From NCBI GenBank assembly GCA_965112155.1, contig OZ218102.1: DNA of 64,000 nt. The stretch is one strand, 5' to 3'. Source of the stretch: Podarcis liolepis. Its lineage: Eukaryota. A model generated the notes under the pieces. It was not told the origin of the DNA. It made no database searches and saw nothing but the letters and a program-made list of their open reading frames with translations. Shown here piece by piece: positions 1 through 64,000 of this stretch. Position 1 is the stretch's first letter; the number at the start of each line of letters is the position of its first letter. The translations under genes and the position numbers were made by a program.

Positions 1-1512
1 AGTACCTCAAACACGAAGCAGTAAGTGTTTGACATTGTAGCAAATAATTATGGAATAAGCTCGAAGCAGCAAAAATCATCCAGACTACACAGACATTCAT
101 AGATGCAAAACTCAGTTACTAGCTTTGATGATTTGCACAAATCTTAGAAATAAATCCAGCACAACAAAAACACAGGGCAGTAGTCAACTAAACAGTCCAG
201 TCAGCGCAAGGATGACCACTACTGCAACGGTACTACGCCACACCCCCACACCACTCCTGGATATGCTCCAGAATGTTGGGGGGGGGGGAACAACAGTCCA
301 TTGTACAAGGAAAAATCCTTGCGCTGACAGAACTGTAGCCTTAGAGCCACACTGAATACAACCCACAATTCAAAAAATGTATTTTAAAATACAGTTTCTC
401 CTGTACCAGAGACACATGACAGATACAATATACAGTTTGTAATTACACACATCTTCCATTAGACAGTTCTACTTCCACATCAGAAGGGCATCACGTTAAT
501 CTCCTCTAGCAGAAACAGCATTTCCCCAATGCTAGATAAAGCTTAGCAGAGAATGCTTCGTTGGAACCAGTGTTGTATCGCCTAAAGTTGTGTCTGCAGT
601 TTTTGCTGCCACTGCTTGATCATAAGCAGTGGAAGCAAAGTTTGAAAAGATACTTTGATACTGCAGGGCATATGGTCCACACAATTCCTGAAACCATCCA
701 GATCCTGGAACAATAAATCACATTAGCAGTTGTGCTGGGCTGCTGTGTGGATCCTGCTGCTTATGCAGGTTCGGTTGAACTCTGCATGCCTCCAATCTGA
801 AACTGTTCTACATAAGAGGAGCCAATGGCCCATTTAGTCCGGCATCCTGCTCTCACAGTGGTCAAACAGATGGTTGGTTAAACAGAGCGGTCAAGCAGGC
901 TCTGAGCACAATAGCACTCTGTCCACCTGTGATTCACAGCAACTGTATTCAGAGGCACACTCCTTCTGACAGTGGGTGGAACATGACCATTGTGCCCAGT
1001 AGCTATTGACAGCCTTACGCGCCATGAATATCTCTAATCCTTTCTTAAAGCCATCTAAATTGGTGGCCACCACTGCCTCCTGGGGGAGTGGGTTCCATAG
1101 TTTAACTATACACTGGCCATAGTTTGCACCAGTGCAGACACTGCTGGCTCCAATGCCATGTATTTCCTCAGTTCACTCAAAACTGTATTTGAACCTTTAT
1201 GAAAGAAGGCCAGAATATTGATATCTTTCAAGTAACAGTATTCAGAAGTTCAAATCATATAATTCAATGATTAACTGCAGGCCTTGTCTACAACTTGAGA
1301 AGGCTTGGTTTGTGGATTTTAAAAGGCTTGGGTTCTGGACAAAGAGTTTTCCTGTCTGATCTGACCCTGCTAGCCCACAGCTGTAAAATACTCTTGTTAC
1401 TCTGTCTAAAGCCACCTAGAACGGAGAGTACGCAGACCAGCTCCAAGCACAGTCAGCACAGACGGCCATGCAAATGCAGATGGCTATTCTTGGTAAGTCG
1501 CTCATGAAGTAC

Positions 1513-1643
1513 CTTGAGGTCTCTCCGTTCAAGATGCAGGAGCTCAGAGCCCCGGACGTCATGCCGGATGAAGATATCCTTATACTCACAAAGACTGAGG
1601 TGCTCAAGCCAGGCCGCAACCTCCTCCGTTCCCCAGAGGTGAA
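1513..1643 (-). CDS. DGKD: DGKD exon 29 (SAM domain)
   Basis: 131 nt, [44 protein letters not shown]. Confidence 0.96.
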
Positions 1644-3002
1644 CTGTCAGAGATGGAAAAGCAGGAGTGTGTTGAGTACCCAAAAGCCCAGAGGAGAGAA
1701 AAAGGTGATCACCAGCAAACACCGAAGCAGATCAAAAAGAGAAGGGGAAACAATACTAAACCTCACAGTAGAAGGAATGATAAGTGATTCAACAATTGCA
1801 GAGCAAGAGAAAGGAAGCAAGATTACAAGCCAAGACGTGGTTTTAAATGGAGGCTGAATGTAGTGGAAGCTGTTTTTACCTAGGACTGATTTTATGCTAC
1901 TGATAGTATGCCTGAATGGACACTTGCCACACAGTCTGACCAGCAACTTAACAGGATAAAATGTGTGAATGTGCACTAAACTATCAAGTAATTCAGCTAA
2001 GGTGAATATCAGTTTGCCACAAGACAAATCTGGACATTCACAGACATAGTGCAAAATCCCATCTTTAAAAATGTGTGCCCTGCACCTTTGGGTCTGTTCA
2101 AATTGATACAAAAACATACACCCTGGATTTTCTATGCACAGTGAAAACAGAACCTGGTTTCAGGCTTATGCAACTTCTTCCCTGCCTTCCTCCCCTAACC
2201 TGCATGGAACGCAATGCCCAAATGGGAAAAAACCCTCAAATTATAGTATAAGATATGGAGAAGGGGAGCAGAACTAGACTCAAGAAAGTAAGAAAAGCCC
2301 TGCTGGACCAAGTCAAAGGTCCATCTGGTCCAGCATCCTGTTTTCACAAGGGCAAATGAATGGGAAGCCTGCAAGCAGGACCTGAGGGCAACAGCACTCT
2401 CCACACTTGTGGTCCCCAGAGACAGGTATTCAGAGGCATCCTCCATGAATTTGTCTAATGCTCTTTTAAAGTTGATGTCTACAGTACATCTTGTGGAAGT
2501 GATCTCCGTAGTTGTGCTATGTGAAGAAGTACTTCCTTTTGTTTGTCCTGAATTTTTCAACACCCAGGTGACCCATAGTTCTAGAATCCACTTTCTGCAC
2601 ATCATGTATAATCAAATATTGCACACTGTTATCATATATATCCTGTTACTCGCCTTTTCTGTAAACTAACTTTTTTTAAAAAAAAGTTTACCTTTATCCA
2701 GTCATCCTGGGCCATAGTGGCTGTGCTTGGGTTATTCTATTTTAGCTTAACAAGCTGGGATAAGAAAAAGTCTATTGTCCATGAATATAGCCCCTTCCCC
2801 TTCCTTTTCAACAAGCCAGGATCTTAAACCAATTTCATACTATGGTTCAGATCCTGACTTGTTCCAGAGATAGTAACTATAGTTTCCTGGTTAGAACAGA
2901 TGCTTCCTAATTAGAAGCTACAGTCAACTGGAGACTTGGGTATATTATTCTGGTGTGCTGTGAAGGGAGAAGTGAAGGGACTGCATGCACGGGGAAAGGG
3001 AC

Positions 3003-3005
<3 letters not shown>

Positions 3006-3071
<66 letters not shown>
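3006..3071. repeat. (CT)n(CA)n compound microsatellite
   Basis: Direct read. Confidence 0.95.
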
Positions 3072-4091
3072 CTCTTATTAAGACAAGATACAATAGTGAG
3101 AACCCAATCCATCTGTTCCCTAATACCATGCCCATGAATAAAGGAAATAGAAACCCTGATACTTTTGTCACTTCTTTTCAAGGCAGTAAGCCTTGTTGCA
3201 CATATTCTTGGTTAGCAAACTCATTTGCGTCCCTTATAGGCACAGTGGCAATGCCTTTTTGTTCCTCTAAAGGGAAAGAAGCTTTGTCATGATCACACAC
3301 AGCCTCTCCACTAGCCTCGAAATAAGAGAAGAGCAAATAGAACCTTAAAGTCCAGAGGAAAGCGAGACAATACGGATATGCCACAAAATTAATGGGAGAG
3401 AGGATGGTACTATTAGCACCATGGAACCAACAGAATTTACAGATGTAAAAGCCAGAATGTTTTCATAAGAAAGAATATAAGTCAACAAATCAACTAAACC
3501 AGCTAGAAAGGAAGTACTCTGATACCATTTGAATTATTGATTTCAAGGGGCTATTTTTAATATCATACTAATCAATAAGGATTAAAGCTAGGGATGCACC
3601 AGTGATGATGCAGAATTCCCAGACATTTAGACATGAGGACTTGATTGAAGACTGAGAGTGAATCAATGAGAGAAAATCATTAACCAAATCAGTGAGTATT
3701 AGCAGTGGGAGATCTGGAGTTATGCGGACTTGGGCTCCACAGTCCTTTTGCTATCTAAAACTACAAATCCTTGAATGAATTGCCTTTGAAAGTCACTGAA
3801 GGTCTCTTTGAAGGATGTTCTCAGTTATTTTTATATATTTTAGTGCTGTACGACTTCTAGGAGAGAACCCAGCAAGTGTGTTATTTTTGCTAAGGGGAAA
3901 ATACTGCTATGGGAATAGATAAAATAAATGAAAGGGTCAAACACAAAAGAGTGTGGGAGGAGAAGTAGGGAGTGTTCAGAGAGAGGCAGAAGAGAAGTGG
4001 TTTTGCATTTAGTGGGGGCGCAGATGTGCAGGTGCACATATGGCTACATGTGTGAAGAAGGGCGAAGAGGAAATACACAGACTGGCGGTAC

Positions 4092-4209
4092 CCGGCAATC
4101 CCAAGCTGCTACGTGTTTCTTTATTCTTGTTGTTCTTCTCCTTCTTAAACTTTGTCACCAGACGAAATTTGCCGCTCCGGCTGCGTTTAGAATAATCCAG
4201 CATTTGGTT
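4092..4209 (-). CDS. DGKD: DGKD exon 28
   Basis: 118 nt, [39 protein letters not shown]. Confidence 0.94.
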
Positions 4210-4474
4210 CTGCAGGGCGGGGAAAATAACAATATAGATATTTCATGATAAGGAATGTGTATGAGTAAGGTTTTTTTTAGGAGAGAAGTGAAAAATTGCC
4301 ATCTCAGCTAATTAAGTTTAATTCAATTTAGTTACATTAATTTTATTTAGATTAGCTCAGGATGCTTTGAAAGAGGAATGAATCAAGCCGATTACTCTCA
4401 CATTCCTGTGCTATCCCAGTAACAAATCACAACGAAAGGCTCCCAATAGCTCTACCCTCCTCATCTGATGTTAC

Positions 4475-4594
4475 CTCTTCATCACAGGGTTCCATTAGCT
4501 GCCACAGCCAAGGAATGTCTGCTAGCTTCCTCATATGAAAGTCCATTTCTGCCAGCGCTGCTAGGAGCTGCTCCTTCTGTGGGGGATCCAACTG
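4475..4594 (-). CDS. DGKD: DGKD exon 27
   Basis: 120 nt, [40 protein letters not shown]; CAGCAG tandem acceptor. Confidence 0.94.
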
Positions 4595-5740
4595 CTGCAT
4601 CAGAAATAAAGCACACAAGCACACCTAAGAGCTGCACAGCTTAATGGAGATCTAACCACCATCAAGACAACCAGAGAGTCCCCAAGTAACTGTAATTTCC
4701 TATTTTGTCTAAACAAGGGAAAATATGGTTACCAGATTCAAATAGCCAGGATTTTATACCAACTTCAAGATCTGGCTTGTTCCAAAGTTGGTAACTATAG
4801 TTTCCTGGTTTAAACGAAACAAGGAACTATAATTTAATTGCATCTTGTGTGAAGGAAGGACTGAAGGAGCTCTGTGCACAGGCAAAAACCTTATTCACAT
4901 CTTAGCCAAGATATGATTGTCCAAATGTTAACACACGTCCTCGTGCTGTAATTTGGCTTTTAAAAAAGCCACCCTTCTACTTTGTCAAGCCCAATTACAA
5001 TGGAGATGTTATTTTGCTGGGTGGAGGGGTGCTGCAGCAGCTGGGTTTGACTTTCCCTTCCCCAGCTGTCATCCCTTCTTCTGGACAAAAGACACTTCTG
5101 CCACAATTAGGCTTGGAAGAAGCTTTCTTTTGTTCCAATAGAAGCCTAATTGTTGCAGGGTGTGTGATCTTCCTGGAGATTGGAGTGGAGGAAAGGTTAA
5201 CTCTGGACTTCTCAGCTGCACTGTCCAAGAAGATCACTCCTCCACTACACTACATTTTGCAGAATACACACCCATTGAACCTAACTTCTGGCAATGGGAG
5301 GAATACATGTTGTTCCAATGTGTGTGTGGTGTGTACACAGTTTCTATGGTTTTCAAACGTGCCCATGGCCCAAAAGGGTTAGCAATGAAACACATTTTTG
5401 TTTATTGAATATCCAGGCAAACTATTATTCTAAATAACTGCTGTTATTTTTCTTCTGACAAATGGAATTATATTTCTAGAATATATTGGTATCTATTCTT
5501 CTAAAGAGCTCTAGCATGTGCTGGCTGCATCATGGAAGATAAAACCATGGATCTAATGTTGCTAAATTGCAGAAATAGGAAACAACAATATTTAGGGACT
5601 GGATGAGGGAGGTAAAGGCACTGTCAACTGTGTGAGTGCCTAGCTGTGGACTTGAAAAAACAGGGAGAATTATGTTCTCAGCAAGGGCAAAAAAGTAACA
5701 GAAATAACTAATAACACCTTTCCTAACATTTATCCCTTAC

Positions 5741-5833
5741 CAGGGCCATTTTGCCAGCCAGGAGCAGTTCTGTTTCATTATGCAGGGCTTTAATATTATT
5801 CGCCATCTCTACAACAAGGTTGCAGCTCAGGCC
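5741..5833 (-). CDS. DGKD: DGKD exon 26
   Basis: 93 nt, [31 protein letters not shown]. Confidence 0.95.
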
Positions 5834-5963
5834 CTGTGGAAAGACAATAAGCGTAAGGACTGGAAGTCTGAAACTCCAAACCAATATAAAACTAAATAAA
5901 ATAGTCACAGAGCCCAAGCTACAGGAACAAGTTGGGTTCAGGCAAAGAGAAACCCGCCCATAC

Positions 5964-6075
5964 CTCTGTAGACTTGGACTTGGCATATACTTTGTCCATA
6001 GACTTGGAGCTAGCATTGACTGCATGAGCAAGTTCTTGTTCCATGTCCTGGTACGACTGAGCTATTTCCCGAATG
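5964..6075 (-). CDS. DGKD: DGKD exon 25
   Basis: 112 nt, [37 protein letters not shown]. Confidence 0.95.
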
Positions 6076-6191
6076 CTGTGGGTGGGAAGGGGAGAGGTGA
6101 AGAAAGCAATAGCATAAACTTTCTGGACTGTTGTCTCATTCTGGCACCACCACCTCCAAATGAACCCGAGAAAAAAAGAAAATGGCCTCAC

Positions 6192-6343
6192 CTGTGAATC
6201 AGAGTGCCTGCTGCTTGGCAAAACTGATTGATCTGGGTGGACTCTTCTTCAGATATAATCTCTGGATGCAGGGAGAAAGAAGCAGGGCGGGGCAGCTCAC
6301 ATTTTTGTTTGTCTTCCCAGGACTTTAGGGTGCTCTCAAATGC
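6192..6343 (-). CDS. DGKD: DGKD exon 24
   Basis: 152 nt, [50 protein letters not shown]. Confidence 0.95.
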
Positions 6344-6621
6344 CTGGAAAAAAGGAAGGGAGGCTATCACTATTCCATGCCATCCGTGATTATTTAGGAG
6401 AAACTTATATCTTTATATTACACTTTCTGCATGCACAGAAACATTCCCCCCCCCACCTCTGTAAAATCTATCATGATTTTATTTACCAGATTTTTAGACC
6501 AACCTTCATCACATGTAGTGATCTCAGGGTAGTTTCTAAAATAACTTATTCCATTCAGCACAAATATATCACATTCAAGAACAATAATATGCAATGCTTA
6601 AAACCAATCATTAATAAAATA

Positions 6622-7615
6622 CAGTGGTACCCCGCAAGACGAACGCCTCGCAAGACGGAAAACCCACTAGACGAAAGGGTTTTCCGTTTTGGAGGCGCTT
6701 CGCAAAACAAATTTCCCTATGGGCTTGCTTCGCAAGACGACAGCCCATAGGGAAATCTCAGGGACAGCGGGGAAGCGCAGCGCGTCTTCCCCACTGTCCT
6801 CGGACCTCCTCCGAAGCCTGGCGGCGGGGCGGGGACACCTCCTCCCGCCGCCGGGCTTCGGAAGACTCCTCCGAAGCCGGGCGGCGGGGCGGGAACACCT
6901 CCCGCCGCCGCCCGGCTTCGGAACGGTGCTCCGAAGCCGGGCGGGGGGGAGGGAACACCTCCCACTGCCGCCCGGCTTCGGAACGGTGCTCCGAAGCCGG
7001 GCGGGGGGGAGGGAACACCTCCTCCCGCCGCCTGGCTTCGGAACGGTGCTCCAAAGCCGGGCGGCGGGGCGGGAACACCTTCTGAAGGCGGGCGGGGGGC
7101 GAAAGTCTTTGCTCCCCCCTGCCTGCCTGTCCCGGAGGGCTTTTGAAGGCAGGCGGGGGGGGAGCAAAGACTTTCGCCCCCCGCCCGCCTTCAGAAGAGG
7201 TCCAGGACCTCTTCTGAAGGATGGCGGGGGGCGAAAGTCTTTGTCCCCCCTGCCTGCCTTTCCAGGGGCTTTTAAATCGCCCCGGACAGCGGAGAAGTCC
7301 TCCGCTGTCCCGGGGCGATTTTAAAATGCCGCCCGCCAGCATTTTAAGATCGCCCAGACAGCGGAGAAGTCCTCCGCTGTCCCGGGGTTTTTTAAAATGC
7401 TGGGGGTGGGAAGAAAAGCCCTTGTTCCCCCCCCAGCCTTCAGAAGAGGTCCGGGGACAGACTGTCCCCGGACCTGGTCTGAAGGCGGTTTCCCTAGGAA
7501 CGCATTAATTGATTTTCAATGCATTCCTATGGGAAACCGTGCATCGCAAGACGAAAAACTCGCAAGACGAAGAGACTTGCGGAACGAATTAATTTCGTCT
7601 TGCGAGGCACCACTG
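6622..7615. mobile_element. Non-autonomous Tc1/mariner (pogo/Tigger-like) element with internal GC-rich ~60-bp tandem repeats
   Basis: TIRs CAGTGGT(A/G)CC(C/T)CGCAAGACGAA, TA on both sides. Confidence 0.9.
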
Positions 7616-7940
7616 TACTACAGGAAAATCCTAAAATATTAGACAGCATCCACTAATTTCCCTTAAAGGCCTGGGAGAACAGATAAGCTTCCATTACCAA
7701 GTGAGAACATAGCAAAACTGTTTCCATCTACACTTCCATGGGAAGGGAATCACACAATCACGGTCCTCTCCCTCAGTATCACACAGCAGGCTAAGCCCAC
7801 TGGCAGGATGACAAGAGCAGCCCTCCCAACCACAGAGTCCAGGACTGACAATATTCCACATCAGCCTTGGAGTGGAGGAGCTCAGATTTCTCTTTTGCTT
7901 GGCAGGTTCATCTCTCAATGTATAAGAAGGTTCCTCTTAC

Positions 7941-8075
7941 CCTATCTCTGGTTAGTGTCTGTGCCCTGTTTTTATGAACAATCCAAATATATCCTGGAGG
8001 TTGGATCCAGGCCTCTCCATCAACTTGCACAGGAACTCCTTCGTCTCCCAAGATTGCTATCTTCACTGTCCGACA
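7941..8075 (-). CDS. DGKD: DGKD exon 23
   Basis: 135 nt, [45 protein letters not shown]. Confidence 0.96.
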
Positions 8076-8413
8076 CTATGAGAAATCCTTGTGTTAAACG
8101 TATCCTAAATCATACAGCATGTCATGTTTTGTTTACAGCAGCCCAAGTATCTCCCCTATGTCCCACAGTAACTAACAGTTTCCCCAGCTTGTTTCCTCTG
8201 GTGCTGCTAGAAGAGAAATTTAATTTGTAAGTTCTACCCAGCTCAGTGCAATATTGAGAAACCAGTCTATGCTGAATGCTGTTGATCACTGCCTTTATTA
8301 GCCTTGAACCTTATATCAACCACTGAATGCAGAGTTATAGGCTATAGGCTTTATAAAACAGGCAACAACTCTTTGGTTCTCTCAAAGAAAAACAGGTAAT
8401 ATGCAAAATCTCC

Positions 8414-9027
8414 TGTGGACCACAAGCTGAACAGTAAGCAGCACGGACTGGCTAGATGCACCAGCAGGGGAACCCAAAAGGAAACCCAAGGAAGAAGGTT
8501 CAGAGCCAGGGGATTGGTGGTGGGACAACAATGAGTGGTCAGAGGGAGAAGAAGGGGCAGACTAGGAGGAGGAGGTGTCAGAAGCTGAAAAGTCAACAGG
8601 GTTTAGTGTGCAGGAAGAGGCTTGGGCAGATCAGTCCAGAATCAGAGGCAGGAGAGGCGGAGGGCCAGGAGACAGAGATGAGGCAGGCTGCTGAAGAATC
8701 CAGGGAGTTTCTCTCTCCTGCTGCGACCAGCTCCCCTCCCCTCTGGTCTCCCAGAACACATAGAGGAATGAAGAGAGTGGAGCAATGAGAGAATAGATGA
8801 AGGAGCCTGAGATTTCTTTGGAAAGACCCAAGGGAGGAAGAGTCTTAAGGAGCAGTGGAAAGACTGGGACCTTCAGTCCTCACAACTCCCTCCTTGGGGC
8901 AAGACCTACTGGGAAGAGTTGCTGTGATCACCAAGCCTGCACTCTTTTGCTTTCTTTGAATAAAGAGCTAACTTCACTGACACTGGGTGTTTTATTGCTG
9001 ACCTATGCCTGACTCCAGCTCCCAACA
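8414..9027 (+). mobile_element. Solo-LTR-like repeat
   Basis: TG...CA ends, purine-rich body, AATAAA at 8959; no TSD found, left boundary approximate. Confidence 0.6.
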
Positions 9028-9032
9028 GATAC

Positions 9033-9146
9033 CTGGGCAATTCGGTGATGCTGTAGGTTAATCACACGTGAGACAGCCATTTGCATACTACCAAACACTG
9101 CTACCACTTCCAGGATCTTGTCATCGAAAGAAGGAGCTGTAAATGT
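9033..9146 (-). CDS. DGKD: DGKD exon 22
   Basis: 114 nt, [38 protein letters not shown]. Confidence 0.96.
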
Positions 9147-9748
9147 CTAAGAGAAACAAAGAAAGAGAAACTAATCCAGCTTGACCTTCAGTTATAGTGG
9201 CCTCCTTTGCTTCTCACTAATGTCAGGGCAAGATACAGCTATATGTCCTCCTGATATCCCTCTCTTCCCACACCCCATCCTGGTTGCTGCTAGTATAGTA
9301 ATAAATCAAGTAGTGTTGCTGCCTGGTGGAGAATAATAATAGTGGAGTACAACGAACATATCAGCATTAAAAACCAGGAGACCTTTGGCTGGACTGGTGA
9401 ATATATTCCCCTCAATCTGACTCATCTTGTGGAGGCAAGTGAGAGTGTGCCTGTATATCCCAGGATCATCTGCCCCAACTCTGATGACATCTGTGGATGT
9501 TCCACACACTGAATTACTGCATATTCATATAGGGCAAAATCGTGCAACCAATTCCTCAGGAGAAAAACAACATTTGTGCAATCTTAGCCCATCACCATAG
9601 ATAACATTACAATGTGGCACTCATATTAAAACAAACATGTATCTAAAACCATCTAGCTATGAGTGTTTCATCTGAAGGTTTTTGGTACAAAGAAGAATAA
9701 ATGGAAGGTGAATGACACCTTCATTTGCAGAAAAATTAAAGTACTCAC

Positions 9749-9856
9749 ATCATCTTCCTTTGTGCCCCCCCAGAAGTTGGTGCCTCCTGCATAGCTGGGA
9801 ATGTTGAGTACGGCAATTCCCTGAAGACTGGGCAAAGGAATTGGACGTCCATCACA
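9749..9856 (-). CDS. DGKD: DGKD exon 21
   Basis: 108 nt, [36 protein letters not shown]. Confidence 0.96.
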
Positions 9857-10850
9857 CTGCATGATATAAATAAAATTGTTTGTAGTATGTAAGATTCCAC
9901 AGGTTTCAAGGATCAGTAGGTTACTAGCCTTTAAAATTGCTTAAGAGATTAGCAATTAATCAGAGTTTATCTCAGGGTGAGAAACCTCTTACAGACACAG
10001 GACCTTGTTTTCTCTTGGCCAACCTTCCAAGGGCTGCATGGCTTCTGTTGCTTAGACAAAAGTGGGTGTGGTCAAACCTCCCTCAATGCATAGGTATATA
10101 CACACACAAAGTGCACATGCCCACACATACCACCCCCTGCCCCCCAGCAATTAGACTTGAAAAAGCATGTATTTATTTAGAGCATTTGGAAGCTTTTTAA
10201 AGCTTAATAGCAAGGGGGAATATTGTTAGAAATTGCATCTGGGGGTGGTTATTCCCTCCATTCCCAGCTGTATTATTCAAGAAGAACCTTCCACCGGCAA
10301 CAATTAGACTTAAAAACCCCTTTTTGATTGCAGTCAACAGAAGACTTATTTCAGACCCAACTGCAGTTGGGGTAGGGTGATCTGGGGTTCACAACTGGAA
10401 AGGGATAATTAACTCTCCCCTCCTCAGCTGTGACCACCACTGTCAAAACAGTTCCTCCACCATTACAATTAAACTTGAAAGAAACCTTCTATTGTAGTGA
10501 ATAGAAAGGATTTTTAAAACCTAATTGCAGTATGGGGGTTTGGGTGTGTGGGTACACAGCTGGGAAGAGTTCACAAGCAACAGGGAGCCCCAGCTGATGA
10601 AGTATCAGGGCAAGTTAAACAACCAATCAACAAGAGGCTAAATAACACCCATTCAATTATTTAATTAAAGCAGCTCAGACTAGTTGCTGTGCTAGCAGAC
10701 AAATCCTGTAATAACTCATAACTCAGGAGCTAAGCTCTAGGCCTGGGAAGCAGGGAAGCATGAATCATACAAGTTAGGCTAATGGTGCATGATAGCAAAC
10801 AAATAATTTCATGTTTGCATAAACCAAGGAGGTTAAGGGCTACTCATTAC

Positions 10851-10947
10851 CTCTAGCAAAACTTTTTGTTCTAAGTTTTTGTAAGTTCTGTGTAGCAGCT
10901 CCTTTGTTCCAAGAACTCCGTACCACATCATGTTCTTCGTACGACTT
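10851..10947 (-). CDS. DGKD: DGKD exon 20
   Basis: 97 nt, [32 protein letters not shown]. Confidence 0.96.
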
Positions 10948-11503
10948 CTGAAAATGGAAAGCAAAGAATCAAGTGGTGCAATGGACCACAGATTGCACTG
11001 TAATTTATACTATGATGTTCAGATGAAACCTCGCTGCCTGAAAGAAAACAAAAGCCAGACACTGAAATATTTTATCCACTATCCTACAGCAAGAAGTATT
11101 AAAGGAGCAAAAAATGTGGTAAATTATAATTGGTTTCTCTGGAAAGAAATAACTTTGGGGAAAAAATTGTTGGACCTAGGAACATAAATCATCAAAGCAC
11201 TCAGCCTATGGTTTGAAGTTCTTTAGAAGTAAAAGTGGCCTTATAAGCACATCTGCCAAAGCAGTTGTGAAATAAAAGAAGTGCTGCATCCAATTCCTAT
11301 CAAAGCCTGCTTGTTATGAAGAAGATGAAGAAACAAATTACCCAGTATGCTGAAATTTCTTTTTAGTTAAATGCTACCATTGAATGGTGCATTGACACAG
11401 TCAAGTAGCTTGATGAAATGTGAAGGAGATTTATAACTGTAGTTGACACAACAGGATACAGATTTTTAAAATGTATAAAACAGCTCCACAAATGATTGAT
11501 TAC

Positions 11504-11614
11504 CTGCACTTTTCTGGATGCTCGTCACGCTTGTTGTTGAAGTCCAAAGAGATCTTTGCATCCAGTCCGATTCCAAAATAGTTATTCATCACACATTTCT
11601 CTACGTAACAATCA
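11504..11614 (-). CDS. DGKD: DGKD exon 19 (accessory DAGKa start)
   Basis: 111 nt, [36 protein letters not shown]. Confidence 0.96.
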
Positions 11615-11859
11615 CTATAAAGAGCAAGAGAGACACCTTTGATGTAAAGTGGTGGGATATTTCAGCATTCTCCATATGCCCCTGTGCCCAATATGGCCAC
11701 TGTATATGAATGAGCTGTCCACCTGTGCACTAGGAATAAAGCCTGTCAGAGGGGGCCTCTGGATTATGTCTCCTATTTCAATAACAAATGACTCAAGAAC
11801 CTAAAACAAAGAGAAGCAAAATAAAATTCCTTTCCATTTCCTTCTTGGGTACAAAAATA

Positions 11860-11992
11860 ACTGGATAGCTCAGTTGGTTAGAGTGTGGTGCTGATAATAC
11901 CAAGGTTGCAGGTTTGATCCCCGTATGGGACAGCTGCATATTCCTACACTGCAGGCGGGGAACTAGATGATCCTCAGGGTCTATGATTCTAG
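11860..11992 (+). mobile_element. tRNA-derived SINE with CR1-like tail
   Basis: A-box TAGCTCAGTTGG, degenerate B-box GGTTTGATCC, then GAACTAGATGATCCTCAGGGTC..ATGATTCTA. Confidence 0.8.
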
Positions 11993-12720
11993 GAAAAGTT
12001 TTAGAAACCTCTCAGCCAGAAGAACATAGCTAGCTTTCTCATCCCAACTAGAAATTTCTGTCACTTAAAAAACACTGAAACATATTACAGGCAACTCCTC
12101 ATATACATGCGCTCTATTTTGTGTCTTCTATTTGTGAAGAAGGTGCCCTCTTTGGGCTCTGGGGAGGGTCTCCGCACAAGCCAGAGGGGCAACAGGGCTT
12201 CCTCAACTGACATGCAGGGAAGTGGCAACTGTTGCTGTGCTATCCCTCACATCAGCTGCTAGGCGGTGAGGCTGAGCAGCTCCACAAAGCCCTGCTGTCC
12301 CTCCAGCTTGTGAGGAGACCCACCTTGGAGACCGAAGAGTCTCTGGGGTGGGTCTCCTCATGAGCCACAAGGACTCTCCAGGGTGCCCCCTATTATAGGC
12401 AGTTTTGTGTATGCTTGTCGGGGACTGGAACCGAACCCACACGTAATGTTTAATATGAGACCAGCCATCATGATGGAGGGAGACGTTACTAGAATTCAGA
12501 TAAGCATGTTAGTAAGTGAAGTCATCTCTTTTAAAAAACAGGACTGCTTTCAGTGTTACCACTTTCTGCAAAATCAAAATACTAGACAAGCTTCGTAGAG
12601 ACTGTCTTGCCTTGTCTACACTGTAAGAAAAATGTTCCACTTGCTGTTAAAATGATTTATTCCTCAGTAATACAGTGGCAAAGGGAATTCAATTCCCTTC
12701 ACTCTTATTTGAATACTCAC

Positions 12721-12817
12721 AGATTTTCTGGCTCAGAGTTAAACGGGTCTGCATTGATCAACAACCGGCTGATGACAGAACCTCCAGGTAGAGAACCAGA
12801 TGCCCCAGCACGGATAT
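12721..12817 (-). CDS. DGKD: DGKD exon 18
   Basis: 97 nt, [31 protein letters not shown]. Confidence 0.94.
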
Positions 12818-14094
12818 CTGTCAACAGAATACAAAACTTACAGGAAGCTGCAAGGAGTTTATGAAGCACACAGGACACAGCATATTTTCAATTGGCAAAA
12901 CAGGATCTATTTTACCTCCAAAATCAACAGGATGTCACTTCTGGAGCATGAAACATTATCTCACACTTTCAGTGTTGCTGAACAATGAGGAAAAAACAGG
13001 AATTTAGACCTATGAGTAACTCCAGCCTTAGTCCTTAAATCCTACACAGAAGCAGATTCAAGCAAAGAAGTTTTCTAATTCCTATGAACAATTTATGTGT
13101 GCCTGAGAAAAAACAGAACTTTCTCTACCATATATTTTGATTTAATGATATCAACCTAGATGTGATATTAAATACGTATGTTTTTTATATTTAACATGCA
13201 TATTTTTAGAAAATTTAGATTGGCAGCAGCTGATAATTATTGGGCAGTACATGGAGAAGGGGGAGTTTAACCCTTTCTTCTCCAACTGTGGTCCCAACAA
13301 AAATAATTTTCATGCTGCAATGGGGGGCAAATCCTCCGCTGGTGCCAATGGTAGATTTCCTTCCAATACATATAGCAACTTCAAATGAAAAATTTTCTTC
13401 AAGACCACAGAAGGGACGAAAGGGTTAACCCCCGAATGACCTAAAATCCTTGTATGCTGCAACCCACATTTATCAGCCACCTTCCCTCTTCAGTAGCCAT
13501 CCACATTTTTAAATGCACATTAAATGCAAACACAAATTTAAACTTATGTCTAGTTTGGTTAGAAAGCTAGGAAAAATATGCTCAAAATTTTGTTCTGAAG
13601 TGGAACCCACTCAGCTTCCCAACTCCTATAAGGAAAATCCTCAGAATTTATATGGAAGTGCACGAATGTGGTCCCAAAACAGAGATGTAAGTAAAATGGG
13701 CCACTATAAAGCAGAGCTTGTAAATATTGCTTCTATCCTGCAGTTATTGACATGTGCCTCTAAATACTGAATAACAGACCTCATTGTTCGTATAGCATAG
13801 CTCTTGTTCAAAACCTTGTTTACTTTTTTTTCTCTGAACAACAATTAGCTTTCCTGGTGATGATCAGTTCATCTTAGGAGTAAGATTTTGAAAATTTGTA
13901 AGTTTTAAGCAGTATACCCTAATTCCATACTTGTTCTCACAGATGGGCTTTAGCTTTACCATACATGCCCCTTTTCTAGTGGTAGATAAAGGGAGACAAT
14001 ACAGAAAAAATATCTCAAGCTAACAGAGAAGACAGATATAATAGGAGCAGGGGTTAAGTTTGAGACAAAAGGAAAAAATATAAAGGAACTTATT

Positions 14095-14420
14095 TGTGTG
14101 CCCCCGCCGCAAGAGGTCTGGAAGGTGGAAACACAAGAACAGGCCTTTTCTGCAGTGGCTCCCCATTTGTGGAATGCTGTCCCCAGGGAGGCTCACCTGG
14201 TGCCTTCATTACATATCTTTAGGCACCAGGTGAAAACATTCCCAGGCCTCTGGATAATAAAACGATCTATGGTCTTTTAAACAAAAGGGGGGATAACTGT
14301 TTGCTTGTTATCACATTATGTATTTTTGTGTTTTTATACTGTAAACTGCCCTGTGATTCTTGGACGAAGGGCGGTATATACATTTAATACATAATGAAAA
14401 TATAAATAAAATAATAATAG
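14095..14420 (+). mobile_element. L2-like LINE 3' fragment (related pieces near 30820-30960, 42040-42340, 50835-51075)
   Basis: QAFSAVAPHLWNAVPRE motif typical of L2 ORF2 ends; GAAGGGCGGTATA tail. Confidence 0.7.
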
Positions 14421-14637
14421 AGAGAGGTGTTGTACTGGGCAAGGCAGGGAACAAACTGGGAGCAGAGTCGGCTAACCTAGTCTAGGACCCAAAAGTTGGC
14501 TGTGTTCCCTGCCTTTCTGGGGTGGTAGAAGAAGCTGATTTATCAGTAATGGATTACAGAAAAACCATGTTATGTCCTCAGTGGCAGAAGAGGTCATCTC
14601 TGGTTTAGCTAGACGGGAAGAGTGTTGTTGCACTCAC

Positions 14638-14766
14638 TGGGGTAGATGATCTTTGCATTCAGCATTGGCAGATTATCCCGATTTCCTGCCTGGGGAGGAA
14701 GAGAGGCAGAGCTTCCCACTGATAAAGTTCCTTTACTTATTAATCTTTCACAAGGAGACTTGATAA
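14638..14766 (-). CDS. DGKD: DGKD exon 17
   Basis: 129 nt, [42 protein letters not shown]. Confidence 0.94.
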
Positions 14767-15838
14767 CTACAAAATACAACAAAAATCACAGGTACCATTA
14801 GAATGCTATGAAACGATGAACAGAGAAAACTTAGGTGTAGTGGGCCATACTGTTTGTTAGTTACAAATTGTGCTATGAAAACCAACATTTTCAGCTAGGT
14901 ACTCTTAATCTGGGCAGATTCTTTAAAGGTTTTTATATTGTAGCCAAAGAACAAGCCTTAGCTGGAATAAAGATGTTCTGAAGTGCTCCCAGTTCAAAAT
15001 ATAAAAGAAACTTAAACTAACAAATACTATGCAGTTCTCTCTGCCATGATTTCCTGTGCCCTTCTGTTATTTTCTAACATATTCTAGCCAACACTGAAAG
15101 TGTTCCAAGAAAGACCCATCATGATGTTGAAGCCAATATTAAAATACTGTATATTCAATCAAAGAGATCGTTGTCATAATTAAAATATCTGAAAGTCCAA
15201 GGAGATCTGTAAGTATATGGAATTGAGGACAAGCTTCTTTTAAAAACTAAATAATGGGTTCTTTTGGAAACTATACTAAGTTATGCTTTTAATGAAACAA
15301 AGGGACTTATGAAAGAACTATTAATTACTTAAGTTTGTTATAAATATTTAGAATATCACAGACTTTGTGAAATTTTGATGCTTTTGAAAAGAAGCTTTTT
15401 CTAACTTCTGTAGCTTCCTTTGCCCTACTGACCAATGCATTTTAAAATTATTTATGGTTATTCAGAATAAAGTGAGTCAATAGTATTTCGGGGAGAAACA
15501 CAGCTGAGCTTATTAACAGCTGCTACTAAACTATGTACTGCAAATTCTGGATCCTAATAGCTTAGCTCCTAGCCCTATCCCTAAGGTCATAATAACAACT
15601 ACAAGGTGGTTCAGGAACTCTAGGCTGAGATGATCTATTGCTAAAACAGCATAAAAACTGAGAATTTAAAGCTGTATGTCATTATTTGCTTATCTCACTA
15701 TCCAACTGATAAGGGATGGTGTAACACTTGGAACAAGATCTCAGACCCAGGGCTATGGAAATATTACAAATTCCAAGGCGACGCCAGAAAGACACATATA
15801 AAGATGCTGCCTTCAACAAAGGTTAACTAGGTTTTTAC

Positions 15839-16000
15839 CTTTCCGATGGCTCCTCCCTTTTGGAAATCCATAGTTGCCAGTGTGTGAAGACTGTAAGGAG
15901 ATTTTATTTTCATTCCTTAAGTCCTTTCCCTCTTCAGCGGTAGAGAGACCCAAGAGGAAGCTCTCCTGTTCTTGGGTTTGAGCGTTCTGTTCATCGACAG
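15839..16000 (-). CDS. DGKD: DGKD exon 16
   Basis: 162 nt, [19 protein letters not shown]...[10 protein letters not shown]. Confidence 0.94.
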
Positions 16001-16103
16001 CTAAACAGTAAAGCAGTAACAGAGTCAGACAGACTTGCTTGGTACTTATATCACACTGCACTGAGGGAGGGAACTGGGTAACTGGAAGACAGCAACACTA
16101 TTA

Positions 16104-16420
16104 CAGTGGTGCCCCGCAAGACGAATGCCTCGCAAGATGGAAAACTCGCTAGACGAAAGAGTTTTCCGTTTTGGAGGTGCTTCGCAAAACGAATTTCCTA
16201 TGGGCTTGCTTCGCAAGACGACAATGTCTTGCGAGTTCCTGCTGGGTTTTTTTCCTTCCCCCCCTTTTCTAAGCCGCTAAGCCGCTTATCAGCTGATCCG
16301 ATCAGCAGATAAGCCGCTAAAAGCCGCTAATCCTTCAATGGGCTTGCTTCGCAAGACGAAAAAACCGCTAGACGAAGAGAATCACAGAACAGATTCTTTT
16401 CATCTTGCGAGGCACCACTG
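16104..16420. mobile_element. Short MITE of the same family as 6622-7615
   Basis: Same TIRs and subterminal sequence, TA TSD. Confidence 0.88.
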
Positions 16421-16886
16421 TAAAACACACAGGCCACTGCTCATCTTATTTTTGCAACACCTGTTATAAAAAACAACAACAAAAAGAACCAAAAGAACTT
16501 TAGACTGTTCAGAACATACCATGTTTCAGTAAAGCACTTGGATTACAATCTACTAACTGTCAGGGACAACACTGGAGAATTGCTGACAGTCTAGGCACAC
16601 CATAAAATGCTAAGTGGAGCTGTCAAGGTATATTTGTAGAGAGCAGTTATAAACATAGCTTCTTTAGGAAAGACCCATGAACAAGTATTAAAATTCTTCC
16701 TATTCACATATCTTTTCTCAACATAGATAACCAATTTGGATATAAAATTTACACAGCAAAGCATTCATACATACATCTGTAACCCATGTTCTGATGAAAG
16801 TGCATCATGATCCACTCAACTTCAATGTCACAATGTAACTTCAGTATTGTTTATAAATAACAGAAGTCAAATTACCACTGTAACTA

Positions 16887-17111
16887 CAGTGGAACTTCGG
16901 TTGTTGAACACAATCCGTTCCATAAGACCATTCGACTTCTGAAACATTTGACAACCGAGGCACAATTGCCAGTCAGCAATTTCCTTTTTAAAAATGGAGA
17001 AATGCGCCTCTGAAGCCGTTCAACTTCCGAGGTCCGTTCGAAAACGGAAGCATTCACTTCCGGGTAGTCAGTGTTTGGCTTCTGAAGCATTTGACAACTG
17101 AGGTTCCACTG
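16887..17111. mobile_element. pogo/Tigger-like MITE
   Basis: TA-CAGTGGAAC...GTTCCACTG-TA. Confidence 0.8.
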
Positions 17112-18104
17112 TACCATTATAAAATATTACTTTAGAGTAATTCAGCTGACTTGCACATTTCGCACTGTAGTTCCTGCCCACAAACTGCATCTATGTTCAA
17201 GAATGAAGATAAGGAACACTTGCAGGAGATAGGAGCCTTTCTAATCAAAATTAAAATGGTTCTACCAATATGGAAAAAGGTGCAACTTCCAAGGATATAT
17301 TTCTCATGTGACCAAAGCCATTTCCAGAAGACCTGCCTTTATTTGCAAGAAGCATTTGGTAACCAAACAAATGATACTAAAAAGTGGAAAACAAATAAAG
17401 GACACTAAAGGAACAAAAGGATTTATTCTGCTTATTTAACCTCTGTGTGATGACAGAAAAAGTCATGTGAACCTGGTCCTAAGCCAAGCTTAGAAATACA
17501 GTTCCTTAGTTTTCAAATATTTATTGTTAAGGTCAGTGACCATCACAAAACAAAAGGGAACAAAATAGGAAGCACATAAAACACATACTCCAAATATGTA
17601 GAATAGAGTAAAATAAAATAGACCCCAAAAAACCACAGAGCATGGTTTTAGCTACAGAAAGCCAGCATACAAATAAAATTATGCATGTATGTATGCACAA
17701 CTGAAAGAAAGGAAAAACCATAAGCACTGATTCACATGTTACAATAAACTATTGGTTTGTTACTCCCAATTTGAACAGAGTGAAATGGGAGTCATTCAGC
17801 TGCATGCACTACCATGCTGCTTGTTTATGACTTAGCATGACAGGTGAACATGGTCAGTCAGTTAACATGTTTGAAAAGGGTGATCGGATAAGTGTTTTTC
17901 TTACTTCTGACATCAGAAAAAATGGCAGCTTCATGGTGAAAACCATACATAGTCTACAGAATTCATTTCTGACTTTTGAAGGAATTATACAGCCTATTTA
18001 AAAATGCAGTAGTTGAATCTCAATTCTTGTATGTCTTGATAATACAGTAGCATATTTCCTTTCATATAGCACTTGAGGCGCACTCAGGATTTTCTAGTCC
18101 TTAC

Positions 18105-18378
18105 CTTTTTCTGCATGCTCTATAATCTGACGAATAGCTTTTTTCAGACTGTTGGCTCTCAACATCAATTGCTCACGTGGACGAAATATCTGAGGACGGG
18201 CAGTGCAAGAGGAGCCTACTGAACGCTCACTAGAAGAATCACAAGCGCTGCCTGAACCATCGCCCTCTTCTGTCTCTTCTGCTATGGTAGGAGGCGGGTT
18301 TAGCAAAGATGACAAAGCTTGAGATTCTTCATTCAGTGTTTTCAGAAGGGAGTCAAGCTTCTCTTTCAAAACAGAGCA
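18105..18378 (-). CDS. DGKD: DGKD exon 15
   Basis: 274 nt, [15 protein letters not shown]...[21 protein letters not shown]. Confidence 0.96.
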
Positions 18379-18417
18379 CTGCAAGTAGAAAGCATAAAGT
18401 TTTATAGAAATTGTATA

Positions 18418-18419
<2 letters not shown>

Positions 18420-18457
<38 letters not shown>
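18420..18457. repeat. (GT)n microsatellite in the 127-bp intron 14
   Basis: Direct read. Confidence 0.95.
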
Positions 18458-18458
<1 letters not shown>

Positions 18459-18505
18459 GGAGAGAGAGGGAGGGAGAGATTTGAATTTCCTTTCCCCCCA
18501 AATAC

Positions 18506-18605
18506 CTTTCTGGCCATGACTTCTGACTCCTCAGAGCTTTCTGGTGCTTTCTCGTAGGCTTTCCCTACTCGAGCCACAAAATCCTTCACAGTCTCGCAGA
18601 GCACC
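18506..18605 (-). CDS. DGKD: DGKD exon 14
   Basis: 100 nt, [33 protein letters not shown]. Confidence 0.95.
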
Positions 18606-18697
18606 CTAAGTGAAATAGAACAGATAAGCAATAATTATTTCCCCAACACGCATAATATAGCAGACTTCTTTATACCACCTTTCTCTGGAGTACTTAC

Positions 18698-18792
18698 TTG
18701 GCTGATGAAATGACCACTGAGTGTTGGTCGGATGTCAAGATTTTGGATAAATGAGCAGCCACAGAATCTTCATAGAAGAGAATCTGCTGCAC
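18698..18792 (-). CDS. DGKD: DGKD exon 13
   Basis: 95 nt, [31 protein letters not shown]; weak AAG acceptor. Confidence 0.92.
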
Positions 18793-19234
18793 CTTGTCAT
18801 AGTCAGAAATGGATAATTGTTATCACCTCATCTGGACTTGCACATTACAGGGTCAACATGGAGCAGTACATGCTGTATTCTTGGCTCCCCATAAAGGTGT
18901 AGCCATGATTTCAGTTTACTCTACAGTGAGCACTCACAAAACATACAAAAAAAGTCAAGCAACTTGGTATTCACTTCACTGTGGCATCAGACAAGGGAAA
19001 TGATTGCAGTAAAACTTAACATTTGTTTGAGCTATGAAAACAATTAAAAATATTTTTTAATCTGGAGAATGCTTTAGTTTTTAGTCTCTCTGAGTCCTTT
19101 CTACATATCTGAGTATAGAAGCCATGCCTCCCCTTAGAGCTATTTCCCCATGTATCTATCTCATAGGTGTTTTGCTCTGCTATCATTAACTTTTCTTAGT
19201 TCATTTTCATGGTCCCCCCAATGTATACAACTAC

Positions 19235-19319
19235 CTCAGAATCTTCACTGAAATCTTCAGTGACTGTAGAAGCAGATGCTTGTCGAGGAAGTTTTGTTTC
19301 ATACACCATAATGCTCCAC
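19235..19319 (-). CDS. DGKD: DGKD exon 12
   Basis: 85 nt, [28 protein letters not shown]. Confidence 0.94.
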
Positions 19320-19372
19320 CTATTGAAAAAGAGACATCACAGCATTTAATACAAATTAGATACCCTTAAAAG

Positions 19373-19525
19373 GGCAGTAGATAGGTAGCCGTGTTGGTCT
19401 GCCATAGTCAAAATAAAAAAAATTCCTTCCAGTAGCACCTTAAAGACCAACTAAGTTAGTTCTTGGTATGAGCTTTCGTGTGCATGCACACTTCTTCAGA
19501 TACACACAACGTGTGTATCTGAAGG
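19373..19525. mobile_element. Penelope-like element terminal fragment
   Basis: GGTAGCCGTGTTGGTCTG...GTAGCACCTTAAAGACCAAC...GAGCTTTCGTG, with a short inverted CTTCAGATACAC/GTGTATCTGAAG. Confidence 0.65.
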
Positions 19526-20160
19526 CACACCTTAAAAGGGCACACGTTGTTTATGAAGAAGCAACAGGAAGTGGATGCTTAAGGCAGATGATTCTAGAAG
19601 GAAAACACTTTCCCTTCTTACATCTCTGTATTAAAAATGAACAAAGGAAATTGATCCTTTTGACCTTTTTTTTTTTGTTCAGGTGCAACATGTGCAATGA
19701 GGCAGGGCCAGCAGGATGCCTTCACACAGAGACAAATCTCATCTCTTCAAACTCACAAAAATACTTTTAAACTATTGGGAAGGAAGGAGAGCAATGTTCC
19801 TGTAAAAGCAACTTCTCCTAAAATTAGCGAATCCTGGGATACATAGGAGGAACTATTCAGCATAGTTATTACTATATTGACTGATACAGAAAACAGCTGC
19901 TGTTAAAAGAATGCCATATAAAAATCTTTCAGAGATGCCTTCCTCTTTTCCACTGCTTTAGCACACAACTCGTTAGACACCCACAACCCATTAAACAGAC
20001 TCAGGGCAGAGTAAAACAGACCCACTGACAAAAACTTCAGACTTTGGGCCATATCTAGCACTAAAGCTCCAGAAGTGCAAGGGACTTCCATGTGCACATT
20101 TGGTGATTCTGACTATCACTGTGTTAGGGAACAGGAGCAGAATCATAGAACAGCACCTAC

Positions 20161-20300
20161 CTGTCAAGCATTTTGGTACTGGCCCTTTCCAGCTTTTCCA
20201 GTATCTGAGGAAGTTGAGTGTCATCATCACAAGCAGATCCCCAGCCTAGCACACGGGCAAGATCATTGCCTGTGCCCAAGGGCAACACTCCCAACTGGCA
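20161..20300 (-). CDS. DGKD: DGKD exon 11
   Basis: 140 nt, [46 protein letters not shown]. Confidence 0.96.
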
Positions 20301-21517
20301 CTACATAGGAAGGGGAGAATAAAAATAAGACTAGCCCAAAGGGATTCACTGCCCACACCAACTCTGACCACTGAATGTTTTCTAGTTGATTTCTTACAGT
20401 AAAGACGATGTGAGAAAATTACACAGTAAAGAGTCCAGTTAAAAAGAAACTATGTTGTTAATATTTCACCCATATTGTTTCACCATTTTCAAATTATTTT
20501 GTTGTTTTATTTTTTGCAGATTGGAGTCGCCACACCCCAGATCCTTATTTAAGAATTCCTACCCATTAAAATATATATATATATATTTCCCCAGCTTTCC
20601 ATTACAAGGAATGGTGGCTTATTCCTATTCAAAGCAATTATTTAAAATCTACTTTTTCTTCAAATCTTGCCTTTCAACATCTACAGGTCTTTAAAAAAAA
20701 ATATGGAGACCCACTGCTGGAGTTTACAACAATAACAACAAGAAGGATGCAATGTAGGGCTGGCAACAGTCAAAAATAGCTGATAAGAAATCTGTTTCTA
20801 AAAAGTTAAAGTGTGAGAAACAGAGTTCAATTACATCCTTGACATTGAACAATAGTTGAAGGCTTTGTTAAAGATCACTATTTCAGTTAACCACAAAGTG
20901 GTGCTATTGCCATTTTGAAACAAGAATTATTTGTTATCATAAAGGCAATACTTCCATTCCAAGCAAATAGCTATTTCAAGAACTAGGCATGATTTATATG
21001 ATCCAAGTATCAGCCCAACGATAACTTCAAAACTGCCTGCACAGAGGCTACTCTACATGGTTTGTGCCATGAAACTCTGAATTGGAATAAAGGGTTGGAA
21101 GACTGCAGCGGCATAGTGAAAGCTGAAAGTTACGCATGGTGAACATCTACACATGAATGAGTTGCTATGCGGAACAGTTGCTATGCTGGACTTAAACAGG
21201 GCCTTGTGAACCAGCCCTAAGCAAACAAATACATAAAAGACTATACCATTTAAGACTTCCTGAGACCGGAAATATATTTGGCTGGGGGAAGATATTGTGA
21301 TAAACACTAGGTGGGGGCAACACCTACTGCTGCTCTCTTGCAAATGAACCTTACTCACATTCAGTAAACACCGAGTTGGGAATCCCACGTTTGTCATGCA
21401 AACTTTCAGTCTTAGATATTTCATTATTCTACGCAAAATTGTATTTCATAAGTTCCTCCTTGCTCTCTTTTGTCATTTAGCCAATACACATGTAGAATGG
21501 CAACTTAGAGAAATTAC

Positions 21518-21626
21518 CTGTTTATGGAGACTAAGGCTGTCAATTTCAGAGAGAACCCATCCAACGCTTCCATCCCCACCACATACCAGAATTCGGAAGG
21601 TGTCGAATTTCTGGAATAAACGTAAA
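21518..21626 (-). CDS. DGKD: DGKD exon 10 (ATP-binding GGDG motif)
   Basis: 109 nt, [36 protein letters not shown]. Confidence 0.96.
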
Positions 21627-22317
21627 CTGCACAGGAAGAAAAGGTGTATCTGCTGTAATGTATTATTAAAATACGAGAGAGTTTAACAACTAAAATCTAT
21701 TCAACAGGAGTAATAAAGACTTCAAATTAATCAGAATCTGTATTTGCAGGGGCAAAGTAACAGCAGAGTACCAGTTAGCCATCTATGCAACACAAAGACA
21801 TAAGTTTGGGTACTAGAGTATTTGGGTTTTTTTAAGCAGATACTTTCTTCCCAGAACAAGAACCACAGAGAGTGGTTTGCAATTCAAGAAATAAATGAAA
21901 GGTTCTATGGGGCTTCATAAGGGGTACCGTATCCCTGCAGTAAATGTAACAGAATGAACACATATATTTTGAGACCATAGCTAAGTGGTTGAGCATGTGT
22001 TTACATCAAGAGGTCTCTAGGCTCACTCACCTGGCATCACCAGTTAAAGCAGGCAATAGTGGATTAGATGGACAAATAGTCTGACCTAATAAGGCTGCTT
22101 TCTAAACTTTAAATGCGTTCTTATTCAAAGACACAGAGAAGCATAAATTATGGTAAGTCTGCAACTTGTGTGCATTTAACTTGTGCACATTCAGCTGTAT
22201 ATGCATGGCCAAAAAAGAAAGAAAGAAAGAAAGATTTAAACATTTAAAAGGGGGTGGAGTTCCAAGAAAAATGACCTTGGCAATCCCACCCACCATTGAA
22301 TCCAGTGGGCTCTGACA

Positions 22318-22326
22318 TTATAATAA

Positions 22327-22393
<67 letters not shown>

Positions 22394-22612
22394 TTTATTT
22401 ATATCCCACCCTCCCCAGCCGAAGCCGGGCTCAGGGTGGCTAACAACAATAAAACAATACAGCAGTACAACACAACACTCTAAAATCATTCATTATAAAA
22501 TTAATTCAAATCAAACCAATGGCAACCATTGGGCCAGAGCTCCGCGAAGATTGCCAAAGGAGGGAGTCAGGCTGTGCCCTGGCCAAAGGCCTGGTGGAAC
22601 AGATCTGTCTTA
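22318..22612 (-). mobile_element. LINE (L2-like) 3' end with expanded (TAA)n tail
   Basis: (AAT)n at 22318-22388 adjoining TTTATATCCCACCC...GGCCTGGTGGAACAG. Confidence 0.6.
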
Positions 22613-23025
22613 CATTTTGAAGTTAGGCAAGACCCCCAGAATGTAACCCCAACTTAAGTTGCAGACCTATCATACAACACTCAGGCATCAAGACTTTCAT
22701 GCAAGGTACACAACAATCCTAAGTAGAGAAGACGTCCCTAGATATAGTAGCTTCCAAATCTACTTATAAAATGAAATCAAATCCTCATATATCATAAACT
22801 TACTGAGAACAGCAGCCTAACTTTTGTTGAAAGCAGCAACAAAGCATAGATACATGAATGTTAATCAATGTGGGTATACAACAGATACCTACACCCCAGA
22901 ATTTGAGAATATTGCCACCGATCACAGATGGATACATTAGAGGTTATATTCTATACCCACATTATAGAGAGCACTCACCCTGTGAGCATTAGGATTCTCT
23001 CTGATCCCCTCCTCCTCAAGTAATA

Positions 23026-23266
23026 CAGTCAAGCCTCAGTTCTCGAATGGCTCCGTTTTCAAACATTTCGGCTCCCGAATGCCGAAAACCCGGAAGAAAA
23101 TGCTCCGGTTTTCAAATGTTTTTCAGAAACCAAACATCCCACGTGACTTCCACTTGAGTGCAAGAAGCTCTTGCAACCAATTGAAAGCCGCGCCTCAGTT
23201 GTCAAACGTTTTGGAAGTCAAACGGTCGTCCAGAACAGATTACGTTTGACAACCAAGGTTTCACTG
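23026..23266. mobile_element. pogo/Tigger-like MITE (diverged)
   Basis: TA-CAGT...ACTG-TA, related to 16887-17111. Confidence 0.7.
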
Positions 23267-23383
23267 TATACACATTCTTTTTCTCCAATATTGCCACATT
23301 ATATAAGCTCATGCTCTGTCCCTCATGCCTGGGGCCACTCTAAGTATTTGCAGGCATCTGTACATCAAGAGAGCATCTCTTAC

Positions 23384-23546
23384 CCGAGGTGAGGTCCTCC
23401 ATTCATAAGATCAAAGACCTGTGCAGGATTCAGCAGTTGTTTGAATCTTCGTAGGAACTTTACTCCCTGGTTGTCTCCACTTTTTGAGTTAACAAAGACC
23501 AGCAAAGGGCTTGTGCAAGAAGGGGGACAAGTGGCTTTCCAGAACC
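23384..23546 (-). CDS. DGKD: DGKD exon 9 (catalytic DAGKc)
   Basis: 163 nt, [54 protein letters not shown]. Confidence 0.96.
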
Positions 23547-24013
23547 CTGAAGTGAAAAGCAAAAATTAAGAATAATTGAGCTCTATTACCACAGGGTGGC
23601 TAACAGTCTGCAGGTCTTTAAGTGATCTTTAACCAGAATATTACATGGAACTATACGGCTGTTTCAATATACTAACTGTTTTTTCCCCTTTTTTAAAAAT
23701 TGAAATATTCCAGTGGTGACATTTTAATTCTGTCTTTTAAGATTTGGAGAATGGGTTCATTATTAGCACAGTGGCTGCACTAGGTTGCCTTTAGTACAGA
23801 ATGTTGTTGCATGATGGCTGATAGGATTGAGATTCTCTCAGCATATGACATTCCTGCTCAAAGATCTGCACAGGCTGCTGCTTTGTTACTGGGCCAAGTT
23901 CAAGGATTTACTAATGGCATATAAAGTCTTTAACGGTTAGTGGCCATGGATTGCATTGCCCTAATGTGGTTATTTGACTGCTTTGATCTGCGGATCTTGC
24001 ACTTTTACAAGTA

Positions 24014-24909
24014 CCGTATTTTTTGCCCTATAGGACGCACTTTTTCCCCTCCAAAAATGAAGGGGAAATGTGTGTGCGTCCTATGGGGCGAATGCAGGCT
24101 TTCGCTGGAGCCTGGAGAGCGAGGGGGGTCGGTACACACCGACCTCTCTCGCTCTCCAGGCTTCAGGAAGCTATCCGCTAGCCGTGGGAGACCCAGCTCT
24201 CCCAGGGCTAGCGGAGAGCTTGCCTGCACCCAGAAGTTTGGGGCACGCTGAGCTCCGCACGCCCCAAGCTTCGGGATTAGCGCAGCGCTCCGCTAGCCGT
24301 GGGAGAGCAGCGTGGCTCTCCCAGGGCTAGCGGAGACCTTGCCGGCACCCAGAAGCTTGGGGCGCGCTGAGCTCCGCACGCCCCAAGCTTCGGGATTAGC
24401 GCAGCGCTCCGCTAGCCGTAGGAGAGCCGTGCAAAGTCACCCGGGTCTCCCGCGGCTAGCGGAGACCTTGCCGGCACCCAGAAGCTTGGGGCCGCTGAGC
24501 TCCGCACGCCCCAAGCTTCGGGATTAGCGCAGCGCTCCACTAGCCGCAGGAGAGCCGCGCGGCCTCTCCCAAGCTTTTTTTGGGGGGGGAAATAAAGGGG
24601 AAAAAATTGTTTTCCCCCCAGGTGCACCGCGCTAATTCCGAAGCTTGGGGTGTGCTGAGCTCCGCACGCCTCAAGCTTCGGGATTAGCACAGTGCTCCGC
24701 TAGCCGTGGGAGAGCCGCGCGGCTCTCCCGCGGCTAGCGGAGACCTTGCCGGCACCCAGAAGCTTGGGGCGCGCTGAGCTCAGCACACCCCAAGCTTCGG
24801 AATTAGCGCAGCGCACCTGGGGGGAAAATAATTTTCCCCCCTTTATTTCCCCCCAAAAAAACTAGGTGCGTCCTATGGGCTGGTGCGTCCTATGGGGTGA
24901 AAAATACGG
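24014..24909. mobile_element. Non-autonomous Tc2/pogo-like element with ~118-bp palindromic tandem repeats
   Basis: TIR CCGTATTTTT..CCC.ATAGGACGCAC at both ends, TA TSD. Confidence 0.88.
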
Positions 24910-25184
24910 TACCTAACAGTTGTTCCAATATCTTAGTGTGACAACACCTATACTAAATTTGAGCTCTACAAATTTGCAGTCTAGGTCTCCCGTCTTTGTG
25001 AATGTAAGAAAGAAGATAAGGAACGAAACAAGGAAGAAGGAAAGAGAAAAAGATTATGGTGCACATAATGAGTATTAGGCGCTATAATGAGAATAACTGC
25101 GTTATGCCAACGTTGGTTTTCTGAGCTATTTGCTTGATTTGCAAAGTGTGAAACAAACACTGAAAAGCATTAGCTGATACCTAC

Positions 25185-25287
25185 CATCCGAATCAATGCT
25201 GTTGAGAGCTGTAGGAGGGATGACAGAAACTTTGCAAAGGCCAAGCGGGCATTTGGTTGGTAACAAGTCTCTGCATGAGGTATGTAC
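25185..25287 (-). CDS. DGKD: DGKD exon 8 (C1b end)
   Basis: 103 nt, [34 protein letters not shown]. Confidence 0.96.
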
Positions 25288-25564
25288 CTGGGAGGAAAAT
25301 ATATTAGCTAAAGTTTTGCTTCTATTCAGGTGTTTTAATGAAGAAGAAATTCACAGGAATGGAAAGGAAAAGAAATATACACTGAAATCACAAACTAGCT
25401 TAATCTTGGGAGTCCAGTCCATGATCTGTGAAACACAGTGGTTACAAGTCCAAAATTAAACCACAGTTTCCAGTTGGGACACAACACAAAACCTGCGTAA
25501 GGAAGCCCACAAGGAAAGGAGCAGGGTGGGAGTTCCCAAAGCAGGGCCATTACATCTGAACAGG

Positions 25565-25931
25565 TGTGGGAAAATGATTGCTTGTACATAAGAGCATGAG
25601 CAGAGTTCTTATTATTGCAGAGTGATTTTACAGCACGAGATATTGCTAAGAGCATGATGAGCATGTGAACACCTCATGCTAGACTAATGATTGGCTCACG
25701 TAGCATAACACTCTCTTTGTCTGTGGGCAAAAGCAAGGTTACATTCCTTTGATTTGGTTACTTTTGAGTACCAGGCAGAGCAAGCGCAGTGCTGGAGGAG
25801 GGAGGATGATTTATTTCTTACTGCACACAATAAACGTTACGGCTGTAGCCAAAGCTTCTTCTTCAAGTCATCTTGGTGTGAGACTGATTTCTTACTGATT
25901 TTCTTACTGATGTCGAGCTGGATTCTCGACA
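25565..25931 (+). repeat. 5' LTR (367 bp)
   Basis: TGTGGG...TCGACA; AATAAA near 25829; no difference from the 3' LTR by eye. Confidence 0.97.
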
Positions 25932-25933
25932 AT

Positions 25934-25948
25934 TGGTGCCCCGTGTGA
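25934..25948 (+). other. Primer-binding site complementary to elongator tRNA-Met 3' end
   Basis: TGGTGCCCCGTGTGA, 2 nt after the LTR; reverse complement of ...UCACACGGGGCACCA (tRNA-Met-CAT as recalled). Confidence 0.85.
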
Positions 25949-26173
25949 CTGCCTTTGGACTCCACGTTGTTTCTCATCGTTCAGCGCTCACCACACGTCT
26001 TTCATCCGCTATGGATCCCGGTGAGTGCTCCCTTGGTACCCCGTGTATGTGATTCTGGATTACGTTAAGGACTTATCAGCACTCATCTCGCCCGGCAAGG
26101 GCTGCAGACGCGTCGTTCATCCACCTAGTGGATCCCTGGTGAGTGCTCCCAACCCCCCCTTTCTTTTGCCATT

Positions 26174-27181
26174 ATGGGGCAGTCTCTCTCTCCACCACAG
26201 AAAAAGTTTTTTGAAGACCTTAAATCTCTTTTGGCCAGCAACAGCCTTCTTGTCTCAGATGCTGATATCGTGTCTCTTATAGAAGCATTGGATACCCATT
26301 GCCCCTGGTTTTTTCCTCAGGAGGGGAATTGGCATTTAAAAGACTGGGAAAAAATAGGACAATTTTTCCAAAACCATCCTCAGATTGATGTCAACGTTTT
26401 GCATGCCTGCTGTAAGGTTTATAAGGCTATCTCAAGCTTAACTCCTACAAATCTCCTCCTGGCCGCTGCTTCAGCTCCTTTGCCCCCCCTCCCAATCCTC
26501 ATGCTGCCTTCAGAAGCACCGTCTTATCAGCCTCCTAAACAGGCAGACATTTTTTCTCCGGCTCCTGTCCTCCCTCCCCTGCATTCTTCGCATTCCACAC
26601 CCCCCATTTCCACTGCCCTCCAAGAGACTCCTCCTGCTGCTCCTCCGTTGCTTGCCTTTGATTCAGACAGTCCAACTCTCTCAGCCCCCGTCATGCTGAC
26701 CCAAACCGATGTTCTCGATGGGCTGACGGGAGGAGGCAATTTTCTTACCATTGCCCAACAGTTGGCCCTTGATCCTATGTATTGGGCAGCCACCACAGCC
26801 TCAGCCCAAGAGGCTCTGGCCTCTGTCCCTGATGACAGGAATGAGCGTGATGGCCGATGTGGAAGCATCAGACAGGGCCCTGCAAAGCCCTATGGACAAT
26901 TTGTTGATCGCTTGTATAATACCTTCAAGCGGCAAGTTCAGGACCTGGCAGCACAAGAACTGATTGTACGCCAGCTTGCATTTGATCATGCACATGAGGA
27001 CTGTAAGCAAGTGCTGCGCCTTCTAATGGCAACATCAAATATAGCCATTGCTGATATGCTTAAAGCCTGCCAGTCAGTGGGCACTGAGATGCACAAAGCT
27101 CATCTTTTAGCCACAGCCTGGTCCTCCACCGTGTCCCAAAATCCTGCTAAGGATAAAACCTGTTGGATTGACAATGGCTAA
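26174..27181 (+). CDS. gag: Betaretrovirus-like Gag, 335 aa (MA, Pro-rich spacer, partial CA; NC deleted)
   Basis: MGQSLS myristoylation motif, p10-like CPWF..EG.W..KDWEKIG, major homology region IRQGPAKPYGQFVDRL, CA end MLKACQSVG. Confidence 0.92.
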   Translation: MGQSLSPPQKKFFEDLKSLLASNSLLVSDADIVSLIEALDTHCPWFFPQEGNWHLKDWEKIGQFFQNHPQIDVNVLHACCKVYKAISSLTPTNLLLAAASAPLPPLPILMLPSEAPSYQPPKQADIFSPAPVLPPLHSSHSTPPISTALQETPPAAPPLLAFDSDSPTLSAPVMLTQTDVLDGLTGGGNFLTIAQQLALDPMYWAATTASAQEALASVPDDRNERDGRCGSIRQGPAKPYGQFVDRLYNTFKRQVQDLAAQELIVRQLAFDHAHEDCKQVLRLLMATSNIAIADMLKACQSVGTEMHKAHLLATAWSSTVSQNPAKDKTCWIDNG

Positions 27182-27467
27182 GGAAAAAATCCAGCGGACC
27201 TTACCCATTACGTGCCTGGGACACCAGCTGACAGCATCTGCAGTTACGCCTCAACTACAGTTCCCTGATCATTTTAAACTGGTGGATTTACAACAAATTC
27301 TTGGACAGTTGAATTGGATAAAGAGTTATTTGGACCTGCCCACCTCCACTCTGTCTCCACTATTTTCTGCCCTTAAGGGACACAAGAATCCAGCGGACAA
27401 GATCACAACCACCTCTGCAATGGAAGAGGCTCTTCCACAGCTGTTCCAGTGTTTCCTGGCACGCTGA
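27165..27467 (+). pseudogene. pol: pol remnant (end of RT palm plus thumb)
   Basis: GLTMAKEKIQ...DLQQILGQLNWIKSYLDLPTSTLSPLFSALKG resembles the betaretroviral RT thumb; no protease or YxDD. Confidence 0.85.
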
Positions 27468-28620
27468 AAGGCCATCTTCATCACTACTGCATTGGCCCCC
27501 CTTTTCCCTGGGAAGCCACTTCAACCACCAAACATCATTACAGTTTTGCTGCCTCCCAATAGCGACCATCCCATCTGTGTCATCACGCTTCATTGGGCTT
27601 GGACTTTTGACTCAGCAGTACAAGGAGCAATACATCAGACTTATTTACAGCAAATGGGCTCCTGTATCTGCAGAAATGGTTGTGTGACTTCTTCTGGATT
27701 GTGGTTTTTACATGCCAATAATCGAGCCACGAAATATCACACAGGTTGCTTGGAAGTGGCCATTGTACTAATTTACCATTCTCATCCTTATTGACATCAC
27801 TTGGATTTTACCCCCCAGATCTCTTCTTTTTTTCTCCTCCCTCAGGAGTCCTGCCCTATGATGTGTTCCCCTGAGCATGTACAGAGGGCTGTCTTGGAAC
27901 TATTGTGGACTCTTGGCAAGGGAGGGGGTGAAGGGATTTTAGTGTGTTCCAGTTGTTTCATTCTTGTGCTTTGGCATGGTTCCCGGACAGAAAGAAAGTT
28001 GCAATATGGTTCTTTAGCAAGGCCCGCGAATACAATGGGCTCTGTTCTCGACCTTGTTGCAATCTTTTTAGTTACAGCAAGCAGAATTTGCTTGGCTAGT
28101 GCTTTTAGCTGCTGAGAAAAATGATTTTTAAAAGCTTCTCGAAGCTTTGAGCCTTTTTTGGTGGTTGTATTCTAGCTTTCCAGTAAATGCTTCATTTAAG
28201 ATTAGCAATAATATGAAGGACAATCGTATAAGTTTATCACCTGTGTTTTGTTGCTTGCAGAAATAGTGTCTTATTGTTTTCGTTTTAATCATAATAGCAG
28301 TATATTTTTAGGTCATTATCCATATTGTAATTGGACCTATGAGTATGTTAATGGATCTTCTTGTTTTTTTTAATGTTACCACTATGAGTGATAGGCCGAA
28401 AGTCTCAGTTAATAATGTCATAACCTACATGACTTATGACCAACAGGCTGCGTGTATAGATTTTTATGTTTGGTTCAACTGGATGAGAAAGAGCAGTAAA
28501 TCTACATATTTGCTTCAATTTGATTTATGGTTATTCTGTGGCAAATTGGACCGAAGCTTTGTTTTTTAATTCTATCATCTTTGTTTTAAAAATAATTAAC
28601 AAACAAACAAACAAAAAAAG

Positions 28621-29073
28621 TCAGAAATGAGAGAAGTTGCTTTATAAACTTTTTATGCTTTAAATGTAATCCTTGCCTCTAAAGTTGGAATTTATGCCTT
28701 AATTCATTCTCATTGTTGTATGTATATAACTGATCAATCAACCAATATCTCTGCTACTATTGATTATATGGAACAAATGATAGCCCATAATCCTTTGAAT
28801 CCACCTGAAGGTTTTGATCCATGGGATTGGTTATTTTCTTGGTTACTTAATGGATTATGGTTAAGAAATTTATTATTGATTGTAATTGCATGTATTGTTG
28901 GTTTTATTATGTATTCAATGCTTGCTTTCTTTAATTCCCAATGTACTGCATGGTGGTTTCGACCACGGCCCACCACAGGGATTACAAGGGGAATTTATGT
29001 TGCAAAATATAAATGCTTAGGTAATGGGATTGCGATTCTGATTAATGGTCCCTCTTTTCCTCTTATAATATAA
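28621..29073 (+). pseudogene. env: env TM remnant, gamma-type
   Basis: SEMREVAL*TFYALNVILASKVGIYALIHSHCCMYITD is a decayed immunosuppressive domain plus CX6CC, followed by WDWLFSWL and a hydrophobic anchor. Confidence 0.8.
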
Positions 29074-29089
29074 ACAAGAAAAGAGGGCA
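29072..29089 (+). other. Polypurine tract
   Basis: AAACAAGAAAAGAGGGCA immediately before the 3' LTR. Confidence 0.85.
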
Positions 29090-29456
29090 TGTGGGAAAAT
29101 GATTGCTTGTACATAAGAGCATGAGCAGAGTTCTTATTATTGCAGAGTGATTTTACAGCACGAGATATTGCTAAGAGCATGATGAGCATGTGAACACCTC
29201 ATGCTAGACTAATGATTGGCTCACGTAGCATAACACTCTCTTTGTCTGTGGGCAAAAGCAAGGTTACATTCCTTTGATTTGGTTACTTTTGAGTACCAGG
29301 CAGAGCAAGCGCAGTGCTGGAGGAGGGAGGATGATTTATTTCTTACTGCACACAATAAACGTTACGGCTGTAGCCAAAGCTTCTTCTTCAAGTCATCTTG
29401 GTGTGAGACTGATTTCTTACTGATTTTCTTACTGATGTCGAGCTGGATTCTCGACA
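29090..29456 (+). repeat. 3' LTR (367 bp)
   Basis: Direct repeat of 25565-25931, followed by TSD AACAGG. Confidence 0.97.
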
Positions 29457-30590
29457 AACAGGCTTTAGCCCTGTAGTGTTTTGTTTGCGTGCATTTACAA
29501 ACCTGTGTGCATAACGCAGGATGAAATCGTTATATCAACCCTTAGTCTATCCAGCTCAAAGGAATATAAAATCAGTTCCCTTCTTACAATACTTGGGACA
29601 CTTGATTCTGAAAGTATCCTAAGAATACTGACTTATGGTTCCAGAGATTGGTAAAGAGTAGGTTTGTTAAACTGGAAACACTGATGAAAATGTAGGCGTA
29701 AACAAGAAATTCTACTGTCGACAAGAATAAATAATGAGAGCAGTACCTAAAACAACAGGCACAGAAAAACAACTGATCTTTCACAAAGGCAAAAGGTTTT
29801 TTCAAAAGTTTTGCAGTTAATTGCATATCATTTTCCTTAAATAATTCTGTGAACAACTATAAAACATCAGAGGCCAAATGGTTTATCTGCATATCTTACG
29901 CCTTTCTGGCTATTTGCTTACATTTCAAATACATTTTCCACACACACTCATGTGCATGTAGAATGCCAAGAAATTCATTATCCTTAGGATTTACACTTAA
30001 GAATCAGTTACGTATCCAAAATAATTCAGTGCTATTCTGCTTGACTGTCAAGGAAAGGCAGGCCTTGCCAAAATAATATACGGCTTGTTAATAAGCGATT
30101 CCCAGGATACAAGAAGAGCATATATTTAGGACTCTACATTCTGCATCAGAAAGATCTGTAATACATTTATTATTGCTTTCAGATGTGACCTTTATTTTCT
30201 GGCAAAGGACCAGTAAGCAAGCAATCTCTATTAATCTAATTCTGTTTATTCAACATAGTGAAATTTCTTTAGGCTGCTGTGGTAACATCATGAGAGATCA
30301 CTGACATTTCTACCCATCTTAGAATCAGTGGATAAAGAGCCTATAGATGGCTACACATTTTGCTATGCTTATCCACGACTATGTAAAAGACTGGTAATTG
30401 GCAAAAGCAGCATAAAATCTTTTAAAAATATCTAACAGCTGGCTTATTTTAGTTGAAATCTAATTAGCAAATAAATAAATACAGTGGGATGCCGCTGAAA
30501 CTTTCTCCTTACATAGTAGCATTATCAGAATACACAGGCACAGTGCAGAAAAGGGGAGTAAAATTGAACAGCGTTGCAACATTAACTGAC

Positions 30591-30716
30591 CATTGCTTTG
30601 CACCAGAGACAGCGCCAGTCTTGCAAGCGCAGTACACTGCCACATGTTTTATCACACACTGTGCATTTGGCACTCACAGGCAGGTTTCCTTCAAGCCACT
30701 GGTGTGGCATTGAAAT
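30591..30716 (-). CDS. DGKD: DGKD exon 7 (C1b)
   Basis: 126 nt, [42 protein letters not shown]. Confidence 0.96.
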
Positions 30717-31091
30717 CTGCAAACAAGCAGAAAATAAATCACTTTCATTATAGGGCCGTTACTAGACTCTATGCCCTCTTTGAAATACCGAGCAACACTC
30801 ACCCTTCCCATTGCTTTATTATTATTAATATTTATTGAATTTGTATACCGCCCTATACCTGGAGGTCTCAGGGCAGCTCACAGAACAAAATCAAAATATA
30901 AAACCACAAAATATATAATCAAAATAAAAACAACAACCCAATAACACCCCCATACTTTAAAAGTAAGTATACATGCTCCTCTCTGAAGTCTCTAGAGAAT
31001 CTAGAAAATCTTAGCAGAAGCAGAGGTGTAAGTGAAATGCCTTCTATATGCCTGTTAACCTTCCCCACATGAGAAATGGCCTCATACATAC

Positions 31092-31198
31092 CCCGTCTTC
31101 ATCCTCAATGATATCCTTCCCAATAGATGCTAGTGTTGTCCATTTGCAGTTATTAGTTGCCCGGACAGCACACCTCTTGTGGGCTTTAAATTTGCAGA
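31092..31198 (-). CDS. DGKD: DGKD exon 6 (C1a end)
   Basis: 107 nt, (V)[35 protein letters not shown]. Confidence 0.96.
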
Positions 31199-31224
31199 CT
31201 AGAAAAGCCAGGAGGAGAGGGAAA

Positions 31225-31262
<38 letters not shown>

Positions 31263-32226
31263 GAAGAGTAGATATGAGGTGAGCTGAGCGAACACTCCAT
31301 TTAAATCTACACGAAACCCAGTGTTACAAAACCCATTTCTTTTCTTCTGCTTTTAGCATCACTAACCAGTCTAATCTAAACAAGGCATGTACAGGAAATC
31401 TTAAACCTGTTCTAATTAGGAATTAATTATCCTCAGGAAACATCACATTATCAAACTACAGATAATTTTATTTGAATCAGACGTATTTTCTGAAAAATAT
31501 TCTAAAACAATCCAGTAGGGAATAGTTATGTTGATGAATTACCTGCAGAGAAAAAATAATTAATGTCATATTTCTAAAAGATTCTTGAATTTAATTGTGG
31601 ACCTTAGATGTATTTCTCTCCCCTTATATCATGTAATACCCTCTAAGGATCTACGTTTATTTAAAAACAGATTACAACACCCAACCTGAGAGAGGTTGCT
31701 GACCACAAAGCCCAACCACAGATATCTTTAGTAGCCAGGTTTCTGCAACACGGAATGAAGATTTGTGAATGTTATATAACATTAACTTAAATGTTAGATG
31801 CAGGGTTTTTTATTACTGATTTTATTGTACTGAACCCTCCTGGAATCTTTTATATATGCTAACAAAGTTCAGATAATTTAAAAAAAAGAAGAAGTTATCT
31901 TTCTCATTCATAAGATTCTTAGCTCCTATAATTTAACAAAAGTTATGAAGTACAATAAACGTAGAATCAAACCTAACCAGTTTTATTTTGTACTGTAGCT
32001 AATCCTGTTTTGGTATAATTTTTCTCAGTCATTGCATAAGCAGGATTTTTAGATCAAGGCCTATTTCATTTGCAAGATGTCAAAGTCTGGCAGGGAACAT
32101 TTCAGGATCATACGGTTATTCCCGTCTTGGAATGGTGACCAACCAATGGGGTGCGAGTCTGACCAATGCCTTCTTGGAAGCCTAACAGCTTTATGTTCCA
32201 AGCACAAAATAATGAAAGGATTTTAC

Positions 32227-32359
32227 CTTCGCAGGAGAGTCCGTGGGACGTGACTCCAGATAGTGCCTCCCGACACACATTGCAGTATGTTGGCCGAGCA
32301 TGCGAACAGGCGTACCAGTTATGCATCCCTGAGAAATGGTCCATACTGTACTGTGTAGA
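32227..32359 (-). CDS. DGKD: DGKD exon 5 (C1a)
   Basis: 133 nt, [44 protein letters not shown]. Confidence 0.96.
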
Positions 32360-32756
32360 CTGAAAATGAATTTATGGTAAACAAATGAAGATGACATCCC
32401 AATGGGACATTGATAGAGATATTAAATTGTGCAAACTATATATTTCTGAGGCAGAATCTACACCTGTATAATCTGTGGAGCATTGTAACCACGGAAGAAC
32501 AGAGGAACAAGAATGCCCTGCTGTATGTGGGGGTGGGGAAATAAGCAACAATCTGAAAAGTACATCAAGGGGTGAAATGGTAAACTTCATCCCACACAGT
32601 ACAAGCACAATGAGAGGAATGTAGTCTGGAGGCTGTAAGAAATGTAAATGAAATGCCCACCAAGCATTTTTGCATAGAACTATGGAGTAAAATCGGCTTG
32701 AAATGGTCTGGATTGGTAATTCAAAATTTTGCCAGCTGCAAGCAAGAAAGAAAGAT

Positions 32757-32942
32757 AATAGAATCATAGAAATGTAGCACTGGAAGGGACCCAAAAGCTA
32801 ATCTAGTCCAACCCCCTGTGATGCAGGAATCGCAGCTGACAGCTAAGTCCACCACCTTCCAAAGCAGTCCAGTCCACTATAGAACAGCTCTTATCATTAG
32901 AAAGTTCTTCCTAATCTTTAGTCGGAATCTCCTTTCTTGCAA
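32757..32942 (-). mobile_element. CR1 LINE 3' fragment
   Basis: ATAGAATCATAGAA tail and CR1 3' end sequence. Confidence 0.75.
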
Positions 32943-33761
32943 ATGGCAGGCATTAGGGCACCAGTCCTGACATGTACTGCAGAGTGGGGCAAAGGCACCT
33001 AACCCCCATATCAAGGTTCTGAAATGGATCAGGTACTCTGCACCTGCAATTTGCTAACTGCATGCATGGAGTCTTGCCTAGTTTTGCCCATATTAATAGT
33101 GAGAAATGGTGTCAATACACAATATTCAAATACTGTATTCTTTCTCATACAGGTTAAACATTTTTACTATCTTAAGTATTTTAAGACCTGAATTCTCATG
33201 GCATTTATCTGCTTGGAGTTTTTTGTATGTGTTTACTGTTTTTTAATTTATGTAAATTTAATTTTTTATGAATGTTTTTGATTTTTATTTATCAATCTAT
33301 ATTTTTTTCCACCGAGGACACTCCAAAAAAACAGCAGCCATTACAAAATCACATCTGTACCTTAGAAGTGGTGGTTTCCAAAATAAAAATAGTACTTTTG
33401 AAGTTCCAACTCTTTATCATAACTGTACTAATCACAGTCCACCTACTTTACTGTTTGTACTCTTGCAAAATTGAAGACATCACTCCACGTAGTACTCACT
33501 TATGGGAAAGTGCAACTTTCTTTCCTGATCTTGGATTACTCATGATGACAAGGCCTGAATGACTAAAGTGAGCAATCACTTTAAATTCAGACAGTTTATA
33601 TACATGTTCTGATGACCACTGACTTCAGAGAATATTTAATTATAACTGCTGAAACAAGCAGCACATATGAACAGTAAACAGTGTATGCGTTGGGGGTGAG
33701 GCTGTCACTGCATTTAAAAATAAAGGGCAGATACACATCTATACCTAACCTATTTCATTAC

Positions 33762-33866
33762 CTCAAAATGTTCACGATTCTGTACAGTCTTCAGTGCTGC
33801 AATCCAGTCCTCCATTTCTTTTCTATTATCTGCACACAAGATGAGTTTCCGACATGGAGTAATGAC
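33762..33866 (-). CDS. DGKD: DGKD exon 4 (PH end)
   Basis: 105 nt, [35 protein letters not shown]. Confidence 0.96.
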
Positions 33867-34237
33867 CTGTAAGGTAAGAGAATAGTCTGGTACTCTTAAC
33901 TCCCTGAGATACTAACAGAAGAGGAGGATAGCAAATAATGACTGTTTCATTCTGACTTAAAGGTTTCTGGAGACAGGAGACTATTTCAACAGATGCAGGA
34001 GAAGGTAGAGAACCAAGCTTTGCAACTGAGCAACAAAAGGGAAATAAAACCTAGGGCCTTTCCAGGTGACCAAAATAAAAAATCTTGTGCCAGAGACCAC
34101 ATCTTCCAAAACACTTTAAAAATGGTTCTCTGTGCTTTGATGCTATGTGGTTTATGGAAATTATGAGCACTGAAGGAGTCTATTCAAGTCTTCCAGATGT
34201 CCTAACTTTGAAACATTATTAAAGTTCTTAACTCTAG

Positions 34238-34375
34238 CACAGATTTCCCCAACCTTGGTTCCCCAGATGTTGTTGGATTACAACTACTATAAACCCTGAC
34301 TACCAACTCTGCAGGCTAAGGATGGTGGGAGTTGTAGTCCAGAAACACCTGGGGAATCAAGGTTGGGAAAAGCTA
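34238..34375. mobile_element. Short palindromic hAT-type MITE
   Basis: TTCCCCAACCTTGGTTCCCCAGATGTT...AAACACCTGGGGAATCAAGGTTGGGAA inverted ends. Confidence 0.65.
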
Positions 34376-36482
34376 CTCTGGGGTAGTTGAACGACTGAAG
34401 AACTTGCCATAGGCACATTATTCTCCTGATGTTTCTTAATCTAAGACAATGCAAGTTGGACATCTTTATTTCATAGTTAAGCTGCATACACACAGTCAAC
34501 CTAGGATATTGAGCCAAGTGATATTAAGAGCTCTAACAACAGATTTATTTTGATTTGTTCTAAAATCTACCCATCAGTAATGCCACTATGGGTTTTTTGT
34601 TCTCATATAATGAATGGGAAAGCATTAAAACAAGGCTCTGGTTAGATTAGAGATTGTGCAAAATGTCCAGACTCCTAACTGCAAACAAATCCTTCAAAAA
34701 GCCAATGAGAGAGTTCTTGTGAACTTTCTCTACACACTTTATTGTTGGTAGCATTCATACCCTGCTCAGAAGTTTATTTCAATATTTTACAAAATTAAAT
34801 GTCTTTTCTACCCAATATGAAAATGACAAGTTCTAAACGGCAGTTTTATATACACTGAAAGCTGAAGCTTTCTAGCTCTTGGGTATGACTGCTGTTGTAC
34901 CAAATGCCTAAATTTATAGGTCTGCGATGCTATGCAATTAAAAGTCCCTGCTGTTATGTGGGACAAATTGTCCAGTGTGGCCTAAGGAAGCATGGCTAGT
35001 TGGAGAATTAGTTGGAGAGGATGCCTTTTGTCTAATATGTACTCACAACATTCCCAGCTGTCCTGTGTCTTTTGTCCCATTCCTCCCCCAAGTGCCCAAA
35101 GCTTTCCCAGCCATTCCGAAGACAATTGGAGGCTTGTAATTAGCTGAAGTAGAGGTGCCTATTACACTTTCAGCTAAAACAGATTTAAACTAACAAACAA
35201 TCAAAGAGGGGAAACTGTAATTGTGTAGACCTAACTAAAAACAGCAAAATTAACAGAGTAACTGAATTATCAGGAACACTAAAACAATACAATTAATTAA
35301 CACCAACTATTATTGATACTACAGGAGGCTTCATATCGCAGGGAAACCATATACAAAAATACATTTTAAAAAAGAAAAAAAATGTATTGAGGATATGGTA
35401 TTAAGTCTGCAGGCAAAGTAAGTGATCTACTACTAGCCTATTCTTCCTCCAGTGAGATATACTGGTCCTTTATAGGGTAGGGAAACACAAAAATGTAACA
35501 GTCCCCATATTAGCTGACTTGAGTTTAGTTTTATAAAGCACATTAGGTACAAAACCCAAAAGAACCTAAACAGAATCGTGTGACCTAGTGGCTGGAGGAG
35601 TATGCACTGTACCCCTCAAACCAGAAGTGAGCAGACTTCCGGTTTGTGGACTTTTTCCTTTATTTTTGCCACATGAACCAGGATCCACAAAATGCCAATC
35701 AAAGTTACCTGATCACAATGCAGCAAACCAAATCCACATCTCTGTTAATACAGATTAGGAAAGCCACACAAAACTTGGTCATAGGCAAACAAGTAACAAG
35801 TAAGACTATCATTTCATAGGTGCAGATCACTAACACTGAGAGATAAATGTTAAATCAAAGCCAAGAGCTTAATCCATGGCAGCAGCCACCCCTCTCGCCA
35901 TTTATTTTTTCCCCAGCAGCATTTTAAGTCAGCACTCTTATTTATAACTTAACAAAATAAAAACTGTTTATAATATCATGCAAAAAATATTTAGTATTAT
36001 GGACATGTTTCTTATTAAAAATGTGTTGGGTTTGCATGGAATTCTCAGCATCTATGATAGGGCATTATGGGATTAGCAACATCATTTTAGCCAAGTATGT
36101 TGAATGTTACCATGGCTACGAAAGGCAGACTAACACTTTTCACAAACTGAATTAAAGCAGCTACTGTTTCTTTTAGAGCTGTTAATGGGGTAAAGATAAG
36201 ATAAATCATTTGAAGGAGTAGGGTAATAAATGCAAGGAAAGGAGAATACCTCTACCAACATAAGCAAACAACTCCCATACAAAGGGTTACTAGTGCATAT
36301 TGTGAGCCTGCTGCAGTAACATTACATTGAAAACTGAATAGAATGAAGACAAGGGGAAATGGAAATATGCTAAACCACAGCCTGGAGAAGAGTAACTCTG
36401 GCCACAAAATGCCATCCACATAAGAACATCAGACCTGCACAATCAGAAAGCAGGATAATGCATACAGAACATATAGAAATAC

Positions 36483-37630
36483 AGAATCATAGAATTGTAG
36501 GATTTGAAGGGGCCACAGGGATTATCTAGTCCAGGGGTCCTCAAACTTTTTAAACAGGGGGCCAGTTCACTGTCCCTCAGACACTGCTGGGGGCCAGACT
36601 ATAGTTTGAAAAAATATGAACAAAATACAGAGCTACAAAAACAATTTAACAGCAATAATGACTAATAGTGATGATGCACATTAAACAAGGGGAAGCCCAT
36701 TTTAAAACCTGGTCATGGCTTCTAAGAGGAGTAGTATGTGCTTCAAATGTGTGGTACTTTAAAGGCATTGCACATGGAGCTGAGAGACATTTAAAGATGA
36801 ACAACATACATAGGTGGCCCAGACCAAAGCCCTTTAAAGTCTCACGTGACCAAAAGTCCTTAAAGAGAATTTACATCCTCAGTTTGAGGGTCCAGGGACC
36901 CAGCGCTTGCAAGCGGAACAAACAAAAGGGGGGAAAACCCCATTGAGTTTGGACATTGTGTGAAAAACAGCTTTAAAAAAAATAGTAATTCTGGGAAGCG
37001 AGGGAAGCGGGCTTGGTGGGTAGAAGCGTATACTGATGACGGGAAATGGGAGAATGAAAAGCAAAATGTGGCGCTCAAAACCAAATGACTGTTGAGGGAA
37101 TAGTTGAGTAAGAAACTGCCTTTGCACAAGAAAGACGAAGAAAAGGAAACCGGGGAAAGAAAGGGAAGCAAGAGGAGAGGCTTTTCGGTTGAAACTGCCA
37201 GGAAGCAAAGCGGGGAGGGCGGGAAGTGCCAAGTGGAGAAAGGAGCGTGGAGTGAGAGAAAACTTCGGGGCTCAGTCCACAACAGCCTCGCCGCTCCTGG
37301 GGCTCCTCCATACCTCGTCAAGCTAGAGCAGCCTCTCTCCCGGCCGATGGGTCCTCGCCTTCCCCAGCCCTCTGGACCCGCGTGTTCCCTGGCGCCGCAC
37401 ACCATGTTCCTGTGCCACTAAAGTTTTGGGCCAAGACCCATTAGACAGTGGTGGGTTCTGCACTTGCCGGGCGGGCTGGGTTCAGGACCCTGGTGGGCCG
37501 GATCTGGCCCGCGGACCGTAGTTTGAGGACCCCTGATCTAGTCCAACCCCCTACAATGCAGGAATCTTTGCCCAATGTGGGGCTCAAACCCACAACCCTG
37601 AAATTAAGAGTCTCATGTTGTACTGACTGA
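36483..37630 (-). mobile_element. tRNA-derived SINE with CR1-like ATTCTATG tail, split by the hAT element
   Basis: tRNA-Lys-like head at about 37570-37630 and tail at about 36483-36531; contiguous once the hAT element is removed. Confidence 0.8.
36532..37535. mobile_element. Non-autonomous hAT (Charlie/OposCharlie1-like) element, 1004 bp, nested in a SINE
   Basis: Perfect 16-bp TIR CAGGGGTCCTCAAACT; 8-bp TSD ATCTAGTC at 36524-36531 and 37536-37543. Confidence 0.92.
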
Positions 37631-40600
37631 TCTATATGATGGCTATATGCATATAGCCAATGCATATCATCACAGAATTCAGGACAAAAAACAAATTTTA
37701 GGAAATATTTTCCTGCTTTACAGATATGGAACTCTATGGCTGAGATGACTCTCAACCTCAGCATGTGAATCTATTATAGAAAACTAAAACATAAACATAA
37801 GTGCCCTTTATCACTATTCCCACTCCTATTTTCAGCAGACATCACAGACACAGGAAACATAGAGACACAAACATTCTGCAGAATAAACACAATCCAAAAC
37901 TAGCTGAAACTATCAAAAAAAGCATCAAAATAATCAAGCCTATTATAATATAAATTATCATAATTTCCAAGTACAATTAAAATTCCAACCCTGTCCTGGT
38001 GAGTGCAGTAAAATTGGTGGGATGACACACTGTCACCTCTCCCACTCACGAGCCACTGCTGCAGCACTGCGTGAGCAACACACATGCACACACAACACAC
38101 TGATGAAGAGAGCTTACTCACTGTTTTCTTTGCCACTGTCTAGTTGCCAAGCTGCCGCAGTTCTCTTCATTACTAAAATGTCCAGAAATAGCTCACTCTC
38201 CACTCACCGCTCACCCTGGCATCACCAATCACAGATAAGGAAGACAAGCCCACAACTCCAATCACAGACAAGGCAGCTTGCATAAAACTACTACTGACCT
38301 GCCCAGCTATTGCTACCACCACTGCCACTAAGCTCAACATGATATGTATGTAGGCTCTTCATGCTCCCATATCTGAATTAAATAACAACAACAACAACAA
38401 CAACAATAATAATTGTATCTCACTTTTCCAACCACAATATTGATCTCAAAGTGGCTCACAACAATGCCAATAGCATTTGTTGCAATTATCTGACCCTTTC
38501 TGTGCCTTTGCAAGGGTCAGAACTCACATGAGATCAGGTTTAGGATACATCACTAAGCATGATATGAAAGCTGCATTTAAGGAAGGGTCAGAAGTCTACC
38601 ACAATCCATCCTACAGTAAACCAGTGGACTGCCTTGCCCCTGCCTTAGGCAAAGTCCTGTCTCTCTAGATGGTGCCCACAATGAACTAATCTTCATAAAT
38701 GTATGCACTAACAATTTGATTTTCTCACTTCTCCTGGCTAGTTGTTATCTCTCAGTATTAAGACACAGCATCCTGCTCTTGGCAAAACTATTCTCATGTT
38801 AAAATAAATAGGTTAAATAAGCTGGATAACAACTTGCGAAAATAAGGAATAACTAATTTTACTTAAGAGCAGAATAGGTCTTCTTCACCAATGAGCAACT
38901 GCAAGCATGAAAATTCATGAAAGCAGCTGTTTTTATTCCAAAACATTACGTAAATCCCCATGCTTCAATCTCTCTGGTATTTGCTACCTTTTCCTTCACT
39001 CATTTTCGCTATGCTGTTTATATTAATTTCCTCACTTGATTTATATCAAAAGGAATCCTTACCCATTGTTGTCTCCAGGTCTTTCCCAACATTTTTCAGC
39101 TGCCCTGAAAACTCTCAAAATGAAGCAGTGACTTTGGCCAAGCGTGTAGTGAAATGTCCTTTTATCAGAATAGATGTCACATTGACCACAACAGACAGAA
39201 AAATAACTTAATGATATACTGGCTGGGTTTTAGATTAGCTTGAAATACACAGACACATACCAAGAGATAGAGGTGGTCTCAGTGCATCTGCTAAATATAG
39301 CTATCCTGATGCAGCATTCTTTTGCAAGCAGCCAACACTGGAGTGTGATAGGGACTGATAACTATAGCTGTTTCCTCTTTACTCACATCCTGCTTGAAAA
39401 CAGGCCTATGAACAATTTGTCAACCTTGAGCTCCCCAAGAGACTGTCAAGTATTTATAAACAGCAAGAAGCATAACGGAAGCTGCTTATTTTTGTAAAAA
39501 ATAAAAAAATTAAAAAATCAGTTCACAGATCTCATTAATACTAACAGGGCTCAGGAGCTTGTTACTACAAGGTGAAAAACATATATATATGACAAAGCAC
39601 TTTAATATCACTTGGGAAAATTTGCAGCTTCGCTTACCATCGTGCAAAAGTTATGCTTTCAATCTGAATGCACCCCACTAAATTTAACCTTGATGTTTGT
39701 TCACAGCTGGTCTGGGCTCTGACAGAATCCTATAAATGTGTAATATTGTCTTTCCATATTAACTACTGTTCCTAGCAATGCAAAGCAATTGCAAGCACTG
39801 TTGTCACAGGTAGAACTTTTATTCACAGGTGACATACAAATCACATAGCTACTGGCGGATTTAAAAAGATGATACAAATACAATTAAATTGAATTTCTGT
39901 TTTCACAAGGCATGCTAACAGTGGATAAGACATGCAAGAGTTCTTTAAATAGCAGGTATGAAATCAGTATTCAGTTCAAAATTTCACTCATTTGGGGCTT
40001 TATGTTCCAAGAAATATCAATCAGTTGTAGCGCTTGGATTGTTTCCCCCACTCCTGTTCACTTTATAGGCCACCCCTCTGTGCTATCATGGCACAAACCC
40101 TGATCCAGTACCTGTAGCTTGAGAACTGTACAAACATAATGGGGAAGAAAAAAGGGGAGCCTGGCTGTGTCTGTGGAAAAGCCAGATACGTCTGTTTTCC
40201 TGTTTTCTAAATACAGCTGCTTCCCTGGTTCTACACAAGTAAAACAACTGACCATACCAATTCACAAGCAGATTCTGGATTAGTAGTGTGCTTTACTAGA
40301 AAAGATGAAATAAAAACAGAATTTAAAATATAGGAGAATGGAAATGGCAGAGCATTTCTCAGTGGAACTGGATAGCCTGGATTGCCTCATTCAGGTTCCG
40401 TGATAGACACATGCCCTTCTTCGTCTCCCACCTAAGGTGGAGGCACTGCTGGTGTCAAAGGTCTTTTCAGTACCTGTCCCATATTGTGGGACACTTTGCT
40501 CCATGAAGCATGGATGCCCCCCACCCCCACTCTGCCTGACTTCTTCTGGCTAAGATTTTTATTCTGGCAAGCTAGCTTGCTAAGGTCATTTGCAATCTCT

Positions 40601-42240
40601 GCTGTTGTCACTTTCAAATTTTGTGCGCTTTATTGTTGCATTTAATTTTTTTTATTGCATTGCGATTTTAAATTGTTGTAAGCTGCTATGAGTGCTGCAT
40701 AGGTACTAGAACAATGGAACAGATGTAAGCCCACAGCGTGTGTACATTTAAATTGTGGGCATTCAGCTTTATGCACGTGGGGAAAAAATAAAAATAAAAA
40801 GGGGGGAGAGGTTCTGGGGAAAAATGACTTGGGCAATCCCACCTGCCATTTAACCCAATGTGTTTTGACTATACGTGATTTTGGCTTTAGGCGCAATCCC
40901 CAGACTGTAACGCCCACGCAAGATGTTAGCTTACTGTAAAAATAAAATAAAAGTAGAGGAAAGGTAATATTGGGAAGGATCCAGACCAGGGCATGTGGTC
41001 ATTCTACTTGTGGGCAAGAGGTTCCAAGCTGCCTCCTCTAAGAAGCAGCACCCCACACCTCCTAAAAAGCCTTCACAAAATTTGGGAGGCCCTCCAGGGT
41101 GGCATCTCATAAAGGATGTTATTGGTAGGCATCTGGGCCTGCACTGAGAGAAGAAGTGATTCTGCTTGTAATGAGATCTCTCCTTATGTTACTCATCATT
41201 ATTTATGTGGTAAGTGCTAGCTAACAGGTGCCCACAACAGCTTTTACACACATCTATTTCAGCACTGCTGACCACACACTGCTGCGAAGTAGTTTCATTT
41301 TTTCTTCAAGGCACTGCTTGAAGTGCTACATAAACTTGCAAAACTGGTTTGACTGAAAATATGGCGGGACAAAGGGGAAATGAATGTTTGAACAGTAAGT
41401 AATGAGGGCTGCACAATGCTACCTTCAGGTCTCTAAAAAGTTATCATCTGCACACTGGCAGAAAAACAAAGGCAGTTTTCTTAAGACATTCTAGGAACAA
41501 GTGAAGTAACTTTATGGTTGTTTCCCTTGCTAATATTTATATGTCAGTCATGCCCACAGATAAAGTTTATATTCCATCTTGCTGTCTCTGTCTCTTTATC
41601 TTTTCTGAGGTTACCGTGGAACAGCTGACATGAGACTGCTTTCTCTGGGAAAAAAATAATCTCCCAACCCAGGGTCAAATTCCTTTCTCCATCTGGAAGT
41701 TTATTCTGAACAAGTCAGAATTTCAGCAAATCCAACAACAGATTCGTATTTGCAAAAGTGCAAGGAAAAGTGAGAAGTTAGCAAAGCAAAAAAAGAAAAG
41801 ATAAAAGCAACTGCACTGTTCCCTATCCATGGAAACTAAAATTTCATTTTCAAGTCCCCAAACTGTATTTTGCAACTCAGTCTGAGTAACACAGGCCAAC
41901 CAGGGTTTTTTTAAATGGACTTAGATGTGACATATTCATCATCACACTTCATAAGCATCCCTCCTGCATTCTCCTTTTAATCTCAGCCCTTGACCATGAG
42001 GTGGCCACCCAGACCTGTGATCATAATCTGAGGTCCTTCTTCATGTGCAACTCAAGAATGGGCCTTTTCTGCAGTGGCTCCCTGCTCGTGGAATGCTCTC
42101 CCCAAGGAGGCTCACCTGGGGCCTTTGTTACATATCTTTAGGCGCTAGGTGAAAACATTCCTTTTCTCCCAAGCGCTTGGCTAATTAAACAATCAATGGC
42201 CTTTTAAACTGTGGTGGGTATTGTTTTTGTTTGTTACTAT

Positions 42241-42241
<1 letters not shown>

Positions 42242-42279
<38 letters not shown>
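42242..42279. repeat. (GT)n microsatellite
   Basis: Direct read. Confidence 0.95.
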
Positions 42280-42281
<2 letters not shown>

Positions 42282-44174
42282 TAAGCTGCCCTGTGATATT
42301 TTGGTGAAGGGCGGTATAGAAATTTAATACATAATAATAACAACCTATTGCTTCCAGCATTCATGGCCAGCATTACAGATCACTGACATTTGTTTTGTAC
42401 TTCCTAGGACAATGATTCCAAGCCACTAGGCCACAGGGTCTTAACAGATGAAGTCCTCTGGTACTGGTTATAGAAGATTGCCTGCTGTGTAAATCAGGCA
42501 TAATCAAGTGCTAGTAAGTGTTGTTGAGCTGTTGAAAACACTTTCACTGTCAGCTCAGAGAAGCCGAAGCTCAAACATCATTACGGTTCAGAACAAGAGG
42601 TGTTATGGTATCTTACATGTATCTTTAACTGATTTACTGGGCATCCTTCTTATGGGTAGTAGGTTTATTTGAACAGAAAATGTGGCAGACATGGATAACT
42701 CCTAAAATAACAACTCAGGACTTCATATTTGGGTTCGTGGTCCAATGGAGTATAAATGAATAGGCGAGAATGCAAAACAGACAATAGATAGCTGAAATGT
42801 GGAACATGAATATGGTATGTAACTTCAACCAAACTTTTGCAACAAAAACCACTGGGGCACAGCATTTACCTCATTTGGACATAACTGTAAATAATTGTTT
42901 AGAGTGGTGATCTCTCTTCATTTACTCCATCCTGCATGGCCACAAGAAGATCAATAAGCATTTGCTTCCATTTTCAACTGCTCAATTTTATGTCCAAACT
43001 GGGAACTGCAGGTAGTACTTACTACTGTTTATCTGAACAAGCCAGGATTGTAAACCAGTTTGAAGCTGGTTTGTTCATACAAACCTTAATTAAACTAACA
43101 AAAATATGTTCCCGTTTGGAAATATTAATAAAATGGGGTTAGTTGAAACCAGGAAGCAGAAACCAAAAGCAAAATCTCCTTTTCCTGCTCTGCTCAATCT
43201 TGTATTTTATGTAAAACTTTTTGGAAAAAAGAGAAATCTATTGCCATCATTGTAGCATTTCTGTCTCAAAATTCTAGTTGTTGCCTGATGAAAGAACTTC
43301 AAATTTTCATCACAGTCACCTGTTCATATAAGCAAACAATTGGGACCAAACGTTTTGAAAAACTGAAGTACATTAAAGCAGATTATGCTGAACATAGGTT
43401 ACCAACCAACCAGCCATGAACAAAGGCAAAGATTGGGTGTTAAATTCTCTACCAGTAAAACAACTTTCCTTTCCAAGAGAACAAAATCTTTTTACAAACA
43501 ATCTCAATCTCCTTTTCCTTCCCATTTCTTTACTCAGTGATGAATAACCATGATCCATCTCTTCTTCAGTTTGACTGTTCCTGAAATGTGTCAGAATGGA
43601 TGATTCTGAGTTGCAAGTTGGATATGCATTCATAGTAAACTGTACAGAAACACCCTTTCAACAGTAAATAATTCCATAAAGTACTATTGTCGGAGATCTA
43701 AAATAATCCGCAGAGCAATTCTTTGGTAAATACTGATTAAATATTTCAACCTTAACTCATGAAACTAGAATATGTTTACCAAAGGTCTGCCTCTTAAGTT
43801 ACACCTTCAACAGAAACACTGAGCTATTGAGACTATGCAAATGATAAAACAATATCTAGAAATACTCAGATTTACCAGAATCTAAGCCACCTGCACTGAA
43901 AACAGTGTAAAATGAAGTCATTTATTTCTAGCCCTATTATTTATAGACGACAAAAATCTTGTGCATATCTTACTACTGAAGTTGTTAATGCTAACATAAA
44001 GGATTACCTACTTGGAAATCAAGTCCACACCCAAAGGCAATTTTCTGTGGTTCCCAGTGGCTCTACTCGTTTTGAATTAAAGCCATTTTTCAGGTGGTAA
44101 GCAACTTTGCTGTTACATCCATCTTTCAAATTTGAATGCAGCAAGTTTGTAATATGTAAATATTTTTATTTTTA

Positions 44175-44556
44175 GGGGACGCGGATGGCGCTATAGTCTA
44201 AACCACAGAGCCTCTTGGGCTTTCTGATCAGAAGGTCGGCGGTTCAAATCCCCACGACGGGGTGAGCTTCCATTGCTCGGTCCCAGCTCCTGCCAACCTA
44301 GCAGTTCAAAAGCACGCCAAAAAGTGCAAGTAGATAAATAGGTACTGCTCCGGCCAGAAGGTAAATGGTGTTTCTGTGCGCTGCTCTGGTTTCGGTGTTC
44401 TGTTGCCCCAGAAGCAGCTTAGTCATGCTGGCCACATGACCCAGAAAAACTGTCTGCGGACGAACGCCAGCTCCCTCAGCCTGTAAACCAAGATGAGTGC
44501 CGCAACTCCAGAGTTGTTCACGATTGAACTTAACTGTCAGGGGTCCTTTACCCTTT
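44175..44556 (+). mobile_element. Sauria SINE
   Basis: GGGACGCGG.TGGCGCT head, GCAAGTAGATAAATAGGTAC core, TTTACC tail. Confidence 0.9.
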
Positions 44557-46022
44557 TATGTGTACACAATGCTATGCCTGACCACAGAGGCTCCAATGGC
44601 ATCAAATTTATTATGAAACTTGGTCATTTTTGATGACCCCTCCCCACACTAGAGAGGGCAGAATGTGCTCCCATCCAAGAATCGATAACCTGTCCAGTAT
44701 TGTTCTATATAACATTACCATATTGTCAAAACTACCTTACATCTTCTCTCTTTCTCCAGGAGAGACTATAATACATATTTTCTTGGGATAAAACACTTGG
44801 ATGTTATTTTCACAGGAGTTTTATTTTTAAATGGAGAACTAGTTTATGGACTTAAAAAGGAACAAGAAAATGTAAAAATGCCTCTGGCTTCTGAGCAGCA
44901 AGGGACCACTTACTATCTCTACACTCCCAGAATTAGGTCGATTCACTGGCCAGCTCCACCCCTTCCCTGTCCCCCTTCCCCAGCTCCCCAATATTTCTGG
45001 AGTAGTAAATCAGAACTGCTTCTGATTTTTGTAACTGTAAAAGATTTTTGCTTGTTTAACTAATTTAAGGTATGCAATGTCCATTTAAGATTTTATAGAA
45101 GTATAAATGTTTCATGGTGGCAGAGCCGATACTTGAGTCACAACAGCCAAGGTAGTGTAGCGGTTAAAATTCACTGGGTGGCCTCGCATAAGCTACTAAC
45201 CTACCTCACATGGTAACCCGTAAAGTACCCTAAGCTACATTATAAGGGAGACTAGAATGTTACTATGAGTTCCTTGGAAGAATGAGATACAATTGTAACA
45301 ACAAAAGAAAAGAAAAAATGTAATATGTATAACCAAGCATAAACAACGAGTGTACTAATTCGTACAGAAATGTGCTGTTTGCAAGCCTGAAAACAAATTA
45401 TCCAGATTTGCCAGAAACAATGGAACAAATCAGAACTTAATGCTCGGTGCTGCTATTTAACATAAAGAAAGAAACCTTCAGTATTTGATTTCTCTTCAAA
45501 CAAAGCAGAACATATCCATTTCATCAGAGAAGTACTAGAGACCAAGGTCTAATTCAAATGTCAATATACGGTACTATATTGCCTACCTCATCCTTACCTA
45601 GTTAAATTACATTCAAGATAAGATAAACAGTGAAAACAAAAATGCCTAAGTCCAAGAATAAAGCAATATATAACTTATTCAAGATAGGGAGAAAGTAACA
45701 AATTTGATTGCTACAGCCCCTTACGCAGAACTAAAACTATGGCTACTTAACAACAAATGTGCAAAACGAAAGTAGACCCTCACCAAATAAGTGTTTCAAC
45801 ATAGTCAAGATTCTGAAATTGACAGACGCAATGCCTAACCCAATGTAGGAATAAATTAACACAAAAGTAGTCAAACAGTCAGACACCAAGGAAATAGCCT
45901 AAGTGTCACCTCATTGCTTATTTTTAGCATTTGTGAGTCATTTTGAAAAATATTTTCAAAGTGACATGCAAAAAGATAAACCAGTAACATTATATGATTA
46001 AAATACTAAAAATCAAGCATTA

Positions 46023-46069
46023 GGAAGGAAGGAAGGAAGGAAGGAAGGAAGGAAGGAAGGAAGGAAGGA
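46023..46069. repeat. (GGAA)n microsatellite
   Basis: Direct read. Confidence 0.95.
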
Positions 46070-46245
46070 CCAATTTAAATAGCAAACAGCAATCCAATCA
46101 AGAGTTGATATTAAAATGCACTAAAACCTAGATCATTAGGGGCCAGTTAAAAGCCACAGTGAACAGAAAATCTAGTGTCTAAATTAAAAGAAAAGAAGGT
46201 ACCTCACAGATCTGTTCAGGAAAGGGTAGGGCAGTTCAGGATATC

Positions 46246-46247
<2 letters not shown>

Positions 46248-46294
<47 letters not shown>
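46248..46294. repeat. (GT)n microsatellite
   Basis: Direct read. Confidence 0.95.
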
Positions 46295-46296
<2 letters not shown>

Positions 46297-47561
46297 GCCT
46301 ACCCCACTCTGATTTATAAGGTGTCATCACTAAAAACAACCTCTCCATAGTAGCCACCAGATCAAGTGATATATACCACTGATCCCTACTTCTTAGCAGG
46401 TATATTTTAAGAATGTATTTTCTCCATATTATTACAACAAGTGGTTATAGGTACCAGTATAGCTTTGGGCTCAGCCTGTTTCCAAAATTTGTTTCTCTCA
46501 GATTTCTCCCTATACTGCCCAGGGACTGTACATTTTCAAGATTATTAAGTGGGTAACTTACCAAGTCAAGGACTACTGATTGGCCTCTTAGCAGATTTTG
46601 CAGAGGATGAGGTAGGAAACTCAAGCTCAGGGGGTAGTGCTTCAATGGTGTGGGTGTGTTTCCTTCTTTTCCTACAGAATATGGAAGTCAGCTAAATGCT
46701 GTTGAGATTGACTGGCTCTGTAGGCTGGAGTGGTAATTCTGCAGGAAGTAAAAATGCACGCCCCTCCCTGTTGGCAAACATACAGGTATTGGAATGTGCA
46801 TTAGTCTTTGGTGGTGTACAGGATGTGGGCAGACTGAAGGATTTCAGTTGAATGGCTACAGCTAGAATAAAGAATTTAGTATTCTGGCAGGCATGCCACT
46901 TATATTAAAATAGGGCAAACTGCATACTATGGAAGTGGGTGGGTTCCCAAGTGTTTGGTAATAATGGAGGGCTATTATTCTATCACATGTTACAACTCTT
47001 ATAATCTCCCCCACTTGATGAATGTTGGGATTGCTTTCATTGCTGCAGTGAGATTTGGGCATACTGAGGCAAGCAAATTCTGGTCCAGATTTATACTTGA
47101 GTGCCATTGGTGACAGGTAAGGGGGTGAAGCACCTTATAGAGAGTGAATGGCTAAGCAAGACCATTCTTCCTCCATGTATCTTTTGAGGACTAGATGTGT
47201 TCTCATATATCTTGCCACAGCACTTTACAGCTGGAGTCACAAACTGGTAGACCTGCTCCTGTCTGACAACACAATGGTCTACCCCATTCACAGACTGTTT
47301 CACACCATCCCATTCCCTATTCCCATGCATACCTCAGTGCCTGGCTCTGTCTTAAAGGGTCCAGCTCCACCCACATTCAGTTGGCATTTATGCTTAGAAG
47401 TTGTGGGCTAGGATATCAGTGGTATTCTAAGATGCCCTGAGCCCACTTTGATCTCCAGGATAACCAAGCCCCCCCCCCCAATGCAATTTCATTGCCTTTC
47501 TGCAAATATACAAATATTTTCCTACAGCAAATTGTTAAAAGCCCAGAGTATACTCTCATAC

Positions 47562-47937
47562 GGTAAGAGGTAAACGACCCCTGGACAGTTAAGTCCAGTC
47601 AAAGGCAACTATGGGGTGAGGTGCTCATCTCGCTTTCAGGCTGAGGGAGCCAGTGTTTGTCCACAGACAGCTTTCCAGGTCCTGTGGCCAGCATGACTAA
47701 ACCGCCTCTGGTATGACAGAACACCATAATGGAAGCCAGAGAGCACAGAAACAGTGTTTACCTTCCTGCCGCAGCAGTACCTATTTATCTACTTGCATTG
47801 GTGTACTTTCGAACTGCTAGGTTGGCAGAAGTTGGGACAGAGCAACAGGAGCTCACCCCATTGCGCGGATTCGAATAGTTGACCTTCCAATCTGCAAGCC
47901 TAAGAGGCTCAGTAGTTTAGACCACAGTGCCACCCGC
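47562..47937 (-). mobile_element. Sauria SINE (near full length)
   Basis: Reverse-complement match to 44175-44556. Confidence 0.88.
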
Positions 47938-48145
47938 AAGTAGATAAATAGGGCGGAAAGGTAAACGGCATCTGACACTGTGTTGCGTCGCACCAGAAGC
48001 GGTTTAGTCATGCTGGCCACATGACCTGGAAAGTTGTCTGTGGACAAATGTTGGCTCCCTCAGCCTGAAGATGAGTTGAGCACCGCACCCCATAGCTGCC
48101 TTTCACTGGACTTACGCATCCAGGGGTCGTTTACCTTTTTTACCT
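47936..48145 (+). mobile_element. 5'-truncated Sauria SINE, head-to-head with the previous copy
   Basis: GCAAGTAGATAAATAGG ... GGGGTCGTTTACCTTTTTTACC. Confidence 0.85.
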
Positions 48146-48455
48146 TACTCTCACAGGGAGACACTGAGGTGAGACATGACAGTTCTTTAAGTCCCAGTGA
48201 GTGTAGCAAGGCACATAGCACACCCTATATTTAAAGCAGAAAAATCTTTAAAACTAAGTCAGACTTATAGCAAACAAACAGTAACAAAGATATCTGTATG
48301 CCTTCAGGTTTATTTTTAAAAAGGTAACATACTTAACATTTTTGAACAAATAAGCAACCACTGATCTTGACTTCTTTTCTGCCACTAATGCATTATTAAC
48401 ACAATGCTACAGGATCAGGCAGGTACTTCCAGAAAACTCAGGCTGCAGACCTATA

Positions 48456-48697
48456 CAGTGGCACCTTGGGTTACATACGCTTCAGGTTACATACACTTCA
48501 GGTTACAGACTCCGCTAACCCAGAAATAGTACCTCGGGTTAAGAACTTTGCTTCAGGATGAGAACAGAAATCGTGCTCTGGCAGTGCGGCAGCAGCAGGA
48601 GGCCCCATTAGCTAAAGTGGTGCTTCAGGTTAAGAACAGTTTCAGGTTAAGAACAGACCTCCAGAACAAATTAAGTACTTAACCCGAGGTACCACTG
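48456..48697. mobile_element. 242-bp Tigger-like MITE
   Basis: CAGTGG.ACCT.GGGTTA TIRs, TA TSD; near-identical copy at 55039-55280. Confidence 0.9.
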
Positions 48698-51600
48698 TAC
48701 ATACTTACCAGGGAGTAAGGCCCATTGTTTACTTGGGATTACGGTCAAGTAAACATGCATAGGATTGCACTCTCAGAGAGTGAAGTACAGTGTACTCACC
48801 CACTAGCCTCATGGGGGAGGGAAACAAGGGACGGGACACAGCATGTCAAAGTACAGCTTCAGTTTCAAGTAAGGAAGCAGATATTTACTTGCAAGGCAGA
48901 TATACCCACTTCTAGCACCACTAAGACTGTGGCAGACATTTTGTTTACTAGATTGAAGATAATGGGAAGCCTGCAAGAAGAAAGCAAGGGAGAGCAATTC
49001 CAGAGCAGGACCAACTCTAATGAGAAAATTCTAATGAGAGAAAACAACAGCCACATGTTTTTACTTACACTTCTTTCCACAAATGAGGAAGCTCTCTCAT
49101 CCCCAAGACTCTGCTATTTTATAGATACTTTCATACACCTCTAAATCTATAAAAACAACTCTTCAACTTTATCTCATCTGTATGAGAGAAGAAACAAATA
49201 ACACTGCAAAACCAGTGTTACATTATGAGAGACCACCAAACCCCAAATCTACAACCTTCCTGTGCTGGAAAATATGACAACATTTCTAATTTTACCTCGG
49301 GCAGCAAGGTCTGTTCCTGTGTACTTTCAGCCCATAAAAACATTTACTTATGCAACTGTACAGAAGAGTGAAATGTGTCTCTATTATTAACCAACTACAA
49401 ATAAACAGAAAAGAGTCAGAAAGAGCCTGATCAACTTACTCTAAAGTATCTGAATTTCTGATGGTTTCTAATAATAAAGAGCAGATGCAGTCTTCAGCAG
49501 CGTCTGGTGCAGTACTTTCAGTCCACTTCTCTCGACTTGTTTGTTACCATCTCACACACAGTATTTTTCTAATCCACATGTCTGTCCTCATCTATATCTC
49601 TTTTTCACAATGAGCAAGTTCCTCAGAATTTGATGTAGGTATTAATAGGATTATTCCTGCATTCAGCCAATTTTGAAGAATTCTGTGCAACTCCCCAGAA
49701 GCTGATTAGTTGTCTGCTTAAGGAGGAGCAGGGACAGATTTGCTCCTACTGGCAGCAAACTCAGGAGACAGGCACTGACTGTGAAAACATGCTGTTTCCG
49801 GTCTGCGGTAGAGCTAAGAGGCACTTCCTAACTCAAGAGGGTGTATGGAAGTCTCCAGGAGTCTGAACTCCACCTCTTCACCAACTCAGTATTTAGAGAA
49901 TAGGTCTAAGGTAAGAATTATGATTATTGACAGATCTGCTGCATGCCATGCATATGCAAATGCCAAATAGCACAGGAGTACCAAGCAAACTATCCTGCCC
50001 ACTCACTCACTACATGTCTCAGTTTTTATCTGGGAACTTTCTCCTACATAATCTCCAACATCAGAGAATGTCAATGTGAAACTGATGTTGTTTTAAAATA
50101 GTTTATAATGGAGAGTAAACTGCATTCCAGACAGTATGTTTTGCTGAATTATTTTGAAGGAATCATATTTTAGAGTGATCGCCAAAAATGATTATTTCAG
50201 ATGAGGATCTGATGCTGGATTAAATGATCATCTGGTTCACCCACTATTTGTAGCAGGTGCTTAAAAATATCTTATAGCTGGAAATATATTTAGCTGCACA
50301 AAGGTCTCCTGTTCTCTTAAACAAACTCTACCCATTCCTCCATGAGGCCTCTTTTAACTAGAACTCCTTACCCAGAACACTTATGTGGTGCTACTTCTCA
50401 CTTTAAATCCCAGTTCAAGAGTCACAACTTCTGTGAAGCCTTTAACTTACATCAGTGCCAAATGAAATGAAACCTAACTACATGTTACTTCTTAAATGAA
50501 TTAAGTCCTTGTTACCTTCGCTGTCCTATTATAATAAATATCTCTCTAAAAGTCCACATAGAGGAGACAACAGATGAAGTGGAGGATAAATGGGAAGGAA
50601 GTATGTTCAATTCAATTTGACACATTTAGCCTTAGTTTTACTAGGGAATGAGGAATTGCGGATTGTGCCAAAGGTTTCAGGGGGGTAGTGGGTTCTGAGG
50701 AAAGATTTGAAGGAAAAAAGCACGGCAGCACCACACAGGTGTTCTGGGAAACAGTTTATAAGAAGGAGCAAAAGAGAAAAAGTGGAATAATTTGAGTTAA
50801 CAAGACACTTCCAGATGACTGAGGGTGGTATTATTATTATTTATTGAATTTATATACTGCCCTATACCCAGAGGTCTCAGGGTGGTTCACAGAAAAGATC
50901 AACATAAAAACCACAATATATATAATCAAAATAAAAACAACAACCCAATAACAGCCCCCCCAAAAAAGAGCCACATTTTAAAAGGGCATAGGATGTCAAG
51001 CAGACGGCCTGATTAAAAGGCCTGGTTAAAAAGGAACGCTTTTGCCTGGCACCTAAAGGTGTATAATGAAGGCACCAGAATTGGTAGAATTCTGCTCACG
51101 GGCAGGATATGACAGCAGAGTAATGCAAAGATGAAAGATCAAGAGTACTGCCAAAGGTGGAAGGGATGAAGTACATAAATCACAGAAGTGATCACCTTTC
51201 CTTTCCTTTATTGCTTCATGGGTGAAGAGGATCTTCATAAATCACATCACCTAAGTAACTTCAAAACCCCCTGCTAAAGAAATCTAAGAATGGCCTTTAT
51301 TTTAGTTATTTAAACATATTTATATGCCACCTTTCTTAGTGTAACTTTTGCGATATAATTAGGATATCAACTATACAAAGCATAAAACTGCTGCCAACAC
51401 CCCATAATCAATAAGCTAGTAGTATAACACATTTCTATCATAATAAAAAAACACAATTGCCACAGTATTAATAGTTAGAAAATATCCCAGTCAAGTGGAT
51501 TCACTAAGACAGCATTCAGCTTCCAGAATCTAGGAGGGGTGATGTTTTAACAAAGACTCCTGGCACATTGCATCTCAAGGATCCTTCATCATGAGCAACC

Positions 51601-52606
51601 CAAGCAGTCTGAGGCTGATGTTCCATGGGTGCCATCTAGGCTATAGTACAACCCCACCTGAGAATTCAATCTCTGAGCCCAAGGGACAATATCTGTTTAG
51701 CATGCCCTATGAAGCTGAAATCCAGTGTTCTAATTTATTTTGATAAGCTCACCAGTCAAGAAAAAAAGTAAACTTGGTTTACTTTCCCCTTTCTCTCCAC
51801 AAACAATTACTTCTAAGAGAGTCCCATGAACAGCAATGCAGAAGTAGCTCAATAAGAATATTCTACCAATTCCAAAATTAACACTAGAAATTACTTTTAA
51901 TATCGATGTAGAGTTCTGGAGAACCCAACATGGTGCCAACCAGTGCTCTTTTGTTGTTGTTTAGTTGTTTAGTCGTGTCCGACTCTTTGTGACCCCATGG
52001 GTCTGGATGAATAAATATGTTTTAACATGATGTGTAACAATGGCCAAAATTGAGAGCTGTTTAATTTTACTTGTGAGTTCCATGAACTTCAGTGTATTGG
52101 CCTTCACCCAGCCCATCACTACCTGCAGACATGATCCAGCACCTACACAACCTCTCCTGAATGGCATATAAAAGAGTGATAGAGGTCAGTATCATCCCCA
52201 TATTGGCAACACAGCAGTCTAAATATTTTTATAAACAAATAATAAATAAATCTGAAATGGTAGAAGCTTTTTACAACACGGGTGAACAATATGATGAGAA
52301 ATATGAAGAAGCAGGAAGTGATAGTGATAACTTAGAAAAAGAATTTGTAAATATTGTCTGAATAAAATGAACATTTAATATATGAGAGATAATTCCATGC
52401 TAAACTAATGCATTTTATGTTCCTAAAGTAACAAAGTGACTTTCCGTATGTAAAGAGTACAGTATTGCATTTTTTTATTCTCCCCCCCCCCCCCATAAAA
52501 GCTCCATTTTGGGGGGAAATTTTATATTGCTAAGCTGGCCCTAAAAGGAATGTTATCAACTAGCAGTAGTTATCCAACTAGTCTTGCATGCTTCCCTCAA
52601 ATAGGA

Positions 52607-52858
52607 AAGAAGAGGAGGAAGAGGAGGAGGAGGAGTTTGGACCTTTCACTCCCCTTAAGGAATCTCAAAGCGGCTAACAATCTCCTTTCCCTTCCTCCCC
52701 CACAACAAACACTCTGTAAGGTGAGTGAGACTGAGAGACTTCAAAGAAGTGTGACTAGCCCAAGGTCACCCAGCAGCTGCATGTGGAGGAGCGGAGATGC
52801 AAACCAGGTTCACCAGATTATGAGTCCACCGCTCTTAACCACTACACCATGCTGGCTC
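52607..52858 (-). mobile_element. tRNA/CORE-type SINE (Squam3-like) with (CCT)n tail
   Basis: GAGCCAGC.TGGTGTAGTGGTTAAGAGC head on the minus strand; second copy at 59719-59986. Confidence 0.82.
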
Positions 52859-54418
52859 ACGCTCTCCCTCCATGAGGTTATTCCCCATCCCCTGGAGCCA
52901 CCCTGTAATCAACTGCTCTATGCTAGATTTCAAAAGCCAAAATGGCCACCCTGTTCATATAATCAGGCTACAGCAACTGCAATTGGTTCTATAGACTTGA
53001 ACCAGATGTGCTCTGGACATGTCTTCCAGGTGTGCATCAGCTTTGGTGTCACAGTTAACCAACAAAATATACTAACAATACAAATGCACAATGCCATGGT
53101 CTACCACAGGATTATAGAAAAATAGGCCTTTAACTTGAATAAACTATCCCTTAAGTATTCTTACATTATACTTTGGTCTGTGAACCTCCAAAATTCTACA
53201 TACCATAAAAATAGTTCCATCCATCATCCTTTAAAATACATATATACTGCACAGATCCCAAAGGCATGCAGAACATTCAAATGCGGCAGAGATAAAAGCA
53301 GAATAAACTAAACCAATTTCCTGCCAGCATAAATGGAAACTAACAATATGACCATATTGAACTGGCTGGAAAAATTCAAGTACCTTCTCTTTTTCTAGCT
53401 TTTGCTGCTTACATTTGTCTATCTGTGGACACCAACAAACTCCCAGAGGTTATGGCCAAATAGGATTGCTATGTCAATTTATTTCTGTCTCTTGCACAAC
53501 CCAAGAAGATCCATCCAATTTTTGCTGCAACAGGAAATGATGCTGTCCTCTTACAGAAGTGAATATCGGTACATTTTGGCCAAGCTTTTAACTCTTTTCA
53601 TCTCACATAAAATCATCTGATATGTCACAATCAACATGCAAAAAGTATTATGTAAAATTCTTTGGAATTCATGTCTGTCTATATGGAATTCATGACTAGC
53701 ACTAAAGCATGGTTTATTATCGTGAAAATGAGCTTAGCCCTCCTCACTCCTCTGACATGGCCACAAGGCAGTTGAAAGCTTTCACTTTTGACTTTCCAGT
53801 TATAGTGTGTCCAAATCCTAAACGATAGTAATTGTTAGGTAAAATAAGCCATTTTCATAAATGATAGTTTGAGGTTAAGCTTGCTTTCACTAACCATTGA
53901 CCTGAACTCATTTTTGCAATGCTAAAATGTGGTTTAACGTTGCACCTGAACCTGAACATTCAGTGGCACACACAGAATTCCAGCTCCCATGTACAAAGTG
54001 GGGGCCCCAAGTAATTTCCAGGGGAGAAACAGCAGGTGTGTACTTGACCCTGGCTCATCTACTATTTTTTTCTTTACAACTCTCTGCCCTAACCACTTTC
54101 CCTACCATCAAGTCTAAGTGTTTATTGATTAAAATTGGGGAAATTAGCTGGGAAAAGATGTTGCACAGGGAACATCTTCCCGTTTTTCCTGAAATGCTAC
54201 CCCGTGCTCCCATTCTGCACATAGGAAGCAAACATCAATATCAATGCCACTTGCTCCCACTATCTCCTATTCACTCCAATAACATTTGCCCATAACAGAT
54301 TCGTATATTATTTGAATAGTGCCTAAAATTCACTTTTACTTTATCAACAATGGAATTATTGTGAATAGAACTGAGATACTTTTATAATTTCATTCCACAA
54401 AGTGATGAGTAATCCTAC

Positions 54419-54499
54419 CGTGAAGCTGTTGTTGACATTTTTAGTGCTGGATTCTGCCACGCTGGCATCTGTCAGATCCACCTCATCAAAAATGATTGA
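54419..54499 (-). CDS. DGKD: DGKD exon 3 (PH)
   Basis: 81 nt, [27 protein letters not shown]. Confidence 0.96.
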
Positions 54500-55038
54500 C
54501 TGGGAAAAGGAAAAATAAATGTAAAACTTCAATTAGGTTGTTTGTTTATTTCATAACTGCTGCAAATCAAATATATATAATGAAGGGTTAAAAGAACTGC
54601 CTCTGGTGGTTAGTGCTGGCAAAGAATAAGATGGATTCTGCAAGACAAACAATCGGAGCTTCCTCAAAATCCTGCATGCTGTGTGTGGATGAGGGCAAGG
54701 CGAAGAATTTGCACAGCATCTCCCATAGAGGCAACCCATAACACTCCATTTCCCTGTCAAGCCACTGCCATATGGGGAATTCCTGACATGACTAGCCATC
54801 CCTCTAAACTGGAGGGCCTCTTGCACTTCCCAAATTGCACAGTGAAGGTGCACCTTTTTACCCTGACCTCTGACCTCATTATATATATAGTTTTAAACTG
54901 ATTTTAATATTGCATTTTTAAGTAGCCGTAACCCGCCCTGGGACCCTGTGGTGCATGGTGGGCAAGAGATTGAAGAAATAACTATTCATTATTCCACAGG
55001 AACTCCAGAAATAAGCATCTGCCAGATGCTTTTAAGTA

Positions 55039-55280
55039 CAGTGGTACCTCGGGTTACATACACTTCAGGTTACATACGCTTCAGGTTACAGACTCCACTA
55101 ACCCAGAAATAGTACCTCGGGTTAAGAACTTCACTTCAGGATGAGAACAGAAACCGTGCTCCGGCGGCGCGGCAGCAGCAGGAGGCCCCATTAGCTAAAG
55201 TGGTGCTTCAGGTTAAGAACAGTTTCAGGTTAAGAACAGACCCCCGGAACGAATTAAGTACTTAACCCGAGGTACCACTG
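55039..55280. mobile_element. 242-bp Tigger-like MITE
   Basis: CAGTGGTACCTCGGGTTA TIRs, TA TSD. Confidence 0.9.
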
Positions 55281-56800
55281 TACAAAGAAGCCCGTTGATT
55301 AAAATTAAATTAAATTGGCTATGTAATTTTTGATCTGGGGGCATTTTAGGAGATGTCTATTTCAAGCATGGGGAGCCTCCACCCCATGGGTCAAATTAGG
55401 CCTGGGCAAGCATCCTGATTAGGCCTGTGAGGCCATATTCTCAAAGGCACAATCACCTGTTCCCCATTAGACATATATGATGTTAGGTGTGAGACAGGTA
55501 AAGACACAGCTGAAGTAGACCAATGGCGAGCCTTCAAATGTGCTCCTGACAGTTTGTTGGCAAGCAGAGTTTGCATTCAACACCTTTTAAATTTGGTGCC
55601 AAACACAAGCAGCCCTTGGTGCCAAACATGCAGGCAACCCCTACTTGCAAGAAGGGCTTCTTTGTAAACATGTCTTAAACCCAACCTGCATGTGCAAATG
55701 AACCTTTTTCCTTGCATCCTGGCTTGAACTCAAGTCACACTGCAAAGGAGAAGCAGGTGACCTGACATAACAGTAACATCAGGTGCTTGACAGGTGAGTC
55801 AATATGACCTACCAAGGGAGGGAGCAGGGAAAATCTCCTTCTGGCTGAATCCTAATCCTCACCCTAATCCTCTGCTATTGAGGATCTCTGCTGAGAAGAT
55901 AAAAGCAAGGGGCAGAAAATAAAACAAGAGAGAAAGCAGCAAAATGATCCTTGGGCTTGGTAATGGACACACTTGGTATACATAGTTTTGGCTGAGGCTC
56001 TTTTGAGTACTAACTTTCTCAGTGAAATCCATGTACAGTATATCAAGTGCTTTCACTATCCAGTCACAAGAGACACCTATCCTTTCTGATCCTATGGGTG
56101 TTAGGATCAGTGTCAACCAATGTTATGTAGAAAAAAACTTTGGGGAGATCCAGCCTCCTTTCGCTCTTAGCAATATAGGCCCCCTTTAATATATGTAGAA
56201 CTTCTACTACATATAGAAATATGATGCCAGTTTTTATTATTTAATCATATCTTTGTAATAATTTTGGCATCAATGTTCTGCTCAGTGGTAAAGCATCTGC
56301 TTTGCATTCAGAAGGACCCAGGCTCAATCCCCAACATCTCCAAGTAGGTCTGAGAGAGACTTCATCTGCTGCCTGTCAGTGTAGACAACACAAAGCTAGA
56401 TAGTCCAATGACTTGACTCTGTATAAGGCAGCTTCCTGTGTTTCTAGCCCTCATGGAAACAAAGAAAAACAATCTATCAGTACTTAAGTAAGGAATAACC
56501 AGTTCCTATTTTAGAATAGTTAATAGTTTTACCAAAGTAAAGCAACAATTATGAACTCCTAATAAATAATAATAATAATAATTTATTATTTGTACCCCGC
56601 CCATCTGGCTGGGTTTCCCCAGCCACTCTGGGCGGCTTCCACAAATACCAAAAATCATTAAAAACTTCCCTGAACTCCTAAGTAGCAGGTTTGTGAGAGT
56701 AAGCACTCTTAGTAGCTAGTAACCCTTGTGCTGTAGTCATACAAACTGGATGAGTCCTATTCCTTACTACCCTCCCATAATTTCATGGACAGCCACATAC

Positions 56801-56911
56801 CTTTGCTGTTTTGGCATAGTATAGAGTTCGTCCTCGCAATTTGAAGTAACGTCTCTTCCAGCGCTGAAATGAGCTGGTCTGTTTCATCAGCATGCCCTCT
56901 TTTATAATAGT
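56801..56911 (-). CDS. DGKD: DGKD exon 2 (PH domain start)
   Basis: 111 nt, [37 protein letters not shown]; AG/GT flanks. Confidence 0.96.
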
Positions 56912-56934
56912 CTAGAAGTCAAGAAAATATCAAG

Positions 56935-57380
56935 TCATAGAATCAAAGAATTGTAGAGTTAGAAGGGACCCCAGGGGTCATCATCTTGTCCAACACCCTG
57001 AAAAGTAGGGATCTCAAGCAAAGCATCCAGGACATAGGGCCAGCCAACCTCTGCCTAAAAACCTCTAATGAAAGAGTCTACCATCTTACATGGGAGTCCA
57101 TTCCACTGCTGAACAGCTCTTACCGTCAGAAGGTTCTTCCTGATGTTTAGTTGGAACCCTCTTTCTTGTAACTTGAATCCACTGGTTTGGGTCCTAGCCT
57201 CTGGAGCAGGAGAAAACAAGCTTGCTCCATCTTCCATGTGAGAGCCCTTTAGATATGTGAAGATGGATATCTATCTCCTATCAGTCTCCTCTTTTCCAGG
57301 CTACCCAGTCTCCTCAACTGTTCCTCATAGGGCTTAGTTTCCAGACCTTTGATCACCTTGGTCACCCTCCTCTGCACTCA
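56935..57380 (-). mobile_element. CR1 LINE 3' fragment
   Basis: ORF2 C-terminal remnant GFKLQERGFQLNIRKNLLTVRAVQQWNGLP and ATTCTATGA tail. Confidence 0.88.
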
Positions 57381-59718
57381 TGAAGCATTTCTTTATGAAC
57401 AGCCCATTTTTCTGATTTTACCCCTCCCCAACCACAAAAAGAAGGAAAGTACTGGCTTTGATATCAATATTCTTTATTGTTTGACTGCCCTCTGCTGGAA
57501 ATATCCAACACATTCATAAAACTGAGCTGCTGATCTTATCTATACCCAAGTGCAATAAACAACAGTCAAACACACAGTGCAGAGATTCCTTTCCTGTGTG
57601 AGAGAGATATTATCTTGGTGTGAGAAGGATACAATTCTTCAAACTAGTCAAGGTGATCTTATCAAGCTTTGATGAAGATACAGCAAACATTTTAAGAAAA
57701 ACCTCAGTGTCTGAAGTCAGAGCTCTGTCCTGTCCAATTACGGCTCTGATCTCACCTGTTTGACTAAAGTGAGCACACAGGAGCCTGTCTCCTGTAAAGC
57801 TATCAGCATCTGACTACCACAGGAAACAGTCTGCATATTTAAGGGTGTGTGGAGGGCAGTAATAAAAAGACAGGAATAATCCTTCCAGCTTTTATATTTG
57901 GTATTTTTTTTCAGATACTCTTGGCTCTGACTCACTGCTTACTGGCTGGCTGGCTGCCATTTCCCAAGGCTAAAGTGCCAAGTCTGTCTACACACAGTTC
58001 TGGACATTTTCTCACTGCTCCACATCTAGCCCCACACACTATCATTCACATAATATGCATATCCAGGCTACAAGGCTATGTTTAGCTGACATTCATTTAG
58101 TTGCTCTTTATGATACACATTTGTTAACCCAGCTGAAGAATGTAATAAATACCAAAAGATACATTAAAATGCTACCAACACAGAATCTTAACAATAACTG
58201 AAGGACTACAAAACGAAAGCAAAGGTTGGAGCTTTAATTCACTACAAATACATAGCTCCTGCCAGTAGCAAGTGTCATAATATGGGGTTTTAATGCTCCA
58301 TTTAATACGCCCCTTTTCCAAGGAAAGCACCATCTACAAGTACTTCAAGTAGTTCAATGTAGGAAAACATCATTAGGAGAAACTGCTGCAGGGATATCAT
58401 AAAGCTGTCCGTTAGGTCGTTCTGTAACCAAAGGCTACAAAAGCAACATACTGTATATAGAGCACAGCAGTGTTCTTAAATGTATTCACTGGAAGCCAGT
58501 ATGACAATCAAGATACAATAATGACCTTGTTATACAGTCCCTACTAACTTAACATCCCACTTGAGTGATTTGAAAATTCTTCAAGAGATATTAAAAGCTG
58601 AAGTAGCTAAGTCTGCTGAAAAGTCAGATTGCCCCCCAAAACCTTTGTTAGTTACTTGTTAGAAATCAAAAGTCAAGTTTTTTCCAACTTGCAAAAGCTT
58701 TCCTTCCTAGCTGGTCAGAGGCAATTCCTGTTCACCACAGATTATTAGGCAAGTGTCTATTTGCAATCATAGGATGTCTTAACTTAAAGTGCCTGCCCCC
58801 TCCCTAACACTTGCATTTATTTATGCTTTTTCATATTTTCCTTTGCCAAACTGCTGTTCATCAGCAAAATGCTATATGCCAAAAAATGTCATCTTGGCCT
58901 AGCATGGAACTTCTCTCTTCAAAATCAGAATGACCTGAACTATAAAGTGAAATTGCGAGAGAAATTTTTACTGTTTTCCTATGACTTTCAGTGAGATTCA
59001 ACAGATATACAGTGAGGAAATAGGAAAGGTTTGGTACAACACACTTACCACACACTTTACAGAGAAAAATACAAAACAATTTGCAGACAAGTAAATTCTA
59101 AAATAATATAGGAAGATAGAACCAATAATCTCTGGAGGATGGAATCACTCAATATTGGCACCTTAACTGTGGAATGCTCTCCTCTCACATATTTGACTAA
59201 GGTAAAGGTAAAGGTACCACACCAACCCAAATAGGTTTTCAGTGTCAGTTAACAACTCATTTATCCATCCAGCCTGTAGCTAAACTGGATTTGGAGCTGG
59301 GCAGCTTGCCCTCCTTGATTTACTGAACTACTGTATTTCATTATAATGCTATACTTTTATAAAGCAATATCCAACTAAGTCATACTCAGAGCAGTTCTGC
59401 TGAAATCAATGGATTTAAGTTCACTGATTTCAGTGACTCTACTTTGAATGTAACTAATGTTAGATATCAATCCTTGTGTATTATGTATTTACTTTTATAT
59501 TATAACCTGCTCTGGGATTGTTTTAACAAAGAGTGGACAATATATTTTGTATAAATAAATAAAATCACTGGAGTCCTCAAAACGTTTTAGCATAATAATT
59601 GGGGTAAATAAATAAAGTGTATCAAAGCATGGTTTCCATACAGAAAGGTTCTGCCTCCATCCCCCACAGCCTCAGGAATTGATACTTCAGCACCTCGCAA
59701 AGCAGAAATCCGAAAATT

Positions 59719-59986
59719 GAAGAAGAAGAGGAGGAGGAGGAGGAGGAGGAGTTTGGATTTGATATCCCACTTTATCACTATCCTAAGGAGTCTCAAAGCG
59801 ACTAACAATCTCCTTTCCCTTCCTCCACCACAACAAACACTCTGTGAAGTGAGTGAGGCTGAGAGACTTCAAAGACGTGTGACTAGCCCAAGGTCACCCA
59901 GCAGCTGCATGTGGAGGAGCAGGGAATCGAACACAGTTCACCAGATTACGAGTCCACTGCTCTTAATCACTACACCACACTGGCTC
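59719..59986 (-). mobile_element. tRNA/CORE-type SINE (Squam3-like)
   Basis: Highly similar to 52607-52858. Confidence 0.82.
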
Positions 59987-61133
59987 AGCAAGCCCATCTT
60001 CCTACCTCCAGTAAAAACTGAAAGGGATCAAAAAGGATCATAAGTACCTCCCACAAGTCAGTCCACATAATGGCATGCCACAATCAAAGCTCAGGTGCTC
60101 TACAAAAAAACCCAGCTCATATGACTCAAGCAAGGGAGCCAATTGATGCACTACAGGGAAGAAGCAGAAGAACAGCTAAGCTTAACCATACCTAATTTTC
60201 CTATACCTGTCTCAAATCAGTCACAGCATGGCAGAGGAGTTTCACAAGAGCTCTACAATATCAAAGACGATAAATAAAATTAGGGAGAGTCCTAAGTGAT
60301 CAGGAGAGTTTGTGCCTTCAAACTGCTACTCCTAGAAAGATAATGAGCTGAAAGTAAATGAAAGAACTGAAAAAGTGGCAGTGATGGACTCTACATCAAA
60401 GAATGAAAGTGATAGGCTACTGGAGGTGGAACTGCCATTTTGTGAGTTCCATGAGGTATCAGGTGAGTTACAGAGATGCTACTATGGCAAGTTTGAACAC
60501 ATCTCCTAGTTCATACCCTACACTCATGAAAAAAATGGATATCTTCCAGAAAAGAAAAGAAAAAGTATTGGGCAGAAATCTTGATAATTTTTATTGGTGA
60601 GATCCTGTGAATATGTGGCTTCAGGAAATTATGCAGAGTCCCAAACTTGGTCTGCAGAATAAGAAGATAAATGCCACTGAGGCTCTTAAAGAAACAACTG
60701 AAATTTATTATTCAATAGTCCAAAGAATTAAAAACAGGCTAAATATAGGCAAGGTTTGTGTGGTAAACATGAATAATAGTTTGAAGAACTACTGGGAGTA
60801 CAACTGAATGGTTCATGATTTGATGAACTAAAATAGAAACAAATATCAGCCTCCCAAAGGGTAACAACAGATCCTAAATTATACAGTTTAGCTTGTTTTC
60901 TGGAACTTTCCTACCAACGCATCCTGACCAAAGAAATATTTCAGGTTCAACCAGCAGACTGCTGGTTTGATTTTGTATTTAATCAACCTGCAGTTTAAGC
61001 ACAAGTTTGTAAGACTGATGCTCTGTACTCAATTCCCATTCTATTCTTTTTATTCATATATTTGTGAACTGATACCCCAACCCTGTTTCCAGTCTATTCA
61101 GGGACTGAATTCATACCTACAGAACAAACTCAC

Positions 61134-61298
61134 CTGTGCAAATGATGAGCACTCCTCCATCTCTTTTAAAGAATGCTCTTTCAAAGAAAACAACACCACC
61201 CAAAAAGGTTGCCAACATTCTTGTCCCCCAAAGTAAACCAATGCATTTTCCTGCATTAGACTATCTACAGGAACCTCATAGGTACACGACTTAAACAT
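61134..61298 (-). CDS. Candidate alternative first coding exon of DGKD
   Basis: 55-codon ATG-initiated frame ending at a perfect CAG|GTGAGT donor in phase 0, compatible with exon 2; TATA/MEF2 motif upstream. Confidence 0.5.
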
Positions 61299-61432
61299 GA
61301 AAGGCTAGCAAAAAAAACAACCCAAAAACCTGACATAGTTGTTGGGCTGCCTCTCACACAACACAGATGCTGCTGGGGGAGAGAAAAAGCCTGTAGTTTA
61401 CAGCTGCCCATCTCTGCAAGAGAGCTGCTGTT

Positions 61433-61442
61433 CTATTTATAG
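61433..61442 (-). promoter_or_regulatory. MEF2 site / TATA-like box CTATAAATAG
   Basis: Exact CTA(A/T)4TAG match; CAGCTG E-box at 61401-61406. Confidence 0.45.
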
Positions 61443-64000
61443 GCAGACAGCTTAGTAAAGACTTTGGTGGGTTTGGGCGGAAAGGGCTTGAGATAAGATC
61501 AAGATGACTTTATAGCATGTTTTCTTTTTCAAGCATTGCTGCTTTTCTTTGGCTTGATGTTCACTTCCCAGCTAGCATATTGCTCAGTCCTTCTGATACT
61601 GGTGAATGCTTCTGAGCAATGAGATCTGATGAAATGGTAACGGTTGAAAGCAACGTGACATTTTCCTTATCCTCCCTTTACAATCCTTACAAGAACTTAG
61701 AATCTATCTTCAACATCTGGTCATGTATTATTACGTGAACAGTGATCCACAGCAAATGGATAAAGGGAGAAATCTTATTCTGCCTCCTCACTCAAAAATA
61801 AACTGTCTTATTATAGGAATTTATTCTTAAATCCCATAGCAACCAGTCAGTCATATGAAGCAATGATATTTTAATTATCTGCATCATTACTGGGAATAAA
61901 TGCATGTACTAGTCAACTGAAAGTTAAAACAATTACCAGGAATTAATTTGGAATTCAATAACCTCACTTCCCTCCCAAAGGATGCAATGACTCCTTAAAA
62001 GAGGAATGAGTAGTTGCAAAGAGTTGTTCAAACTGCTTTCTTTCCCCTTGCTGGCAGCTGAGTGACCTATGTGAACCAAAAGACAGAGGCTGCATGGGAT
62101 TTGTGCCTTCTACCACTTCCTGACAATGCGCAGGATCTATGGTTACTTTCTTTCTTTTATTATTACAGATCCATGAGGTCCCACTTTCTGCCATCTGCAC
62201 AGGAGTCATCAGGATAATCTTAAACTTAACCAAGTCAGATGGCTCTGATTCAGCTGGTGGTTTTTGTAGACCCGTGTACATATTACTGGCTATACACATC
62301 TTATCAACAATATCCAGTTGAGTTGCAGGACTTTGCTTGTCCAGCTAATGTAGAGGCAACATTGTAGTGATAAGAGGGAGAGTTGTAGAAAGGGGGTGGC
62401 AGATTCTGTATTCCAACTGACAGCTGAAACCTATTCATTTTCCAGCCAAACACTAACCCTGAAGTCAACAACAACAAAAAGACTACTGTACTAATATCTA
62501 AACAACCATGTTTTAAGAAGCGCCTGTCCATTCAAACACGTGTGATAGATGTGTAAAATGAAACTGAGAATACACCAAAGTTGTGAATAAGTGTGTTAAA
62601 AAGTGAACATACTTCAATAAGTACTGCCTCTGGCATGCATGGTGAGCAGCAAGCCTTCCACCTAGATGTAGAAGTGGGTGGAATCATTCAGGCGGTTGTG
62701 TGGCAATCCCTGTCATTTCCAAAGGTGCAAGGAAGGCTGGGGATTGTCCTGCACCTCCAAGGGGAAGGTTCCTGAAGATCCTTAGCTACACAGGGCCAAA
62801 CCAGTAATTACTTTCCACTCCTGTATTCCTGCTTTGGAGCAGGAAAGGTGGGGAGTGGGAGTATTAGGCACTGTGACCTGAGGGTGCTCTGTGTACCTTT
62901 GAGCACTGGCACTCAGTAACACACATTCCACAGTGGCCTTATCTTCAAGAATGAATGGATGCCACTACAAAGCACTTCTGGGATGCTGCATGCAAAAGCA
63001 CACACTTTCCCCCACCACCAAGCTTCTGCCACTCAGGAAAAAATTAGGGTGGATGAGCTGGAGACTACAATTTTTGGCATGGCCAGCAAGACCAGCCAAA
63101 ACTTATGGACCCCGGGGGCTTGGAGATATGCTTTGTCCTCAGAACAACCCTTTAAAGTAAACTGGCTCAGACATTGTAACTTGCACCAAGTTACCCACTG
63201 AACACTGTAACCATGTGTGGTTCTGAATTTGGGTTTTCCACATCCAAGTCCAACACTGCAGCAACTACATACACCTCACTAGCTTTCAACTGCAGTCATG
63301 AAAACAGCTTTCTTTCCCCTTTCTGTTAGCTTAGTGGCCTATGTGGACCAAGAGACAGAGGCTGCATGGGATTTATACTCATCAACTAATTCTCAAGCTA
63401 TCACTAAGTCTTCAGGCAATGAGGAATCATTACTCTAAGCATCACATAATCTTTAAAGGAGACTCACAGTTAGCATACTAACTGAAATTATGATAAGAAT
63501 GTCCCTTTTTGCAGTGGGGTAAAGATAAGTTAAATATTAGATTTCAGATATGATGACATCTTGGAAGATGTACTACAAATGAAATTAATCCGGTGGCAGC
63601 TTTTTTTTGGTATTTCCATATTTATTTTTTTCCATATTAAGGAATGAGAATGCACACTATGAGCAGGATCCAGACTAGCTATGGATAGAACTCCACAAGA
63701 TGCTGTGCTGGAGGAGAAGCAATTTTTGCAGATTCCCCCTTTCCTCTGCAGACCCCTGAAAACATGCTCTGGCAAGAACAGCATGGGAGGTGGAGTTTTG
63801 GACTATAAGAGAAAGTTGTCTTCCCTCCTTCCTCCAGCAGGAGCCTTCACCAAAGCTCAGTCTCTTCTGTTTTTGTTCACAGAAATGCAAGTCTGGATCC
63901 AACCCCATGTTGTTTGTGAGTTTGGAGGAATCCATTTGTGAACATAAAAATAAATAATGTCTGCTTCCAGACAACGTTTACTGTGCAATTGCTATGGCTT

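Follow-up and report, generated by a model that had tools for sequence, protein, structure and literature searches.

The element at 25,559–29,462 of the window, the 64,000-nucleotide stretch of Podarcis liolepis DNA analyzed here, is a very recent insertion of a nonautonomous endogenous retrovirus (ERV). Comparison with its relatives suggests that it belongs to an enzyme-less lineage that was very probably mobilized in trans by longer relatives, whose proteins would have packaged, reverse-transcribed, and integrated the short-copy RNA. The NC-less Gag frame that it carries may have been kept open by selection during replication.

Structure and age of the window element

The features of the element are collected in Table 1. 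As the first-pass annotation had claimed, alignment of the 5' and 3' LTRs gave 0 differences (367/367 identical), the 6-bp duplication is perfect on both sides, and the primer-binding site and polypurine tract are intact. The primer-binding site pairs over 15 nt with the 3' terminus of tRNA-Met(CAT) as encoded in the same genome; the match extends to 18 nt in 7 of 47 copies. AATAAA lies at LTR position 265, the window contains no N, and the leader likely holds a packaging signal.

The claim that the genes are heavily decayed stands for pro, pol, and env. Pfam and the block map found no protease, RT core, RNase H, or integrase in the element; NC, pro, and the RT core are missing upstream of the RT-thumb scrap (Pfam E=1.7e-14), RNase H and IN are missing downstream, and the env pieces are broken. 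The claim does not stand for gag, whose own-ATG frame is uninterrupted over 335 aa and is open in 38/41 copies that retain its start. Elsewhere in the window, 29 long ORFs gave no usable Pfam match that would indicate a host gene context, a search in which exons may be missed.

Table 1. Coordinates of the element and its parts in the window
Feature	Position	Strand	Evidence
5' target-site duplication AACAGG	25559..25564	+	present once at the unoccupied site of runs X1 and X3
5' LTR, 367 bp, subtype A, TG...CA, AATAAA at 25829	25565..25931	+	
tRNA-Met(CAT) primer-binding site	25934..25948	+	complements the 3' end and CCA of two same-genome tRNA-Met genes
Leader; GGTGAGT donor-like sites at 26020 and 26138, plus two short upstream ORFs	25949..26173	+	
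Open truncated Gag, 335 aa	26174..27181	+	Pfam Gag_p10 and Gag_p24_C
RT thumb remnant, out-of-frame join to gag	27165..27433	+	Pfam RVT_thumb, block map
env remnant, 5' part, internal deletion	27432..27793	+	83-98% match to long-relative env
Captured inner (U3-side) piece of unrelated ~595-bp LTR family, antisense	27831..28164	-	87% match to solo LTRs of the donor
env remnant, 3' part (TM tail), frameshifted, stops and deletion	28178..29073	+	
Polypurine tract, then CA	29076..29087	+	same tract precedes every 3' LTR compared
3' LTR, identical to 5' LTR	29090..29456	+	
3' target-site duplication AACAGG	29457..29462	+	

The block at 27,794–28,177 is not env; it is mostly an antisense piece (~330 bp) of an unrelated LTR that stands in place of part of env. 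LTRs of the donor family have 4-bp target duplications in 15/27 cases, with TATA and AATAAA on the opposite strand. Searches for the donor's parent element gave no close LTR pairs among 40 scored and, by primer-site pattern, four matches, none with an interior. A six-frame search against the long copies, Pfam, a protein database, and Atlas returned nothing that would make the insert an inverted gag or a hidden gene. The insert is also present in 3/12 long copies, which keep a 903-aa pol frame, and it may have been captured by template switching in an ancestor with a broken env and an open pol.

With a wall-lizard substitution rate of 1.98e-9/site/year (PMC8760935), the window insertion is at most about 2 My old at 95%. 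The empty-site check proposed in the first-pass annotation revealed the exact unoccupied site in two samples, on a 1592-nt contig in X1 and a 2837-nt contig in X3, with one copy of the 6-mer and a 6-nt overlap of the flanks; these flanks are only 0.5–0.9% different from the window, and the samples may or may not be of its own species. In runs X4 and X5, contigs continue beyond 29,457, which fits an empty site, the two flanks never being on one record.

In principle, the LTR identity could be an artefact, produced when assembly collapsed the LTRs of an old, decayed provirus or when gene conversion homogenized them, or the copies could be segmental duplicates; we found nothing specific in favor of this. 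We regard it as exceedingly improbable and already largely refuted. The window LTR differs by 0.5–4.6% from every sibling LTR, which makes it unlikely that assembly had collapsed it onto a family mean; flanks and target duplication are individual to each copy, and the exact empty site exists elsewhere between closely similar flanks.

Short copies and their longer relatives

The genome holds 403 first-look LTR candidates, and the 40 that were scored are 96–100% identical to the window LTR. The search also confirmed that siblings share the deletions: in the 50 copies examined, the NC–pro–RT core and the integrase C-terminal block are absent throughout (50/50 each), and the first deletion junction is common to 49 and the second to 42. 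Zero differences were found in 26 of 43 clean LTR pairs, and the interiors are nonetheless ~5% apart (range 3–7%). In a motif-picked sample of 28 clean pairs, there are 19 mismatches in 10,165 bp, and 24 pairs have perfect 6-bp duplications, every one different; for 6 of the 34 copies sampled, no clean pair of LTRs was available. Because the core is lost in all copies examined and many LTR pairs are identical on interiors that differ by ~5%, the internal decay came before the insertion, as had been proposed. Many copying rounds would account for this combination, and from the identical LTRs we infer present-day activity of the family.

The window family thus described has intact cis signals, no enzymes of its own, lesions present in many independent insertions, and a competent relative in the genome. 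One candidate (L132) was dropped because it is not an element, and two others (L101 and L102), without clean bounds, were not scored for gag. In RNA run X23, which carries another species label and of which 12% was read, 419 reads indicate that the family, not the window locus, is transcribed there; no splice joint between the leader donors and an acceptor-like site at the insert was found in this 12%.

As the first-pass annotation anticipated, the same genome contains relatives in which gag, pro, pol, and env are all open: among 12 long family members examined, two show a long frame for each of the four genes, more have an open pol, and five keep a 663-aa env frame. The long relatives combine beta-like gag and pol with a gamma-type env, which gives a Pfam TLV_coat match and contains CXXC and CX6CC motifs, and a tRNA-Met primer site. 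Most long relatives carry an LTR subtype other than the window's, the four-frame ones a B-type LTR that is only ~78–80% like the window LTR over part of its length, and the A-type LTR is also found on open pol and env. The copies are mosaics, in that the nearest neighbor shifts by segment: the insert is closest to B-type copies and MA and the LTR to A-type copies, and A-type gag occurs joined to a B-type LTR. Such mosaics suggest that short-copy RNA was co-packaged with helper RNA.

The helper might have been an exogenous or recently lost A-type virus, with the short genomes spreading by germ-cell co-infection. We think this doubtful. It would fit the 663-aa env frames, which suit infectious spread, the diverse interiors among copies with identical LTRs, and the outcome of nonexhaustive searches, in which none of 21 matches to the A-type gag start was a full-length copy and no four-frame copy with the window LTR subtype was found, an outcome that also weighs against our favored reading. 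Against an exogenous or lost helper, 27/34 short copies share the B-type LTR with endogenous long copies, and A and B copies recombine, so that B-type machinery can likely handle A-type RNA.

The longer relatives, which we favor as the mobilizing partners, belong to a family with class II traits. Its Gag and Pol are closest to beta-type proteins (RVT_thumb, Gag_p10, two different Zn knuckles), gag, pro, and pol lie in three overlapping frames, the target duplication is 6 bp, and the best match among solved structures is 7sr6, the HERV-K RT. The genus Betaretrovirus typically has a beta-type env, a Lys primer site, and a dUTPase in front of the protease. Measured strictly, the family departs from this pattern in its gamma-type env and tRNA-Met primer site; the region before the protease gives a weak dUTPase match below the Pfam cut-off (E=0.079). 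The earlier proposal of a still-active squamate beta-like retrovirus as helper is supported as to class II and, with the closest named Gag proteins to the window Gag coming from Podarcis, as to the squamate host, but the gamma-type env and Met primer site speak against a typical betaretrovirus, and current activity is deduced from the identical LTRs. Among the 120 best pol matches, the top ones are turtle and Komodo dragon ERVs (51–54%), and none is a named PyERV protein.

The truncated Gag frame

The Gag of the window element consists of MA, a Pro-rich spacer, and the CA C-terminal domain, in front of which an in-frame deletion has removed most of the N-terminal domain of CA (CA-NTD); the protein terminates at the first Zn-knuckle Cys plus a 5-residue out-of-frame tail, without NC. 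All 37 open frames scored stop five residues past the junction, and there is no in-frame Gag-Pol fusion. A P. muralis RefSeq protein ends with the same TCWIDSG as the window Gag.

Several observations point to constraint on this frame. In gag, pN/pS is ~0.45 and there are no stops among ~300 variants, with ~11 expected; length variants are in frame in 9/9 cases versus 18/68 elsewhere (Fisher p=3e-5). Variants absent from long and B-type copies number 19 synonymous, 34 nonsynonymous, and 0 stops in gag, as compared with 5 synonymous and 50 others, including 6 stops, in the other frames (Fisher p=0.001), counts that leave out the Pro-rich block, which could not be projected. Four distinct large deletions occur in gag, and the frame is open after each. 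The commonest removes 321 nt and has only 1 nt of microhomology; three appear as non-triplet gaps in the nucleotide alignment, and only when neighboring gaps are added in do they preserve the frame. A-type MA resembles every long copy at only ~80%, yet it is free of stops and frameshifts in 20/20 copies; this set was chosen by an intact gag start and thereby left out one A copy that is frameshifted early on. Against a role for the protein, the ATG and MA are lost in 7/50 copies, 6 of which nonetheless inserted with 0–1 LTR differences.

Recombination with helpers explains part of the open-frame and synonymous signal: pN/pS is also below 1 in the RT-thumb remnant (0.35–0.38), which does not share the Gag frame, and in B-type env tails (0.42), so that part of the gag signal is imported. 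It is possible, but on balance rather unlikely, that this is the whole story and that Gag in a trans-mobilized lineage was merely refreshed by helper recombination, with little time to decay and an inert protein. Alleles shared with long or B-type copies do carry most of the synonymous excess (ratio 0.42 in gag and 0.52 in non-gag frames), private gag variants alone give a ratio of 0.62 (p=0.065), gag singletons look neutral (0.98), and the MA-less copies spread too. However, helper recombination could not have supplied the four kinds of in-frame internal deletion, A-type MA is intact despite its distance from the long copies, and during this same period the adjoining remnants accumulated six private stops and numerous frameshifts. 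Selection might also act on uninterrupted translation and not on the protein, with an early stop leading to nonsense-mediated decay or an altered fate of the unspliced RNA. The much clearer avoidance of stops and frameshifts than of missense changes, the identical stop position in all copies, and deletions that take MA in some copies and CA-NTD in others would agree with this, yet multicopy private variants in MA (11 vs 9, ratio 0.25) show a synonymous excess that points to constraint at the protein level, and ATG-less copies, which have a different translation layout, still spread. We give translation as the sole target only a minor chance.

Translation of the truncated Gag in cis could well, if not quite probably, aid packaging or copying of its own RNA, judging from these patterns of substitution. 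A more specific and more tentative proposal is an "adapter" Gag in a parasite of a still-active lizard retrovirus, made up of MA and the dimerizing domain of the capsid after the RNA-binding NC and CA-NTD had been dropped several times independently. Made in cis, such a protein might direct the RNA that encodes it to the sites of helper assembly, or assemble together with the Gag of the helper, so that the defective genome outcompetes the helper.

Relation to known systems and significance

IAPs are mammalian and largely env-less, whereas the lizard family has a gamma-type env. Nonautonomous elements of the kind seen in the lizard are already known (IAP IΔ1, recKoRV, cattle ERVK D). As described in PMC7411935, mouse IAP IΔ1 is, like the lizard element, a class II element with an internal gag-pol deletion and a kept translated frame; it needs Gag and Pol in trans, and the frame is reported to help retrotransposition in cis. 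IΔ1 is a Gag-Pol fusion, whereas the lizard gag/RT junction is out of frame and its Gag lacks NC and most of CA-NTD. In cattle ERVK[2-1-LTR], ETn/MusD, and recKoRV/KoRV, defective copies outnumber competent ones and recombine with them, and a central piece of another retroelement lies between kept gag and env ends (PMC10924933, PMC6112702), for which the authors suggested cis effects (PMC10924933). In cattle, new insertions seen in pedigrees follow the inheritance of long copies (PMC10924933). The lizard element has the same layout, but its foreign piece is only ~330 bp, derives from an LTR, and is antisense; its long Gag frame has remained open and yields a measurable signal, in contrast to cattle D, described there as having no intact ORFs, and recKoRV, with highly disrupted ORFs.

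PyERV of Python molurus and type-D betaretroviruses join a class II gag-pol to a gamma-type env (PMC3758190, PMC9967133); PyERV in this respect resembles the long lizard relatives. Gag-like proteins of Podarcis muralis and P. lilfordi (LOC144327482, UniRef A0A670 entries) belong to the same family, one sharing the junction end and several losing CA-NTD in frame, and are filed only as uncharacterized or "ERV-K Gag-like"; we found no published description of the element behind them. Nor did our literature searches yield a reptile case, or any in a lizard, of a recently active ERV with a defective partner, although supplementary catalogues of reptile-wide surveys could list the family.

Recently active ERVs with defective partners have been described in mice, koala, and cattle, and the lizard family joins them; it extends the class II viruses of reptiles by one that pairs a gamma-type env with a Met primer. 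With many assemblies and population data for wall lizards, the family provides polymorphic markers. It offers a natural test of how takeover by defective copies brings an ERV invasion to a close and of whether kept gag ends are selected for acting in cis. If true, the "adapter" Gag would provide evidence at the sequence level, the first of its kind, that selection favors the cis effect proposed in IAP IΔ1, cattle D, and recKoRV, and this in a wild reptile with ongoing germ-line invasion.

Structure of the short ERV and its captured LTR fragment

The first-pass annotation described the element at 25559–29462 as a young provirus with identical LTRs, a perfect 6-bp duplication, and intact primer and purine sites, and LTR comparison together with inspection of the flanks confirmed all of these features. 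AACAGG borders the element at either end, and the window sequence is free of N. The description of its genes as decayed holds for the enzyme genes, of which Pfam recovered only the RT thumb (besides Gag_p10 and Gag_p24_C, no other domain was found in the interior), but not for gag, which has an open 335-aa frame. At the primer site (25934–25951), most copies, in three recurring variants, match tRNA-Met at only 15 of 18 nt, although each round of reverse transcription would be expected to return the site to full complementarity.

Features of the short ERV (window positions)
Feature	Position	Description	Comparison
5' LTR	25565–25931	367 bases, TG...CA	same sequence as 3' LTR
Primer site	starts 25934		complementary to the 3' ends of two of this genome's tRNA-Met(CAT) genes
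Non-env block	27794–28177		does not match env
Insert core	27831–28164		87% to inner part of a separate ~595-bp TG...CA repeat
Purine tract	29076–29087		
3' LTR	29090–29456	367 bases, TG...CA	same sequence as 5' LTR

The region assigned to env is partly foreign. The donor of the inserted block is a young family of ~595-bp solo LTRs (TG...CA; 27 loci within L063–L122, for example L094), with copies 97–98% alike, 489 first-look candidates, and 4-bp duplications at 15 of the 27 loci. The donor TATA and AATAAA lie on the opposite strand, and the captured fragment comes from the sequence upstream of the TATA. Pfam, a search against the long copies, and protein databases yielded no protein meaning for the insert. 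LTR-pair and primer-site searches found no parent element of the donor LTR, nor was a paired copy or interior of this family found. The insert is also present in 3 of 12 long copies (the longer members of the family), together with a 903-aa pol frame and a broken env; because it sits in these pol-open copies, its capture likely preceded the pol deletions or was separate from them. According to PMC10924933 and PMC6112702, cattle ERVK D, ETn, and recKoRV likewise have a swapped central piece and retain gag and env ends.

Elsewhere in the window, the GC-rich element at 24011–24912 resembles a non-autonomous DNA transposon; its terminal inverted repeats are 30 bp long (90%), and its interior holds palindromic units of ~119 bp in an array. 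Positions 30815–30900 form the edge of a very high-copy repeat, with a depth thousands of times that of the flank.

Copy number, shared lesions, and age

A first look through the 1.57-Gb genome gave 403 candidate matches to the window LTR, and the 40 that were scored are 96–100% alike. Six of 30 inspected LTR loci are solo LTRs with 6-bp duplications, the remainder being provirus ends. The genome contains 213 exact matches to an interior 22-mer; the 61 such loci on contigs C1–C4 comprise 34 copies of the short ERV and 27 of something else, which suggests, by extrapolation, ~120 copies carrying the exact 22-mer.

None of the 50 copies picked by 22-mer, LTR, or gag retains the NC-pro-RT core or the integrase C-terminal block; the first deletion junction is common to 49 of them and the second to 42, so that the predicted siblings with the same deletions do exist. 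The LTRs are identical in 26 of 43 clean pairs and differ at one site in 11. In contrast, the interiors of 14 A-type copies (the window's LTR subtype; ~3.9 kb each) are 3.1–7.4% apart, and that of the window copy is at least 4.3% from every sibling. Because identical LTRs flank diverged interiors, the lesions and divergence are older than each insertion, as had been proposed. With the wall-lizard substitution rate given in PMC8760935, the window copy is younger than about 2 My (95%) and the pooled LTR pairs have a mean age of about 0.5 My, both being loose upper-side figures. The junction between gag and RT is also where a Podarcis muralis protein ends, indicating that the short lineage is shared between species.

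The suggested check for an empty site was borne out in contigs from two sequence runs of other samples. In X1, a single 1592-nt contig aligns window 25000–25564 with its positions 138–702 and 29457–30352 with 697–1592; a 2837-nt contig from X3 has the same arrangement. Both show uninterrupted flanks, whose matches overlap by exactly the target 6-mer and differ from the window by 0.55% (X1) and 0.92% (X3). The insertion is thus absent from very close relatives, whose species may differ from the window's, and a rare allele can be lost from such contigs.

Host and long relatives

All named Gag matches (11 of 13) are from P. muralis or P. lilfordi, which supports a lacertid host and agrees with the squamate origin proposed earlier. 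A genome integrase scan gave 16 long loci, 12 of them of the short ERV's family. Their Gag and Pol are class II, with best matches to turtle and Komodo dragon ERVs (51–54%); any dUTPase in pro is weak at best, and env belongs to the gamma type (TLV_coat, CXXC, CX6CC). The beta-like assignment therefore stands for Gag and Pol, but the family is not a typical betaretrovirus: it has the layout of PyERV or type-D viruses, in which class II gag-pol is combined with a gamma-type env (PMC3758190, PMC9967133).

Among 34 sampled short copies, 5 have A-type and 27 B-type LTRs, the latter shared with long copies. No full-length A-type copy was among the loci found by search; one A-LTR copy retains open pol and env frames. 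The nearest neighbor of the window copy differs from segment to segment, and the copies are thus mosaics, a pattern that fits co-packaging and template switching.

The scan also returned many integrase-bearing frames of 1,200–1,300 aa with identical scores, which point to other young, high-copy LTR families, and class II-like integrases are abundant on contig C20. L043 and L044 are near-identical long copies with the same duplication; both lie on a small contig, inserted in a satellite array (~185 bp), and were probably copied together with the array. L053 and L054 represent another young class II family, in which the LTRs are longer (631 and 561 bp), a dUTPase is clearly present (E=3.6e-9), env matches nothing in Pfam, and the primer site is taken to be tRNA-Trp.

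The truncated Gag frame and replication

The short Gag consists of matrix (MA), a Pro-rich spacer, and the capsid C-terminal domain; most of the capsid N-terminal domain (CA-NTD) is missing in frame, nucleocapsid is absent, and the junction to RT is out of frame. The frame is open in 38 of 41 start-keeping copies (the start and MA are gone from seven B-type copies, and two copies were unscored). In 20 copies with an A-type start, length variants are triplets in 9 of 9 cases in gag versus 18 of 68 elsewhere (p=3e-5), and gag has a pN/pS of about 0.45 with no stops among about 300 variants. However, control sequences weaken this case: pN/pS is also 0.35–0.38 in the RT-thumb remnant, which is not in frame with Gag, and 0.42 in B-type env tails, with values near 1 in A-type env remnants. 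Recombination with coding relatives thus imports synonymous excess. After removal of alleles present in long or B-type copies, gag retained 19 synonymous and 34 non-synonymous changes and no stops (ratio 0.62, p=0.065), versus 5 and 50 with six stops in other frames (Fisher p=0.001); this contrast is the fairer test, because the filter preferentially strips synonymous changes. Four distinct large gag deletions each leave the frame open; the commonest has 1-nt microhomology, and the other three are ambiguous at the nucleotide level. Judged from these sequence patterns, translation of the gag frame is likely under selection during replication, without being strictly required. For IAP IΔ1, translation of a kept frame is reported to promote retrotransposition in cis (PMC7411935), and the lizard gag frame is read in the same way. 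P. muralis proteins P0004–P0011, from a database set biased toward open frames, form a second defective lineage with in-frame CA-NTD loss, one Zn knuckle kept, and another end junction.

The analysis shows the cis signals, the common lesions, a young age, the empty site, relatives with open frames, mosaic copies, the capture of foreign sequence, and an open Gag. In the proposed cycle, the 5' LTR would drive transcription, helper Gag would package the short RNA through its leader, tRNA-Met would prime, helper RT and IN would act on this RNA, and short RNAs would recombine repeatedly. That the truncated Gag gives a benefit in cis is a tentative idea, which we consider slightly less probable than the contrary. 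Family reads, mostly from a single strand, occur in RNA sequenced from a related species, and show no more than transcription of some copies in that species.

Trans-complemented defective ERVs are already known as a kind. Literature on squamates, lizards, Podarcis, lacertids, and PyERV yielded no description of this family, which may nevertheless be catalogued in subscription papers or repeat libraries, most of which were outside our reach. The short ERV is well supported as a real reptile case of this known kind, with one testable twist.

What the first reader, a model, noticed from the sequence alone, without database searches (positions are those of the whole stretch)
26174..27181. Only gag stays open, trimmed to MA + spacer + CA C-terminal half
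Seen: a 335-codon uninterrupted ORF with an intact MGQSLS myristoylation signal. The apparent CA N-terminus (PV at aa 172) runs almost directly into a motif from late in the CA N-terminal domain (DGLTGGGNF...QQ), implying an in-frame loss of roughly 100 aa. The MHR and CA C-terminal domain remain, and NC is cut at its first Cys (KTCW). No canonical PPPY or PSAP late motif is evident. Known: defective Gag proteins (Fv1, enJS56A1) can restrict related viruses. Inference: a membrane-targeted, dimerisation-competent, RNA-binding-deficient Gag could be selected as a dominant-negative or co-assembling factor, or because its translation helps in cis.
Basis: partly seen in the sequence, partly recalled or inferred. 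Interest (0 to 1): 0.75.

Follow-up and report, generated by a model that had tools for sequence, protein, structure and literature searches.

The report
Parasitic lizard retrovirus keeps gag open
This is one fresh copy of about 130 stripped-down endogenous retroviruses in a lizard genome; the family keeps its shortened gag gene readable while the capsid protein it encodes decays, likely because reading the RNA through to its usual stop helps it get copied by intact relatives, not because the lizard uses the protein as a defence.

Summary
The 335-codon ORF is real. It lies in a 3.9-kb class II (betaretrovirus-like) provirus with identical LTRs and a 6-bp target duplication. The own genome holds 130 deleted copies sharing one NC-to-RT deletion, plus longer relatives that could supply proteins. 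103 of 130 keep an ATG-to-stop frame. Shared capsid indels are in frame (6 of 6; untranslated remnants 6 of 19) and stop alleles are depleted (1 seen, 10.1 expected). Yet capsid amino-acid changes occur at the neutral rate (133 seen, 121 expected), the invariant MHR Glu is Lys in 120 of 128 copies including this one, and 13 copies spread without MA or the gag ATG. So selection acts on the open frame during helper-dependent copying, probably through RNA survival. A cis-acting protein, as in mouse IAP 1delta1, is the main rival. A host restriction factor is unlikely. New variant of a known kind.

The parts
25559..25564 (+). Target-site duplication AACAGG, 5' copy
25565..25931 (+). 5' LTR, 367 bp, TG...CA, AATAAA at 25829; identical to the 3' LTR
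25874..25895 (+). U5 stretch predicted to pair with the gag start region (-20.7 kcal/mol, no shuffle control)
25934..25948 (+). Primer-binding site; likeness to elongator tRNA-Met is recalled, not confirmed
   Evidence: two searches found no tRNA gene
26174..26470 (+). gag MA (Gly2 kept; Cys at a conserved Trp, aa 79); four confident helices in the model
26471..26680 (+). Proline-rich spacer, no canonical late motif, low-confidence coil
26681..27163 (+). After the 115-aa deletion: tail of CA-NTD, MHR with Glu->Lys, CA-CTD, spacer and first Cys of NC
27164..27181 (+). gag/RT deletion junction and the new stop codon shared by the family
27165..27433 (+). RT-thumb remnant behind the stop; kept in 127-129 of 130 copies
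27432..27793 (+). Two joined env SU fragments
27794..28177 (+). 384-nt non-env insert of unknown origin, in 118 of 130 deleted copies
28178..29089 (+). env SU/TM remnants and polypurine tract
29090..29456 (+). 3' LTR
29457..29462 (+). Target-site duplication AACAGG, 3' copy

Best explanation
The ORF is the shortened gag of a young, helper-dependent endogenous retrovirus family whose frame is kept open from start to stop while its capsid residues drift, likely because ribosomes must reach that stop for the RNA to survive and be packaged by intact relatives. Shown: family structure, youth, frame bias, neutral capsid changes, sense transcription across the junction in a close relative. Inferred: full-length relatives supply Gag, Pol and Env in trans; copies that gain a frameshift or stop during reverse transcription still insert but leave no offspring; the penalty is nonsense-mediated decay of the unspliced RNA, as shown for Rous sarcoma virus. 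MA may add a protein-level benefit, but that is less certain.
For: 103 of 130 deleted copies keep ATG-to-junction-stop. Start-to-internal-Met lengths seen in 2 or more copies are multiples of 3 in 12 of 12 cases (91 copies measured) and Met-to-stop lengths in 6 of 6 (103 measured); all 11 off-frame lengths are single copies; behind the stop only 3 of 9 shared lengths keep the common frame. Shared indels in frame: CA-tail/CTD 6 of 6, MA 1 of 1, RT/env remnants 6 of 19, Fisher P=0.005. Alleles absent from all longer copies: CA-tail/CTD stops 1 vs 10.1 expected, nonsynonymous 133 vs 120.8, synonymous 40 vs 38.2; control stops 19 vs 22.5. Conserved and other capsid sites change alike (pN/pS 1.56 vs 1.68). 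Tree-based omega in 70 copies: CTD 0.63, untranslated RT remnant 0.53. Thirteen copies lack MA and the ATG but keep a 156-160 aa frame from an internal Met to the same stop. Copies are mosaics, and 22 regained the CA-NTD by at least six crossovers, as expected from co-packaging. Two bulk RNA runs show sense reads across the junction (depth 21 and 30 vs 2 and 5 antisense). RSV precedent: PMC2925335.
Against: NMD itself was not tested. The stop here is new, so any natural stability element behind the original gag stop is gone; the remnant behind the new stop shows normal mutation density. MA has fewer private amino-acid changes than expected (16 vs 39.4, synonymous 9 vs 7.3), which points to some protein function. 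In this copy's own 23-member subfamily the CA-tail/CTD also shows a twofold deficit (10 vs 19.7, P=0.013 uncorrected). Five of the six shared CTD indels cluster within about 30 nt, and alignment-based events are not fully independent. The protein search scored 150 of 392 candidates and favours readable frames. The RNA reads are mostly 90-99% alike, so they do not show that this locus is expressed.
Confidence: 0.55

Rival explanations
1. Cis-acting protein, like mouse IAP 1delta1: the shortened Gag (MA, perhaps with a partly working CTD) stays with its own RNA and recruits or co-assembles with helper Gag, raising the RNA's chance of being packaged.
For: MA private nonsynonymous changes 6 vs 21.0 expected in 80 copies, synonymous 5 vs 3.8; MA omega 0.30; Gly2 in 114 of 114 ATG-bearing copies (few changes expected, so weak); MA and CTD still model as folded domains; CTD deficit in this copy's subfamily; IAP precedent.
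Against: Recently helper-derived DNA shows the same deficit without needing a function: CA-NTD in 22 recombinants 1 vs 6.9, TM omega 0.40. Thirteen copies spread without MA, and three more lost about 50 MA residues in frame. NC, the RNA-binding part, is gone. It does not explain why stops are purged from a capsid region whose residues are free to change.
Confidence: 0.3
2. Host-domesticated restriction factor (Fv1, enJS56A1 or Ty1 p22 type): the lizard keeps this Gag to poison assembly of related viruses.
For: A myristoylated MA plus CTD without NC has the right outline; MHR mutants of HIV-1 stay membrane-targeted but arrest assembly (PMC4734008), so poisoning is conceivable; the family is transcribed.
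Against: LTRs identical; 53 of 111 measurable sibling LTR pairs identical, mean divergence 0.3%; nearest sibling only 95% alike, so frame selection happened between insertions, not at this locus. Pfam CTD score falls from 79-82 bits in full-type to 42-60 in the 8 copies with deleted-lineage CTD that were scored (58.7 here). The family kept spreading, which needs a working helper.
Confidence: 0.05
3. No selection: the frame is open only because the copies are young and the founding deletions happened to be in frame.
For: Insertions are very recent; this copy has 2 private substitutions in the six segments tested; the two big deletions each arose once.
Against: Copies differ by 5-20% in gag and carry many lineage-specific changes; the same copies tolerate stops and frameshifts in their untranslated remnants at the expected rate but not in gag.
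Confidence: 0.07

Closest known systems
Mouse IAP 1delta1 non-autonomous subfamily (class II ERV)
   Same: Internally deleted, helper-dependent, outnumbers new insertions of the full element, keeps one open frame from the gag start that acts in cis (passages in PMC7411935 and PMC6466679; the primary paper was not held).
   Different: 1delta1 makes an in-frame Gag-Pol fusion; here gag joins pol out of frame and stops, CA-NTD and NC are both lost, capsid motifs are damaged, and the full-type relatives carry env.
Rous sarcoma virus gag frame and RNA stability element
   Same: Premature stops in gag lower unspliced RNA through UPF1 (PMC2925335 abstract and Background): a ready reason to purge stops but not amino-acid changes.
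   Different: RSV is a full virus with its natural stop and a mapped element; here the stop is new and no element was identified.
enJS56A1 transdominant Gag of sheep; Fv1 (recalled)
   Same: Defective betaretroviral Gag in an open frame.
   Different: enJS56A1 is a fixed, host-selected provirus (abstract of PMC2065879); this is a fresh insertion in a spreading family.
Ty1 p22/p18
   Same: C-terminal capsid half made from an internal start (abstract of PMC8458377); resembles the 13 MA-less copies.
   Different: p18 keeps dimer interfaces and blocks assembly; here the CTD drifts and loses conserved motifs.
HERV-K (HML-2) Gag
   Same: Best sequence and fold match in PDB (8c9m).
   Different: About 30% identity; full length.

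Membership tests
Class II (betaretrovirus-like) endogenous retrovirus | LTR pair, PBS, PPT, 6-bp target duplication | tested here: met
Class II (betaretrovirus-like) endogenous retrovirus | Gag_p10 MA and gag, pro, pol in separate overlapping frames in full-type relatives | tested here: met
Class II (betaretrovirus-like) endogenous retrovirus | Placement within Betaretrovirus on an RT tree | not tested
   Only similarity: best Pol hit 7sr6 at E 3e-130 (that it is HERV-K RT is recalled). Env of the relative scores as TLV_coat, and no dUTPase was found in pro.
Non-autonomous helper-dependent ERV | Lacks pro, RT and IN yet has many independent recent insertions | tested here: met
   0 of 130 keep the NC-pro-RT stretch; distinct flanks and near-identical LTRs
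Non-autonomous helper-dependent ERV | Related coding-competent elements in the same genome and signs of co-packaging | tested here: met
   Open gag, pro, pol and env frames occur among the 14 longer copies examined; recombinants in both directions
Non-autonomous helper-dependent ERV | Mobilisation in trans shown by experiment | not testable with these tools
   bench work
IAP 1delta1-type cis-acting fusion | In-frame Gag-Pol fusion protein | tested here: not met
   out-of-frame junction with stop
IAP 1delta1-type cis-acting fusion | Translation needed in cis for spread | tested here: inconclusive
   frame selection fits; no direct test
Gag-derived restriction factor (Fv1, enJS56A1) | Old or fixed locus kept by host selection | tested here: not met
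   identical LTRs, 1 of 130 copies; fixation in populations not tested
Gag-derived restriction factor (Fv1, enJS56A1) | Purifying selection on the capsid-interacting domain | tested here: not met
   family-wide neutral; a twofold deficit in one 23-copy subfamily
Gag-derived restriction factor (Fv1, enJS56A1) | Trans-dominant block of particle release | not testable with these tools
   bench work

The most novel reading that the evidence does not exclude
The parasite has been selected to disarm its own capsid domain so that it can keep translating gag without poisoning the helper capsids it depends on: an anti-restriction-factor Gag. One 20-codon window at the CTD helix 9/10 junction has 32 nonsynonymous alleles against 13.7 expected (synonymous 4 vs 4.1), five shared in-frame deletions cluster there, one Cys codon has five different replacements each in 2 or more copies, the MHR Glu->Lys and a two-residue loss in HKA are near-fixed (120 and 110 of 128), and recombinants that regained a helper-type MHR with full CA occur only as single copies (3 of 22). 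A mutational hotspot, escape from a DNA-binding repressor, or alignment noise near the gaps are not excluded.
Probability: 0.25. Interest if true: 0.7.

Novelty: new variant of a known kind. Interest (0 to 1): 0.45.

Why it matters
Open frames in defective retroviruses are often read as signs of host domestication. Here a whole family with built-in untranslated controls shows that an open gag frame can be kept by selection on the element alone while the protein decays. It gives a natural, countable case for why non-autonomous ERVs keep translation, so far argued mainly from mouse IAP 1delta1, and it extends that life style to a reptile. I found no paper on this family in six searches, but the library lacks most subscription journals and repeat databases were not searched.

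Tried and rejected
Plain pairwise dN/dS was rejected as a test: it gave below 1 for the CTD (0.41-0.52) but also for the untranslated RT remnant (0.31-0.39), because recombination imports helper variation. The first lineage-specific count is biased upward (CTD about 1.5, RT control about 1.2), so spectrum-corrected counts were used. Single-sequence folding was poor (pLDDT 44); the 26-row alignment gave 74, but AlphaFold does not report point-mutation damage. Rfam found nothing credible in the element. Two pattern searches for the primer tRNA gene found nothing. The origin of the 384-nt insert was not found: the 40 scored of 355 candidates were all family copies. No indexed holder was on record as RNA. 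Earlier scan findings: none returned. Saito et al. 2008 was not held. Two codon-model runs printed no omega and were repeated. Dropped rows: 5 of 150 hits belonged to another family (39-42% identity); 15 of 145 were set aside as longer or rearranged copies; per-segment counts use only copies covering 90% of the segment (108-128 of 130); 4 copies with long helper tracts were left out. Two pairs among the 130 look like segmental duplicates (same flanks) and were not removed.

Full report
1. Observation. The ORF at 26174-27181 (+) is 335 codons. Pfam gives MA (Gag_p10), the last third of the CA N-terminal profile and Gag_p24_C; the best PDB match by sequence and fold is HERV-K Gag. A model built on 26 sequences has a confident MA, a coil spacer, three helices of the NTD tail and a CTD. 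NC ends at its first Cys because a deletion joins gag to the RT thumb out of frame, creating a stop five codons later. The copy lacks residues shared by most of 25 relatives: Trp79, MHR Glu238, Asn272 and Asn274. That Glu is one of two invariant MHR residues, and even a conservative change blocks HIV-1 particle production (passages of PMC4734008).

2. Setting. The ORF lies in a 3,892-bp provirus (25565-29456) with identical 367-bp LTRs and the target duplication AACAGG. It sits antisense in an intron of a diacylglycerol kinase gene on the minus strand, with C1-domain exons near 30.7 and 32.3 kb and catalytic and accessory exons at about 21.6, 20.2, 11.5 and 9.8 kb. The closest named database proteins are from Podarcis muralis and Zootoca vivipara, so the host is inferred to be a lacertid lizard.

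3. Family. A search with the capsid tail scored 150 of 392 candidates; 145 were this family and all were fetched. 130 share the gag-to-RT junction and are about 3.5-5 kb; 15 are longer or rearranged, in a young and an older subfamily. Open gag, pro, pol and env frames occur among the 14 longer copies examined. Of 111 measurable LTR pairs, 53 are identical and 98 differ at 2 sites or fewer. Copies are mosaics: most carry MA from the young subfamily, this copy's subfamily carries an older MA and LTR, 22 regained the CA-NTD, and 3 of the longer copies took up the deleted family's 384-nt insert within env. This is what repeated co-packaging and template switching produce (inference).

4. The frame is selected. 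103 of 130 copies keep ATG-to-stop; 13 lost MA and the ATG together; the other 14 are single breaks or truncations. Every gag length shared by two or more copies is a multiple of three (12 of 12 and 6 of 6), all 11 off-frame lengths are singletons, and behind the stop only 3 of 9 shared lengths keep frame. Shared indels are in frame in 6 of 6 cases in CA-tail/CTD against 6 of 19 in RT and env remnants (P=0.005). Stop alleles: 1 vs 10.1 expected in CA-tail/CTD, 1 vs 5.9 in MA, 19 vs 22.5 in controls. Broken copies thus insert but do not multiply.

5. The capsid protein is not selected. Lineage-specific nonsynonymous alleles match neutral expectation (133 vs 120.8; private ones 55 vs 60.8), equally at conserved and other sites. 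Tree-based omega is 0.63 against 0.53 for the untranslated RT remnant (recombination ignored). MHR Glu is Lys in 120 of 128, MHR Gly is Asp in 31, two residues of HKA are lost in 110, while 13 of 13 full-type copies keep Glu, Gly and Lys. Against this: this copy's own subfamily shows 10 vs 19.7 private changes (P=0.013, one of about ten such tests), and this copy keeps HKA. MA does look constrained (16 vs 39.4), but recently helper-derived DNA shows a like deficit, so that signal is ambiguous.

6. MA-less copies. In 13 copies the start region has become a near-perfect complement of U5 (median -41 vs -20 to -26 kcal/mol in 11 measured), erasing the ATG, and the first long frame starts at the internal Met and ends at the usual stop. 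U5/gag pairing is a known packaging feature of MPMV (passages of PMC3884649). These copies show that myristoylated MA is dispensable for spread, while a frame to the stop remains.

7. Expression. In two bulk RNA runs of a related label (about 12% of each read), reads lie mainly in sense along the whole element and cross the junction at depth 21 and 30 with no joint listed (15 loose-end rows not shown). Most reads are 90-99% alike, so they show the family, not this locus. A contig from a second organism label also spans the junction.

8. Mechanism. Most likely (0.55): helper proteins copy the RNA, and translation to the junction stop protects it, as premature gag stops trigger UPF1-dependent decay in RSV (PMC2925335, abstract and Background). 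Shown: frame bias, neutral capsid, transcription. Inferred: trans-complementation, decay as the cause. Rival (0.3): the protein acts in cis as in IAP 1delta1 (passages). Host restriction (0.05) and mere youth (0.07) fit poorly.

9. Novelty. It works like IAP 1delta1 but fails that family's fusion test; it fails the tested marks of a Gag restriction factor. Six literature searches returned no description of this family; papers were seen as listings, abstracts or passages as stated, no supplements were read. The boldest reading left open is active disarming of the CTD (32 vs 13.7 nonsynonymous alleles in one window; five replacements at one Cys), at 0.25. Verdict: real, new variant of a known kind, interest 0.45.

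Noticed in passing
window 27794-28177: A 384-nt insert replaces about 275 nt of env in 118 of 130 deleted copies, persists when both flanks are swapped by recombination, and has entered 3 longer copies. RNA reads of another origin match part of it (27900-28100) on both strands. No Rfam match; source unknown; could be an export or packaging aid.
   Followed up: partly
L085, L100, L145 and 10 other copies; equivalent of window 26174-26200: The gag start has been rewritten into a 21-25 bp complement of U5, destroying the ATG; looks like template switching along the U5/gag pairing.
   Followed up: partly
window 26960-27030: Hotspot of in-frame deletions and amino-acid changes at the CTD helix 9/10 junction.
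   Followed up: partly
window 25934-25948: Primer-binding site resembling elongator tRNA-Met (recalled); most deleted copies match for only about 15 bases; the tRNA gene was not found.
   Followed up: partly
window 26010-26150: The leader holds repeated blocks with a splice-donor-like GGTGAGT; block number varies between copies and in RNA reads.
   Followed up: no
window 9746-32400 (-): Host diacylglycerol kinase gene; the provirus sits antisense in an intron between C1 and catalytic exons.
   Followed up: partly
P0008, P0004: Database proteins from other genomes also join the gag CTD to nearly the same RT-thumb position; either gene-model artefacts or parallel deletions.
   Followed up: no
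L035, L042, L049, L050: A second class II family in this genome (about 40% identical) also has copies whose gag frame runs past CA but ends without zinc knuckles, with a shared tail; a possible second case of the same pattern.
   Followed up: no
G000 contig C20: Most of the 150 best Gag_p24 hits lie on one contig, as expected of a repeat-rich sex chromosome (inference).
   Followed up: no
window 24114-24842 and 6749-7108: GC-rich tandem repeats (about 120-bp and 60-bp units) inside other mobile elements; the first ends 700 bp before the 5' LTR.
   Followed up: no
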